NCBI GenBank assembly: GCA_963844035.1
Contig: CAWJMT010000005.1
Location: 1-64,000, forward strand
Source: an uncultured Gemmatimonadales bacterium
Lineage (GTDB): Bacteria; Gemmatimonadota; Gemmatimonadetes; Gemmatimonadales; GWC2-71-9
Length of the DNA: 64,000 bases
Reading direction: 5' to 3'
Part shown: positions 1-64,000 of the stretch, in pieces
Position numbering within the stretch: position 1 is the first letter of the stretch
Layout of the letters: every line of letters starts with the position of its first letter
Program-made: the position numbers and the translations under genes
The notes under the pieces: generated by a model
Database searches by the model: none
The model's input: the letters and a program-made list of their open reading frames with translations, nothing else
Told to the model about the DNA's origin: nothing

Positions 1-487
<487 letters not shown>

Positions 488-835
488 CCAGCGTGGCGAG
501 TTGACGGGCACGTCCACGCGGCGCATCGGGGCGGGGCTGGTGTTCGAGCGGCGTATGGGGGCTACTGGGGGTGGCGGAGCCGAGTTGGACGAAGGCACTG
601 AAGGAGCGAAGTTCTAGTTTGCCGTGGAGCGGGCGGTGTTCCTGACGGTGCTGCACCGGCTGCTGGTGTCGGCGGGGGGCGAAGCGACCGAGCGGCGGAG
701 ACAGTGGCGCGAGGACTACGTGCTGGAGGGCTGCGAGGGGCTGGGACTGCACCACCTCTACCGGGCGATGGGTTGGTTGGGGGAGGAACTGGAGGAAACG
801 GACCAGGAGGGACGCACCCCGTTTGCCCCGCGGCC
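488..835 (+). mobile_element. Degenerate transposase fragment, IS1634-like
   Basis: Translates to STRRIGAGLVFER...FAVERAVFLTVLHRL...WREDY..EG..L.LHHLYRAMGWLGEEL...GRTPFAPR, as recalled for IS1634 transposases. In-frame TAG at 615-617; truncated at both ends. Confidence 0.7.
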
Positions 836-2196
836 GCGGTGTTCACCTGCGCGCTCAAATACGCCGCCGGGCTCGCGCCGACAAATTCGGTGGCCGAGCG
901 GGTGGCGACCCCCAGGTCTATGCCCCGGCGGGGACCTATAATTGGGGTGGGACGCCGGTCAAATGGAATGCGCGGGTGAACCTGGTCGGGGACGGACCGA
1001 ACAGCACCATCTTTCTCTACACAGGCCGGCAGGGCACGGCGCCTTCCCTGGAGATCCCGGAGCAGGCGAGTGGCAATCCCTATCCCGTGCTGTTCAAGGG
1101 ATGGACGCTACACGGCCCCGGCGTCATGAACGCCGGCAACGCCGATACGGGGCTCGCGGTCGCGGGGCTCCTGATTCACCTCGAGGATGTCCATTTCAGG
1201 GGGTTTACGCTCGGGACCCTGTTTACCCTCGCGGTCAATCCCACCGGATTCATCACCTTCGAGCGCCCCTATTGGCAGTTCAACACGCAGGCGATTCTCC
1301 TTCCCTCCCTGCACGGCGACTTGTGGATCGAGCAGCTCCGCTTTGAAAATGCCAAGGTCATCAACTGCGGGACCACTGCCGGGTGTGCGACCTTCGGGCA
1401 ACCCACCAGCAGCGGCAACACCGACATCTATTGCGACGCCTGCTCGTTCGATGGTGGCCAGCTGCGCATGGACCGGATCAACGTCACCTGTGCCGGATGT
1501 CACTTTGAGAGCGTTGACCCGTACCCCGGCGTCCCGCTGGTGAGCGTGGGGTCGGGCAAGTTCAACTGGTTCGGGGGCTTCCTGCTGGTGGGCGCCAACG
1601 GGGCATCCGCGGGGATCTTTCTCTCGGACTCGAACGACGCGACTCACTCCTTCGCGAACATCGTCGGCGTCAACGCGTACAAAGCGGGTCAAGCGATCCC
1701 GTTTGTCCAACTCGCACCGAAGACGTCGATCAGCTTGAGCATCACAGGCGTCCAGGTACGAGGATCGGGCTTTCAAACGCTGGTGGGCGGGTACCAGTCC
1801 GGCACGCCGAACGCCGCAGTGAGCCCCACACCGTACCTGTCGGTCCTGGGCCAGAGCCCCACGGGGACCGTCTCGCGCCAGTCGCGGAGCGTTCGCGTGA
1901 TTCCTTACAGCACCAACATGACGCTCGATTGTTCGCTGGGGGAGGTATTCACCGTCACCGCCACGAATGGGAAGCCGTTCGCGATCACCGCGATCAACCA
2001 GTATCCGGGGGAGCTCGTTGTCCTCGACGTGTTCAACAAGTCCGGCGGGTCCCTCGGCCCAGTGACGTTCGGGTCCGGGTTCAAGGCGGGCAGTTTCGCG
2101 CTTCCTGGACCGGGGGCCCATCGGGCGATCACGTTCCTGTCGGACGGCACCAACCTCCGCGAGATCGCGCAAACGTCGGGGGATGTGCCGGACTGA
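835..2196 (+). CDS. Right-handed beta-helix (pectate-lyase-3/tailspike-like) protein, N-terminally truncated, frameshift near 910
   Basis: VYAPAGTY...VNLVGDGPNSTIF cap motif followed by beta-helix-like repeats. Confidence 0.6.
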   Translation, partial: RGVHLRAQIRRRARADKFGGRAGGDPQVYAPAGTYNWGGTPVKWNARVNLVGDGPNSTIFLYTGRQGTAPSLEIPEQASGNPYPVLFKGWTLHGPGVMNAGNADTGLAVAGLLIHLEDVHFRGFTLGTLFTLAVNPTGFITFERPYWQFNTQAILLPSLHGDLWIEQLRFENAKVINCGTTAGCATFGQPTSSGNTDIYCDACSFDGGQLRMDRINVTCAGCHFESVDPYPGVPLVSVGSGKFNWFGGFLLVGANGASAGIFLSDSNDATHSFANIVGVNAYKAGQAIPFVQLAPKTSISLSITGVQVRGSGFQTLVGGYQSGTPNAAVSPTPYLSVLGQSPTGTVSRQSRSVRVIPYSTNMTLDCSLGEVFTVTATNGKPFAITAINQYPGELVVLDVFNKSGGSLGPVTFGSGFKAGSFALPGPGAHRAITFLSDGTNLREIAQTSGDVPD

Positions 2197-2253
2197 GTCG
2201 CCGCCAGCCACTGCGCTGTGGCGCCGTCACGGCGAAAGTATTAGCGTCGGGCG

Positions 2254-3139
2254 CATGCGCATCCGCGTGCTGCGAAGTGCATCGTCCTAGGCGCGGGAGT
2301 CATCGCTGCCGCGTGTGGAGGCTCCGACGCCCCCGGGGCAGATGGCCGTCGCCGTGCCCCAGCACGGCCGGGTGTTCGTGCTGGTCGAAGAGAACCGGGA
2401 TTACGCCGCCGTCGTTGGGGCGATGCCCTACCTCGACACCCTGATCGCCCGCTACGGCCTCGCGACCCAGTACTACGCCAACACCCATCCGTCGATCGGG
2501 AACTACTTCATGATGACGGTCGGCGCGATCGTCACGAACAACAGCTCCTACGCGGACACGATTCGGGACGACAACATCGTGCGGCGCCTGCTCGCGGCCG
2601 GCAAGACGTGGAAGTCCTACGCCGAGGAGATTCCTTCGGTGGGCTACACGGGCGGGAACGTGGGACAGTACGTCCGCCGTCACAACCCCTTGTCCTACCT
2701 TTCCGACGTGACGGACGACCCGGCCCAGAAGCAGCGCCTCGTCCCGTTCACGCAATTCGCCGCGGACCTCGCGGGCGACACGCTCCCCAACTACTCATTT
2801 CTCGTCCCGAACCTCTGCCACGACGCGCACGACTGCTCGCTCGACTCGGCCGACACGTGGCTGCGCACCAACATCAAGCCGTTGATCGAGAGCGCGCGGT
2901 TCCAGCAGGACGGGATGCTGGTCATCGTGTTCGACGAGGCGAGCACAGCGGATGCGATGTACGGCGGGGGCCGGGTCGTGTGGGTGGTGGTGAGTCCGAA
3001 AGCGAAGCGTGGCTATCAGTCGGCCACCCTGTACCAGCACGAGAGCACGCTCAAGCTGACGGCGCAGGCGCTCGGCCTGACCGCCTTTCCGGGAGCCGCG
3101 GGTGCCGCGGCCGCGATGGGAGAGTTTTTCGTGCCCTGA
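2254..3139 (+). CDS. Phosphoesterase family (acid phosphatase/phospholipase C-like) protein, probably exported; start approximate
   Basis: VFVLVEENR, THPSIGNY, YVRRHNP, PNLCHDAHD, IVFDE and HES motifs. Confidence 0.85.
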
Positions 3140-3221
3140 TGCGACCGGAGGGACTCGAACCCCCACAGGTTGCCCCACAGGATCCTAAGTCCTGCGCGTC
3201 TACCAGTTCCGCCACGGTCGC
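3140..3221 (-). tRNA. tRNA-Leu (TAG)
   Basis: Reverse complement GCGACCGTGGCGGAACTGGTAGACGCGCAGGACTTAGGATCCTGTGGGGCAACCTGTGGGGGTTCGAGTCCCTCCGGTCGCA: cloverleaf with long variable arm and TAG anticodon; CCA not encoded. Confidence 0.97.
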
Positions 3222-3253
3222 GTGGTGTCCTGCACCAAGTTAGCGTCGGGCGG

Positions 3254-4591
3254 CTACCACTGGAATTGCATGTTCACGTTCCAATAGTTCCCGGCCCGCC
3301 AGTTCTGGTCCAGCCTGGCGCTCTGGACTCTCGCCCCTTCGATGTAAAAGGCGAAGTTTTGCAGGGGCGAGTACACGAGCCTCAGCGCAAATCCGGGATC
3401 CAGTGGGATCGGGTGCGTGACTTGGCTCGCGTCGATGAAGTCCCACTTGCGATACTGGTAGAGGTAGAGATCGATACCGTACGTGCGCTGGAAGGAGTAG
3501 CGCAGATTGGTGCCAATTGCCCGCATGCGGGCGGACGCACCGTCCGTGTAATCGTCGTTCTCCACCGACAGGTTCAACGTCCCGACGAAACCGTGAGGCC
3601 CACGGCCGCTGAACCCGTAACCAACGCTGTACATCATCCGCAGAGCACCAGTCGTGGACCCTGACGGGTATCCCGCCCCGCCCCTGGACAGCGCCGCCAC
3701 GCCCGGCACCCCGGCCACGATCGACGTCATGTCGTTGCCAGCTTTGAGCATCCAACCGAGGAGCAGCCATCCCGCATCGCTATTCAGCGGGAAGATCCCG
3801 CCTTCCACGCGGAAATTGAAGCGCTCGAGATCCTGATTGTCATCGCCCGGCTCCAAACTGACCTTCACGCCGAAACGGTCCGCGAGGAAGGCGTGGACGC
3901 CGTAGAGCGCGTACGTGGGCCCTCCGCTCTCGGTCCCGGGGTTGTAGTGCTTGTGGTTCGGGGCGGCGGCCGGAGTCATTCCCATGAAGCTGTGAATGCG
4001 CCCGGCCTCGACCAGGCTTCCACCAACGCCGAAGATGTTGCCGTTGACCTGGGTGGTGAATTGCGCGGCGAGGTTGCTCAAGCCCCAGTAGCCGTTGTCA
4101 CCTGCGCACGTGCTTCCTGTACTCGGGACGACAGCCAAGTCTTTACCGCCGTACACGCAGAAGTTGCTCCAAATGCCCACGTGCTCCCCGATCGGACCGG
4201 CAACGTAGACGTCGATGGTTGCGTTGAGGTCCTTCGTCACCGGATTGGCCGTCGGTTCTGGCAGCATGGGGTCGCTGGCCGCCTTAGTCCCTTGGGCGAG
4301 GGTGCTCCGGCCGCGCACCGAGAGCATGCGTACGAGCGTCTGCTCCAGGTGTGCGCGGCCGATCGCGCCCTCCGTGCCAGCTCCGACCGTCTCAGAAAGC
4401 CGCGGCGAGCGGTACCCGTTGAGGCGGAATTTCATTCCGGTGAACGTCATATCGGCGGCGCTGGTCCCACTCACGTGGCACTGGTTGCAAACCAACCCGG
4501 TTTGCCGAACGAAGGCTGGTACGCGCGCGTCGGCGACCCGCGCTACGATTCCCAGCGCGAACAGCGGTGCGGCAATGCGCAACGGCGGCAT
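3254..4591 (-). CDS. Cyc2-like fused monoheme cytochrome c / outer-membrane beta-barrel
   Basis: Signal peptide, then PAFVRQTGLVCNQCH...TFTGMKFRLNGY, amphipathic beta strands and a C-terminal FQW. Confidence 0.75.
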   Translation of the reverse strand: MPPLRIAAPLFALGIVARVADARVPAFVRQTGLVCNQCHVSGTSAADMTFTGMKFRLNGYRSPRLSETVGAGTEGAIGRAHLEQTLVRMLSVRGRSTLAQGTKAASDPMLPEPTANPVTKDLNATIDVYVAGPIGEHVGIWSNFCVYGGKDLAVVPSTGSTCAGDNGYWGLSNLAAQFTTQVNGNIFGVGGSLVEAGRIHSFMGMTPAAAPNHKHYNPGTESGGPTYALYGVHAFLADRFGVKVSLEPGDDNQDLERFNFRVEGGIFPLNSDAGWLLLGWMLKAGNDMTSIVAGVPGVAALSRGGAGYPSGSTTGALRMMYSVGYGFSGRGPHGFVGTLNLSVENDDYTDGASARMRAIGTNLRYSFQRTYGIDLYLYQYRKWDFIDASQVTHPIPLDPGFALRLVYSPLQNFAFYIEGARVQSARLDQNWRAGNYWNVNMQFQW

Positions 4592-4680
4592 ATGGGGACC
4601 AGCTACGATTCTACGTGGTACGGGTCAAGGCGCTAGATGTGGCGCGCACGCCACAGACAAACGGGTAGTGTCTGCTACTG

Positions 4681-4766
4681 GAGCCTTGAGTCTCGCTTGA
4701 CGTGCCCTCCCTAGAGTGCCCGTGCACACAATACGGGAGCAGGGATGTCTGGTCACGCGATGAGCC
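4681..4766 (+). repeat. Imperfect direct repeat, copy 1 (TTGACG, dyad, RBS, first 7 codons)
   Basis: Aligns with 5940-6027: GAG.CTTGAG...CGCTTGACG..CCC..TAG.GTG.CCGTGCAC......CGGGAGCA...ATGT.TGGTCACGCGA.GAGCC. Confidence 0.85.
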
Positions 4767-5959
4767 TTTCCGACCGTCGGCATCACCCCACGCAGGCCGC
4801 GCTGATAGCGCTGTTCGTCACGGCGTTTGTGGACACGGTGGGCATGGCGATGATCATCCCACTGCTGCCGTACTACGCCACGAACCTCGGCGCCAACGCC
4901 ACCGCCGTCGGCGTGCTCATCTCGACATTTGCCGTCGCCCAGCTAGTCTCAGCACCACTGTGGGGTCGCCTCTCCGATCGCGTCGGACGGCGGCCGGCGA
5001 TCATCGCCGGACTGCTGCTGTCGGCCGTCGCATATCTCGTCTTCGCCGCCGCGGATTCGCTGGTCCTGCTGCTCGCGTCCCGAATCATTCAGGGCGTGGG
5101 CGGTGGCACGATTGGGGTCGTACAGGCCTACGCGACCGACCTGAGCCCCCCGGAATCGCGCACCAAGACCCTCGGCTGGCTCTCAGCCACTACCAGCGCC
5201 AGCGCGGTGCTCGGCCCGGTGCTCGGATCAGCGATGATCGCGTACGGCGGGCCGGCAGCACCGGGAATCGGCGCCGCGGCCTTCGCATTCCTGGCGGCCT
5301 TATTCGCCTCGCGCTACCTGCGCGAGATGGTGCACGCTGATCGCCCGCATGCTTCACCGGGCGGCTCGGACGGCGGCCGGCGTGCGATCTGGCGAGTGCT
5401 GGTCCCGTGGAAGGATCCGGCGTCGCGACTCATCTGGGTCTACGCCGTCGGGGTAGGGGCGTTCTACGGGACCGCTCCGGCCATGCCGCTCTTGTTCGAC
5501 CAACGGTTCGGAATCACCGCGCGGACCGTGGGCTACCTGGTGATGTACGTCGGCGCCATGGGGTTTCTGGTGCGGATCGTCCTGCTCGGGCGCGTCGTGG
5601 GGCGCTTGGGTGAGCCCGCGGTGACGCGGTGGGGACTCGTTGCGCTCGCGGCAGGGCTCGCGGTGCTGGCCGTCGCCCATTCGATTCCGTGGCTCTTTGT
5701 TTCCCTGACGCTCATGCCCCTGGGCACCGCACTGTTGTTCCCCTGCATCACGAGCCTGCTGTCCGAGGTGGTTGCTCCGACCGAGCGCGGCCTCTACCTG
5801 GGCGTGCAGCAAACCTTTGGCAGCGCGGCGCGGGTGGTGTTTCCCATCGGCGCCGGCCTCCTGATGGATCGGCTCGGCCTCGGGGCCGCGTTCTGGGCTG
5901 CGTGTGCCCTGGTCTTGGTGACCCTTCCCCTCACTCGGAGAGTCTTGAGATCCGCTTGA
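4745..5959 (+). CDS. MFS transporter (TetA/DHA1-like)
   Basis: About 12 hydrophobic segments; motif A GRLSDRVGRRP. Confidence 0.92.
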   Translation: MSGHAMSLSDRRHHPTQAALIALFVTAFVDTVGMAMIIPLLPYYATNLGANATAVGVLISTFAVAQLVSAPLWGRLSDRVGRRPAIIAGLLLSAVAYLVFAAADSLVLLLASRIIQGVGGGTIGVVQAYATDLSPPESRTKTLGWLSATTSASAVLGPVLGSAMIAYGGPAAPGIGAAAFAFLAALFASRYLREMVHADRPHASPGGSDGGRRAIWRVLVPWKDPASRLIWVYAVGVGAFYGTAPAMPLLFDQRFGITARTVGYLVMYVGAMGFLVRIVLLGRVVGRLGEPAVTRWGLVALAAGLAVLAVAHSIPWLFVSLTLMPLGTALLFPCITSLLSEVVAPTERGLYLGVQQTFGSAARVVFPIGAGLLMDRLGLGAAFWAACALVLVTLPLTRRVLRSA

Positions 5960-6027
5960 CGGGGCCCCCGTAGCGTGACCGTGCACTCCAACCGGGAGCA
6001 CAACGATGTATGGTCACGCGACGAGCC
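5940..6027 (+). repeat. Imperfect direct repeat, copy 2
   Basis: Homologous to 4681-4766; its TTGAC contains the MFS stop codon. Confidence 0.85.
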
Positions 6028-6611
6028 CCCTTGGCATTGCGACCGCGCTCACGACAGGAGCGACGGTCGATGAGTCCGAGTATCAACCCTTCCCAAACGA
6101 GAGCGGCCGCAACTGGAGACAGGAGCGGTTGGAAGTCCCCATGATGCTCGCCGTGCTCCAGTTGCCACTCGGCGCGCGGGTTCTCGAGGTCGGCTGCGGC
6201 CGCGGGATCGCGCTTCCCGTGTTCGACCGCCTGCTCGCGCCGGTGCGGCTGGTGGGGCTCGACATCGATCCCGTCCTGCTGGACGAGGCAGCACGGCGCC
6301 TGGAGCAAACTGGCACGCCGGCCGAGCTGATACCCGGCGACGTGCGGGACCTGCCGTTCCCCGATGCAGCGTTCGATGTGGTGATCGATTTCGGCACCTG
6401 TTTCCACGTCGGCCGTCCCGGAGACGCGCTGCGCGAGATCGCCCGGGTGCTGGCACCGGGCGGCATTTTTGCGACCGAAACGAAGCTCAGCCAATGGCTC
6501 GCCCATCCGGTACGCTCGAAGCGCCGCCATCTCCCCTGGGCTGCCTCGGCGGAGCTGGCGCCACTCAGGCGCACACTGCTGTGGCAGAGCCGCTGCCGGC
6601 GCGCCCAGTGA
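6006..6611 (+). CDS. Class I SAM-dependent methyltransferase
   Basis: VLEVGCGRG, GLDID, LPFPDAAFDVV, RVLAPGG. Confidence 0.92.
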   Translation: MYGHATSPLGIATALTTGATVDESEYQPFPNESGRNWRQERLEVPMMLAVLQLPLGARVLEVGCGRGIALPVFDRLLAPVRLVGLDIDPVLLDEAARRLEQTGTPAELIPGDVRDLPFPDAAFDVVIDFGTCFHVGRPGDALREIARVLAPGGIFATETKLSQWLAHPVRSKRRHLPWAASAELAPLRRTLLWQSRCRRAQ

Positions 6612-7942
6612 GCGACGCCGCCCTCCGCAGCTGGCCCCTCGTTGGGCACCTTGTCGCGTTCCGCAGGGATGCGCCGGGATTCCTATTGCGCCTGGCGCGC
6701 GAGCAGGGCGACGTGGCCCGGTTTCGCCTCGGTCGTCAGGACGCATTCCTGCTGTCGCATCCCGACATGGTGCGGCGCGTGCTGGTAGACTGCGCGGATC
6801 GCTTTGTGAAAGGCCGCCTGGTGCAGCGGGGGCGCCGCCTGCTAGGCGACGGATTGCTCACCAGCGAGGGGGAATTGCACCACGTGCAGCGGCGGCGCAT
6901 CCAGCCGGTGTTCACCCGGGACCGGCTCCAAGGCTACGCCGCGGTGGTGGCGCCGCTCGCCCAGTCGGTGGCGGCCGGCTGGAGGCACGGCACCGCAGTG
7001 CGCGTCGACGCCGAGATGGACGCCCTCGCCATGCGCATCGTGGCCTGCGCACTGCTCGGTGCCGACATCGAGCACGAGGTGCCCGAGCTGCACGGCGCCC
7101 TGCAACGCCTGGCGCACTGGGCACCGCTGCTCGCCGCTCCGGGAGGGAAGGTCTTCGAGCGTCTCCGGCTGCCGATCGTCGGACGTTTGGGCGATGCGAT
7201 CGAGGTTGTTGAGCGGGTCATCGATCAACGGATCGCGGCAGGGGGTGCTAGCGCGCCCCTGCTCAGCGCTTTGATCCAGACCCAAGCCGACGGAGCGGCC
7301 ATGTCTGCCCGGCTCGTTCGCGACGAGGTGATGACCATTTTTCTCGCCGGTCACGACACCACAGCCGCGGTCCTGACATGGACGTGGTTGCTGCTTGGCG
7401 CTCATCCGGAAGTCGCGCAACGGCTCCACGACGAGGTCACCGTCGTTCTGGGCAACCGCACTCCGGAGCCGGCCGACGCGGCCCGCCTTGTGTATACAGA
7501 TATGGTCATTCGGGAGGTGCTGCGACTCTATCCACCAATTGGGCGCATCGGGCGCCGGCCGGTGGACGATATTGATCTCGGTCCCGTGGTGTTGCCGCGC
7601 GATGCGCCCGTCTTCGTCAGCCCGTTCGTCACGCAGCGAGACCAGAGATGGTTTGACCGGCCCGATGAGTTCGTGCCCGAGCGTTGGGCTGACGCGGCGG
7701 CGCAGCGCCCACGGTTCGCGTGGTTTCCCTTCGGGGCGGGGCCTCGCTCGTGTATCGGCGAACACTTTGGACGGCTGGTACTCGTGCTAGCGGTCGCGAC
7801 CCTCGCGGCGCAGTGGCGCCTCATCCCGACCCGGCCGGGTCTCCCGGGGATGCGGTCGCTGCTCACGCTCAAGCCACGAGGACCCGTGTGGATGGTGGCA
7901 CAGCGTCGGACGCCCGCAGCGGACGCGCTCCCGCTCTGGTAG
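6608..7942 (+). CDS. Cytochrome P450
   Basis: AGHDTT I-helix, EVLR, PERW and FGAGPRSCIG heme motif; GTG start overlaps the upstream stop. Confidence 0.95.
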   Translation: MSDAALRSWPLVGHLVAFRRDAPGFLLRLAREQGDVARFRLGRQDAFLLSHPDMVRRVLVDCADRFVKGRLVQRGRRLLGDGLLTSEGELHHVQRRRIQPVFTRDRLQGYAAVVAPLAQSVAAGWRHGTAVRVDAEMDALAMRIVACALLGADIEHEVPELHGALQRLAHWAPLLAAPGGKVFERLRLPIVGRLGDAIEVVERVIDQRIAAGGASAPLLSALIQTQADGAAMSARLVRDEVMTIFLAGHDTTAAVLTWTWLLLGAHPEVAQRLHDEVTVVLGNRTPEPADAARLVYTDMVIREVLRLYPPIGRIGRRPVDDIDLGPVVLPRDAPVFVSPFVTQRDQRWFDRPDEFVPERWADAAAQRPRFAWFPFGAGPRSCIGEHFGRLVLVLAVATLAAQWRLIPTRPGLPGMRSLLTLKPRGPVWMVAQRRTPAADALPLW

Positions 7943-8000
7943 CTTTCTTCCGCTCGCAGCAGCTTACCCGCTGGCAACATTTCGTCACGTCGAGGGTCTC

Positions 8001-8444
8001 GTGCAGCAGGCACCCGGCATCGCCGCCGTCGCGCACGCCATTCAGCTTTCGGTGGCGCCCGTCTTCCTCCTCTCGGGGGTCGCGGCCATCCTCGCCGTGA
8101 TGACCAGCCGCCTGGCGCGGATCATCGATCGCGCCCGGGTGCTGGAATCGCAGCTGGGCGGCGTCGCGCCTGAGACGATCGCACGCCTGCACAACGAGCT
8201 GGCCACGCTGTCGCGCCGCGCCAAACTCATCCATCGCTCGATCACATTGTGCACCATCACGGCGCTACTGATATGCGCCGTCATCGTCACGGCGTTCTTG
8301 GGCGTCGTGTTCTTGCGCGCCGACCTCTCGATGCTAATGGCCGTCCTCTTTGTCGCAGGGATGCTCACGTTCTTCAGCGGCCTGGTGTTCTTCCTGCGCG
8401 AGATCTTCATCGCGACCGCCAACTTGCGCATCGGTCCGCACTAG
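8001..8444 (+). CDS. DUF2721-like small membrane protein
   Basis: AIQLSVAPVFLLSG...RLARIIDRAR; three TM segments. Confidence 0.75.
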   Translation: MQQAPGIAAVAHAIQLSVAPVFLLSGVAAILAVMTSRLARIIDRARVLESQLGGVAPETIARLHNELATLSRRAKLIHRSITLCTITALLICAVIVTAFLGVVFLRADLSMLMAVLFVAGMLTFFSGLVFFLREIFIATANLRIGPH

Positions 8445-9244
8445 CCGCCCCGCCGGATCAGTAGCGTCTCCGTCACGAACGTCCTCCCTTTCAGCGTGGC
8501 TTCGTCGTCGTAGGCGCCCTTCTTGGAGCGCTTCGGCAGCTCGATCTTCTCCCGCTTCACTTCTTTGTAGGGAATCAGCTTCAACAGATGCGCGATGCAG
8601 TTCAGGCGCGCGCGCTTCTTGTCCTCGGAGCGCAGGATGTACCACGGGGCGATCTTTGTGTCCGTGGCGTCGAGCATCATGTCCCGGGCGCGCGAGTATT
8701 CGAACCAGCGCTCGCGCGACGGCAGGTCCATCGGGCTCAGCTTCCACTGCCGCAGCGGGTCCTCGATGCGCGCCTCGAACCGGCGCTTCTGCTCTTCGTC
8801 ACTCGCCTCGAGCCAGATCTTGATCAGCTGGATGCCGCCGTCCACGATGAACTTCTCGACCTCGGGACACAGCTCGAGGAAGCGCTCGTGCTCCTCCTTG
8901 CTGCAGAACCCCATGACGTACTCCACCCCGGCGCGGTTGTACCAGCTGCGGTCGAAGATCACGATCTCGCCCGCCGCGGGAAAATGCTGGAGGTAGCGCT
9001 GCATGTAGATCTGCGACTTCTCGCGGTCCGAGGGCGCCGGCAGCGCGACCACGCGGAACACCCGGGGACTCACGCGCTCGGTGATCGCGCGGATCGTGCC
9101 GCCCTTGCCGGCGGCGTCCCGGCCCTCGAACACGATCACCACGCGCAAGCCCTTGTGCTTCACCCATTCCTGGAGCTTGCACAGCTCGGCCTGCAGCTCG
9201 CGCAGCTCTGCTTCGTATTCCTTCCCCTTCATCTTCTCTTTCAT
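8441..9244 (-). CDS. ppk2: Polyphosphate kinase 2
   Basis: FEGRDAAGKGG, FDRSWYNRAG, WKLSPMD. Confidence 0.95.
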   Translation of the reverse strand: MKEKMKGKEYEAELRELQAELCKLQEWVKHKGLRVVIVFEGRDAAGKGGTIRAITERVSPRVFRVVALPAPSDREKSQIYMQRYLQHFPAAGEIVIFDRSWYNRAGVEYVMGFCSKEEHERFLELCPEVEKFIVDGGIQLIKIWLEASDEEQKRRFEARIEDPLRQWKLSPMDLPSRERWFEYSRARDMMLDATDTKIAPWYILRSEDKKRARLNCIAHLLKLIPYKEVKREKIELPKRSKKGAYDDEATLKGRTFVTETLLIRRGG

Positions 9245-9324
9245 GTCGTGCTCCTGTTGAAGACGGTGTGACTCGCTCCGCTGTCTGGACAGGCATCCCA
9301 CCCAGACGTACTATGGCCGGGCGC

Positions 9325-10419
9325 ATGAACGCTCTCGTCAAACACATCCGCCACACTCCGCTGCTCTGGCTGCTGGCCTTCGTGCCCGTGGTCTTTGCAG
9401 CCGAGATCCTCAAACCCGAAGGGCACACGGCGCTCTTCGTGTTGTCGGTCCTGGCGATCGTGCCGTTGGCCGCGCTGTTCAGTCACGCCACCGAATCCGT
9501 GGCGGCCAAAACCGGCGACGCGGTGGGTGGCCTGCTCAACGCCACGCTCGGTAACCTAACCGAACTGGTCATCGCGCTGACCGCCTTGCGCGCCGGGCAG
9601 TACATGCTGGTGAAGGCGTCCATGGCGGGCGTCATTGTCACCAACACCTTGTTCATGCTGGGCGGGTCCTTTCTCCTCGGCGGTCTGAAGCACCACACGC
9701 AGGAATTCAACCGGGTCGGCGCCCGCGTGCAGGCGGGCCTGCTGTTTCTGGCCACGGTCGCCCTGCTGATTCCCTCGGCGGTCGCGGAAGCCGACTCCGG
9801 GGCGGGATCGGCGATCACCCAGAAGTTGAGTCTGGGTCTGGCGGTGCTGCTCATTGTGGCGTACGGACTGGGGATGTTGTTCTCGCTCAAGACGCATCGC
9901 GAGCTGTTCGCCAGCGCGGACCACGGCGAGGCCGGCGAAGCGCCGTGGCCCATCGGCCTGGCCCTGGCCACGCTGGCCGGCGTCACGGTACTGGTTGCGC
10001 TGGTGAGCGAAATATTCGTCGAGTCGGTGCAGCAGGCGGCGCAGACGTTCGGGATGACCCCCGCGTTCGTGGGATTCATTGTGGTGGCGCTGGTCGGAGG
10101 CGCGGCAGAGATGGCCGCGGCGTTTTCCGGTGCGCGCAAGAACCGGCTGGACCTGAGCGTGGGTATCGCGCTGGGCAGCGCGTCGCAAATCGCGTTGTTT
10201 GTCGCGCCGGTCATGGTGCTTCTCAGCTACTTCATTGGGCCGGCGCCGATGGACCTGCAATTCTGGCCGGGCGCCGTGGTGATGGTGTTGATCGCCGTCC
10301 TCACTGCGTCGCTGGTGACGAACAGCGGGCACTCGGCCTGGTTCGTCGGCGCGTTCGTGTTGATGGTGTATCTCATCTTCGCCATGACACTGTATCTGTT
10401 GCCGCCGCGAGGGGCGTGA
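9325..10419 (+). CDS. cax: Calcium/proton exchanger (CaCA family)
   Basis: LLNATLGNLTEL and GGAAE repeats; about 11 TM segments. Confidence 0.9.
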   Translation: MNALVKHIRHTPLLWLLAFVPVVFAAEILKPEGHTALFVLSVLAIVPLAALFSHATESVAAKTGDAVGGLLNATLGNLTELVIALTALRAGQYMLVKASMAGVIVTNTLFMLGGSFLLGGLKHHTQEFNRVGARVQAGLLFLATVALLIPSAVAEADSGAGSAITQKLSLGLAVLLIVAYGLGMLFSLKTHRELFASADHGEAGEAPWPIGLALATLAGVTVLVALVSEIFVESVQQAAQTFGMTPAFVGFIVVALVGGAAEMAAAFSGARKNRLDLSVGIALGSASQIALFVAPVMVLLSYFIGPAPMDLQFWPGAVVMVLIAVLTASLVTNSGHSAWFVGAFVLMVYLIFAMTLYLLPPRGA

Positions 10420-11084
10420 ACGTGCCAGGCGAACCCGCCGTCGCCTCCAGGCGCGTGCTCGAGCCGGGCGAGCGCGTCGCGGAAGTCCTGTTTGGCCTGA
10501 TCATGGTGCTCACCTTTACCGGCTCGCTCAGTGTGGCGGAGGCCGGGCGCGACGACGTGCGCGCGATGCTCATCGGGGCCCTCGGGTGCAACATCGCGTG
10601 GGGCATCATTGACGGAATCCTCTATCTCATGGACTGCCTGGCCGAGCGGGGACGCGGCATTCGCGCGCTGCGCGCGGTGCGGAAGGCTGCGGCCCCTGAG
10701 GAGGCGCGCCGCCTCATTGCGGAGGCGTTGCCCCCGGTCGTGGCGGACGCGCTTGGCCCCGCGGAGTACGAGTCCGTGCGTCAGAAGCTGGCGCAGTCGC
10801 CCGAGCCGCCGGCCCGCCCCTGGCTGACCAAGACCGAGTGGATGGGCGGGCTCGCGGTATTCCTCTGGGTGTTTGTGACGACGTTCCCGGTGGCGATCCC
10901 CTTCATCTTCATCGACCACGTTGCCCGGGCCATGCGCGTCTCGAACGCCATCGCCGTCGCGCTGCTGTTTATCGCAGGGTATGCATTTGGGCGCATCACC
11001 AATTTCCACGCGTGGCTCACCGGCCTCGCCATGGTCGTGCTCGGCGGCGTGTTGGTGGTCGTCACGATCGCGCTGGGAGGTTGA
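10416..11084 (+). CDS. VIT1/CCC1-like membrane protein
   Basis: EVLFGLIMVLTFTG, GCNIAWGIIDG; five TM segments. Confidence 0.6.
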   Translation: MNVPGEPAVASRRVLEPGERVAEVLFGLIMVLTFTGSLSVAEAGRDDVRAMLIGALGCNIAWGIIDGILYLMDCLAERGRGIRALRAVRKAAAPEEARRLIAEALPPVVADALGPAEYESVRQKLAQSPEPPARPWLTKTEWMGGLAVFLWVFVTTFPVAIPFIFIDHVARAMRVSNAIAVALLFIAGYAFGRITNFHAWLTGLAMVVLGGVLVVVTIALGG

Positions 11085-11092
11085 AGAGGTCC

Positions 11093-12304
11093 TTACAGGA
11101 CCATCTTCGCCAGCCGCTTCACCAGCTCGCCCAGAGGCATCATTGTGAGCACCAGGGGCGCGATCGGCGCCAGCGTCGCCGCCAGGACCTGAATCGCGCC
11201 CTGCGTCGTGAAGGGAACGAACCGCATCCCGTGCACGACGGTGTACACGTTGGCCATGTCCGACAGTGATTGAACGTCGTTCGTGCCGAGGAGCGGCTCG
11301 CGCGGCGGCGCGCCGGTCCCCAGCCACTTCGCCTCGAACTGGTGCGCGTAGCGCTCTGCCAGCGGGCCGTAGGCACGCTCTCCCTGGCGCCAGAAGTGGG
11401 CCAGGTGCCCTGTGAACACGAGGAAGGGGGCGAACACGAGACCCAGCATCACGACGGCGACCGCCACGATCTCGACCTTGAAGTCGAGCAATGCGGCGCC
11501 ATGGTGGAAGATGCGGGTGGCGATCCAGCCGGAAACGAGCGCCCCGTGCGCCGCGGCCAGAGGCGCGAAGGCGCTGGAGGTGATCGACAGGAACCCCAGT
11601 CCGCCGAGTCGATCCGGGTGCGTGGGGACGAGCCGGAGATCGAGCCGTGAGACCTGCCACAGAAACCGGGTCCAGATAAAGATCCGGTAGTACCACCGCA
11701 ACAGCAGGAACTGGACGAGCGGCACGCTCACGTACGCGTACCACAGTCCCGCGAACGACAGGGTCAGTCCGTCCGTCCCCCGCGTGGCATACCACGTGTT
11801 CGCGTCGAGCGCCGTGTACCCACGCCAGATGACGTGCACGCCGACGACGTAGACGAAGGCGAGCAGCGCAACCTCCGCTACCACGGAATTCCGCAGGCGG
11901 ACTGTCGATGCGACGGCGGCCTCGAAGCGTGGCCGCTCGCTTGGCGAGATGAGCTCGCGCACGAGGAATTGGCCCGCCACGAAGCGGATGCGCCGGTGCA
12001 CGACGAGCTCCGCCGTGATCAGGAGAGGCACCACGACCAGGAAACGCGCGTGGGCATCGATGTCCAGGAGGAAGGGCACGGGCACACCGCCCAGCAGGAG
12101 GCCCTGGACCGCAGCGAGCACGAGGAGCGGCAGCCAGGCGATCGCGGCGCTCACCACGATGCGCCGGCGCGCCAACTCGAGCCCGTCACCTGCGAGATGG
12201 AGGCGGTGAAACAGCTGGAACAGGGGCCCGCCAAGGACGAACGAAAACTCTCCCCGCTCGCGGGGTTGGAATTCGGCCGGCATCGGTAGGGATGACGTGC
12301 TCAT
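11093..12304 (-). CDS. Conserved hypothetical integral membrane protein
   Basis: Long hydrophobic ORF containing FSFVLGGPLF, PTHPDRLGGLGFL and DVQSLSDM. Confidence 0.7.
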   Translation of the reverse strand: MSTSSLPMPAEFQPRERGEFSFVLGGPLFQLFHRLHLAGDGLELARRRIVVSAAIAWLPLLVLAAVQGLLLGGVPVPFLLDIDAHARFLVVVPLLITAELVVHRRIRFVAGQFLVRELISPSERPRFEAAVASTVRLRNSVVAEVALLAFVYVVGVHVIWRGYTALDANTWYATRGTDGLTLSFAGLWYAYVSVPLVQFLLLRWYYRIFIWTRFLWQVSRLDLRLVPTHPDRLGGLGFLSITSSAFAPLAAAHGALVSGWIATRIFHHGAALLDFKVEIVAVAVVMLGLVFAPFLVFTGHLAHFWRQGERAYGPLAERYAHQFEAKWLGTGAPPREPLLGTNDVQSLSDMANVYTVVHGMRFVPFTTQGAIQVLAATLAPIAPLVLTMMPLGELVKRLAKMVL

Positions 12305-12418
12305 CTTGCCCTGACCATAGGCTGTCTTGGCGCGTGGGAACATGAAGGGGCGATGAACAACCCCTCACAAGGCGCGACGGCGAGGCGAGCCTGTTCCGCG
12401 CTCATGCCGTCCTCCCTT

Positions 12419-13748
12419 TCAACTCGACCGCTGCTTCCGCGCCTTGGCCGCCTCCATGGAGCGGAGGAAGAACGGGTACAGGGGCACGCTGATGAGCAAC
12501 GCGATCATGGCGTTGACCACCGTCTTGGGATCGCCTCCCCGGACCGTCCACAGGCAGTAGATCACCGCCACCATCGCGATCCACTTGTACATCTGGAAGG
12601 TCCGCGCCGGGAGCTTGTGGTCGAAGACCACCTGGACGAGCGCCACCGACGAGTAGATGTAGGGCACGACGATCAGGATGACCGCGAGGTCGATGATGCG
12701 GCTGAATTGGCCGGCGATCGTCGGCGACATCGTGGCGAAGAGCATGATCGTCATCAGCACACCGACGATCACGAGCCCATGGCCCGGTACCCCGTGCCGA
12801 TTGAGGCGCGCGAACACCTTCGGGAACATGCCGTCGTCCGCCGCCGCCTTGGAGGATTGCCCCACCAGCAGCATCCACCCGCCCAACGACCCGACGGACT
12901 TGAGCACCGCACACACCGCGATGATGACCATCCCCGGCGTGCCAATGGCGAGGCGTGCCGCCTCGGCAAATGGGGCGTGCGAGGTCCGGAGCTCGGCATT
13001 CGGAATGATGCCCATGATGACGGTCGAGCTCAGGATGTAGATGACGGCGGCAACGCCCAGGCCGATGAGGGTGGCGAGGGGAATGTTGCGCTTGGGGTTC
13101 TCGATCACGCCGGCGGAGACCGCCGCGCTCTCAATCCCCATGTAGGCCCAGAGTGCCATCGACGCCGCACGCGAGATCGCGTGCGCGTTTGAGCCCTCCA
13201 CTTACGTTCCAGCTCGCCTGGAACGTTTCGGGACTGAACCAGAACCAGCCGAGGAACGCGATCGCGAGGATCGGGATCAGGGCGAGGCTCATGGTCCACG
13301 TTTCCAGGGCCCCGACGATCCGGGGTCCCAGGATATTGGCGACCGTGAGAATCCAGATCACCCCGGCGGCGGCAAAGACGCTGGCGGGCGGGGTGCTGAT
13401 GGCAGGGATCATCTCCGCGAGGTAGCCTACGGCCGCTATCGCGACCGCGATATTGCCGATCCAGTTGCCGAACCAGTAGACGTAGTTCGTCTGGAAGCCC
13501 ACGTAGGGACCGAGGAAATCCCGCGCGTAGGCGTACGGCCCACCCTCTTTGGGGTCCAGCTCTCCCAGCTTCGCGAACACGAGGCCGAGGGCGGCCGCGC
13601 CGATCGTGGCGACGATCCAGCCGAAGATGGCGATGCCGCCCACCGAAGCCAGGTTGACCGGGAGCAGGAACAGCCCGGTGCCGATCATGTTGCCGGCCAC
13701 CAGCATCGTGGCCTGCACCAGCGACATCTTCTTGGCGGGATCGCTCAC
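12419..13748 (-). CDS. APC-family amino acid/amine antiporter (AdiC/CadB/PotE-like); frameshift near 13190
   Basis: AGNMIGTGLFLLP, GGPYAYA, WAYMGIESA across two ORFs. Confidence 0.88.
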
Positions 13749-13755
13749 CGGGGCC

Positions 13756-16059
13756 TCAGCCGGCCCCGGCGCCGCTCTTCTTCAGGCACTGGACGTAGTA
13801 GACGCCGTCGCGGTTCTCCACCCCGTGCGTGTCGTGCCCGAACCCCGGGAACGCGCCATCCCAGGTCGCCAGCGCCTTGAGGTAGCCCAGGTACGGGCCG
13901 TCGGCGGCGCCCGTGGACTCGCCGGGCATGAGCATCGGAATACCGGGTGGGTACGGCACCACACTCGTGGCGAGCACGCGATCGGCCAGCTTGTCGAACG
14001 GGACGTGCTCGATCTCATCCCGGATGAGATGCTGGTACGCTGCCTGTGGCGACATCACCAGCTTCGGCAGCGTCGAGAACGCCTCCGCCAGCCAGTGTGT
14101 TTGCCGGGTTTGCTTGAGCATCGCGAACATCTTGTCCGCGAGGTCGCGCAGCCCCAGGCTGCCATACACGCCGGGCGCGCTGCTGACCTTGTCGGGCAGC
14201 ACGTCGGCCAGGGGGGCGTTGGCATCGTAGTCGCTCTTGAAGTCGAGCAGGGCGTTGAGGAGGGTGCCCCACTTGCCCTTGGTGATGCCGATCGAGAACA
14301 GTACGAGAATCGAGAAGTCGGTGGTCTTCTCCACCTCGACGCCACGGCGGTGCAGGTAGGCCGTCACCAATGAGGCCGGGATGCCGCGCTTGTCGAGTTC
14401 TCCCGAGTCCGCTACCCCCGGCGTCAGGATCGAGCACTTGATCGGGTCCAGCATACAGTACCCGTCTTCCAGGTCGCCGAACCCGTGCCAGATGTCTCCC
14501 GGATGCAGGACCCAGGGGTCGGGATCGCGCGCGAGAAACGCGGGCGAGGCATCCGCGAACGCAACCTTCTTGCCGTTCTCCGTCACCTGGTCGGCGTTCC
14601 AGGCCTTGAAAAACCACTCTTTCTTCTGGGCGAACTCGCGATGGACGCGACCCATGGCCTGCCGGAAGTCCACCGCCTCCTCGATCGACTCGTTGGTGAG
14701 TGCGAGTCCGCCGGGGCCGTCCATCATCGCGGCCGTCACGTCGTTGGAGACGATGATCGGATAGAAGGGCGAGGTGGACGCCTGCATCATGTACGACTCG
14801 TTGAACCGCGAGTGGGGAATCGGGCTGCGCCCGTCGCGGATGTGCAGGAACGACGCCTGCGACAGCGCCGCGAGCAGTTTGTGCGTCGAGTGCGTGGCGA
14901 AGATGGTGGGGCCCTTGTGGTCCTTGGGGTCCCCGTGCATCGCGTGGCGGTCCTTGTACAACGGGTTGAAGCGGGCGTAGGCGTACCAGGCCTCGTCGAA
15001 GTGGATCCGATCGACCGTGGGGTCGAGCAGCTCCTGCACCCGGCGCGCGTTGTAGCACAGCCCGTCGTAGGTGGAGTTCGTGACGACCGAGTACACCGGC
15101 CGGGTCTCGATGCCTTTCACCACCAGCGGGTTGGCCTTGATCGCGGCCTGGAGCGCTTCCTTCTTCAGGCGCTCGGGAGGAATGGGGCCGATGATGCCGT
15201 AGCGGTTGCGCAGCGGGACCAGGTACTTCGGAATGCCCCCGCTCATCACGAGGCTGTGCTCGATCGACTTGTGGCAGTTCCGGTCGCACAGGGCGATCTG
15301 GTCGCGGGCCACCGCGGCCGTGAAGATCACCCGGTTCGACATTGATGTGCCGTTCGTGACGCTGTACGTGCGGTGGGCGCCGAACACCCGGGCGGCGTAC
15401 CGCTCGTGCTCGCCCATCGGGCCGGAGTGGTCGAGCAGCGAGCCCAGGGCGCCCACGCTGATCGAAAGGTCCGACCGCAGCAGGTTCTCGCCGTAGAAAT
15501 CGAACAGGATCCGGCCCACCGGCGACTTGAGGAACGCGGTACCGCCGTGGTGACCGGGCGTGTGCCAGGAGTACGCAGACTCCTGATTGAACTTCATGGC
15601 CGCCGCCGCCAGCGGAGGCAGCATCACCTCGAGGTAGCGACGGATGGCCGCCACCACCCGCCCGCCGACAAAGGCCGCCGTGTCCTCCAGGGTCCAGACG
15701 AACTCATCGGCCATTTGCATCACGTTGATCGGGATCGACGACGCCGCACCCCGCTCGGCCATCAGGAAGATGGGGATCTTGTCGTTGTGCAGACGGATGC
15801 GTTGCAGCAGCGCTGTGGCCTTCTTGTGCCCCGTGTCGTCTCCAATCGACCAGTCCACCAGGATGGCGTGGATGGCGGAATCCGATGTGAAGACCGCCGT
15901 GCCGTCTTCGACCGACGTCGCTTCCACGACCTCGACGGCGCGTGCCGTGAGCTCCTGCACGAGCGTTCGGGCCGCGCGCCCTTCGGCCGTCGGGCTTGGC
16001 AGCTCATCGTCGACGATGAGCGCCCGCATGGTCATACGCTTGGTCGTGCGCTCAATCAT
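13756..16059 (-). CDS. Orn/Lys/Arg decarboxylase (fold I, wing domain)
   Basis: WHTPGHHGG, DRNCHKS, HFDEAWY, THSTHK (PLP lysine), PYPPGIP. Confidence 0.95.
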   Translation of the reverse strand: MIERTTKRMTMRALIVDDELPSPTAEGRAARTLVQELTARAVEVVEATSVEDGTAVFTSDSAIHAILVDWSIGDDTGHKKATALLQRIRLHNDKIPIFLMAERGAASSIPINVMQMADEFVWTLEDTAAFVGGRVVAAIRRYLEVMLPPLAAAAMKFNQESAYSWHTPGHHGGTAFLKSPVGRILFDFYGENLLRSDLSISVGALGSLLDHSGPMGEHERYAARVFGAHRTYSVTNGTSMSNRVIFTAAVARDQIALCDRNCHKSIEHSLVMSGGIPKYLVPLRNRYGIIGPIPPERLKKEALQAAIKANPLVVKGIETRPVYSVVTNSTYDGLCYNARRVQELLDPTVDRIHFDEAWYAYARFNPLYKDRHAMHGDPKDHKGPTIFATHSTHKLLAALSQASFLHIRDGRSPIPHSRFNESYMMQASTSPFYPIIVSNDVTAAMMDGPGGLALTNESIEEAVDFRQAMGRVHREFAQKKEWFFKAWNADQVTENGKKVAFADASPAFLARDPDPWVLHPGDIWHGFGDLEDGYCMLDPIKCSILTPGVADSGELDKRGIPASLVTAYLHRRGVEVEKTTDFSILVLFSIGITKGKWGTLLNALLDFKSDYDANAPLADVLPDKVSSAPGVYGSLGLRDLADKMFAMLKQTRQTHWLAEAFSTLPKLVMSPQAAYQHLIRDEIEHVPFDKLADRVLATSVVPYPPGIPMLMPGESTGAADGPYLGYLKALATWDGAFPGFGHDTHGVENRDGVYYVQCLKKSGAGAG

Positions 16060-16092
16060 TGCGTTTGCTCCCCCAGGATCCCGTGCGAGACG

Positions 16093-17080
16093 TCATTCGG
16101 GCACCGTGCTCCACTGGTAGAAGATGAGTGCACCGGCATCAGGCGCCCCGAACCACTTCGTGTACAGGGTCTTGAGCTCCGGCGTCGCGTAGAACTTGCT
16201 GAGGGCACGATCCACGACCAGACGGAAATCCTCATCGCCCCGCGGAAGTGCCAACGCCAGCGGCTCCTGCGTATAGCGGCGATCGAGCACCTTCAGCTTG
16301 CCCGGCTGCGGGCTGTTGAGCGCGGCGTCGAGCAGCGCGCCGCGGTCTCCGAAGAAGACGCTGGCCGCGTGGTCGAGCACCCGCGCGGGCGCCCGTCTCA
16401 TAGCCGTCCACGGGAACCATCTCCGTGGTGAGCCGAAACTCGCCCTGCTTCGCGCGCAGCCAGTTCTCGGCGGCCGAGGGCGAGACGAAGGAAAACGTTT
16501 GCTTCGACAGCAGTGTGCCGGCCGACGCCCGCCACGAGGGATCGGTCCGCGGGACACCGCTCAGGATGTCGCGCAGTTTGGGGTCGGCGTCGGCGCGCAC
16601 CAGCGCGCTGATCCCATCCGCGAAGATGGGCGTGGAGAACGACACGACCTTGCGCCAGGCCACGCTGGGTGCGTCGCCGCTGCACAGCAGGTCTATCTTG
16701 CCCTGTTGTACTGCCCTGAACCGGTCCGTCGCCGACACGGGGACCCACTGCACCTTCAACCCGCTGTTCCCCAGCTCATCCTTGATGGCGTTGGCCACCT
16801 CCGTACACATCGCGACGGCGTATCCGGCGGCGGCGCCCGCCTTGTCCTGGTAGGAGAACGGCCGACCATCTGTGCGATATCCAAGATTGACCTGGCCGGC
16901 CTGGCGGATTCGCGCCAGCGTTCCAGCCGGCGCCTTCGTTGCCTGAGCGCTTACCGGCGACGCGATGGCCTGACCAATGATGGCGCAGACCGCGATCCGG
17001 GCCCAAAGCCCCCACGGGGTAACCCATCCTGCACGTTGCATGACCCTGCTCCTTTCAACGGTTACGGTCGCCACGGTCAA
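16093..17080 (-). CDS. Amino acid ABC-type substrate-binding protein (family 3); frameshift near 16400
   Basis: TLARIRQAG..LGYR..RPFS, GKIDLLC, EPLALAL.RGD.DFR. Confidence 0.85.
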
Positions 17081-18417
17081 CGCCTGGCCGGCTGTGCGGC
17101 CGCAGCCGCTGTGCCTGTCGTGAAGCGGTTTGCGATGAACCCCCAGATGATGTAGGTGAGGCCGATCACGATCATGCCTCCCATCACCGCACTGCTGCCT
17201 GATGCGTAGAGGGCGTAGGTGCTGTACAGCATCGCGATCAGTGCGATCACCGCGTTGCGCCGATACGTCCCCTGGGGGGCGTTACCGGCCTTCATCATGA
17301 CCATCAGGGCGGACAGCGCGATGATGTAGGGCACGACGTTGGTGACGACCGCCAGGTTCACCAGCACACCGAATTGCTCGCTCAGGCTGGGCGAGATCGT
17401 GGACAGCGCCAGCAGGGTTTGGACGACGCCCAGCACGAGCATGCCCGTGATCGGCGCGCCCGCCGCATTCACCTTCGCGAACAGGGCGGGGAACATGCGC
17501 TCCTCCGCGGCGGCTTTCCCGGTCGAGGCGATGGTGAACTGCCAGCCGAGCAGCGAGCCGACGCAGGCCAGCACCGCCAGACCCATGACGATGGAGCCGA
17601 TCGTCGGGTTGAACATGTGAGCGAACGCGAGGGCGAACGGGCCGGTGGACTGCGCCAGCTCGGCGTTCGGCACGATGCCCTGGATCACCGTCGTGGACAG
17701 GATGTAGATGACGGCGGCGCCCAGCGTTCCGAACATGCAGGCCAGCGGCACGTCCCGTTTCGGGTTCTCCACCGCGTCCGAGTTCTGTGCGGCGGATTCC
17801 ATGCCGAGGAAGGCCCACAGGGTGAGGGAGATGCTCGAGCCCATGCCTTGCCCCAGGGTGAGCCCCTGGGGATTCCACGCGGCGGCGAAGGTGTCGCTCT
17901 TGAACCAGAACCAGCCGGCAAACGAGAGCAGCCCCACCGGGAGAATCACGCCCCACACCGTGATGGAGCCGATGCGCCCGGTCACGGAGGGGCCGCCGAA
18001 GTTGGCCACCGTCGTGAGCCAGAGCAGCCCGATCACCCCGATGCAGGTGGCGATCGGCGTGGAGGAGAGCCACGGGAAGAACCCCGCCAGGTAGCCCACC
18101 GCGGAGATCCCGATCGCTACGTTCCCGATCGCCAGGGAGAGGAAGTAGAGGAAGAACGTCATGAAGTAGCCGTCCTTGCCGTAGGCATCCTCGGCGTAGG
18201 CGGCCATCCCTCCGGCGCGCTGGTTGAAGATGCCGGCCTGCGCGAAGCCGTACGCAATCGCCATCGAGCCCAGCGCCGTCACGATCCAGGAGAGCAGCGA
18301 GATCGCGCCGACCTTGGCCATGTTGGTCGGCAGCATGATGATCCCGGAACCCATCATGTTCACCGCGACGATGAACGTCAGCTGGACCAGACTCATCTTC
18401 TTCTTAGTTTCCGCCAC
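17077..18417 (-). CDS. potE: Putrescine-ornithine antiporter
   Basis: VNMMGSGIIMLPT, LWAFLGMESA, LLGWQFT, LVNLAVVTN. Confidence 0.88.
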   Translation of the reverse strand: MAETKKKMSLVQLTFIVAVNMMGSGIIMLPTNMAKVGAISLLSWIVTALGSMAIAYGFAQAGIFNQRAGGMAAYAEDAYGKDGYFMTFFLYFLSLAIGNVAIGISAVGYLAGFFPWLSSTPIATCIGVIGLLWLTTVANFGGPSVTGRIGSITVWGVILPVGLLSFAGWFWFKSDTFAAAWNPQGLTLGQGMGSSISLTLWAFLGMESAAQNSDAVENPKRDVPLACMFGTLGAAVIYILSTTVIQGIVPNAELAQSTGPFALAFAHMFNPTIGSIVMGLAVLACVGSLLGWQFTIASTGKAAAEERMFPALFAKVNAAGAPITGMLVLGVVQTLLALSTISPSLSEQFGVLVNLAVVTNVVPYIIALSALMVMMKAGNAPQGTYRRNAVIALIAMLYSTYALYASGSSAVMGGMIVIGLTYIIWGFIANRFTTGTAAAAAQPARR

Positions 18418-18546
18418 GGTCTCCCCCTTTGGTCGCCTTTTCCGAAGCCGACTTGTGCACTTCGCAATCGCCTCCCCGGGAAGCGGTCACCGATTCCTGA
18501 AATGCGAAGAGGGAGACGAGCAACGGCTTCGCCTCCCTCTCACTGG

Positions 18547-20854
18547 TCATCCGTTCACGCAGTAGACGTGGTAAGTCCCGTCCCGCTCTTCAGTGCCTTC
18601 GACTTCTTTGGCGAACCCGGGGAACTTCTCGCCCCAGTGCTGCACCGCGCGCAGGTAGCTGAGCCACGGTCCATCGGCGGGGCCGATGTTCTCCCCCGGC
18701 ATCACGATCGGAATTCCCGGCGGGTAGGGAATCACCCCGACCCCCACGACACGATTCGCCAGCTTGTCGAGCGGGACCTTCTCGGCCTTTCCTGCCATGA
18801 GCAGCTGGAAGGCGCGACGCGGCGTCATCTCGGGCGTCGGCAGCTTGGCGTAGGCCTGCGCCTGCCAGTGCCCCTGCTTGCCTTCCTTCATGTAGGCCCA
18901 CATCTCGTTGCCCAGGTCCTTGAGGCCCATCCCCGCGTAGCGCTGCCCCCCGGCGGCCGCGACACCGGGGATGACCTCGGCGAGCGGCGCGTTGCGGTCG
19001 TAGTCGGCTTTGAAATCGAGCAGCGTGTTCACGAGCGTGCCCCACTTGCCCTTGGTGATGCCCATGGAGAAGAGGAACAGCACCATGTGATCGGTGGTGC
19101 GCGACGGCACGATGCCGTGCCGGCCGAGGTAGGCCGTCACGATGTCGGCCGGGATGCCCGTAGCGTCGAGATTTCCGTCCGCTTTCATCCCCGGACACAC
19201 GATCCCGAACTTGATCGGATCGAGCATGCACCAGTTGTCGGGAATCGGGTCGAAGCCGTGCCACGCCTCGCCCGGATGCAGCACCCAACAGTTGGGGTCG
19301 GTGGCCAGCAGCTCGGCGGGCGCTTCGTGGAACGGAATGCGCTTGCCCGTCTTCGGGTCCTTGATCTCGTCGGCGTTCCACGGCGCGAAGAACCAGTCCT
19401 TTTTCGCCAGGAACTCCTGCCGCATGCGGGCGAAGGCCAACCGGCACGCCACCGCTTCGTCGATCACGTCCTGGGTAAGGGTCTGCCCAGCCGGGCCGTC
19501 CATCATGGCAGCGGCGACGTCGTTCGACGCGATCAGCGCGTACAGCGGTGAGGTGCTCGCCTGCAGGCAGTACGCCTCGTTGAAGCGCCCGTGGTCGATG
19601 GCGCCCCGGCCGTCACGAATGTGCAGGAACGACGTCTGCGACAGTGCGGCCAGGAGCTTGTGCGTCGAGTGCGTGGCGAAGACCGTGGGGGCGTCTTTCG
19701 GGTGATCGGCGGGGTTGCCGCGCATGGCGTGACGGTCGCGGTACATCGGATTGAAGCGCGCGTACCCGTACCACGCCTCGTCCAGGTGGATACGGTCCAC
19801 GCTCTTCCCCAGGCGCGCCTCGACCTCGCCGGAGTGGTAGCACATCCCGTCGTAGGTGCAGTTGGTGAGCACCGAGTACACCGGACGCTTGTTTGTGGCG
19901 CTCTTCGCCAGGGTGTTCTCAGCGATCGCCTTGGTGATCGATGCCGGCTCGAGCTGCTCCGGCGGAATCGGTCCGATGATGCCGTAGCGGTTTCGCGTAG
20001 GACGCAAGAATACGGGAATCCCGCCCGTGAGGACCAAACCTTGCTCGATGGACTTGTGGCAGTTGCGGTCGCACAGCGCGATCTCGCCGTCGCCTACGCA
20101 CGCCGACATGATCGCCCGGTTCGACGCCGAGGTCCCGTTCAGCACCGAGTAGGAGCGATGCGCGCCGAAGACGCGGGCTGCGAACCGTTCGCTCTCGCCC
20201 ACCGGGCCGGTGTGGCCCAGCAGCGAGCCGAGCGCGCCGCGCTCGATGCCCATGTCGGAGCGGAACAGGTTCTCGCCGAAATAGTCGAAGAATGCGCGTC
20301 CCGACGGGGGACTTGAGGAACGCGACGCCGCCCTGGTGCCCCGGGGCCGCCCAGGAGTACTCCCGGTCCCGGTCGTACCGCGCCAGCGCAGCCGCGTACG
20401 GAGGGAGCAGGGCCTGGATGTAGCGCTCGATCGCGGCCGCGGCGCGGCCCACCACGAATGCTGCCGTGTCTTCGAGCACCCACACGAACTCGTCGGCCAA
20501 CGTCGCCACTTCGATCGTGACCGTGCCGGCGACCTTGCGGTCCGCCATCAGGAACACCGGGACCTTCGCGTTGCGAGTCCGGAGCTTGCGCAGCAGCTCG
20601 GTGGCCTGCGCATGCTCGCTGCGGTCGTTCTTGCCGATGGTCCAGTTGAGGAACACGCAGTGGAGCGCGGCGTCGGAAACGACCTGGTTCAAGCCGTCTT
20701 CGACCGAGAGCGCTTCGACCACCTCCATGCCGCGCCCGCGCATCTCGGCGGCCAGAGTCCGGACGGCATGCCCGCCGGCCGTGGTCGCCGCGACCAGCTC
20801 GTCATCTACGATCAGCACCCGCCGGGCCAGCGGGTGCGCGGTGCCGACGATCAT
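18547..20854 (-). CDS. Second Orn/Lys/Arg decarboxylase; frameshift near 20300
   Basis: WAAPGHQGG, DRNCHKS, HLDEAWY, THSTHK, PYPPGIP. Confidence 0.93.
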
Positions 20855-20875
20855 GCTCGACCTCCCCGCTCGCGG

Positions 20876-22231
20876 TTAGAACGAGTACGCGACATAGATC
20901 ATGCCATAGGTGAACGTGTCGCTCCGGCCGTAGGCCTCGAGCGCGGCTTCCTTGGGGTCGGCGATCGCCGCCACGAAGCTCACGATGAAGTTGTTGTTCA
21001 CCTTCCAGTCGCAATACGCGTCCAGCTCGGACGCGACGCTCTTCGAGGTGACGCCCGCGGGCCCGAAGGCGGCGGGCTGATCGAGACCGAAAGAATAGGC
21101 GATCAGACCGCCGCTCACGGCGTCGCTCGGCGTCACGTGCAGGCGTACCTGGTGTGAGATGTTGTTGTTGTTGGAGAGGAAATACTCCCCAGCGATCTCA
21201 CCTTGCCACCAGGCCCCCCAGTCATAGAAGCCCGTGTAGAGGCCGTCGAACCCTTCGTCGCCGGTCAAGTTGGGATCATCGCCCTGGAAGAAGGCATAGC
21301 GGTAGGAGAGCCTCGGCTTCCACTTCATCTTGGAAAGCTCGTAGCTGGCCTGGGCATTCCAGGCGGTGGACGAGCCATTGCCGCCGCCCTTGTCCTCGCG
21401 CACGTATTCGAGCTCGAACGCCAGGCCCGGCAACCGGCGCAGTGGGGCGGTGAACGCCCGCACGTTGTACACGTTCATTCCATCGCGGGCGGGATCGTCG
21501 GAGATGCCTTGCAAGTACGTCGCGCCCAGGGTCGTGGCCTTGCCTATCGTGCGCTCGTAGTTCGCCCCCAGCAACCTGGTGCCGGTCTCGGCTTCAGGCG
21601 TGTCGTCCCGGTCCAGGTAGAACGCCTCGAGCAAGTTGTTCTTGGCGTGGAACCGGCCCACGGTGGCGAGCTCCCATGCCTTGCGCGCGTTACTCCAGAA
21701 GCCGCCGCGGCTGCCCCCTTCGCCTGCGCCGTCCCACAGGATCATGCCGTGACCGATCCGGTACTGGGCGCGGCCGATGGTGAACTCCAGCGCGTCTTCA
21801 CCAATTTTCATCATCTTGCCTGAGCGCCAGCTGACGTACATGTCTTCGACTTTGAAGGACGATGCCTCCTCGCCGACGAGCGGCGGCGGTGCGGCGAGCG
21901 TCCGCTCGCCCACGGCGCTGAACTTCCAGGACAAGGCTTGTCCTTTCCCGAGGTCGAACGTTCCGGTGATCGCAGGCTTGACGAAGCTCTCCATCCAGTT
22001 GTCGCTGAGATCGCCCGAGGGATCCGGCCGGACATTCGCGTAGAGGGAGTTCGCGAAACCGAATGCGCCGAATCCGGCGTCGAAGTTGAAGGTCCACTGG
22101 ATGCCCTTGGGTAGGCCCGTGCTGCGTTCGTCCTTGGCCTGGGCACTCGCCTGCGCCCCGATCGTCAGCAGCAGCGTCGACGGCGAGGAGGGTGATACGG
22201 ATGAGGTCTCTGTCACGAAGGTCGTGTCCAT
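20876..22231 (-). CDS. Outer-membrane beta-barrel, alginate-export (AlgE)-like; start uncertain
   Basis: Beta-strand pattern, PRLSYRYAFFQGDD, C-terminal YVAYSF. Confidence 0.7.
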   Translation of the reverse strand: MDTTFVTETSSVSPSSPSTLLLTIGAQASAQAKDERSTGLPKGIQWTFNFDAGFGAFGFANSLYANVRPDPSGDLSDNWMESFVKPAITGTFDLGKGQALSWKFSAVGERTLAAPPPLVGEEASSFKVEDMYVSWRSGKMMKIGEDALEFTIGRAQYRIGHGMILWDGAGEGGSRGGFWSNARKAWELATVGRFHAKNNLLEAFYLDRDDTPEAETGTRLLGANYERTIGKATTLGATYLQGISDDPARDGMNVYNVRAFTAPLRRLPGLAFELEYVREDKGGGNGSSTAWNAQASYELSKMKWKPRLSYRYAFFQGDDPNLTGDEGFDGLYTGFYDWGAWWQGEIAGEYFLSNNNNISHQVRLHVTPSDAVSGGLIAYSFGLDQPAAFGPAGVTSKSVASELDAYCDWKVNNNFIVSFVAAIADPKEAALEAYGRSDTFTYGMIYVAYSF

Positions 22232-22468
22232 AGCGCCCCAGCTCCGAGAGGTGGACCAAGGCGCCGATCGGAGGGATCGGCGGCCACGCAGCAAAGCTCT
22301 CTCCGGGCTTGATTGCGGGAATTGCACCTTCGGGCAACCCGTTCCACCCGTTCCACTCCCGGGGGTTGCGGCGTATTGGACCTTGGTTCTATTACCTTCC
22401 GCTCGCGGTGGGGAGCAGATTCCTTAAGCCGGATCCACCCTCGGTCCCGAAATGGGAGCCCTACTCGC

Positions 22469-23632
22469 ATGGTCCTGATGTTTCGAGCAGTTGCCGTGGG
22501 CCTCAGCGCGACCGTGCTCGCCGCGGCGTGCGGCGGTGACAAAGGCAAGGCGGCGCCCAGCGTCGTCGATGTCGTGGTCGCGCCGGTACAGGTCCGTGAC
22601 GTGCCGATCATCCAGGAGTGGGCGGCCCAGACATTGGGCGCCACCGACGTGGAGATCCGCGCCCGCGTGCGTGGGTTCCTCACGGAGCGGGCGTATCAGG
22701 AAGGCACGCTGGTGAAGCGCGGCGCCCTCCTCTTCAAAATCGATCCGCAGGAGTACCAGGCCGCGGTCTCCCAGGCGCGCGCCGCGCTCGCCGAGGCGGA
22801 GGCGGGGCTCTCCAAGGCCAACACCGACGTCGGCCGGCTGCGGCCGCTCGTCGAGCGCAACGCCGTCAGCCGGCAGGACCTCGATCATGCCGTCGCGTCG
22901 CAGCAGGCTGCCGAGGGCCAGGTGAACGCCGCGCGCGCCAACCTGCGCACCGCCGAGCTCAACCTCAGCTACACTCGCGTCACGAGTCCCATTATGGGTC
23001 TGGCCGGTGTGGCGCAGGCGCAGGTCGGCGCGCTCGTCGGCAGCCCCGACCCGACGTTGCTGACCGTCGTGTCGCAGGTGGACACGATCAAGGTCAAGTT
23101 CCGGATCTCCGAGCAGGAGTACCTCATCCTGGCGCGGGCGATCGGCGACACGGGCCGGAAAACGAACCGCGGCGAGGGAAAGCTCGAGCTGGTGCTGTCG
23201 GACGGCTCGGTCTTTGACCACAAGGGCCGGGTGGTCACCGTCGATCGCAACATCGACCCGGCCACCGGGACGCTCGGCATCGAAGCGCTGTTCCCCAATC
23301 CCACGGGGCTGTTGCGCCCCGGTCAGTTCGGCCGGGTGCGGGCGCCGGTCACGACGCGGATGGGCGCCACGATCGTGCCGCAGCGCGCCGTGCGCGAGAT
23401 GCAGGGCACGTTCAGCATCGGCGTCCTGAAGCCCGACAGCACGGTCGAGATCCGGCCGGTCAAGGCCGGGGCACGGGTCGGGAGCGACTGGGTGATCGAC
23501 ACGGGACTCGTGGCGGGCGACATGATCGTGATCGAGGGAATGCAGAAGGTGCGGCCCGGCGCCAAGGTGCAGGTGAACCGCGCCGCCGCCCGGCGCCGCG
23601 CGGCGACGTCCGACACCTCAAAAGCGCACTAA
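22469..23632 (+). CDS. RND efflux periplasmic adaptor lipoprotein
   Basis: Lipobox LAAAC, VEIRARV.G, EG..VK.G.LLF.ID, NP.GLLRPGQF. Confidence 0.93.
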   Translation: MVLMFRAVAVGLSATVLAAACGGDKGKAAPSVVDVVVAPVQVRDVPIIQEWAAQTLGATDVEIRARVRGFLTERAYQEGTLVKRGALLFKIDPQEYQAAVSQARAALAEAEAGLSKANTDVGRLRPLVERNAVSRQDLDHAVASQQAAEGQVNAARANLRTAELNLSYTRVTSPIMGLAGVAQAQVGALVGSPDPTLLTVVSQVDTIKVKFRISEQEYLILARAIGDTGRKTNRGEGKLELVLSDGSVFDHKGRVVTVDRNIDPATGTLGIEALFPNPTGLLRPGQFGRVRAPVTTRMGATIVPQRAVREMQGTFSIGVLKPDSTVEIRPVKAGARVGSDWVIDTGLVAGDMIVIEGMQKVRPGAKVQVNRAAARRRAATSDTSKAH

Positions 23633-23635
23633 TCC

Positions 23636-26600
23636 GTGGCTGATTTCTTCATCCGACGACCGACGGTCGCGATCGTCATCTCGATCGTGATCGTGCTGCT
23701 CGGCCTGGCCACGTTACAAAAGCTCCCCATCGAGCAGTACCCCAGCCTCGCGCCCCCGACCATCCGCGCGGAGACGACCTACCCCGGCGCCTCGGCCGAG
23801 GTGGTGGAGCAGTCGGTGCGCGACGCCGATCGAGCAGCAGGTGAACGGCGTCGACAACATGATCTACATGAAGTCGCTCAACACGAGCGACGGCCGCATG
23901 CTGCTCGACGTCTCGTTCCAGGTCGAGATGGACCGCGACATGGCCAACGTGCTGACCCAGAACCGGGTCTCGCAGGCCCAGTCGCGGCTGCCGCAGGAGG
24001 TGACCCAGCAGGGCGTGACGGTCAAGAAGATCAACCCGAGCATCCTGAACGTCATCTCGCTCTACTCCCCCAACGGGACCTACGACGCGCAGTTCCTGAA
24101 CAACTACGCGATGATCAACGTCCGGGACGCGATCCTCCGCGTTCAGGGCGTGGCGCAGGTCGATCTGTACGGTGGGGCGGAGTACGCCATGCGCATCTGG
24201 CTCCGGCCCGACCGGCTGGCGACGCTCGGGATCACGGCGGCGGACGTGATCTCGGCGATCAAGGAGCAGAACCTCCAGGCGCCGGCGGGGAAGGTGGGCG
24301 ACGAGCCGGCCCCGCCCGGTCAGGAATTCACCTATACGGTCCGCGCGCCGGGCCGGTCTGGTCACGCCCGGAGGAATTCGACAACATCATCGTGCGTCAG
24401 ACGCCGAGCGGCGGGATCACGCGGATCAAAGACGTCGGGCGCACCGATCTGGGAAGCGAGAACTACCGCTCGTTCGGAAGACTCGACGGAAAGCCTGCCG
24501 GCGTTCTGGCGGTGTACCTGCTCCCCGGGGCCAATCAGATCAAGTCCGCCGAGGGCATCTACCACACGCTGGACGAGCTGAAGACGTTCTTCCCGGCGGA
24601 CATGGACTACAAGATCACCTACGACACCACGCCCGCGGTCGAGGCCTCGATCGAGTCGATCCTCCATACCCTGATCGAGGCGTTCATCCTGGTGACCCTG
24701 GTGGTGTTCATCTTCCTCCAGAGCCTGCGCGCCACGCTGATCCCGCTGCTGACGGTGCCGGTGTCGTTGATCGGCACGTTCATCTTCTTCCCGCTGCTCG
24801 GCTTCTCGCTCAACACGCTCACCATGTTCGGGCTGGTGCTCGCCATTGGGATCGTGGTGGACGATGCGATCGTCGTGGTCGAAGCCGTCATCCACCACAT
24901 CCAGCACGGGAAGTCCCCACGACGCGACGGTCCAGGCCATGAAAGAGGTGTCCGGGCCGGTGGTCGCCATCGCGCTGATCCTGTCGGCGGTGTTCGTGCC
25001 GGTGGCCCTGCTGGGCGGACTCACCGGGCGCATCTACCAGCAGTTCGCGCTCACGATCGCCATTTCGGTCTTGCTCTCCGCGTTCAGTGCGCTGTCGCTC
25101 TCGCCGGCGCTCGCGGCCATGATCCTCAAGGCGGAGAGCGGGCCGCCGAAGGGGCCGCTCGGAGCGTTCTTCCGCTGGTTCAACAAGCTGTTCGACCGCA
25201 CCACGACCGGGTACGTGAATTGGACGCGGCTGTTCGTGCGCCGCACCGTGCTTGCCTTGCTCGTGGTGGCTGGGTCAGGCGTGCGGGCGGGAGTGTTCGC
25301 GAAGGTGCTGCCCGTCGGTTTCGTGCCGGACGAGGATCAGGGCATCTTCATGATCAACGTCCAGCTGCCGCTGGGCTCGTCGTTGCAGCGCACCGACAAG
25401 GTGCTCCGGCAGATCGAAGAAATCCTGGCGAAGACCGAGGGGGTGGATGCCTGCAATGCCATCGGCGGGCTGGGCATGCTCACCAACAGCTTCAGCCCGG
25501 AGTTCGGCTCATTCTTCTGCCGGCTGAAGCCGTGGGATGAACGGAAGGGCGCTGCGCTGCACGTGAAGGGCATTCAGCGCACCGTGGGCGCGGCACTGGC
25601 GCGAGCTGCCGACCGCGGTTGCGTTCCCCTTCATGCCGCCCACGATCTCCGGGTTCGGTGCCGCGGGCGGCTTCAACTTCCTGTTGCAGGACCGCAGCGG
25701 CACGCTCACCGTGGAAGATCTGGGCCGGCAGGCACAGGCCTTCCTGGCCGACGCGCGCCAGCGGCCCGAGCTGGCGAACCTGTTCACGTCGTTCAATCCC
25801 ACGACGCCGCAGACCTCGGTGATGCTCGATCGCGAAAAGGCGCGCCAGCTCGGTGTGCCGATCAACGACGTGTTCCAGGGGCTGTCGTCCTTCATGGGGG
25901 GGTCGTACGTCAACGATTTCAACCGGTTCGGCCGTCTGTACAGAGTGTACGTCCAGGCGGAGCCGGCGTTCCGGGCGAAGCCCGAAAACATCGGCCAGCT
26001 CTACGTGCGCAGCAAGACCACGAACGACATGATCCCGCTGTCCACGATGCTCCACGTCACGCCGTCATCAGGGACCGAGATTACGACTCGATTCAACCTG
26101 TTCCGCTCGGTGGAGATCACCGGCGTGCCGGCGGCGGGCTACAGCTCCCAGCAGGCCATGGTGGCACTCGAAGCCGCTGCGCACGCAGCGCTGCCGCCCG
26201 AGATGGGCTTCGCCTATTCCGGGATGTCGTACCAGGAAAAGGTGGCGCCGCCCGCCGCGCCCACCTTCGTCCTCGCCATCGTGTTCGTGTTCCTGTTGCT
26301 CGCGGCCCAGTACGAGAGTTGGCGGTTGCCCTGGGCTGTGCTCCTGGAGACTCCGCTCGTCGCCCTGGGGGCGTTCTTCGGCGCCTGGGCGCTGCGGTTA
26401 CGACAACAACGTCTACGTGCAGGTCGGCCTGATCATGCTGATCGGGCTGGCGGCGAAGAACGCGATCCTGATCGTCGAGTTCGCGAAGGCGAAACACGAG
26501 GAGGGGAAGAGTGTCGAGGACGCCGCCCTCGAAGCGGCGAAGGTGCGGTTCCGCCCCATTCTCATGACCGCGTTCGCGTTCATCCTCGGGTGCGTTCCGC

Positions 26601-26803
26601 TGATGCGGGCAAGCGGATCCGGCGCCGCGTCCCAGAACGTGATGGGCACGGCGGTCGTGTTCGGCATGATCGTCGCGACCGTCGTGGGCATCTTTATCAT
26701 CCCCGGCCTGTTCGCGTGGACCCAGAGCTGGAAATTCGGTAAGGCGAAGGCGAAGCAGCCAGCGGCGCCGGCCGTCCCCGCGAAGGCGGCGGCGGGGCAC
26801 TGA
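23636..26803 (+). CDS. RND efflux permease (AcrB family); several frameshifts
   Basis: [46 protein letters not shown] across consecutive ORFs. Confidence 0.93.
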
Positions 26804-28229
26804 TGGCGATCTGGCGTCGCGTCGGGCCGGCCGTGTCGCGGCAGTCGCTGCGGCCTGCGCCATGGGCCCGAACCACTCGGTGCCACCCACCGCGGTGCCC
26901 GAGCACTGGCGGGACACGACCATCTCGCTGCAGGACTCCTCCTACGCCAACCTCACCTGGTGGCAGGTGCTGGGCGACTCCACCCTTCAGGAGCTGGTTC
27001 GCGTCGCGCTGCGCGAGAACCGCGACCTGCGCGTCGCGTTGGCGCGGGTCAATGAGGCGCGCGCCCAGCTCGGCATCCGGCGGCTCGAGTTGTTGCCGCA
27101 GATCGACGCCAGCGGGACGGGTGGCAAGGTCTCGGTGCAGGACGATCTGCTGGGCCTGCGTCAGGGCACCTACCAATTCTGGTCGGTCGCGGGCAGCGTC
27201 TCGTGGGAGATCGACCTGTTTGGCCGCCTGCGGCGGCTCAACGAATCCGCCAAGGCGAGCCTGCTCGCCAGCGAGTACGGCCGCCGCGGGGTCATCGTCA
27301 CCGTGGTGGGCGACGTGGCCCGCACCTACCTCGAGCTGCGCGATCTGGACCAGCAGACCGCCATCGCCTTGTCGACCGTCGAGACCCGGCGGAAGTCGCT
27401 GGAGCTCGCGCGCGCCCGCTTCGAGGGCGGCCTTGCCTCGGAGCTCGACCTGCGGCAGGGCGAGGCGGAGCTGGCGCGGACCGAGGGCAGTGTGGCGAGC
27501 ATTCGCATGCAGGCGAGTCAGAAGGAGCAAGAGCTGAACATGCTGCTCGGGCGCATGCCCGGGACGGTGCCGCGCGGCGCGACGCTCACGCAACAGACCT
27601 TCCCGGCCAAGGTCCCGGCGGGCCTGCCGTCCACCCTGCTGCTGCGCCGGCCCGACATCAGCCAGGCCGAGCAGGAGCTGAAGGCGGCCAACGCGATGAT
27701 CGGCGCGGCGATCGCGGCACGGTTCCCCACGATCTCGCTCACCGGCGCGGGCGGAACGAGAAGCGACGCGGTGGACATGCTCTTCAAGGGCGGGACCGGG
27801 TTCTGGCACCTCGCGGGGAACATGCTGCTGCCGATCCTCAACGCCCGCCGCAGCGGGAAGCAGGTCGCGGTGGAGCGCGCGCGGACCGAGGCAGCCGTCG
27901 CGCGTTACGACCAGGTCGTGCTCGAGGCGTTCCGCGAGGTCGAGGATGGGCTGGTCGCGCTTCAGCAGCTCCAGATCCAGACTGATGCGGCCGGGCGTCA
28001 GGTGGCCGCCGCCCGGCGCGCGGTCGAGATCGCGGCCGACCGCTACCAGGGAGGCGTGGACAGCTACACGACCCTGCTCGATGCCCAGCGCGTGCTGGCC
28101 GATGCCGAGCTGGGGGAGTCGGCCTTGCAGCGCCAGGAACGCGTGGCGGTGGTCCAGCTGTATAAGGCATTGGGCGGAGGGTGGGACCCGCAGACCGACG
28201 TGATGACCATGCCCGCGCCGAAAAAGTAG
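26803..28229 (+). CDS. Outer-membrane efflux factor (NodT/OprM-like)
   Basis: SWEIDLFGRLRR, GLPSTLLLRRPDI, LYKALGGGW. Confidence 0.93.
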
Positions 28230-28248
28230 CGACAGGAGGTTGGAACCT

Positions 28249-29018
28249 ATGAGCGCAAGAATCTTGCGACGCGGAGCGCCGTGGCGTTGCTCCTCGTGAC
28301 CGGAGTCGCCGGCGGCGGCGGCCGGGGCTCCGAAAGAACCAGATCCAGGTCACCTGGCTCGGTCACGCGTGCTTCCTCGTCGTCTCCCCCGGTGGCACCC
28401 AGCTCCTCATCGATCCCTGGATCAAGGGCAACCCCGCCACTCCCGGACTCGCTGCAGGACCTGAGTCGCTACAAGCCGAACGCCATCCTGGTCAGCCATT
28501 CCCACTTCGACCATTCCAAGGACGCGAAAGAGATCGCGCTCGCGAGTGGAGCCCCGGTGGTGGGGTCGTTCGACTGGGTCGGAACCCTCGGTCTCCCCGA
28601 CAAACAGGTGCTGGGCGGCAACGTCGGGGGAACGGTGAAGGTCGGGGACGTCGTCATCCACATCGTTCCGGCGATGCATGGCAGCGCGCCCGACGGACGG
28701 CCGATCGGCTTCGTGCTCGAGTTTGCGGGCGGCCGTACGCTGTACCACACCGGTGACACCTGGATCTTCGGGGACATGGCCCTGATCCAGGAGCTGTACC
28801 ACCCGAACATCGTGCTGCTGAACGTCGGCGGGGGACCCTACACCGAGGACCCGCCGACGGCGGCACTCGCGATCAAGAAGTATTTCACGCCGGAGGTGAT
28901 CGTCCCGATGCACTACGGCACGTTCGGCGCGCTCGCGCAGGAAGCCGCGGTGCGGGCTGCGTTCGCCGGCGACACTCGTCTCCGCGTGCTCAAGATCGGC
29001 GAGCGGACGGGCCTGTAG
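28249..29018 (+). CDS. Metallo-beta-lactamase-fold hydrolase (UPF0173-like); frameshifted N-terminus
   Basis: SHSHFDH, YHTGDT, PMHYGTF. Confidence 0.85.
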
Positions 29019-29052
29019 CGCCGGAGGGCAAGGCGCCTCGTTCCTCGAGGTG

Positions 29053-30480
29053 CTACGGCTTCCGGAGGGCCCGGATCCTCGCCTCGAGCCCGAGGGTCCT
29101 GAGCACTTCCGGGGAGGCTCTCCTTAAGGCTCACGATCTCGTGGCACACGCCGCAATCCTGCGTGATCGTCTTTCCGTCGGCGGCCTGTGCTCTGCGTCG
29201 TGGCACCGGAAACAGCCGGGAAACGCCATGTGGCCCAGGTTGTTCGGATACAGGCCCCAGCCGACCCCCAGGTCCGGGAATACGTTCGTCCTGTAGATGC
29301 GCACGAGCGCTGCCGCAGCCGCCGCCACGTCTGCCTCTCGTTCGGACGCTACCGTGGGATAGGATTGGCGGTAATACAAAGCGAGCCCGGCGGGGATGCG
29401 CCGCTCCGCCTCCTCGCTGCTCGCGTATTCGGCCGTCAGCAACTCCACGCCTTTCTTCTTGAGGAACGGAAGCGTCGCGGGCAGCAGGCCCACCGTCATC
29501 GCCTTGTCCACGGCCCGGTCCGGCAGATCGAATGTGTGCGTGGGCCGATTGTGGCAATCCACGCACTGCATCGTGTATTGCGGGAGGTCCTTTTCCACGC
29601 CCGCGCTCGCATCCGCGGAAACGTAGGAGCGCGTCACCCCGCTCTTCGTGTTACGGTACTCCACCCACGGGATATCCTGCCGTTTCTTGTCGGAGGAGGC
29701 GTAGCGGATCTCGATCCCCGCGCCGAAGTGGGAGCCGTGGATCCCGGGCATCAGGCTGCCCCCGACCATCATCATGAGGACCGTCTGGCTGGCCGTGTTG
29801 GCCTCGTCGTCGGCGAATTTCGGAATCACCCTGAGCCGCGCCGAAACGAACTTCTCCGGCCAGTGACACTTCTCGCAGGTCTCCCGGGCGGGCACCAGCC
29901 TGTCGGTCTCGATGGCCGAGGGGATTGGCCGCGGGTGAGAGTTGAAGATCGTCTCGATCAGCTGCCGCGTGCCCGACATCTTGCTCTCGACCCAGCCGCG
30001 CGCCCCCTCCCCGACGTGGCATTCGACGCACTGCACGCGCGCGTGCGGCGAAACCGCGTGGGCGCGGAACTCGGGCGTCATGACGTGGCAGGTCCGGCCG
30101 CAAAACTGGACCGACTCCATGTGCTCGACGGCCCGGTAGGTGGCCTGGGTCCCGACGACGACGTTGATCAGCGTGACGGCGCCGAGGAACCCGACCATCC
30201 GCCTGATCGCGGCCTTTCGGTCTACGATCTCCTCCTCGAGCCGCTGTCTGGCGCGCCTGCGGGCGAGGAAGACGCCCACCGGCACCATCGCCAGGCCCGT
30301 GAACAGGACGATCGGGATGAGCACGAAGACCACGACGCCGATGTACGGGTTGTCGACGTGCCCACGCACCTGCAGCGGGAGTACGAACAACCAGGAGATC
30401 AGAGCCGACCCGACAAGGGCCATCCCCACGAAGCTGAGCCAGTGGCTCGTCATCAGGACCAGCAACGGACGATCGCGCAT
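29053..30480 (-). CDS. Membrane-anchored multiheme cytochrome c (NapC/NirT-like N-terminal part)
   Basis: Three TM segments, then CGRTCH, CVECH, CEKCH, CVDCH, CFRCH and, after a frameshift, CGVCH. Confidence 0.88.
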
Positions 30481-30499
30481 CCTGGCGCCTCCTTCTCCT

Positions 30500-31534
30500 T
30501 CAGGACTGCGTTGAGGCGAGAGCGTCTGCTGGATCGTCGTCCCAGGGCGCCCCGTCCGGCGTCTCCAGCACGAACCCCATGTCCCGGATCATGGCGAAGT
30601 CCGCGCCCGGGGCCTGTCCGGGCGTGGTGAGGTAGTCGCCGACGAATATGGAGTTCGCGGGGTAGAGGCCGAGCGGCTGGAGCGAACGGAGATGCACCTC
30701 GCGCCCGCCCGCGATGCGGATCTCCTGCGACGGCAGCAGGAAACGAAACAGGGTCAGCACGCGCAAGCAGCGACGTGGGTCGAGCTGCTGCGTCGCCTCG
30801 AGCGGCGTCCCCGGAATCGGGATGAGAAAGTTCACCGGCACGCTGCGCACGTCCATCTCGCGCAATTTGAGCGCGAGATCGATGATGTCGTCGTCCGATT
30901 CTCCCATTCCCACGATCCCACCCGAACATGTCTTGATGCTCGCCGCCTGCACGTTGCGCACGGTGGCCACGCGGTCGGCAAACGTGTGCGTCGTGCAGAT
31001 CTCGTCGTAGTGGCGCTCGGAAGTATTGAGGTTGTGGTTCACGGTCTCGACGCCCGCCTCGGCGAGCCGCCGCGTGTGGTCTTCGCTCAGAAGACCCAGA
31101 CAGACGCAGATCTTGAGGCTGTGGCGGGCGCGCACTTCCCGCACCGCGTCGAGCACCTTCTCGAACACCCGCTCGCCCGGCGCCCGTCCCGAGATCACGA
31201 GGCAGAACGTCCCCGCCTTGAGCTCCGCCGCCCGGCCCGCGGCCGCGAGGATCCGCTCCTGCGCGAGCATCGGATACTGCTCGATGTCCGCGGTCGAGAC
31301 CTTCGATTGGGAGCAGTAGTGACAGTCTTCCGGACACAGCCCGCTCTGCGCGTTCAGGAGGAAGTGCAGTCGCACCCGGTTGCCCCAATGGTGGTGGCGC
31401 ACCCGGTACGCGGCCGCGAGCTGGTCGAGCAGCTCCGTGTCGGGAGCGGCGAGCACTGCGCGCGCGGTTGCGCGATCGAGCACACGGCCGGCCAGGCTGG
31501 CATCGGCGAGCGCATTCCAACTGGTCACCGTCAT
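30500..31534 (-). CDS. bioB: Biotin synthase
   Basis: [11 protein letters not shown] radical-SAM motif, NHNLNTS, SVPVNFL, RIAGGRE. Confidence 0.96.
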
Positions 31535-31574
31535 GTGGTCCGTTCCGTGTGGAGGTGTGCGACCGCGTCGTCGA

Positions 31575-32249
31575 TCAGGGCCCCGAGTCCGAGGCGCGCA
31601 GCGTGCGCGCCGAGCGCTTCGCCCGGTGACGTCCGGGAGCCACGGCCATGCCAGTACGGGCGTCCCCGGGAGGAGCTGAGCCAGCGCCGCTGCGTTTGTC
31701 GTTGCCGCCGGGTCCGGCGCTGCGCTGCTCAACGTATTCACGACGACCCCCGCGATCCGGCAGTTGGGCCGCGCGCGCGGCATCCACGGTGAGCAGTACG
31801 TGATTGATCGCGCCGAGCCGGTTCGCCGCGACGATGACGACCCCGAGCCGCCAGCGCGCGAACAGCTCCGCGAATGATACCTGCTGCGTCAGCGGCACGC
31901 GCAGCCCGCCCGCGCCTTCGACGATGATCGCGTCGCGCCCCGCGGCAAGGCGCGCGAAGGCGGCATCCAGGACGCTCAGGTCGACCGGGCGTCCCGCCCG
32001 CGTGGCCGCAACCAGGGGCGCCAGCGGCTCGGCGTAACTGATCGGGCACACGTCACCCGGCGGGTCTTCTCCTCCCGCGGCGGTGCGCAGCCGCGCCGCG
32101 TCGCTGGGAGCGCCCGGGACGACGCCGGTCTCGATCGGCTTCATCGCGGCGACGCGCAGGCCGCGCGCGCGCAGCAGCGCCACGAGGGCGCTCGCGATCA
32201 CCGTCTTGCCCACGCCCGTGTCGGTGCCCGTCACGCCGAGGCGGATCAT
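31575..32249 (-). CDS. bioD: Dethiobiotin synthase; C-terminal frameshift
   Basis: [27 protein letters not shown]. Confidence 0.94.
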
Positions 32250-32407
32250 TGCGTGTTTGGCGCGAGTGAACTCGCGGCTCGGCGTCTGCCCGTGAACGGG
32301 CGTGCGGTAGCCGCTTCAGCGGCAGGGCCGAGCCGCGGCTTCAGCCGCGACTCTCGCGACGACTGGCCGACGGTCATTCCGCATCGCAGGCCACCTGTCA
32401 TCGCCAC

Positions 32408-33693
32408 CTAGCCCGCCTCTCCAAGAAAGCCAGCGATCACGTCGTACGCGTGCCCGAGATCCTCCGCGGTCGAGCAGTAGGGCGGCAGCAGATAGACCAC
32501 GTTCCCGAGCGGCCGGAGCAGCACCCCCGCCCGCAGGGCGTACGCCGCCAGCTCGGGACCGACCGGGCTGAGATAGCCCGGCTCGCGCATCGAGATCGAA
32601 TGCCGCCACGGTGCCGAGCCCGCGGCAGCGCCTCACCCGCGGATGGCTGGAGAGACGCGCCAGACCGGTCGCGTGCGCTCGCTCGATGCCGACGCGCGCG
32701 CGGGCCGACGCGTCGTCCAGCAGCGCGAGGCTCGCCAGGGCCGCCGCGCAGGCCAGAGGATTCGCCGTGTAGGAGTGGCCGTGGAACAGGGTGCGCCGCC
32801 GGTCGGGGCTCGAGAACGCGGCGAAAATTTCCTCCCGTGCGACCGTGGCGCCCAGCGGGAGAAATCCGCCGGTCAGGCCCTTCGAGAGGCACATGATGTC
32901 CGGGACGACGTCGGCGCGGGCGCACGCGAAGGTCGGCCCCGTGCGCCCGAAGCCCGTCAGCACCTCGTCGGCGATCAGCAGCACGCCCGCTGCGCGCGTG
33001 CGCTCGCGGATCGCACGCAGTACGCTCTGCGTCCCACACGCGCATCCCTCCCGCTCCGAGCAGCAGCGGCTCCACGATGACGGCGGCCAGCTCCCGGCCC
33101 CGCGCGGCGAGCAGGCGGTCCAGCGCCGCGATCGTCGCGGCCCCGCCCGCCTCGGCGCTGGGGTCGGGAAGCCGGGCGACCTCGAACAGGTGCTCCCGCG
33201 AACGGCTCGGTGAACACGCCGCGCGCGCTCACCGCCATGGCGCCGAACGTGTCGCCGTGATAGGCGTGCTCGAGCGCCGCGATCAGCGGGCGCCGCTCGC
33301 CCGCGCCGGACCAGTACTGCAGCGCCATCTTGAGCGCGACCTCGACCGCGGTGGACCCGTCGTCCGAGAAGAACACTCGCGTCAGGCCGGGCGGAAGCAG
33401 AGCGGTGAGGGCGGCGGCGAGGCGAGCCGCAGGCTCGTGGGTGAAACCCGCGAACAGCACCTGCTCGAGCGTGCCCGCCTGCCGGCCGATCGCCGCGGCG
33501 ATCGCGGGATGCGCGTGGCCGTGCAGCGTCACCCACCACGAGGAGATCGCGTCGAAAATGCGCCGCCCGCTCGTCGTCGTAGAGATACGCGCCCTCGGCG
33601 CGGGTGATCACGCGGGGCGCGGGTGCGTCGAAATGCTGGGTGTAGGGATGCCAGACGTGACGCCGGTCGAGCTCGCTGGACGGGCGTCGTCAT
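32408..33693 (-). CDS. bioA: Adenosylmethionine-8-amino-7-oxononanoate aminotransferase; frameshifted
   Basis: [50 protein letters not shown]. Confidence 0.93.
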
Positions 33694-34910
33694 GGGCGCG
33701 GCGGCAGCGCCGCGGCGAGGGCATCGAGCAGCGCGTCGATCGCCGCGGCGTCGTGCGCCGCGGAGACGGTGATGCGCAGGCGTGCGGTCCCGTCCGGGAC
33801 GGTGGGGGGGCGAATCGCGCCGACGAGGAACCCCGCGGCATCGAGCGCCGCGCCCACGCGCATCGCGACGTCGCTGGCGCCGATCACCACCGGCACGATG
33901 TGGCCGTCCTCCGGCCCGGCGACCGCCATGCCGCGGGCCGCCAATGCCGGCACGCAGATGACGCGCGTTGGCGCGCAACCGCGCGCGACGTTCCGGCTCT
34001 CGCGCCACGATGTCGAGCGCCGCCAGCGCCGCCGCCGCGAGCGCCGGCGGGCTCCCCGTCGTGTACACGAAGGCTCGTGCCCGGTTGGTGAGGTAGTCCA
34101 CCAGCGCGCGCGAGCCCGCCACGTACGCGCCCGCGACGCCGCACGCTTTGCCCAGCGTGCCCATCGTGATGTCGATCCCGGACGCAACGCCCCAATGCTC
34201 TGCGCTGCCACGGCCGCTCGGTCCAAGGACTCCCACCCCGTGCGCATCGTCGAGATAGATCCAGGCGTCGTGCCGGCGCGCGAGCGGCACCAGGGTGTCG
34301 AGCGGGTACAGGTCGCCGCCCATCGAGTAGATCCCCTCGATCACGATCAGGCGGCGGCGATGCTTGCCGCGCTGCCGTTCGAGCGCGCGCTCCAGGGCGG
34401 CGACGTCGGCGTGAGGGAGCACGTGCAGGTCGGCGCGTGACAGGCGGCAGCCGTCGATCAGCGACGCGTGATTCAGCACGTCCGAATAGATCGCGTCCCC
34501 TCGTCCCACGAGCGCCGGAATCGCCCCCACGTTGGCCATGTAGCCGCTGGGGAACAGCAAGGCGCGCCTCGGCGCCGGTGAACTGCGCGATGGCGCGCTC
34601 GAGCTCCGCATGCAGCTCGTGGTGCCCGGAGATCAGCCGGGCGGCCGCGGCTCCGGTGCCCGCGGTGCGCAACGCCCGAGCCGCCGCGTCGGCGAGCCGC
34701 GGGTCGGAGGCGAGGCCGAGGTAGTCGTTCGAGGAAAAGTCGCGCAGCACCCGGGTCTGGTCCGCGATGCGCGCACCCGCTCGGTGCGTGCAGCGCCCGC
34801 AGGGTGCGCTGCAGCCCCGCACCGGCCAGGGCGGCAAGCTCCTGCGACAGCGCACCCTCGAGCGAGGAGGGCGCGGCGGTTTCGGGTGGTCGGTCTGATG
34901 CGGTCAGCAC
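33690..34910 (-). CDS. bioF: 8-amino-7-oxononanoate synthase; frameshifted
   Basis: FSSNDYLGL, SGYMAN, NHASLIDG, DDAHG, GTLGKA, AIRPPTVP. Confidence 0.93.
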
Positions 34911-35013
34911 GTCACCTGCTATTCTAATCCCGCGGGTTTGGCTCGGCACCAGCCCCCTAGCCCTCCGTGCGCCGGCCGGGCGTACGTTGAAGCAGGTCGT
35001 TGAGGTGACCACC

Positions 35014-36353
35014 ATGATCCATGCCCTGTTCGTCGTTGCTTGCTCCGCAGCCGCTCGCGCCGTCCGCCCCGCCCGCCGGTGCGCGTCTGGCTTGGCCCGC
35101 CGCTGCTTCGGCGTCGGGGGATCGCGTCCGGGTGTACGTCCAGACGGCCACCGAGGGACACCTCGTTGTGCTCCACGCCAGGAGCGACGGGCAGGTCGAG
35201 GTGCTGTATCCCGCCGATCCCACGCGCGACCCGTTCGTAAATCCCGGCACGTACGAGATTCGCGGACAGGACAGCCGCGATGGGGTAGCGCCTCGGGACC
35301 CAAGGGACGCGGGACGGTGGTGGCAGCCCTGTCCCCCGATCCAATCTGGTTCGACGAGTTCGTGCACCGCAGCATGTGGGACGTCGCCCACTCTGACCGG
35401 TGTCGGGAGCGGGTGGGGACCCCGAAGGCGCCCTGACCGAGATCGTCCAGCGCATGCTCGGCGACGGATCGTTCAGCTACGACGTCGTCACCTACTGATG
35501 TCGCGCCGCCTCCGGCCCCCAACGTCGTGGCGGCGCCCGAGCCGATCGCCCGAGTCCACAGGTGGATGCGTCGACTGTTTCTATCCCCGCGTGGACTATC
35601 TCGTCTATCCCTACGGCATGAACTCCCTGGGCTATCGCTACAGCTATGGCTATGCCGACGTGCCACTCCGCCCCTACGTCGACCATCGCGGGATCGGGCA
35701 CGCGGGCCGCGGGATGTACGGTGCTTCCGCGATCCCCCGGCAATCGCCGTGTACTCGACGCAGCGGGGCAATGCGCTCGCGCCGATCAGCCTGCGCCAGC
35801 GCGAGATGGTGGCCCGGCTCGCCGCTCGTCGTGGCGCTCCGCGACGCCGGACCCCGACGGCCATCGCCGCCCCTGTCCCGGCAACCTTCGCGGCCCGTGC
35901 GGTGCCCCTCGTCGCGCGCGACTCGGTCCGTGGGAGCGCCCGCGCCCGCAGCGCGGCGATCGCGAGCTGCTCGTGCGATACACCAACGCCCCGCGGAGCC
36001 GGAGCGCGGCGCTCGGTAGCAGAGCAATCCCCCCGCCGACTATGGGGGTCGCCGCCGCGCGAACCCGCGTGGTCTCGGCGCCGGCTCCAAGACCGGCGAT
36101 CGCTGCGCTCGCAGCTCCTGCCGTAGCGCCGGTTCGGCCCATGGCGCTCGGGCCCCGTTTCGTCCCCCGAGCGGAGACCCAGACCGCGAGCGCCTGGGAT
36201 GGGAGTCGCGGCACGTCCGACCACGCAGGCCGGCGCCGGATCGGCGCATGGCGTCGGGCTGGACGCTGTACGCACCGCCGGGTATCGGCGCCGGGCTCCC
36301 GACCTCACGGCAAGTGGCCGTGCCACAACGCGTTGGACCGAGTCGCATCTTGA
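35014..36353 (+). CDS. DUF4384-like domain protein with low-complexity tail; heavily frameshifted
   Basis: Fragments GDRVRVYVQT..EGHLVVLH..DGQVEVLYPADP; frame continuity is poor. Confidence 0.45.
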
Positions 36354-36378
36354 CGCGTCTAGGATGGTGTTTTAGCTT
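36350..36378 (+). promoter_or_regulatory. Sigma70-type promoter
   Basis: TTGACG-17 bp-TAGCTT directly upstream of a structured leader. Confidence 0.65.
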
Positions 36379-36383
36379 TCGGC

Positions 36384-36460
36384 AACGAGCATCTCGTTCG
36401 TGGTGATGCGCCGTGCTTTGCCACCACGCCCGCGGCAGTCCTGCCGGGGCGTTTTTGTTT
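36384..36460 (+). ncRNA. Structured leader: truncated SAM-II-like element plus intrinsic terminator
   Basis: Hairpin AACGAG/CTCGTT, stem CGTGG-TGA...TTGC..CCACG, terminator CGCCCGCGGCAG-TC-CTGCCGGGGCG-TTTTTGTTT. Paralogous to 37726-37829. Confidence 0.6.
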
Positions 36461-36485
36461 CGGGGGAATTTTGCCTGGAGCCGGA

Positions 36486-37683
36486 GTGACTCACGCGAAG
36501 GGTTTCGCCGCACGCCTGGACAGCCTGGGGACCGAGTCCGCCTACGTGGTTTTGGACGCGGCCCGGAAGCTCGAGGCTGCGGGCCATCGTGTCGTCCATC
36601 TCGAGATCGGCGAGCCGGATGTGCCGACGGCTCCGCACGTCATCGAGGCGGGGATCCGGGCCCTGCGTGAGGGGCGTACCCGGTACGCGGTGGCGGCCGG
36701 GGTGCCCGAGTTCCGCGACGCCATCGCCCAGGCGATGGTGCCGCGCGGTGTTCGCGTTGCGGCCGAGAACGTGATCGTCACGCCGGGCGCGAAGCCGATG
36801 CTGTTCTGCGCGGCGCTGGCGCTCATCAACCCGGGTGACGAGGTGCTGTGCCCCAACCCCGGGTTCCCGATTTACGAGTCGGTGGTGCGCTTCGCTGGTG
36901 GCAAGCCGGTCTACTACCCATTGGACAAGACGCGGGGCTTTGCGCCCGACGTCGCCGCGATCGCGGCGCTCATCACGCCCCGCACCCGCGTGATGATCCT
37001 GAACCTGCCCGCACAACCCGACCGGCGGCATGGCGACGCCGGATGACCTCGCGCGTCTGGCGCAGCTGGCCGAACGGCACGACCTGTGGGTGATCAGCGA
37101 CGAAGTGTACTGGCACATCACCTACGGTCCACACGCGAACAGCATCGCCGCGCTCCCGGGTATGGCGCAGCGGACGGTGATCGTGGATGGATTCTCGAAG
37201 GGCTACTCAATGACCGGGTGGCGGCTCGGTTACGGGGTGATGCCGAAGGCCCTCGCGGGTCCGATGACCACGCTCATCATCAACAATCTCTCCTGCACCG
37301 CGACGTTCGTGCAGTACGCTGGGCTCGCGGCGCTGCAGGGTCCCCAGGACTCCGTGTTGAAGATGGTCGCGGGACTGAAGACCAAACGCGATCTGGTGAT
37401 TGCCGGCCTGAACGCGATCGACGGGGTGACTTGTGCCTCTCCTGCCGGTGCGTTCTACGCGTTCCCGGACTTGAGCGGGTTGCTCGAGCGTACAGGCCTG
37501 TCGTGCGAATCCTTCGCGGAGCGGCTGCTCTCCGAAGCGCACACGGCTGTGCTCGCGGGGACGGCTTTTGGGTCGGCTGGGGAAGGGCACCTGCGCCTGT
37601 CATATGCGAATGAGCCCGCCAACCTCGAGCTGGCGCTCGAGCGGATCCGGAGCTGGGTCGGGAGCCTTGCCGCCGCGGTCTAA
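36486..37683 (+). CDS. Class I/II PLP-dependent aminotransferase; frameshift near 37010
   Basis: LEIGEPD, VTPGAK, SDEVY, GFSKGYSMTGWRLG, GAFYAFP. Confidence 0.92.
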
Positions 37684-37692
37684 CGGGGGCGC

Positions 37693-37720
37693 TTGACGCG
37701 CCGCGTACCCGGGCTATGTT
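37693..37720 (+). promoter_or_regulatory. Sigma70-type promoter
   Basis: TTGACG-16 bp-TATGTT upstream of the riboswitch. Confidence 0.6.
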
Positions 37721-37740
37721 TTCACGCACAATCGTTGTGC

Positions 37741-37788
37741 CGTGGTGATTTGCCGCGTATTGCCGCCACGTTAAATAAAGTGCTAAAA
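37741..37788 (+). ncRNA. SAM-II (SAM-alpha) riboswitch aptamer
   Basis: CGTGG-TGATTT-GCCGCGTA-TTGC-CG-CCACG-TTAAAT-AAAGT-GCTAAAA: P1 CGTGG/CCACG, ATTT/AAAT pseudoknot, and the conserved TTGC and GCTAAA. Confidence 0.85.
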
Positions 37789-37795
37789 TGCGATC

Positions 37796-37829
37796 GCCCG
37801 CGGCATTACTTGCCCGGGCCATTTTTTTT
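37796..37829 (+). terminator. Intrinsic terminator in the riboswitch expression platform
   Basis: GCCCGCGGCA-TTACT-TGCCCGGGC followed by T8, about 10 nt before the ATG. Confidence 0.8.
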
Positions 37830-37838
37830 GAGGGTGCC

Positions 37839-39125
37839 ATGCCTGCCTCCACGAAGGTCGATAGCGTGAACCTCGGCGCCAAGACGACGCGCCCGGCGGC
37901 GCCTAGGGCGCTGCCGCAACGTTGCCGCAACTGCGGCACGGAGCGGGCGCCGGCCCCGGAGTCCCTGTGCGGGGAATGTCTCGGACCGCTCGACCCCATC
38001 TACGACCCGAAGCGCTCTCTTCCCGATCGTGCGACGATTGCGGCACGCGCGCCCTCTCTCTGGCGCTACCACGAGTGGCTGCCGTTCGAAGGGGACCCGG
38101 TGTATTCGCTGGACAGCGGGTTCACCCCCCTGCTCGACGCGCCCAGGCTGGCGCGGCGGCTCGGCGTGGCCCGTGCCTGGATCAAGAACGACACCGTGTG
38201 CCACCCCTCGCTGTCGTTCAAGGACCGGGTCGTGGCCGCGGCGATCAACGCCGCGGCGGCGTTCGGGCTCGACACGATCGGCTGCGCCTCGACCGGCAAC
38301 CTGGCGAACGCGGTGGCGGCGCACGCGGCGCGCAACGGGCTCACCGCCTGGGTGTTCATTCCCGAGGATCTCGAAGCCGGGAAGGTCTACGGCACGAGCA
38401 TCTACGGCCCCAAGCTGGTGCGCGTCCGGGGCACATACGACGACGTCAACCGCCTGTGCGCGCAGGTGGCGGACCGGTTTGGGTGGGGCATCGTGAACGT
38501 GAACCTGCGGGGATACTACGCCGAAGGATCGAAGACGCTGGCGTACGAGATCTCCGAGCAGCTCGGGTGGCGGTTGCCCACGGCCGTGGTGGCGCCGATG
38601 GCGGGTGGATCGCTCGTCAACAAGCTCCGCAAGGGGTTCGGAGAGTTTCTGGAGGCCGGGCTGGTGAGTGGCCCCTCGCCTCGGTTGTATGGGGCGCAAG
38701 CATCCGGGTGCGCGCCGATTGTGCGGATGGTAGAGAGCGGCGGTACCCAGATCGTACCCGAGATCCCGCACACCATTGCGCGCTCGCTCGCGATCGGTAA
38801 CCCGGCGGACGGTGTGTTCGCCGCCAAGGCGATGCGGGAGTCCGGTGGTTGGGGGGCGAAGGTGAGCGATGAGGAACTAGTGGCCGGGATGCGACACTTG
38901 GCGGAGGACGTCGGAGTGTTCGGCGAGACCGCCGGTGGCGTCACCGTGTCGGCGGCGCTCGCGCTGGCTCGCGCCGGCCGGCTCCGGCCGGACGATGAAG
39001 TCGTGCTGTGTATCACCGGGCACGGGCTGAAGACACTCGAAGCGGTGAGCGGTGTGCTGCCCGAGGCACCCGTGATCGCGCCGCGGTTGCGCGAGGTGGC
39101 GGCGTTGGTGGAGGCGAGTGGGTGA
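37839..39125 (+). CDS. thrC: Threonine-synthase-family PLP enzyme, possibly O-phosphohomoserine sulfhydrylase
   Basis: N-terminal CxxC...CxxC, PSLSFKDR (PLP lysine), CASTGNLA, EGSKT, SLAIGNP. Confidence 0.85.
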   Translation: MPASTKVDSVNLGAKTTRPAAPRALPQRCRNCGTERAPAPESLCGECLGPLDPIYDPKRSLPDRATIAARAPSLWRYHEWLPFEGDPVYSLDSGFTPLLDAPRLARRLGVARAWIKNDTVCHPSLSFKDRVVAAAINAAAAFGLDTIGCASTGNLANAVAAHAARNGLTAWVFIPEDLEAGKVYGTSIYGPKLVRVRGTYDDVNRLCAQVADRFGWGIVNVNLRGYYAEGSKTLAYEISEQLGWRLPTAVVAPMAGGSLVNKLRKGFGEFLEAGLVSGPSPRLYGAQASGCAPIVRMVESGGTQIVPEIPHTIARSLAIGNPADGVFAAKAMRESGGWGAKVSDEELVAGMRHLAEDVGVFGETAGGVTVSAALALARAGRLRPDDEVVLCITGHGLKTLEAVSGVLPEAPVIAPRLREVAALVEASG

Positions 39126-39155
39126 TGGAACACGTTGCAGGCGGGAGGTCATGAG

Positions 39156-39431
39156 ATGGCGATCACGGTGAATTTGCCTTCGGTGCTGGCGGCTCACGCA
39201 GGCGGCGCGCGCAGCATCGAAGCCACGGGGCGGACTCTCGGCGAAGCGGTCGCGGATGTGGCGGCGCGCTTTCCAGCGCTCGGGCCCAGGCTGCAGGACA
39301 AGGACGGCAAGCCGTATCCGTTCGTGGTGTTCTATGTGAACGACGAGGACGTGCGCTTTCGGGGAGGGTTCGCCGCCACCATCAACGACGGCGACGAGGT
39401 GACGGTTATCCCTGCGATTGCGGGCGGGTGA
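39156..39431 (+). CDS. MoaD/ThiS-family sulfur carrier protein
   Basis: Ubiquitin-like protein with YVNDEDVRF and a C-terminal PAIAGG. Confidence 0.92.
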   Translation: MAITVNLPSVLAAHAGGARSIEATGRTLGEAVADVAARFPALGPRLQDKDGKPYPFVVFYVNDEDVRFRGGFAATINDGDEVTVIPAIAGG

Positions 39432-41536
39432 GCGCGCCCCGCTGCGAGAACCACAGCGCGCCCAGGTAGGCCCCGGCGGCGGTGAGGTAGAGCGCCTTCA
39501 CGCCGGTGGCCATGGACGAGTACTCGAGTAACCCTCCCACGATCGCTCCCACGAGGTTGTAGGCCAGCGCCCGCGTCGGGTTCACGCGCGTGCGGAACAA
39601 CATCGCGAAGATCGTTGCGGCGAAGAGAATCGGGAGCGCCACGAGCAGTCCTCCGACGAGCCATTGCCCCGCCATGCCGAGCCACAGAATGTCGCGCACC
39701 GGAACCACGTAGGCGAGTCCGAGCGAGGCGAACAGCAGCGCGAACGGCGCCGTCAGCGACGGCCAGGGCTTTCGCAGCACCAGCATGTTCGCGATCAGAA
39801 TCGTCACCAGGATCGAGCTGAAGACCAGGAGGTTCACCGTCCAGGTCGATCCGAACAGCAGCGACATTTCGGTGACGCTCTTCGTCTCCACCAGCAGGAA
39901 CCCGGCCCCCATGAAGAACATGGCGCCGTCGAACCCGCCCTTCAGCTGGCGTCCCGCCGTGGCGCCCACCAGCCCGAGCGCGATGGCCAGCACGATCCCC
40001 AACGCTTTGAGGTAGTGGCCGGGAATGGCGCGGCGTCCGAGGTAGAGGTACGGCCAGTCGTCCGTGGGGACCGCCACGTTGCCGACGCGCCCGGCCGGGA
40101 TGGTAGGGCTGATTGTGACATCGGGGTCGCCGCCCGCGATGAAGCTGTAGTTGAACAGATGGGAGTCGGGTTGGTGCAGGACCACCGGTTCCTTCTCGAA
40201 CGCCTCCGTCAGGACGCGGTGAATCTTCGCCGCGACGTAGGGGAACGGCGACATGTGGTACGTGACGAGTCGGCCCCCGGGAGCCAAGCGCGACCGCGCC
40301 GATTTGAACGCCTCCACCGTGTAGACGTAGTTGTCCAGCCGCAGCGAGCTCATCCCCGACAAGAGCGTCTGGCTGTCGAGCGTTCCCAGCACGATCAGAT
40401 CGTAGTGGTGCCGGGTCTGCCGCAGGAAGGCGCGGGCGTCGTTGACGTGTGGCGGTCACGCGGGGGTCCGAGTACGGCTGCTGAAAGTGCAGCGCCCGCC
40501 CCAGGGTCAGGATCAGGGGATCGATCTCGACCGCGTCGATGTGCTTGGCTCCAAGCTGCAGCAAGAGCGACAGGTCGTTACCCGTGCCCGCCCCCATCAC
40601 CAGCACGGAGTCGATACGGGGCACGAGCTTGAGCGGCTTCAGGTAGGCGTTGCGCTGGTTGCCGATCTCGGGGAATTTCGCCGCGGTCTCGGGCGACAGA
40701 TCCAGCATGTACTGGTGCAGCGAGCCGTTGACGTCCACGGTGTAGATGTGCGGATCGGCAAAGAGATCGATGCGGTAGTAGGGCGACCAGTATTCATGGC
40801 CGCCAGCCCCGGCGCGCTCGATCTGCGCGCCGCCGCTCCAGTGTATCAGCCCCAGCACGGCGATCCCCGTCACGCCGATCGTGGCGCTGAATTTCCAGTC
40901 GTCCAGCGCCAGGAGCACCCAGATCGCGAGGGCGGCGCCGAACCACACCAGCGGGGGCGTCCACAGCGCGGAGGCGACCGCGAACGCGAGCACGCCGAAC
41001 AGGCTCCCGGCCACATCGAGCGAGTAGGCGTGCAGCGGGGGAAACTTGCGGAACTCGTGGCCCAGCAGGCCGCCCAGCGGTATGAACACGACGACGCAGA
41101 ACCCGAAGAGAATCGTCGCCACGGGAACGATGCCCATTTGGGTCACGTTGGGCGACGACGTCAGGAACTGGCCCCACAGGTATTCGTCGCGATCGATGTT
41201 GCCCCCGATCACGACGTTGGCGAAGTACTTCACCGCACCGAACAGGGCCAGCAGGGCGGGGACGGCGAGCCAGCGCAGTCGCATGGCATCGTCCGCTCGC
41301 AGCAGGCCGATGCCCATCCCCAAAAACGTGGCCATCAGCACGAAGTTCAGGAAGAACCCGAACACCCGTACGTGCCCCGGCACATAGCGGATCAGGGCCA
41401 GCTCGAGAAACAGAATCAGGAAGGAATAGCCGGCCAGCCGGACCGCAGCCGCCCGCGTCGCTTCAGGCCGGGCGGAAGCCTCGGCGCTCTGGGAATTCAC
41501 GGCTACAAGGGTAGGAACAAGGGGTGTCGAATGCAA
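39406..41536 (-). CDS. Membrane protein with a central spermidine-synthase-like SAM-binding domain; frameshift near 40450
   Basis: TM segments, WSPYYRI, VLVMGAGTGND, AVEIDP, LDSQTL, RLDNYVYTVE, PTDDWPYLY, further TM segments. Confidence 0.8.
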
Positions 41537-41556
41537 CGGCGAGTTTGTCGGCCGGC

Positions 41557-41588
41557 AAGAAAAGAGCGGCGGGGAAGCCCCGCCGCTC
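41557..41588 (-). terminator. Intrinsic terminator after the pilin gene
   Basis: Perfect 11-bp stem GAGCGGCGGGG/CCCCGCCGCTC, followed by TTTTCTT on the minus strand. Confidence 0.85.
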
Positions 41589-41613
41589 GGATTCGCTCAG
41601 CGTTACCGGACCC

Positions 41614-42030
41614 TTACTGGCAGACCGGTGCGCCTTCCGGCGACGCGGCGGTCGCCGGAGCCGTCGGCGTCACCGCGCCGATGTAGATGCCGCAGCTCTT
41701 CGACGTGTTGACATTGGTGACGTTCGTCGTCCAACCCGCCTGCGTACCGACACCGGTCGTCACCGTGCCCAGCGTGTTGCCGGTCGTCGTACAGTACGAG
41801 ACCGAACCCGCCGGCGCCGGATTGGCGCACGAAATGGCCGTGGTGTACTTGATCGAGTCGGCGAAGTACGCCTCCTCGGCGGTCACCAGGTTGCGCAGAT
41901 CCGACTTCATGGAGGCGATGTACGCCTTTTCCTTCGTGTTGGCGAACTTCGGGATCGCGATGGCGGCCAAGATGCCGATGATCACCACGACGATCAACAG
42001 CTCGATCAGTGTGAAACCCTTGCGATTCAT
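41614..42030 (-). CDS. pilA: Type IV (IVa) major pilin
   Basis: MNRKG/FTLIELLIVVVIIGILAAIAIP prepilin motif with E5; four cysteines. Confidence 0.93.
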   Translation of the reverse strand: MNRKGFTLIELLIVVVIIGILAAIAIPKFANTKEKAYIASMKSDLRNLVTAEEAYFADSIKYTTAISCANPAPAGSVSYCTTTGNTLGTVTTGVGTQAGWTTNVTNVNTSKSCGIYIGAVTPTAPATAASPEGAPVCQ

Positions 42031-42110
42031 CTGAGTCTCCCCTCGTGCAGGACCGAATGCGGTCCGATGATTGGACCTCGGGCTGGGGCCTGCTCCCGCT
42101 GTCTCAAGTG

Positions 42111-42197
42111 TCCCTGGCAGCCGGGCTGTCTCGAGATTGGACCGAGACCCCTAGCTTTGCGTCCCGCCGTCACCGACGGTTTGCCCCATGCAGAGAC
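42111..42197 (-). ncRNA. Cyclic-di-GMP-I (GEMM) riboswitch
   Basis: Reverse complement GGGCAAACCGTCG-GTGA-CGGCGGGACGCAAAGCTAGGGGTCT...AGACAGCCCGGCTGCC: GEMM hallmarks with a GNRA loop. Confidence 0.92.
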
Positions 42198-42237
42198 CTT
42201 CCCAACAGCCTACAATCCTGGCAGTCAGCCCCCAGAC

Positions 42238-42755
42238 TCAGGGCGCTGAGAGGGTGAACACCACGACCAGCGAATAGTCGCCCGGGGTGTCGGCCGAGTA
42301 GGCCCACAGCGTCTTGTAGTACATTTGCGCGGACGCGTTGCCCGTTCCCGTCGCCCCGAGAAGAAGGTGACGGGGTGGTGGTGAAGCCGGTGTACGTGCC
42401 CCCGGAGCTCGTCGCCCACAGCAGATCGCCCGCCGGCTTCCCAGCCCGCGCGCCGTTGGCTGCCGTCCAGGCGGCCGCATTGGCGCTGACCTTCAAGGTC
42501 CATGCGCGATTCGCCTTGATCCCCGCGATGGGGCCGTTGTCGTTCTGGAAGCCCGCGTCGTACGCCGCCTCGTTGGGCGCGGTCGAGCGTCGTGGCAGCC
42601 TGGCTCACGGTCAGTCGCAGGACGGTCGCGACGGTCACCTTCACCGTGTCGTTCACGCTGCACGGGTTGGCAGAGCACGTGTTCTGTGCCTGCGCCTGCA
42701 CGCCGCTCAGAGCGAGCGCCAAGACGCTCAAGGCAATCTTCAGGGTGGTCCGCAT
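42238..42755 (-). CDS. Secreted beta-sandwich protein, fimbrial-subunit-like; frameshifted
   Basis: Signal peptide ending AQA, an N-terminal Cys pair, and C-terminal PGDYSLVVVFTLSAP, reconstructed over three frames. Confidence 0.55.
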
Positions 42756-42848
42756 GACGTTGATTCTCTCGATCCAGGAGTTGGTCCGTCACGTCCGGGT
42801 GACGGTCCCGGGAGCCTGCTTCACGCTCCGTTCTGGGCCACGCCTAGG

Positions 42849-42863
42849 GCAAAGGACGTGCCG
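42849..42863 (-). promoter_or_regulatory. Putative sigma54 -24/-12 promoter
   Basis: CGGCACGTCCTTTGC on the minus strand (GG-N10-GC), ~95 bp upstream of the ATG at 42755. Confidence 0.65.
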
Positions 42864-43094
42864 CATGCGACTATTTGTTAAACAGATGTCATAATATCAT
42901 ACATTTTTTCTCTCACAACTGTTGATAAACTGGTCGGTCATGTTGTTTTCGACCTCGCCAACTGGGCCCCAATTTCGTGTCGCAGAACACCATCCGTCAG
43001 TGCACCGTGCATCGGGTGCCAGGCACGCCTTGTGCGATGTCGATCCGAACAGAGTTTGTTGCGCTGAGCTTGCGCGCAACCAGTTTTGATGCCG

Positions 43095-43120
43095 CATGAT
43101 GCACTATTTCGTGCATTATG
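43095..43120. promoter_or_regulatory. Inverted repeat, candidate enhancer-binding-protein site
   Basis: CATGATGCAC-TATTTC-GTGCATTATG (9/10 dyad). Confidence 0.45.
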
Positions 43121-43199
43121 CGGCTATTCTCATTCTCGGCCCGCGCCTTTTGGCGTGGGCCGTTCGCATTCATAGGCGGGTCCCCTCGCAGCCGTTGTG

Positions 43200-44470
43200 G
43201 CGCGAGATTGTCGCATCCAAGGGAGGAAGACCTGCCTCGCGTAGTGGTAGTCGGTGCCGGCGCTGCCGGGACCATGGCGGCGATTTTCGCAGCGTCCGCG
43301 GGTGCGGACGTCCTGCTTCTCGAACGCACCGACGGATGGAGGACGAAAAATCCTCATCTCCGGCGGCGGGCGCTGCAACATCCTGCCCGCGCAGCTCGAC
43401 GAATCCCGGTTCGTGACCGACTCGTCCCCACACACCCTGCGCAACATCGTGCGCTCGTGGCCGCTCGCCGAGCAGGTCGCGTTCTTCGAGCGGGACCTTG
43501 GCGTGCCGCTTGTCGAAGAGGCCGAATCGGGGAAACTGTTTCCCGCGTCGCAGCGCGCGCGGGACGTCCGCGACCGTCTGCTCGCATACGCCGAGGGCCG
43601 CGGTGTGCGCCTCCAGACGAACTCCAGTGTCTTAGACCTGTCGCCATCGCCGACCGGCAGTGGGTGGCGCGTCATGCTCGAATCGGGATCCCCGGTCGAA
43701 GCCGACGCGCTGATCCTTGCGACGGGGGGGCTGTCGGTTCCTCAAACAGGGAGTGACGGACGCGGGCTGATGCTCGTCGCCCGGCTGGGCCACACCATGC
43801 ACCCCACGTACGCCGCGCTCACACCGATCACCGCGCACCCGGCGCCTTTCAGCCACCTGGCAGGTGTATCGCTCACAGTGACCATCACGGCCGAGGATGG
43901 TGCGCGGCGTGCGACTGCGACGGGCGGACTGCTGTGCACGCACCGTGGTTACAGTGGCCCGGCAGTGCTCGATGTGTCGCACATCGCCGTGCGATCAGGG
44001 TCCGACGCGCCGGCGCGCCTTCGGGTCCGTTGGGCCGGGCTCGAGGACGGCGTATGGGAAGAGCGTGCTGCAGCCGCAGGGAGCACGCAGCGTGGCGCGC
44101 GCGTTGCGCGACCATCTGCCCGAGCGGCTCGCGCTCGCGCTGCTCGGCGTTGCCGGCGTGGATCCGGCGCGTTCCGCTGGCGCAACTGCGGCGCGACGAG
44201 CGACTGCGGTTGTTGGAGCTCCTGGAACGCGGGGCGTTGCCCTGGACGGGACACGAAGGCTACAAGAAGGCCGAGGTGACCGGGGGCGGGGTGAGCCTGG
44301 CTGAGATCGACCCTCGAACGATGCAGAGCCGGCGGCACCCGGGGCTGTTTCTGTGTGGGGAGATGCTCGATGCGTTCGGACCGATCGGCGGCTACAACTT
44401 CGTGTGGGCCTGGGTCACGGGGCGCGCGGCCGGCCTCGGCGCGGCGCGGTTGGTCACGGCGAGCAGCTAG
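43200..44470 (+). CDS. HI0933/BaiN-family flavoprotein; frameshifted, start approximate
   Basis: [52 protein letters not shown]. Confidence 0.9.
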
Positions 44471-44684
44471 GGATTCGAAGTTCGCCGCTGGACCTGCTCG
44501 ATTTCCGCCAGACATCTTCGGGCTGATCTGCAGCCCCAGATCGGCACGGCGCTCGCTTATGGTCCGGATGTTCCGCTCCAGCACGTTACTCAGTCGCCGG
44601 ATTGTCGTCGGTGGCAGCCGTCGTCAGTGGGGGGCGTCGGGGCGTTACTCACGGGACGCATCCTAGGGTGCGCGTGCTACAAGT

Positions 44685-45646
44685 CTAGTGACATACTCCA
44701 CCACCGCGATCCCAGCTGGTGCCGTTCACTCCCAGGAAGGCACGGCGATACGCGGCGGCGCCGAGGGTCAGCTTCAACACCCCGTAGTGGCCCTGCACCT
44801 GGTAGGCGCTGTTTGGGGCGGTCTTGGCCCGGAAGCCGCGCAGCACACCGCCCCCGGTCCCCGTGACGATTTGGGTGATGCCCTTGGTCGAATCCACGGT
44901 TCCTTCGGGGGTCTGCGGCAGGAAGCGCTCGTAGTCGTGGTCGTGACCGTTGAGGACGAGATCGACGCCGCCGGCGTACAGGAGCTGCCAGAAGGGCGCC
45001 ACCCGTCTATCGGACCCATGCCAGCCCGAGCTGAACCGGGGATGGTGCCAGTATGCCACCGTGCACAGTTGTGTGTTGCTCTTGAGATCCTGCTCGAGCC
45101 AGTCCAGTTGTGCTTTCCGCTCCGCGTCAGCGAACCCAACGTTCACCATGATTTCGCTGTTGAGGACGATGGCGTGCCATGCCCCCACGTTGTAGCTGTA
45201 GTATCCCTTGTTCGACGGGCCGGCGCGGCTTCCGAAATACTGGTAGTAGGGGGATGCCCCGCCGGAGAGATGTTCATGGTTCCCTACCGCGGGACGAATA
45301 TTCTTCATGATCAGCTTGGCAGAATCACCCCACGTTATCGCAAAGCACCTGGTGAAATCGCTCGCGGTGCCATTGGGGTAGGCGTTGTCGCCCAGCGTGA
45401 ACACTTCGTCGTGAACCTTGGCCGCACTGTCGGCGCGCAGCACGCTGTCGATCAGCTTGGCGGTCTTTGCCGCTCCGATGTTGTTGTCGCACCCGATGTC
45501 GCCGGTACCGATCAGGACCGACGCGCCACTCAGCGCTACCTCAGCGGCGGGAGCCTCAGCAGGGGGGGGAGTCAACTCGACGGCGGTGCGCACGTAAGAC
45601 CCACGCCGAGCAGGACGAGTAGCGCAGGGAACGAGAACGACCGCAT
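44685..45646 (-). CDS. Calcineurin-like metallophosphoesterase, probable lipoprotein
   Basis: GDI, LGDNAY, GNHE, WHHP, NGHDHDYER; frameshifted N-terminal lipobox. Confidence 0.88.
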
Positions 45647-45720
45647 TCGGGTGACCCTTTTCACGGTGTGAGCATTGCCGCTGGTAGGACGGTGTCGAGA
45701 AAAAACGAGCAAGCCGTGAA

Positions 45721-48280
45721 TCAGCACCGTCCGCTCGTGTCCAGTCGCCGACACACCCTGATGGCGGTGGACGGGTCCGGAACGCCGATCCAGAACCCAA
45801 CGCCCACCGTCTTGTGCCACCCACCGGGTGACGCCCCATCGACAAAGACCCGGCCGGCGTCCGCCATTCCGAAGATTCCCACGTCCCACGGGAGAATATA
45901 CCCGAACCTGGCCAGCCGAACCCGAAGCTCGGCACCGCCGTATAGAGACCCATCCCCGGCGTACCGCTGCGTGTCGACACTCCGCAGCATGTTGCGGCCG
46001 CCGATGAACGCCGCATCGTGAAACGGGAAAGCCCCGTACAGCTTCTTGCCGACGCCGCGCAGGACGAGGATCGGATGCATAGGAATGGGGAACTTGAGAT
46101 AGGTCGTGGCAACTCCCGCGATCGCGCCATACTCGCTGGTGACATCCCAGAGGGCAGGGTAGACGTTGCCCGTGAGGTCCAGCGTGAGCCCGCGGGCCGG
46201 GTCTCTGGGGACATCCCGCGTGTCGTGATGCAAACCGAGCTGCAGACCCACCTGACCGAAACGGCCGAAACCGTACGGCTGGGTGAGCGAGAGGAATTTG
46301 TCGGGTGTGCTGTCGGTGACAGTGAACTGGACCACGGGTCCAAAGTACAGCTCGCTGCGGAGACCGTATGAGCGCGCGATGGCCGGTTGCAGCAGCCACT
46401 GGCGGTGTCGTGCATCAAAGAAGGCGATGCTGCTGGCCGCGCTCGGCACATCGTTGCCGTAGCCGTAGAAGCTGACCATCTCGAGCTGTGACATTTGAGC
46501 GGTGAGGGCAAAATGCACCGGGGAGTCTTCGCGTCGCTTATCCCATAAGAACGCGACCTTGAATCCATTCAGGCCCGATGAGTAATCAGCCCTCAGTCCC
46601 ACCATGCTCGAATACGGCCGGTGGCGGAAGCTGTAACGGTATTTCCTGAATCCCACACTCGGGACGACGCCCAGATCGCGGTACGTGCCCAGGCCCACCA
46701 CGGGCGTGACCTTGGTCCCCCGATCGCGGCCCGGCAACAGGAGGTGACCGTCTTGTTTGACCCAGGGCCGCCGGTTGAAGAACGTGTCCTTGGGGTACTC
46801 GACACCCTTCGTGTGTTCAACGTCGTACAGGTTCGCCCGCTGACCGTGACCGTCCACCCTGGACGAATCGATCAACCCGTTGGTGCCGTTCCCGCCGATG
46901 ATGCGGACGGGGATGCTCCGCTGAACCTTGCCGATGACGAAGGCGCTGTCATCGCCGCCGTGCAGATACACCCGGATTTCCGAAGTCTCCCGCGCGTCAA
47001 ACCGCCGCAGGAAGTACGGCGCGTTCTCCCCCGACTGCAGGCGCACTTCGACGATCCCGTCATTGCATCGCGTGACGGTGACCCGGTCGGCGGCGTCGGT
47101 GGCATGGATGTCGGCGACCGCGGCGAGCGCGGAGTAGAAACGGTTCGCCATGTCCGGCAGTCCGTCGCGGCGCTGCTTGAGGGTTTGGGCCATCAGCGGC
47201 GCCGACGGCTGATACTCCGGGGGCAGGGCCTGCACGCCGGCATCGATCACCGCATCGGTGACCCGTCGCATCAGTTCGCCGACTACCGAGTCCCACACTG
47301 GTTTCTCCAGCCCGCCCAGCATCCGCCGGTCGAACTCGAGACTGTTCCATGTCATGGCCCGGACGCTCGGGAGCGAGCCCTCGAACTCGGCCATGTTGGG
47401 ATACGGCTTCCGGGCCATGTCCATGATCACCCCGCCGGAGGCCGTAAACGCATGGTCCCGGTCGCGTGATATGGGCTCCCACAGGCTTCCGGCGCCCGGT
47501 TGGAAGCGAGCCCACTTCCATTGGCCTCCGTGTCGGTCCCAATCATTGAACAGCATGTCCATCAGGCGCGCGGTGAGGAGCGCGGGCGCGTCGAACCGCT
47601 GCACGCGGGTCGCTGTCGAGCAGCGCCAGCAGTTCGTCGCTGTCGATGATCTTGAGCGCGCCCGCAAAGCCGTCGCCGTGCTGCGGTTTGCTGGGGTATT
47701 GCTCGATCATGCCAAGGGTGCCGGCGAACTCCGCCCGAAACGTCCCCAGCGCAGGGTCGTCCGGCATGACCACGAAGACCGGCGTCACATGGAGCACGCC
47801 CGCGGCTTCGAGCATCGGCGCGGCGAGCAGGGCGCCCGCCGGATGGCTCGCGCTGACCTGATCGCGGAAAACCTTGTCCACCACCGTTCCCTTGAACCTC
47901 TTGGGCGTGGTGAGCTTGCTCTTGTCCACCATGCGGAAGACGTAGTCGACGCCATCCGGGTTGAGGAAGCGCAGCGACCGCGTTGTATTCCCGCCCCCCA
48001 CCTTGTCCGGGCGCAGGCCGCCGGCGAAGGTGCGCAGGTTCAGGACCTGCACCCGCATCGGCCTCCCCCAGAGGTCCCGATAGGTATCTCCCAGGAGCCA
48101 GCGGTGAAAACCACCCGCCTTGTACCGGGTGCCGGCGGCGATCACGACGCTCTCGTCGCCCGTCCCGCGCGCCGTCTCGGTCTTCGCGCTGGCGAGCGAC
48201 GGCGCGGTCTGCTGAGCGGCCGCGCGCGACGGCGCGAACGCCAGCAGCAGGGCCGCGAAGGCGAACCCGTGGTGCTTCAC
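45721..48280 (-). CDS. Large exported protein: atypical-kinase-like N-terminal region plus Omp85/BamA-TamA-like barrel; frameshift near 47605
   Basis: Signal peptide; GGGNTT.SL, DWDRH, RDRDHAF; C-terminal IGG..MLR....RYAGD, AELR, DAGRV, GVGFW. Confidence 0.75.
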
Positions 48281-49214
48281 GGCGCCTCTGGTTGAGCGCC
48301 GGCCAAGGGCCAGCGATACAGCGTGATAGCGGCGGATCCGCCACCCTTCTTCTTTGTTGGGGGTGCCGACTCGTCGCTGACAATCAAGAAGCTGTCCGGC
48401 GTGATCACGACTCCTTCGGGTTGGGCATGCTCTCCCGGAATCAAGCGGGCGAGGACCACCGTGCCGGCCGGCGTGATTTCCACGAGCGCCTTCTCACGTC
48501 CAGCGATGATGACGTAATTGCCGTTGAACGGGTCGATCGTGATATCGGACGGGTGAAAGCCATCCCACCCGTTCGATCCGATCACCTGGGTGAGGGGCAC
48601 GGTGATCTGGGAACGTTTCCCACTCCCGAGGTTCCAGCGAACGATGACCAGATCGTCCTTGAGACTCTTGGTTCGTACGACCTTGCAAGCGAGGAGCAGC
48701 GCGTGGCGGGCCGGCTCGAACGCCAGGCCCTCGAACTCGCACTCGCGGCCCAGCCCCGTGTCGTGGATGGTGTACTCCACGCGGGTGTCGTTGGCGCCTT
48801 CCTGGAGCATGTACAGCTTGCCGGTGCTGGCCAGCAGAATCACCGTGTCGCCGACGACCGTGATCGCTTCGAAATCGTCATGCACGGTCGGCTTCCCGAG
48901 CGAGAACTGCTTGACCACCACGCCGCGTCGATAGTCGATCTCGAGCACCTGACCCCGCTGGTCCCCATGCGTGAGGAGCCGCCCGTCGGCGGTCAACGCG
49001 AGTCCTGAAATCTCCTTGAGCTCTTGCGGCATGAGCCACCGGGCGATCGCGGCTCCGGCGTCGGGTTGGGCCGACGTTCTGGGCGAATCGGGCCTCCCGG
49101 GCCGCCAGCTCGGTGCTGTCCCCGCCCGGGGTTGCACTGCTGTCCTTGCGGCCCGCAGGCGGCTCCAACCAGCAGGGTGCCGAGGAGCCAGGCGGAACCG
49201 GGCAGCGCGGTCAT
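48277..49214 (-). CDS. SdiA-regulated (YjiK-like) beta-propeller lipoprotein; frameshifted
   Basis: Lipobox VGAAC; LKEISGL, DFEAIT, EFEGL, PSDI, QPEGV repeats. Confidence 0.8.
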
Positions 49215-50324
49215 CCGGCTGCTTCCGCCTTCTTTTCGAGCGCCCGCTTTTCGATCGGCGTGGGGTCGCTGATCTCCAGGTCGGCCGACACGATGCTGTC
49301 ACCGGCCGTCGCGCGGATGGCGGTCAGGAACTCGTCCCGGGTGGCGGACTTCCGTATCCGCACGAGGTAGTAGAGCTCGGAGGGCTTGCCGTCGTTGCTC
49401 ACGACGTCGTCCAGCTTCCAGCGTTTGGCGATCTTGTCGAGCACCACATGCACGAGCTGCTGCGTCTCGCTGAGGGCATTGGTGGTAATCGAGAGAATGG
49501 CATTGTACCGGGGCTTCTTTTCGTCGTGACCGAGGACATCGCCCACTCGTTTGAAGCGCGCCGCCAGGGAGCCGACCTGATTCGGGGTGAGCGCGAGCAC
49601 CAGGTCGCGGTCCGGTATCGTGTTGCCGTTGCGTTTCTCCGCCAGGTTGGCGCAGCGGCCCGGTCCACTGCGAGGACGCCGTCGGCTCGAGCACATTGCG
49701 GCCGAAGTCGTAACGCCAGATCAGGATCAAGAGGAAGTTGAACACGACGGAAACCACCACACCGACCGTGAGCGATTGCACGCCGGCCGCGAACCCGACC
49801 GCGATCGCGAGAAAGATGAACACAACATCCCGCGAGTCCTTGAGCGTGGTTCGGAACCGTACGGCCGAGACCACGCCGGCGAGGCTGAACGCCAGCGCGA
49901 GGCTATTTTGGACGATGAGGATGACCCCCGCAACGACGATCGGCAGGATGATGAGCGTTTGCACAACCGACTGGTTGTATGTCCGGGTGCGCTGCGCCGA
50001 CATGTACACCCACGACACCGGCAGCATCAGTGCGAGCGTGGCGAGCATGATCAGGAGAGTCGTGATCGCGAGCTCGACGGGAGGCGCGAGTTGCGCAGCC
50101 GGAGCCTTGGTCTGGCTCGACGTCAAACCGTCCTGCAAGAGCTGGGGGGCGGTCTGGGTGATCTGGTTCAACCGCTCGCCGGAAAACAGCGCGTTGCCGA
50201 TCGGGAAGAAATGCAGGAGGACGGCGCCAAATGCGGCCAGCGCGATGTAGTAGGCCACGAGGCGCAGGACCGGCCGCTCGGAGCTCAAGGTGAAGAAGTC
50301 CAGGAACCGCTTGAAGAAGCCCAT
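49211..50324 (-). CDS. DUF4956-family membrane protein; frameshift near 49660
   Basis: NSLALAFSLAGVVSAVRFRTTLKD.RD..FIF.AIAVG.A.G. Confidence 0.82.
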
Positions 50325-50549
50325 CCGTCCTCCTAATCAAATTGGGAGCGTCGCGCGGAACGCCGGGGGACACGGGGGTCACCGGTGCGCTTCCAGCCTT
50401 GCATGCTAGAATTCCCGCAGGATAGAGAAGAATGCACAGACGGCCGGGGGCCGGTCTATCGTTCCCTTGGATGATGTCCGGCGGGATGGGACGAATTCGC
50501 GGCGGGGCGGGGTATCACGCCAACCACCATTTGCGGAGGAGGATGTTGC

Positions 50550-51193
50550 ATGCTGAAAGGCGCACGAGTGGTCTTCATGTTTGTCCTGAGTACTGTCGGC
50601 GCCGGCAGCGTCGGAGCGCAGGACCTCGCGCAGCTGTGCCAGTCCGCCGCCCACGTGACCGTGGGCCAGTGGGCATCGTACACCCACAGCGGAGCCCAGG
50701 ACGACGGCGCGCAGGTGCGGTTCGCGATCGTGAGCACCGAGCGGCGCGGCGACAGCACGCTTCTACTGGTTCGAGGTGAAGCGCTCAGGGGCGGCCAACG
50801 CCTCGCACAACGGCGTCGTCCAGGTGCTCGTCCCGGGCTTCGGTGCTGAGATGATCGGGATCCGCGCCATGGTGATGCAGCAGGGCCAGCAGCCGGCGAT
50901 GCGGTTCCCGGATGAGATGGTCGGCATGATGGGCCAGCAGGTCGGGCAGAACACCCCGGTGCTCGGCATCGTGCTCCACTGCGCCAGCGCGAAAGTGATT
51001 GGATGGGAAAACGTGGTCACGCCATCGGGAACCGGTCCGTGCGTTGCACGTGACGGATCCCGAGGGAATGGAGGCGTGGCGTGTGGCGAACGTGCCGTTT
51101 GGCTTCGTGAAGATGCGTATGAAGGACGGCTCGGGGATGACGCTGGCGAGCCATGGCGCGAGCGCGACGTCGTCGATCGTCGGGATGCCGTAG
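50550..51193 (+). CDS. Hypothetical secreted protein; frameshifted
   Basis: RBS GGAGGAGG, signal peptide, continuous coding over three frames. Confidence 0.55.
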
Positions 51194-51207
51194 GCGCCGT
51201 CGAAGGT

Positions 51208-54126
51208 CTACCGCCGCGCTTCGCCGGCCAGGCGGGTCAGGCCCGCGCGGGCTTCGGCGACATAGGGTTGGAGCGCCGAGTCGGCGCGCGCCCACGCGGC
51301 GGTGACATAGCCATAGCCCGCGCGCGCGGTGTCGCGGTTACCCAGCTGCTCGTGCACCCTGCCGCGCTCGAGCTCCCATAGCACACGCACCGGCGACGTC
51401 GCCGAGCGCTCGTCCCAGTCGGGAGTTCTCGCGAGCCGTTGCGCCGCCTCGCGGTAGTGGCCCTGAGCGGCCATGAGCTTGATCCGCACCAGGCCGTCGA
51501 GGCTGCATTTCCAGAAGCACGCCGAGTCGGGAAGGGCGTCGAGCAGGTGCATGGCGGTGACGCTGTCGCCTCGCGCCAGGGCCAGGTAGGCCCGCGAGGA
51601 CAGCGCAACGTACCCCAGGACGTCTCTCGCCACTGGGGATATGGGCACCGGCGGCCGCCGCAGCCCCGTCGCTGCCCAACGCTCGATACTCATGATCGCG
51701 GCCGTGTCGCGCCGTTCGGCCCACCACGGCAGGGACCACCACAGCCGCGTGTCCGCGATGTCCTGCCACCCAATCCAGCTGCGGAACACTGCCGCCACGG
51801 TGTCGGCCGGGATACTGCCGAGCAGGGCAGTCTGGGCAAACAGCATGTGATCCTCACGCCCGCCCAACCGATACGCTTCCTGCAAGTGCCCGCGATAGGC
51901 CAGCGCCAGGGACAGCCCCGTACCCCCGATGACGGTGTCCTTCCCCGTCGTGGCTTCGCGCAGCATGCGATCCCGGTGCCGCCGCGCGAACCACACACCC
52001 GTCTCGGCTGAGTCCGGCCAGGCGGCGACCGCGAAGAAGGCGAGGTGCTGGCCGTGCATTGGCATCGTGTCGATCAGGTGCACCGTCTCCTGGGACCGCG
52101 CGACCTGCGGATCGAGCAGCCGTAGGATCAGCTCCGTGCTGGTCGCGTAGTATCCCGTGGCGCCGGCGCGCAGGTAGCCGCGCGAATACCGGCGTGCCGC
52201 CTCGGGCCCGCGCAGGTCGAGCGCGAGCTTGATCGCGTGCACGTACGACGGCGTGAACGCCGAGTCGAGCGCGATCGAGCGATCGAACGCGTCCAAGCTG
52301 CTGCGCCGGTCCAAGCCGGCGTAGTCTCCCACGTGGTAGGTCGCGTCCCCCAGCATGTACCACAGCTCGGGATCGGTGGGGTAGCGTCGCACGGCGTCCG
52401 TCAGCGTCGCGAGCATGCGCCGGGCGTACGGGAAGGCCCGGCCCCCCAGCTGGTCGCCGCCGCCATACACGACGGCCCCGAGCGACTCGGACTGCACGAT
52501 CAGGCTCTCGCGCGGAGCGAGCCCGTGGTTCAGGGTGCCGGCGCGCAGTTTGTACGTGAGCGACAGGGTATCGCCGGCCGAGTGGGCCCAACCGGCCGCG
52601 AGCCCGGCATGGCTCCATGCCAGTGCGAAACCGGAGTCCAGCGCGATCGCGTGCTGGTCGTACACGATCGCCGAGTCCCACTGCGAGCGCCGCAGGAACT
52701 GCTCGCCCTGGAGGAATGCTTTCAGGGCCGGCAGCGAGCTCGAGCCCAGGGGGGTGCCGCGCACCAGCCCGATCGGGCGAGAGCGCCCGACCTCACGCAG
52801 CACGCGCACCGCGAGGGAGTCGGCCACGCGGTCCATACGCGCCGAGCGGTCCCGCACCTCGATCTCGCCCAGGGTGGTACCGCTCGCCACGTCGAACACC
52901 GTCGCGCTCAAGCGTACGGAATCCGCGCCAGCTCCCACGAGCCCTCCGAATACGACCGTGCGCGCTCCCGTCTCTTTCCCGAGCTTCCGTGCGGATACGG
53001 CGTCGGCGCGCCCACTCCAGCGGCGCACCACGACCGTGGGGGAGACGGTGCGGAGGGGACCGGCGCCGTCGAGGCTTCGGGACAAGACATCCACCAATCC
53101 CTCGCGCCACAATGCGAGGCTGGGATCGAGCACGTCGAACGGTGCGACCGCGATGCGGTCGGCGTCGAGCGGCATCGCCGGCCGTGATTGGATCGCCAGC
53201 CACGCCGCGCCGGCGACGACGACCATCCCCAACCCGGCGAACACCGCACCACGCGGCCGGCGTCGCGGGATTTTCAACTCTACCGTGCCGGTCGCGCTCT
53301 CGAGCTCGTCGCGCACCTGGCCGGCGGTCTGCGGGCGCCGGGCGGGGTCCTTATTGAGGCAGCGCATGATCAGATCGGCGAGCGCCGCCGGGATGTCGGG
53401 CCGGTGCTCGGCGACCGGGGTGATGCGCTCCACCACGTGCGCCGCCAGCATCTGGTGGGGTGCGAGATCGACGAATGGCGGCCGGCCGGCGAGCATCTCG
53501 TATCCCATGGCGCCGAGGGCGTAGATGTCGGCGCGGGAGTCCACGTTGGGATCGCCCGCTGCCTGCTCCGGCGCCATGTACGCCGGCGTGCCGAGCACCA
53601 CCCCGAGCGACGTGAGGGCGGCGTCGCCGCCGGACCGGCTCAACGCCTTCGCGACGCCGAAGTCCGTCACCAGCGCGTGGTGGTCCGAGATGAGCACGTT
53701 GTCGGGCTTGATGTCGCGATGCACGACGCCGCGCGCGTGCGCATACGCCAGCGCGCCCGCCACCTCGCGCAGCGCGCGCACGGCGTCGCGCACGGGCAGT
53801 TTGCGCTCGCGCGCGAGGCGCGTCCGCAACGACTCGCCCTCGACGAACGGCATGGTGTAGTAGAAGACCTCGCCCGAACCGCCCGCGGCGAGGAGCGGGA
53901 CGATGTGCGGGTGCTGCAGCGATGCTGCGAGCTGAATCTCCCGATGGAAGCGCTCGGCGTTGATGCCGGCAGCGAGCTCCGGAGGAAGCACCTTCACGAC
54001 GACCTTGCGGCCGAGACCCGTCTCCTCGGCCAGGAACACGCGGCTCATCCCGCCGCCACCGAGCTCCTGCTCGAGGCGGTATCCCGCTCCCAGAGCGGTC
54101 TGCACGCGGTCCCGTAGGTCAGCCAT
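51208..54126 (-). CDS. Hanks-type Ser/Thr kinase with TM segment and TPR-like C-terminus
   Basis: GGGGMSRV, VVVK, HRDIKPDN, DFG, GTPAYMAPE. Confidence 0.95.
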   Translation of the reverse strand: MADLRDRVQTALGAGYRLEQELGGGGMSRVFLAEETGLGRKVVVKVLPPELAAGINAERFHREIQLAASLQHPHIVPLLAAGGSGEVFYYTMPFVEGESLRTRLARERKLPVRDAVRALREVAGALAYAHARGVVHRDIKPDNVLISDHHALVTDFGVAKALSRSGGDAALTSLGVVLGTPAYMAPEQAAGDPNVDSRADIYALGAMGYEMLAGRPPFVDLAPHQMLAAHVVERITPVAEHRPDIPAALADLIMRCLNKDPARRPQTAGQVRDELESATGTVELKIPRRRPRGAVFAGLGMVVVAGAAWLAIQSRPAMPLDADRIAVAPFDVLDPSLALWREGLVDVLSRSLDGAGPLRTVSPTVVVRRWSGRADAVSARKLGKETGARTVVFGGLVGAGADSVRLSATVFDVASGTTLGEIEVRDRSARMDRVADSLAVRVLREVGRSRPIGLVRGTPLGSSSLPALKAFLQGEQFLRRSQWDSAIVYDQHAIALDSGFALAWSHAGLAAGWAHSAGDTLSLTYKLRAGTLNHGLAPRESLIVQSESLGAVVYGGGDQLGGRAFPYARRMLATLTDAVRRYPTDPELWYMLGDATYHVGDYAGLDRRSSLDAFDRSIALDSAFTPSYVHAIKLALDLRGPEAARRYSRGYLRAGATGYYATSTELILRLLDPQVARSQETVHLIDTMPMHGQHLAFFAVAAWPDSAETGVWFARRHRDRMLREATTGKDTVIGGTGLSLALAYRGHLQEAYRLGGREDHMLFAQTALLGSIPADTVAAVFRSWIGWQDIADTRLWWSLPWWAERRDTAAIMSIERWAATGLRRPPVPISPVARDVLGYVALSSRAYLALARGDSVTAMHLLDALPDSACFWKCSLDGLVRIKLMAAQGHYREAAQRLARTPDWDERSATSPVRVLWELERGRVHEQLGNRDTARAGYGYVTAAWARADSALQPYVAEARAGLTRLAGEARR

Positions 54127-54221
54127 GACGCGGAAGATACCCCATGCCTACGGAGCCGTGCCGGTGTGGGTTCCGACGGTGCTAGATTAGGCGCCGATGC
54201 CCGCTACCGGGGAGATGCACC

Positions 54222-54881
54222 ATGCCGCCAGCTCGTCGCGTTACACCCTATCCAATGGTCCTGCTCACCGGCGCCCTGCTCACCATCGTGGCGGCCATGG
54301 TCCATCCCCATCTGGGCGGCGACGGTGCGCATGAGCTCGCTACCATCGCCCGCTCGACTGCGTGGCCGGCGATCCACTGGGCGTTCCTGTTCGGTTTCGC
54401 GCTCAGTCTGACGGGGCTGGTCGGTGTGGTGGGCCGCTGCGCGGGTACGCCCGGCGAGGCGACAGGGCGGGGCGGGCTCATGGTGGGGGTGTTCGCCTAC
54501 AGCGCCTGGATGGTGGTCGTGACCTTCATGCTGGGGTCCGGCTGGACGCTGGCTCGCAGCTACGCGGCCGCGGACGGGGGGACGGCCGCAACCCAGGCGG
54601 TGTTCGTGTACGAGATGCTGCGCCCGTTCGCACTGGCGGCGCAACGGACAGCCGGGTTCGCACTGGGTATCTCGACCGCCCTACTGGGGTGGGGAGTGCT
54701 CCAGGCACGCCTGGAGCCGCGCTGGCTCGGCTGGTTCGGCGTGGGGAGCGGACTCATCGCCATCGGCCTGGCGGTGCTGTTCGGGGAAGCGACGAAGGCC
54801 GACCAAGCGGCCTTCGTGCTCCCCGTCCTCTGGCAGTTTGTGACCGCCCTCCTGCTGCTCGCCGAACGGCGCGCCGGCTAG
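54222..54881 (+). CDS. Hypothetical membrane protein
   Basis: About six hydrophobic segments; RBS GGAG. Confidence 0.65.
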   Translation: MPPARRVTPYPMVLLTGALLTIVAAMVHPHLGGDGAHELATIARSTAWPAIHWAFLFGFALSLTGLVGVVGRCAGTPGEATGRGGLMVGVFAYSAWMVVVTFMLGSGWTLARSYAAADGGTAATQAVFVYEMLRPFALAAQRTAGFALGISTALLGWGVLQARLEPRWLGWFGVGSGLIAIGLAVLFGEATKADQAAFVLPVLWQFVTALLLLAERRAG

Positions 54882-56449
54882 CGCGCGCGGAGCCGCACTA
54901 CGCGGCCGGTCCACCCGTTCGAGCTCGAAGGATCCTGGCTGAGAATCTGGAGCGTGACGATGTCTCCGCTCTTGATCTTCGCCAGGGCGTCGTGGAACTC
55001 GGCGCGATTGCGGGTCGGCGTGGAGTTCACCTTGACGATGACGTCGGGACCGCCCTGGTCTTCGACCGTCGCAAGGCGTTGGAACGCCGGGCCGTCCGGC
55101 GAGACGTCCGTGACCGCCACCCCACCTCCCTGGTCCATCACCGCGCGGAAGCGCGGATCGCGGGCGTCCTCAGCCGTAATCGTTTGCACGGCGATCCCGA
55201 CCGATTCCTCCATTGAGGTGCCTTCCGATGCGCCCGACTTGGTGGAGACCGTCGTCACTTCCTCCCCGATCGGTGCGCGGGCCAGCTTGACCGTGTAGGT
55301 CTTGCGGACGCCGCCCTGGCGCAGCACGGTCACCTCGACCGGTTCGCCGGGCTTCTTGAAGCCCACACGCTGCTGCAGCTGCGGGAGTGTTGCTGACGGG
55401 CACGCCGTCGAGCGCCACGATCACGTCTCCGGGCAGGAGGCCCGCGCGCTTCGCCGGTGAATCGTCCCCCGTGTAGCCGTTGACCACGACGCCGGTGATG
55501 TCCTTCAGCCCAACCGCTTCCGCGTCTTCCGGCTGCGCGTCGCGAATCGCGATGCCGATCACCGCGCGCTCCACGTGACCCGTCTTGATCAGCTGGTCCA
55601 TCACGGTGTGCGCGAGATTGATCGGGATCGCGAAGCCGTATCCGGCGGACACGCCGGTCTCGCTCGCGATCGCCGAATTGATGCCGATCACGTCGCCCCG
55701 GATGTTGACCAGGGGACCACCCGAGTTTCCGGGATTGATCGCCGCGTCGGTCTGGATGAAGTCCTGAATGGCGTACTTGGACTGCTGCAAGCCCGCCAGC
55801 AGCCGGCCCTTGGCGCTCACGATCCCGGCGGTCACGGTGAAGGCGAACTGCTCACCCATCGGGTTGCCGATGGCCAGGACCCACTCGCCCACGCGGGTCG
55901 AGTCGGAATTACCCATGTGTGCCGCGGGCAGGCCCGTGGCTTCGATCTTGATCACGGCGACATCCGTCGCGGGATCGGCGCCGACGACCTTGGCTTTGAA
56001 CTCCCGTTTGTCGTACAGGCGCACGATGACCTTCTCGGCCCCGGCGACCACATGGTTGTTCGTCAGGATCAACCCGTCCGGGGAAATGATGAACCCCGAG
56101 CCGCTACCCTGCTCGATCTGCGGGCGACGCTTGAGCTGCGGGAGGAAATCCTCGAAGCCCGGCGGCAGTCGCTGTCCTTCAGAGCGCCCACGATGCTCCG
56201 AGCGGATGAATACCACGGTGGGCCGCACCCGGTCGGTCGCGCCCACGAACGCGTTGCTCAGGTCCAGCACCGGTTTGGAGACCGACACGGGGGTCTGCGG
56301 GGCGGCCGTGTACCCCTGCAGGGTCGGACTGGTTCGGTGGCGCCCCCTCGCTTCGGCAGATTGAGCGCCGAGGCGAACAGCAGCCCGAATACGAAGGTGA
56401 TGCCGACCAGAGTCCCGAACTTGAGCCAGTCCCGCGTGCGTGCCGACAT
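54878..56449 (-). CDS. degP: Do/DegP-family serine protease with two PDZ domains; frameshifted
   Basis: GSGFII, TNNHV, DVAVIK, QTDAAINPGNSGGPL. Confidence 0.92.
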
Positions 56450-56487
56450 GCGCGTCTCGCTTCTCGTTGAAGGGATCCAACCCATGA

Positions 56488-58425
56488 CTACGACTTTTTC
56501 TTGTCGTCGTCCACGATCTCGTAATCTGCCTCGACGACGTTCTCCTGCCCATGGCCTTCCGCGGCGCCTGGTTGCTGCTCGCCGGGCGCCCCAGCACCGG
56601 GACCGCCTTCCGCGCCCGCCCCGCGATTGGCCGCATAGAGTGATGCACCCGCCGCGGAATAGGCCTGCTGGAGCGCATCAAGGGCTTTGGAGATCTCGTC
56701 GGGATTGCCGGAGCGAAGAGCCTGTTTCGCTCCTTCCAGCGCGCTGTCGAGCTTGGACTTGAGGTCCGCGTCGAGCTTCTCGGCCCACTCCTTGGAATTC
56801 TTCTCCACGTCATACACCGTGGTATCCAGACGGTTGCGGCGCTCGATTTCCTCGCGCCGGCGCTTGTCCTCCGTGGCGTGCGCTTCGGCATCCTTGACCA
56901 TCTTCTCGATGTCTTTGTCGCCGAGACCCGAGGAGGCTTCGATCCGGATCTTCTGCTCCTTGCCGCTCGCCTTGTCCTTGGCCGAAACGTGGAGGATGCC
57001 GTTGGCGTCGATATCGAACGTGACCTCGACCTGCGGCACGCCGCGGGGGGCCGGCGGAATCCCCGTCAGCTGAAACTTGCCGATCGTGCGGTTGTCTGAG
57101 GCCATTTGCCGCTCGCCCTGCAGCACGTGGATCTCGACGGTGGTCTGACTGTCCTCCGCCGTCGAAAAGATCTCCGACTTCTTGGTCGGAATCGTCGTAT
57201 TGCGGGCGATCAGTACGGTCGTGACGCCGCCCAGGGTCTCGATGCCGAGCGACAGCGGCGTGACGTCGAGAAGCAGGACGTCCTTGACCTCGCCCGCGAG
57301 CACGCCACCCTGAATCGCCGCGCCGATCGCGACGACCTCGTCCGGATTCACGCCCTTGTGCGGCTCCTTGCCGAAGAACTTCTGCACGATCTCCTGCACC
57401 TTGGGCATCCGCGTCTGGCCGCCGACCAGGATCACTTCGTCGATCTCCGACGGCTTGAGCCCGGCGTCCTTCAGGGCCTGCTGCATCGGCGGTAACGTCC
57501 GCTGGACAAGGTCGTCCACCAGTTGCTCGAGCTTGGCGCGGCTGAGGGTGATGTTCAGGTGCTTCGGGCCGGCCTGGTCCGCCGTGATGAACGGCAGGTT
57601 GATCTCCGTCTGCATGACGGTGGACAGCTCCATCTTGGCCTTCTCGGCGGCTTCCTTGAGGCGCTGCACCGCCATCGCGTCCTTGGCGAGATCGATCCCC
57701 TGGTCCCGCTTGAACTCTCCGACCAGCCAGTCCATGATGCGCGCATCGAAGTCGTCGCCGCCAAGGTGCGTATCCCCGTTGGTGGACTTCACCTCGAACA
57801 CACCTTCGGCCAGCTCCAGCACGGAGATGTCGTAGGTGCCGCCACCCAGGTCGTACACCGCGACCTTCTCTTCCTTCTTCTTATCGAGGCCGTACGCGAG
57901 CGCCGAAGCCGTCGGCTCGTTGATGATCCGGACGACGTCGAGGCCGGCGATCTTCCCTGCGTCCTTGGTGGCCTGCCGCTGGGAGTCGTTGAAGTAGGCG
58001 GGTACGGTGATGACGGCCTTCTCGACCTTGTGGCCGAGATAGTCCTCCGCGGTCTGACGCATCTTTTGCAGGATCATCGCCGAGATCTCGGGCGGGGTGT
58101 AGCGCTTCCCCTGGATCTCGACCGAGGCGAGGCCGTTCGGGCCTTCCGCCACCTTGTAGGGGACGCGTTTCTGCTCTTCAACGACCTCGTTGGTGCGCCG
58201 CCCCATGAAGCGCTTGATCGAAAAGACGGTGTTCTGCGGGTTCGTGACGGCCTGGCGCTTGGCGACCTGCCCGACCAGCCGCTCCCCATCCTTTGTAAAG
58301 CCTACGACCGACGGGGTGACCCTCCCACCCTCGGCATTCGGTATGACGACCGGATCGCCACCTTCCATGACGGCGACAACCGAGTTCGTGGTGCCGAGGT
58401 CGATGCCGATGATCTTTTCAGCCAT
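56488..58425 (-). CDS. dnaK: Hsp70 chaperone DnaK
   Basis: [40 protein letters not shown]. Confidence 0.99.
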
Positions 58426-58484
58426 CCGGGTCGCTCCTGGAATCGCGTGAGAATGATGCTGCCACTGGCCCGATGGTCGCAGAA

Positions 58485-58499
58485 GCAAGCGGTGTGCCT
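58485..58499 (-). promoter_or_regulatory. Putative sigma54 promoter of dnaK-degP
   Basis: AGGCACACCGCTTGC(T) on the minus strand, 60 bp before the ATG. Confidence 0.65.
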
Positions 58500-58579
58500 G
58501 GGAATTGTGTCAATATGGCAGGGCATACGCGCCTACGGTAAGGAGCAGCCCAGGTCCTCCGAAGATAGATTTTTCGCCT

Positions 58580-59299
58580 GTGATTCCCTACAAAGACGAG
58601 AATCCCACGGTACTCACGCCGATCGTGACGGTCGGCTTGATCGCGGCGAATGTGCTTGCCTGGCTGTTCGTGCAGGGAGCGGGTTCCGCCCCGGCCCTGG
58701 CGGCGTCCGTCTGCCAGCTCGGGATGATCCCGGCGGAGCTGCTCCGCACTGCACCGCCCGGCACCACCGTCCCACTCGGTCGCGGGGTCGCCTGCGTGCT
58801 CGAAACCCCGCACTACGCCACCGTGCTGACATCCATGTTCATGCACGGGGGCTGGTTTCATGTCATCGGCAACATGTGGTTCCTGTGGGTGTTCGGGAAC
58901 AACATCGAGGATTCGATGGGTCACGCGCGGTTCGGGGTGTTTTACCTGCTCTGCGGCGTCGTGGCGGCCGGCACCCAGCTGTTTGCGGATCCACAGTCGC
59001 GTGTACCGATGGTCGGCGCGTCAGGCGCCGTGAGCGGCGTCCTGGGTGCGTATATCCTTCTATATCCCCGTGTGCGCGTGCACACGCTGCTCACGCTTGG
59101 CTTCTTCGTCACGACGGTCGCGCTGCCCGCCTACGTGATGCTCGGCTACTGGTTCGTCCTGCAACTCCTGATGGGGGCCGTGTCCCGCACAGCCGGGGGA
59201 GTTGCCGTTTGGGCGCACGTGGGGGGATTTGTCGCGGGCCTGGTGCTCATCAAGCTGTTCGCGAATCCGCAGTTCGCCGAGCGACACCGAGGCGGCTAG
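58580..59299 (+). CDS. Rhomboid intramembrane protease
   Basis: HGG..H..GNM, GASGA, AHVGG. Confidence 0.93.
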
Positions 59300-59979
59300 T
59301 GGGCGGTGTCTTCCGCGTGGTGCTTGATCGTCTTTCCCTCGACCAGGAACACCACGTCTTCCGCGATGTTGGTCGCAAGGTCGGCCACGCGCTCGAGGTT
59401 CCGGCTGACGAGAAACAGCTCCATGGCCGCACCGATGATGTGCGGGTCTTCCATCATATGGGTCAGCAGGATCCGGAACACGGAGTGATGGAGGGCGTCC
59501 ACGAAGTCGTCGCGCCGGCAGATTTCCCGTCCCAGCGCCGAGTCGCCCCGCACAAAGGCATCGAGGGCACCGGACAGCATGCTGCGCGCCTGGCGCGCCA
59601 TCTCGAACAGCTCGGGCTCGGGGGCGATGAGGCGCGCGCCCAGCAGCCGCTCGGCGGATTGTGCGATGTTCACGGCGTGATCGCCCACGCGCTCCAGGTC
59701 GGTGGCGATCTTCATGGCGGCCATGAGCAGGCGGAGATCGCGGGCCATCGGCTGCTGGGTCGCGAACAGGTCGAGGACGGTCTCCTCGATCTCGAGCTCC
59801 AGGGCGTCGATCGCGCGATCCCCCGCGATCACCTGGGCGGCAAGGTCGCCGTCGCGCTTGAGGAGCGCGTCCAGCGCGAGACCCAGAGCGTCCTGAGCCT
59901 CCGCGGACATCGTCAGCAGCTTGTCTTTGAGCTTCGAGAGCTCGTCGTGGAAGTGCCTGTGGGTCGCAGTCGCGCTCAT
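59296..59979 (-). CDS. phoU: Phosphate signalling protein PhoU
   Basis: [35 protein letters not shown]. Confidence 0.96.
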
Positions 59980-60805
59980 CCGAACCGTCCTGTGATGTAG
60001 GCCTCTGTGCGCTCGTCCGGGGCCGCGTGAAAATCTGTTTGGTGTCCCCGAACTCGATCAGCTTGCCGAGATAGAAGAACCCCGTGAAGTCCGAGACGCG
60101 GGACGCCTGCTGCATGTTGTGGGTCACCACCACGATCGAGTAGGTCTGCTTCAGCTCGACCATGAGCTCCTCGATGTGCTGGGTGGCCGCCGGGTCGAGC
60201 GCCGAGCAGGGCTCGTCCATGAGCAGCACGTCGGGCTCGTTCGCGAGCGCGCGGGCGATGCAGAGGCGCTGTTGCTGGCCGCCGGAGAGGCTCGTGCCGG
60301 AGGAATGGAGGCGGTCCTTCACCTCGTCCCACAGGGCCGCCTTGCGCAGCGCGCGCTCGACGCGCCCGGGCATGTCGCGCTCCGGCGCGAGGCCGTTCAG
60401 GCGCGGGCCGTACGCGACGTTCTCGAAGATCGTCTTCGGGAACGGGTTGGGCTGCTGGAACACCATGCCCACCCGGCGGCGCAGGTCCACCGCGTCGGTG
60501 CCCGCCGAAAAGACCGACACCCCTTCGAGCAGAATGTCCCCCGTGTGACGGGTCTTCGGGATCAGCTCGTTCAGGCGATTGATCGAGCGCAGGAACGTGC
60601 TCTTGCCGCACCCCGAGGGGCCGATGAGGGCGGTGACGGCAGCCCGCGGAATGGTCAACGTCAGGTCGAACAGGGCCTGCGTCTTGCCATACCAGAAGGC
60701 GTAGCTGCGCACGTCGATGACGGGCGTCGCCACCGGGGCGGGTCGCGGCGCGCTGCGGGGCTGCGCCGGGGCTTCCTGGCGTAACGGTTCCAAAGCCACG
60801 GTCAT
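59976..60805 (-). CDS. pstB: Phosphate ABC transporter ATPase, copy 1
   Basis: [40 protein letters not shown]. Confidence 0.95.
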
Positions 60806-61579
60806 CCGAATCTCCCAGTAATGTAGGCCTCGGTCTGCTCCTTCGCGGGCTTGGTGAACAACTCTTCCGTCCGCCCGATCTCGACCAGCTCCCCGAGGTA
60901 GAAGAACCTGGTGTAGTCCGACACGCGGGCTGCCTGTTGCATGTTGTGCGTGACGATCACGATCGTGTAGCGGGTCTTGAGCTCGTGGCACAGCTCTTCG
61001 ATGCGCTGCGTTCCCCCCGGGTCGAGCGACGCCGTCGGCTCGTCGAGCAGCAACACCTCCGGCGCCGGCGCCAGGGCTCGCGCGACGCACAGCCGCTGCT
61101 GCTGGCCGCCGGAGAGGGACAGGGCGCCGGCGCGGAGCCGGTCCTTGACCTCGTCCCACAGGGCGGCCTGGCGCAGCGCACGCTCGACGGCGTCGTCCAG
61201 GTCGCCGCGGCTGAGGCGGCCGTTCACCCGCAGCCCCGCCGCGACGTTGTCGTAGATGGACATGGTGGGGAACGGGGTGGGGCGCTGGAACACCATGCCG
61301 ATCCGCCGGCGGAGCTGCACGGCGATCGATGCCGGAGTCGTAGATGTCGTGGCCGTCGAGCAGCACCTTGCCCGTGACCCAGCCGCTCTCCGACAGCTCG
61401 TGCATGCGGTTCAGGCAACGCAGGAACGTGCTCTTGCCGCACCCGGAGGGGCCGATCACCGCGGTCACGGTGCGGGCGGGAAAGGACACCGACACGTCCT
61501 TCACGACCGCCCGGCGCCCGAACAGGGCCGTCAGGCGGACCGCCTCGAGCGGCGCGCGCGGGTTAGCGGGCGGCGTCAT
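60802..61579 (-). CDS. pstB: Phosphate ABC transporter ATPase, copy 2; frameshift near 61325
   Basis: [35 protein letters not shown]. Confidence 0.93.
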
Positions 61580-62413
61580 GGCGTTGCCGAATGGCCCAGC
61601 GGGCCGCGAGGGCGAGCAGCAGCACGAGCCCCATCAGCACCAGGGCGGCGGCCCAGGCCATCCGATGCCAGTCCTCGAACGGGCCCGTCGCGTAGGTGAT
61701 AGATCTGGAGCGAGAGGGTCTGCATCGGGTGGTAGATGCTGGTCGAGAAGTTCAGGTTGCCGAGCGCCGTGAAGAGCAGCGGCGCCGTTTCGCCCGCGAC
61801 GCGGGCGACGCCGACCAGGCAGCCGGTGACGATCCCCGCCAGGGCGGTCCGGGCCACGATACGAAGCGAGGTGCGCCAGCGCGGGTACCCGAGCGCGAGC
61901 GCCGCTTCCCGCAGCGAGTGCGGCACCAGTCGGACCATCTCTTCGGTGGTGCGCGCGATCATGGGGACCATGAGTACCGCCAGCGCGACGCTGCCGGCGA
62001 GCGCGGAAAAATGGCCCATCGGCTTGACGAGCCAGGTCCACGCGAAGATCCCGACCACGATCGACGGCGTGCCGTTCAGCACGTCGGCGACGAAGCGGAC
62101 GATCCAGCCCAGGCGGCCGGAGCCGTACTCCGCCAGGTAGAGCCCCGTTCCGATCCCCACGGGGAGGCCGAGCAGCGCGGCGAGCCCCACGATGATGCCC
62201 GGTCCCGACGATCGCGTTGGCGACTCCGCCGCCGCTCTCCCCCGCCGGGACGGGGTTCTTGGTGAAGAAGTTCCAGTCGAGCGACGACGCGCCCTTGGCG
62301 ATGAGGTGGCCGACGATGAGCACCAGGGCGAGGACGGCGGTGAACGACAGCGCGGCGACCAGCCCGGTCATGAGGCCGCTCACCAGCCGGCGGCGCAGGC
62401 GGCGCGCGCTCAC
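61576..62413 (-). CDS. pstA: Phosphate ABC permease PstA; frameshifted
   Basis: [35 protein letters not shown]. Confidence 0.93.
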
Positions 62414-63414
62414 AGGGCGCGGCTCCCGACTGCCGTGCCGCGGGCCACGCGCCAGATCAGGAGGCGTGCCACCGCGTTCACGAGGACCGTGATGACGAAC
62501 AGCAGGAGGCCGACTTCGAACAGCGCCGAGAGATACAGACTCGTAGTCGCCTCGCTGAACTCGTTCGCGATTGCGGCGGCCATGGTGTAGGCCGGCTGCA
62601 GCACCGAGACGCTGATGTCGTGGCGGTTACCGATCAGCATGGTGACCGCCATCGTTTCACCGAGGGCACGGCCGAGGCCGAGAATGACGGCGCCCATGAG
62701 GCCGGCGCGGCCGTAGGGCACGACGGCGGTCCACACGGCTTCCCAGCGGGTCGCCCCCATGCCGAGCGCGGCCTCGCGCTGGGTGGCGGGGACGGCCAGG
62801 AGCACCTCGCGCGACACGGCGGCGATGTAGGGGACGATCATGATGGCGAGGATGACGGAGCCGGCGAGCAGCGAGTTGCCGTAGAACACCCCGCTGAAGA
62901 ACGGCGTCCACCCGAGCACGGCGCGCAGCGGCGGGACCACGTATCCGCGCAGGAAGGGAATCAGCACGAAGATGCCCCACAGCCCGTACACCACGCTCGG
63001 GATCGCCGCGAGCAGCTCGACGAGAAATCCGACCGGTTGCCGCAACCACTTGGGGGCGAACTCCGTCAGGTAGATCGCGACCCCGAGCGCCAACGGCACC
63101 GCGATCACGAGGGCGAGCAGGGAGGAGGCCAAGGTCCCGAAAATCATCGGCGCGGCCCCGAACACCTCTGCGACGGGGTCCCAGACGGAGGTCCCCAGGA
63201 AGCGGAAGCCGAACCGGTGAATCGACGGCCACGCGCTCACCAGGAGCTGACCGACCAAGAGCAGCAGAAAAAGCGGCAGCGCGAGCGCGAGCACGGTGAC
63301 GACGGCCTTGTACGTCCGGTCACCAAGGTTGGCTCCGCGGAGCACCTGCATGCCCGGTTCCCGCGGGCCTTCATCTGCTTGGCGGGTCATCGGCTCGAGA
63401 GGGAGAGCGGTCAT
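62410..63414 (-). CDS. pstC: Phosphate ABC permease PstC
   Basis: ELLAAIPSVVYGLWG, LGRALGETMAV, IANEF.EA. Confidence 0.96.
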   Translation of the reverse strand: MTALPLEPMTRQADEGPREPGMQVLRGANLGDRTYKAVVTVLALALPLFLLLLVGQLLVSAWPSIHRFGFRFLGTSVWDPVAEVFGAAPMIFGTLASSLLALVIAVPLALGVAIYLTEFAPKWLRQPVGFLVELLAAIPSVVYGLWGIFVLIPFLRGYVVPPLRAVLGWTPFFSGVFYGNSLLAGSVILAIMIVPYIAAVSREVLLAVPATQREAALGMGATRWEAVWTAVVPYGRAGLMGAVILGLGRALGETMAVTMLIGNRHDISVSVLQPAYTMAAAIANEFSEATTSLYLSALFEVGLLLFVITVLVNAVARLLIWRVARGTAVGSRAL

Positions 63415-63438
63415 GGCGCGCGGAAACGTATCCGTCCT

Positions 63439-63456
63439 TTGTCACGACCTTGTAAC
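63439..63456. promoter_or_regulatory. Pho-box-like direct repeat upstream of pstC
   Basis: TTGTCAC-GACC-TTGTAAC with an 11-bp period. Confidence 0.55.
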
Positions 63457-63543
63457 GGCCGGACACGATGAAACACCCCCGCAGGCGAATGACGCCGTGC
63501 GGGGGCTGGCCGGATCGTCGGAAGGAGGGCCGAAGCTACCCGG

Positions 63544-64000
63544 CTAGTTGGTCCACGCCGGCTTGCCGCCGGCGGTGATGCTCTTCAACCTCGCCTGGAT
63601 CCACGGCTGCAACTGTGTGGGCAGCGGTGCATAGCCGAGCTTTGGAGCCTGGGCTTGTCCCTGGGTGATACAGGACCAGACGAATTTTGCGAGCTCGCGG
63701 GCCTTGGTCGCATCAGGATAGTCCTTGCGCAGCAAGAGCCAGGTAAAGCTCGAGATGGGGTAGGCCGTGCGCGCCGGGCGAGTTCGTCAGCGAGACCCGG
63801 AAGTCCGTGGTGGGTCCCATCTCGGCCATCGCACCCGCAGCGGCGGCGGTGACCGCCTCGATGGTTGGGGTGATGAAGTTGCCGGCTTTGTTCTGAAGCT
63901 GGCCGAACGACATCTTGTTGATCAACGCGTAGCCGAGCTCGGTGTAGCCGATGGCGCCGGGCGTCTGCTGGACCGTGGCCGAGACTCCTTCATTGCCCCG
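63544..64000 (-). CDS. pstS: Phosphate-binding protein PstS, 3' part
   Basis: GAIGYTELGYA, LQNKAGNF, LGYAPLP; position at the head of the pst operon. Confidence 0.92.

Follow-up and report, generated by a model that had tools for sequence, protein, structure and literature searches.

The window analysed here, a 64,000-nucleotide stretch of DNA from an uncultured Gemmatimonadales bacterium, contains a pair of forward-strand genes preceded by a short leader. The first gene (37839-39125, +) encodes a PLP enzyme of the ThrC family (TIGR00260, 240 bits) with a Cys-rich, zinc-ribbon-like stretch at its N-terminus. Its best solved relative is the threonine synthase 1uim (5.4e-52), and its closest relatives, at 69-84% identity, are all labelled Gemmatimonadales, Gemmatimonadaceae, Gemmatimonas or Gemmatimonadota. 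The second gene (39156-39431, +; its start is uncertain and the open reading frame opens at 39135) encodes a MoaD/ThiS-type sulfur-carrier protein that ends in Gly-Gly; along its entire length this protein resembles CysO of Mycobacterium tuberculosis (3dwg_C, 1.1e-25). The leader in front of this pair holds a SAM-II aptamer, a hairpin followed by a run of U residues and a ribosome-binding site, and the relationship between the first two of these elements is the main subject of this report.

Elements of the leader and its surroundings

A consensus scan places a promoter-like TTGACG, followed after a 16-nt spacer by TATGTT, at 37693-37720 (+; 9 of 12 matches). A transcript from this site would start near 37727, probably a few bases 5' of the aptamer, and TTGAC...TAnnnT-like motifs are likewise visible 5' of the aptamer in relatives. 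Behind the aptamer RNAfold predicts a terminator hairpin at 37796-37819 (+) of 9 bp with one bulged C and a 5-nt loop, composed of the 5' arm GCCCG-C-GGCA (37796-37805), the loop UUACU and the 3' arm UGCC-CGGGC (37811-37819), with a folding energy of -16.2 kcal/mol. The 3' arm is followed by CA and then by a tract of eight U residues, read from the sequence as T8 at 37822-37829 (+). The segment 37782-37830 as a whole folds at -19.3 kcal/mol (z = -3.25), a value equalled by 1 of 200 shuffles. A first-pass annotation, made by a model from the letters of this DNA, had described a terminator with T8 behind the aptamer, and hairpin and U tract are both in place. A simple consensus terminator scan did not list the hairpin at 37796-37819, because the bulged C interrupts its stem. 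The ribosome-binding site GAGGG (37830-37834) and the start codon ATG (37839-37841), read from the sequence and together spanning 37830-37841 (+), come next; in relatives, too, GAGG, 5-7 nt and ATG stand straight after the U tract.

Small shares of the stretch were found in 20 runs, 6 of them recorded as RNA. Three contigs from the four RNA libraries examined span the terminator (37687-37840, 37754-37904 and 37785-38006), and one of the three begins 5' of the predicted transcript start. These contigs are compatible with read-through and say nothing firm about termination, because contigs carry no RNA ends and libraries of this kind may contain DNA.

Upstream of the riboswitch, a class I/II aminotransferase (36471-37683, +) is split into two overlapping open reading frames in different frames, 36471-37046 and 37030-37683, one matching the N-terminal and the other the C-terminal half of the same families; the split reflects a frameshift or else a fault in the assembly. 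One relative (L024) has a member of this aminotransferase family directly behind a SAM-II leader of its own. Elsewhere in the window, a c-di-GMP-I-GGC variant riboswitch (RF03167, 61.1 bits, cut-off 59) at 42112-42194 (-) precedes by about 80 nt an open reading frame (41614-42030, -) for a type IV pilin-like protein whose N-terminus reads ...GFTLIELL.... The window starts with a partial 16S rRNA gene (1-622, -), for which cmscan fits model positions 1-1142 into just 622 bases by skipping large blocks in the 5' part. These skips may be an alignment artefact of a truncated match, or they may reflect an unusual or misassembled 5' region.

A SAM-II aptamer common in Gemmatimonadota

In a cmscan search of the window, the Rfam model RF00521 (SAM_alpha) matched 37732-37806 (+) with 40.7 bits, above its gathering score of 36 and along the whole model (positions 1-79 of 79). 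Searching the whole window gives an E-value of 9.6e-6, and searching the 301-base region only gives 4.5e-8; in that region RF01726 (SAM-II long loop) stayed below its cut-off of 44 with just 20.5 bits, and no SAM-V match came up at E<=10. A search with the SAM_alpha covariance model was the check that the first-pass annotation had named for its claim of a complete SAM-II aptamer, and this above-threshold, full-length match bears the claim out. We conclude that the aptamer is a real, complete and ordinary member of the SAM-II class. Its core comprises 37741-37793, and the unstructured 3' tail of the model reaches into the 5' arm of the terminator.

The alignment structure line of cmscan defines the P1 hairpin as 37741-37746 (CGUGGU) paired with 37765-37770 (GCCACG) on the forward strand; L1 (GAUUU) and the 5' strand of P2 lie inside it. 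P1 is paired in 100% of 109 related short-loop aptamers, and covariation says little about it because five of its six pairs never vary. The P2 pseudoknot joins the 5' strand at 37754-37763 (+; P2a 37754-37758, P2b 37760-37763) to the 3' strand at 37782-37792 (+), GCUAAAAUGCG, which includes the conserved GCUAAA and was placed by cmscan together with the alignment of relatives. The RF00521 covariance model leaves this pseudoknot unscored, and it was judged through the alignment of the 109 aptamers (alignment A2). There, 78% of the P2 cells are paired, a share that drops to 25-51% with the partners slid out of register, and five pairs show changes on both sides. In the columns 15-53, which correspond to C37754-G37792 in the window, the 109 aptamers have GC 51 times, CG 37, AU 4, GU 4, UG once and other combinations 12 times. 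The covariation score of P2 is 0.100 compared with a shuffled mean of 0.063, and none of 500 shuffles reached it. L1, the A-rich L3 (UUAAA) and GCUAAA align to the consensus at high posterior probability and are invariant or nearly so among relatives; these elements have roles in the triplex and in the contact with SAM. The loop of the window aptamer is short, with 8 nt where the Rfam consensus has about 12.

The aptamer is far from isolated in its lineage. A sample of 41 relatives, which includes the genome of the window, has RF00521 matches in 34 genomes, and a sample of 151 Gemmatimonadota genomes taken across the phylum has them in 107, with 101 over the cut-off; by family, the counts are 65/71 (f1), 31/31 (f2), 1/16 (f7) and 0/13 (f10). 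On the strength of these frequencies among relatives and across the phylum, we regard SAM-II as the normal SAM sensor of the order. Our literature search found nothing linking SAM-II to Gemmatimonadota, although figures or supplements of the distribution papers may list the phylum; the string 'Gemmatimon' is absent from the accessible text of the review by McCown et al. 2017. The description of the lineage as unexpected therefore holds for the papers found and fails for the genomes, 107 of 151 of which carry the aptamer.

SAM-II aptamers have been described as coupled to terminators since 2005 and 2007 (PMC1273637, PMC2258182), and the accessible part of Scheuer et al. 2022 (PMC9373788) adds the metZ leader of Sinorhizobium meliloti, a SAM-II of the terminator type. 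In the leaders compared here, a hairpin with a U-rich tract within 100 nt occurs in 181 of the 198 unique parsed leaders among all those fetched, in 89 of 95 unique leaders from the window plus loci L001-L140, and in 60 of 68 leaders parsed from the first 80 metagenome loci, with loci lacking a pattern-recognised aptamer excluded from all counts. The premise of the first-pass annotation that SAM-II usually acts by occluding the ribosome-binding site finds no support in these reports or in the 181 leaders; it mirrors metX, a well-studied case that reviews class among the direct-occlusion switches. Two relatives (L062 and L011) have leaders without a terminator. In L062 the start codon lies directly 3' of the P2a 3' strand and in L011 GGAG takes that place, an arrangement that suggests that the same aptamer has moved to translational control in some lineages.

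Comparison with well-described members of the class places the window leader in this setting. It belongs to the same RF00521 family as the metA motif of Agrobacterium tumefaciens (Corbino et al. 2005, PMC1273637) and, as far as the accessible text of PMC9373788 describes it, the metZ riboswitch of S. meliloti, and it has in common with both an intrinsic terminator and a predicted OFF logic. The layout of promoter, P1, P2 pseudoknot, terminator and methionine-pathway gene is also that of these proteobacterial leaders, from which the window leader differs in its short 8-nt loop and in its host phylum. With the metX SAM-II it has in common an H-type pseudoknot, the conserved L1 and GCUAAA and a P2 that is dynamic without SAM. 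However, in metX the ribosome-binding site lies inside P2, and the switch is treated as translational direct occlusion, whereas in the window this site lies beyond the terminator.

Proposed pairing between the aptamer loop and the terminator arm

The first-pass annotation had pointed out that TGCCGCG and CGCGGCA are exact reverse complements, and they are. In the RNA, UGCCGCG (37751-37757, +), the proposed 5' strand of an antiterminator, is the exact complement of CGCGGCA (37799-37805, +), the proposed 3' strand, which lies in the 5' arm of the terminator and includes its bulged C37801. The 5' strand overlaps the P2a 5' strand at 37754-37757, and when RNAfold is run on the window leader with P1 held formed, 37751-37757 pairs with the terminator 5' arm. 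Taken from the window sequence alone, this complementarity is not beyond chance: the duplex energy of -14.2 kcal/mol was reached by 147 of 2000 dinucleotide shuffles of the target. The support for an antiterminator comes from related leaders, in which the complementarity is kept with compensatory changes.

In the classical design, the 3' strand of P2 pairs with part of the terminator. This arrangement is clear in many relatives, with 8-11 bp in L012, L020, L022, L054 and L108. We sought it in the window and it is absent there, with a duplex of -6.4 kcal/mol and a local fold of -4.6 kcal/mol (z = +0.25). The same genome has a second SAM-II aptamer (contig C32, 39069-39143; locus L001, 1501-1603; RF00521, 44.9 bits) in front of a homocysteine S-methyltransferase (metH-like) gene, with a hairpin and a U-rich tract immediately 5' of the ribosome-binding site. 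The two copies belong to a common family and both have the hairpin and U-rich tract, but only in the C32 copy does the terminator contain a partner, CGGCUUUU, for the P2 3' strand AAAAGCCG (8 bp, -10.9 kcal/mol, z = -2.5). Since the C32 copy has the classical antiterminator and the window copy lacks it, one genome holds both wirings.

To compare leaders, we grouped them solely by loop sequence, kept P1 formed and folded each nascent RNA as far as the terminator loop; the metagenome contigs in this sample are without taxonomy. Of the 62 GCC-loop leaders, among them the window leader, 49 paired their terminator 5' arm with the loop strand, 1 with the P2 3' strand or spacer, 5 with the arm itself and 1 with the 5' flank, and in 6 the arm had no partner; in total, 13 of the 62 lack loop pairing even with P1 held out. 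The 42 leaders with GCG loops gave the loop strand in 2, the P2 3' strand or spacer in 12, self-pairing in 8 and no partner in 20. In the window leader the terminator pairs with the P2a 5' strand of the loop. The 53 metagenome leaders with long loops (at least 10 nt, Rfam-consensus-like) differ: their terminator 5' arm mostly takes the P2 3' strand or spacer (37 leaders), 9 take the loop strand and the remainder have other outcomes.

A search for runs of complementarity gave a similar division. When the loop 8-mer was compared with the 45 nt downstream, a run of at least 6 complementary bases was present in 86% of 64 GCC-loop leaders against 32% of non-cognate loop/terminator pairs, while for GCG loops the figures were 26% of 46 leaders and 30% of non-cognate pairs.

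Compensatory change was assessed with an anchored count on 61 unique leaders with the loop GCCGC-X, the anchor being the five pairs that GCCGC forms with G[C/U]GGC. Where X is G (n=42), the opposite base is C in 36 leaders and U in 1, with no anchor in 5; where X is C (n=14), it is G in 11 and C in 2, with no anchor in 1. The four leaders with A at this position have a mismatched C in 3 and no anchor in 1, and the single leader with U has G. Fisher's test gives p = 2e-9 with relatedness ignored, and the leader counts overstate the number of independent events because the sequences are related. The two exceptions with C opposite C are the GCCGCC leaders L084 and L232, and L065, L083 and L088 retain just four pairs. 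Other loop types carry complements of their own: UGCCCG with CGGGCA (L069, L080, L102), GGAGGC with GCCUCC (L137) and UCGAGGC with GCCUCGA (L031). The leader of L069, whose record is labelled Gemmatimonas aurantiaca, is of the GCCCGC type. The C that is bulged in the terminator stem is conserved in the GCC-loop class and would be properly paired in the antiterminator. Altogether these observations in related leaders indicate that the switching strand is probably the loop strand of the aptamer.

The anchored count replaced an analysis of antiterminator covariation in fixed columns, which was dropped because MAFFT shifts GGCGGC targets by 1-2 columns relative to CGCGGC, so that the target had no fixed place in the alignment. 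A matrix of energies by loop type (diagonal -12.7 against off-diagonal -8.1; 2 of 5040 permutations) was discarded as evidence because the group had been chosen by the same energy.

Proposed regulatory logic and the methionine pathway

We think it likely that the leader is a SAM-II transcriptional OFF switch with a loop-strand antiterminator acting on the two-gene operon of the ThrC-like and CysO-like proteins. The OFF logic proposed by the first-pass annotation is supported as a reading and agrees with the methionine-pathway genes that follow. Computation shows the aptamer, the pairings of P1 and P2, the hairpin with its U tract and the complementarity with its conservation and covariation in relatives; from these features we infer that SAM binds, that transcription terminates and which strand is the antiterminator. 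We envision a scenario in which transcription begins near 37727 and the P1 hairpin forms first. With SAM bound, the loop strand 37754-37763 would be locked onto 37782-37792 as the P2 pseudoknot, CGCGGCA would be left free, the terminator hairpin would form, and the polymerase would release at U8, just 5' of the ribosome-binding site. Without SAM, P2 would be dynamic and UGCCGCG would pair with CGCGGCA, an alternative pseudoknot that would engage the terminator 5' arm in its upper half and allow read-through into the metM-like and metO-like genes. The two states are mutually exclusive because they overlap at 37754-37757, and the choice between them must be kinetic because the terminator is thermodynamically stronger than the antiterminator. 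Probing of the metX SAM-II, as given in the accessible text of PMC10907184, found P1 formed with or without ligand and L1 and P2 exposed without SAM.

The same OFF switch could employ a different antiterminator, in which, without SAM, the P1 5' strand and its 5' flank (37737-37749) would pair with 37793-37806 and break P1, as happens in many P1-sharing riboswitches. This is the minimum free energy structure when RNAfold is left free on the nascent RNA (-24.5 kcal/mol to 37806, -26.5 kcal/mol to 37810), CCGUGG is complementary to CCGCGG, and among the 62 GCC-loop leaders folded freely, 13 have the P1 5' strand or flank as partner of the terminator 5' arm and 8 have the loop strand. However, the invariant CGUGG of P1 needs CC[A/G]CG in the terminator arm, and leaders with GCCGCC, GCCCGC, GGAGGC and CGAGGC loops do not have this sequence, yet they do have the complement of their own loop. 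The extra flank pairs are peculiar to the window sequence, and the metX P1 is formed in both ligand states in the accessible text of PMC10907184. We therefore consider an antiterminator built from P1 unlikely and favor a model in which the loop strand is the one that switches.

It is also conceivable that the hairpin and U8 form a constitutive attenuator outside the control of SAM, with the riboswitch acting through translation, Rho or RNA stability. A role of this kind has been proposed for the terminator 3' of the S. meliloti metA riboswitch, and the accessible text of Scheuer et al. 2022 (PMC9373788) reports a validated terminator behind a SAM-II aptamer for which no riboswitch-driven antiterminator was predictable. 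The contigs from three RNA libraries that span the terminator would agree with such an attenuator as well, as weak evidence. But the ribosome-binding site of the window leader lies 38 nt past the P2 3' strand, outside every aptamer helix, and a SAM-independent terminator gives no reason for a complementarity between loop and terminator arm that is conserved with compensatory changes. We judge this explanation highly improbable. That the leader is instead an ON switch, in which the pairing of loop and terminator 5' arm extends P2a of the SAM-bound fold and SAM prevents termination, seems to us scarcely credible: covariation shows that the pairing matters and not in which state, but the family consensus places the P2a 3' strand directly after GCUAAA, with a proximal pairing that covaries across loop classes, the spacer of about 10 nt would break the coaxial stack of P2a and P2b, and methionine-synthesis genes switched on at high SAM would be physiologically senseless.

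A model in which the loop strand switches can be extended to relatives. The short GCC-loop SAM-II leaders that are common in Gemmatimonadota might use a 'pseudoknot swap' as their expression platform, a generalization that we hold with no more confidence than doubt. In such a swap the P2a 5' strand would change partner, pairing with the proximal P2 3' strand when SAM is bound and with the terminator 5' arm when it is not. Two platform logics would then have evolved on one aptamer scaffold. We found no description of a loop-strand antiterminator in the accessible portion of the literature searched. The window leader is a member of a known riboswitch class with a known mechanism, in a phylum where it is routine but has apparently not been written up, and its wiring is slightly unusual.

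MetM, MetO and MoeZ constitute a methionine route in Streptomyces, according to Table 2 of PMC13759103, which cites Hasebe et al. 2024 for it. As in that route, a ThrC-family enzyme, here a candidate MetM (sulfur-carrier-dependent homocysteine synthase), stands beside a Gly-Gly carrier of the ThiS/MoaD type, a candidate MetO. A ThiF+rhodanese (MoeZ-type) gene is adjacent in relatives, directly upstream of the orthologue in all 4 tested, and control by SAM fits a role in methionine synthesis. The genome contains two further ThrC-family loci, on C4 (189.3 and 64.5 bits) and C3 (147.1 bits), one of which may be the housekeeping threonine synthase, separate from the candidate MetM. The pair is likened to Streptomyces MetM/MetO by family, gene neighbourhood and riboswitch, its activity being predicted, and on these grounds it probably serves homocysteine synthesis of the MetM/MetO kind.

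Other SAM-II leaders of the phylum precede genes for homocysteine methyltransferase, MTHFR, a Cys/Met PLP enzyme and class I/II aminotransferase, and also for homoserine dehydrogenase, GHMP kinase and PanB-like proteins, in a survey of downstream genes to which 27 open reading frames were submitted and in which 23 had a Pfam match. A GHMP kinase that is possibly a homoserine kinase (L136:1613-2548) and a homoserine dehydrogenase (L108:362-1432) lie behind such leaders. These two targets fit a predicted methionine route via O-phosphohomoserine. In several Gemmatimonadaceae a gene of the PanB family (PF02548, 315-336 bits; L084:390-1454, L099:454-1404, L111:611-1507 and L034:355-1464) is either the first behind a SAM-II leader or just upstream of a metM-like gene, a placement that would put a PanB-like enzyme of a methionine operon under SAM control.

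These findings leave the understanding of the SAM-II class itself unchanged. They do identify SAM-II as the standard SAM sensor of this soil phylum, a role that goes unmentioned in the accessible text of riboswitch-distribution papers. If the proposed wiring is true, the loop-strand antiterminator would be a second way to couple an H-type pseudoknot aptamer to a terminator, and the leader of about 100 nt would be a compact natural example for studies of kinetic switching. For the organism, the riboswitch would mark the ThrC-like and CysO-like pair as repressed by SAM, and such repression would provide independent support for a methionine route of the MetM/MetO type in Gemmatimonadota rather than for a second threonine synthase.
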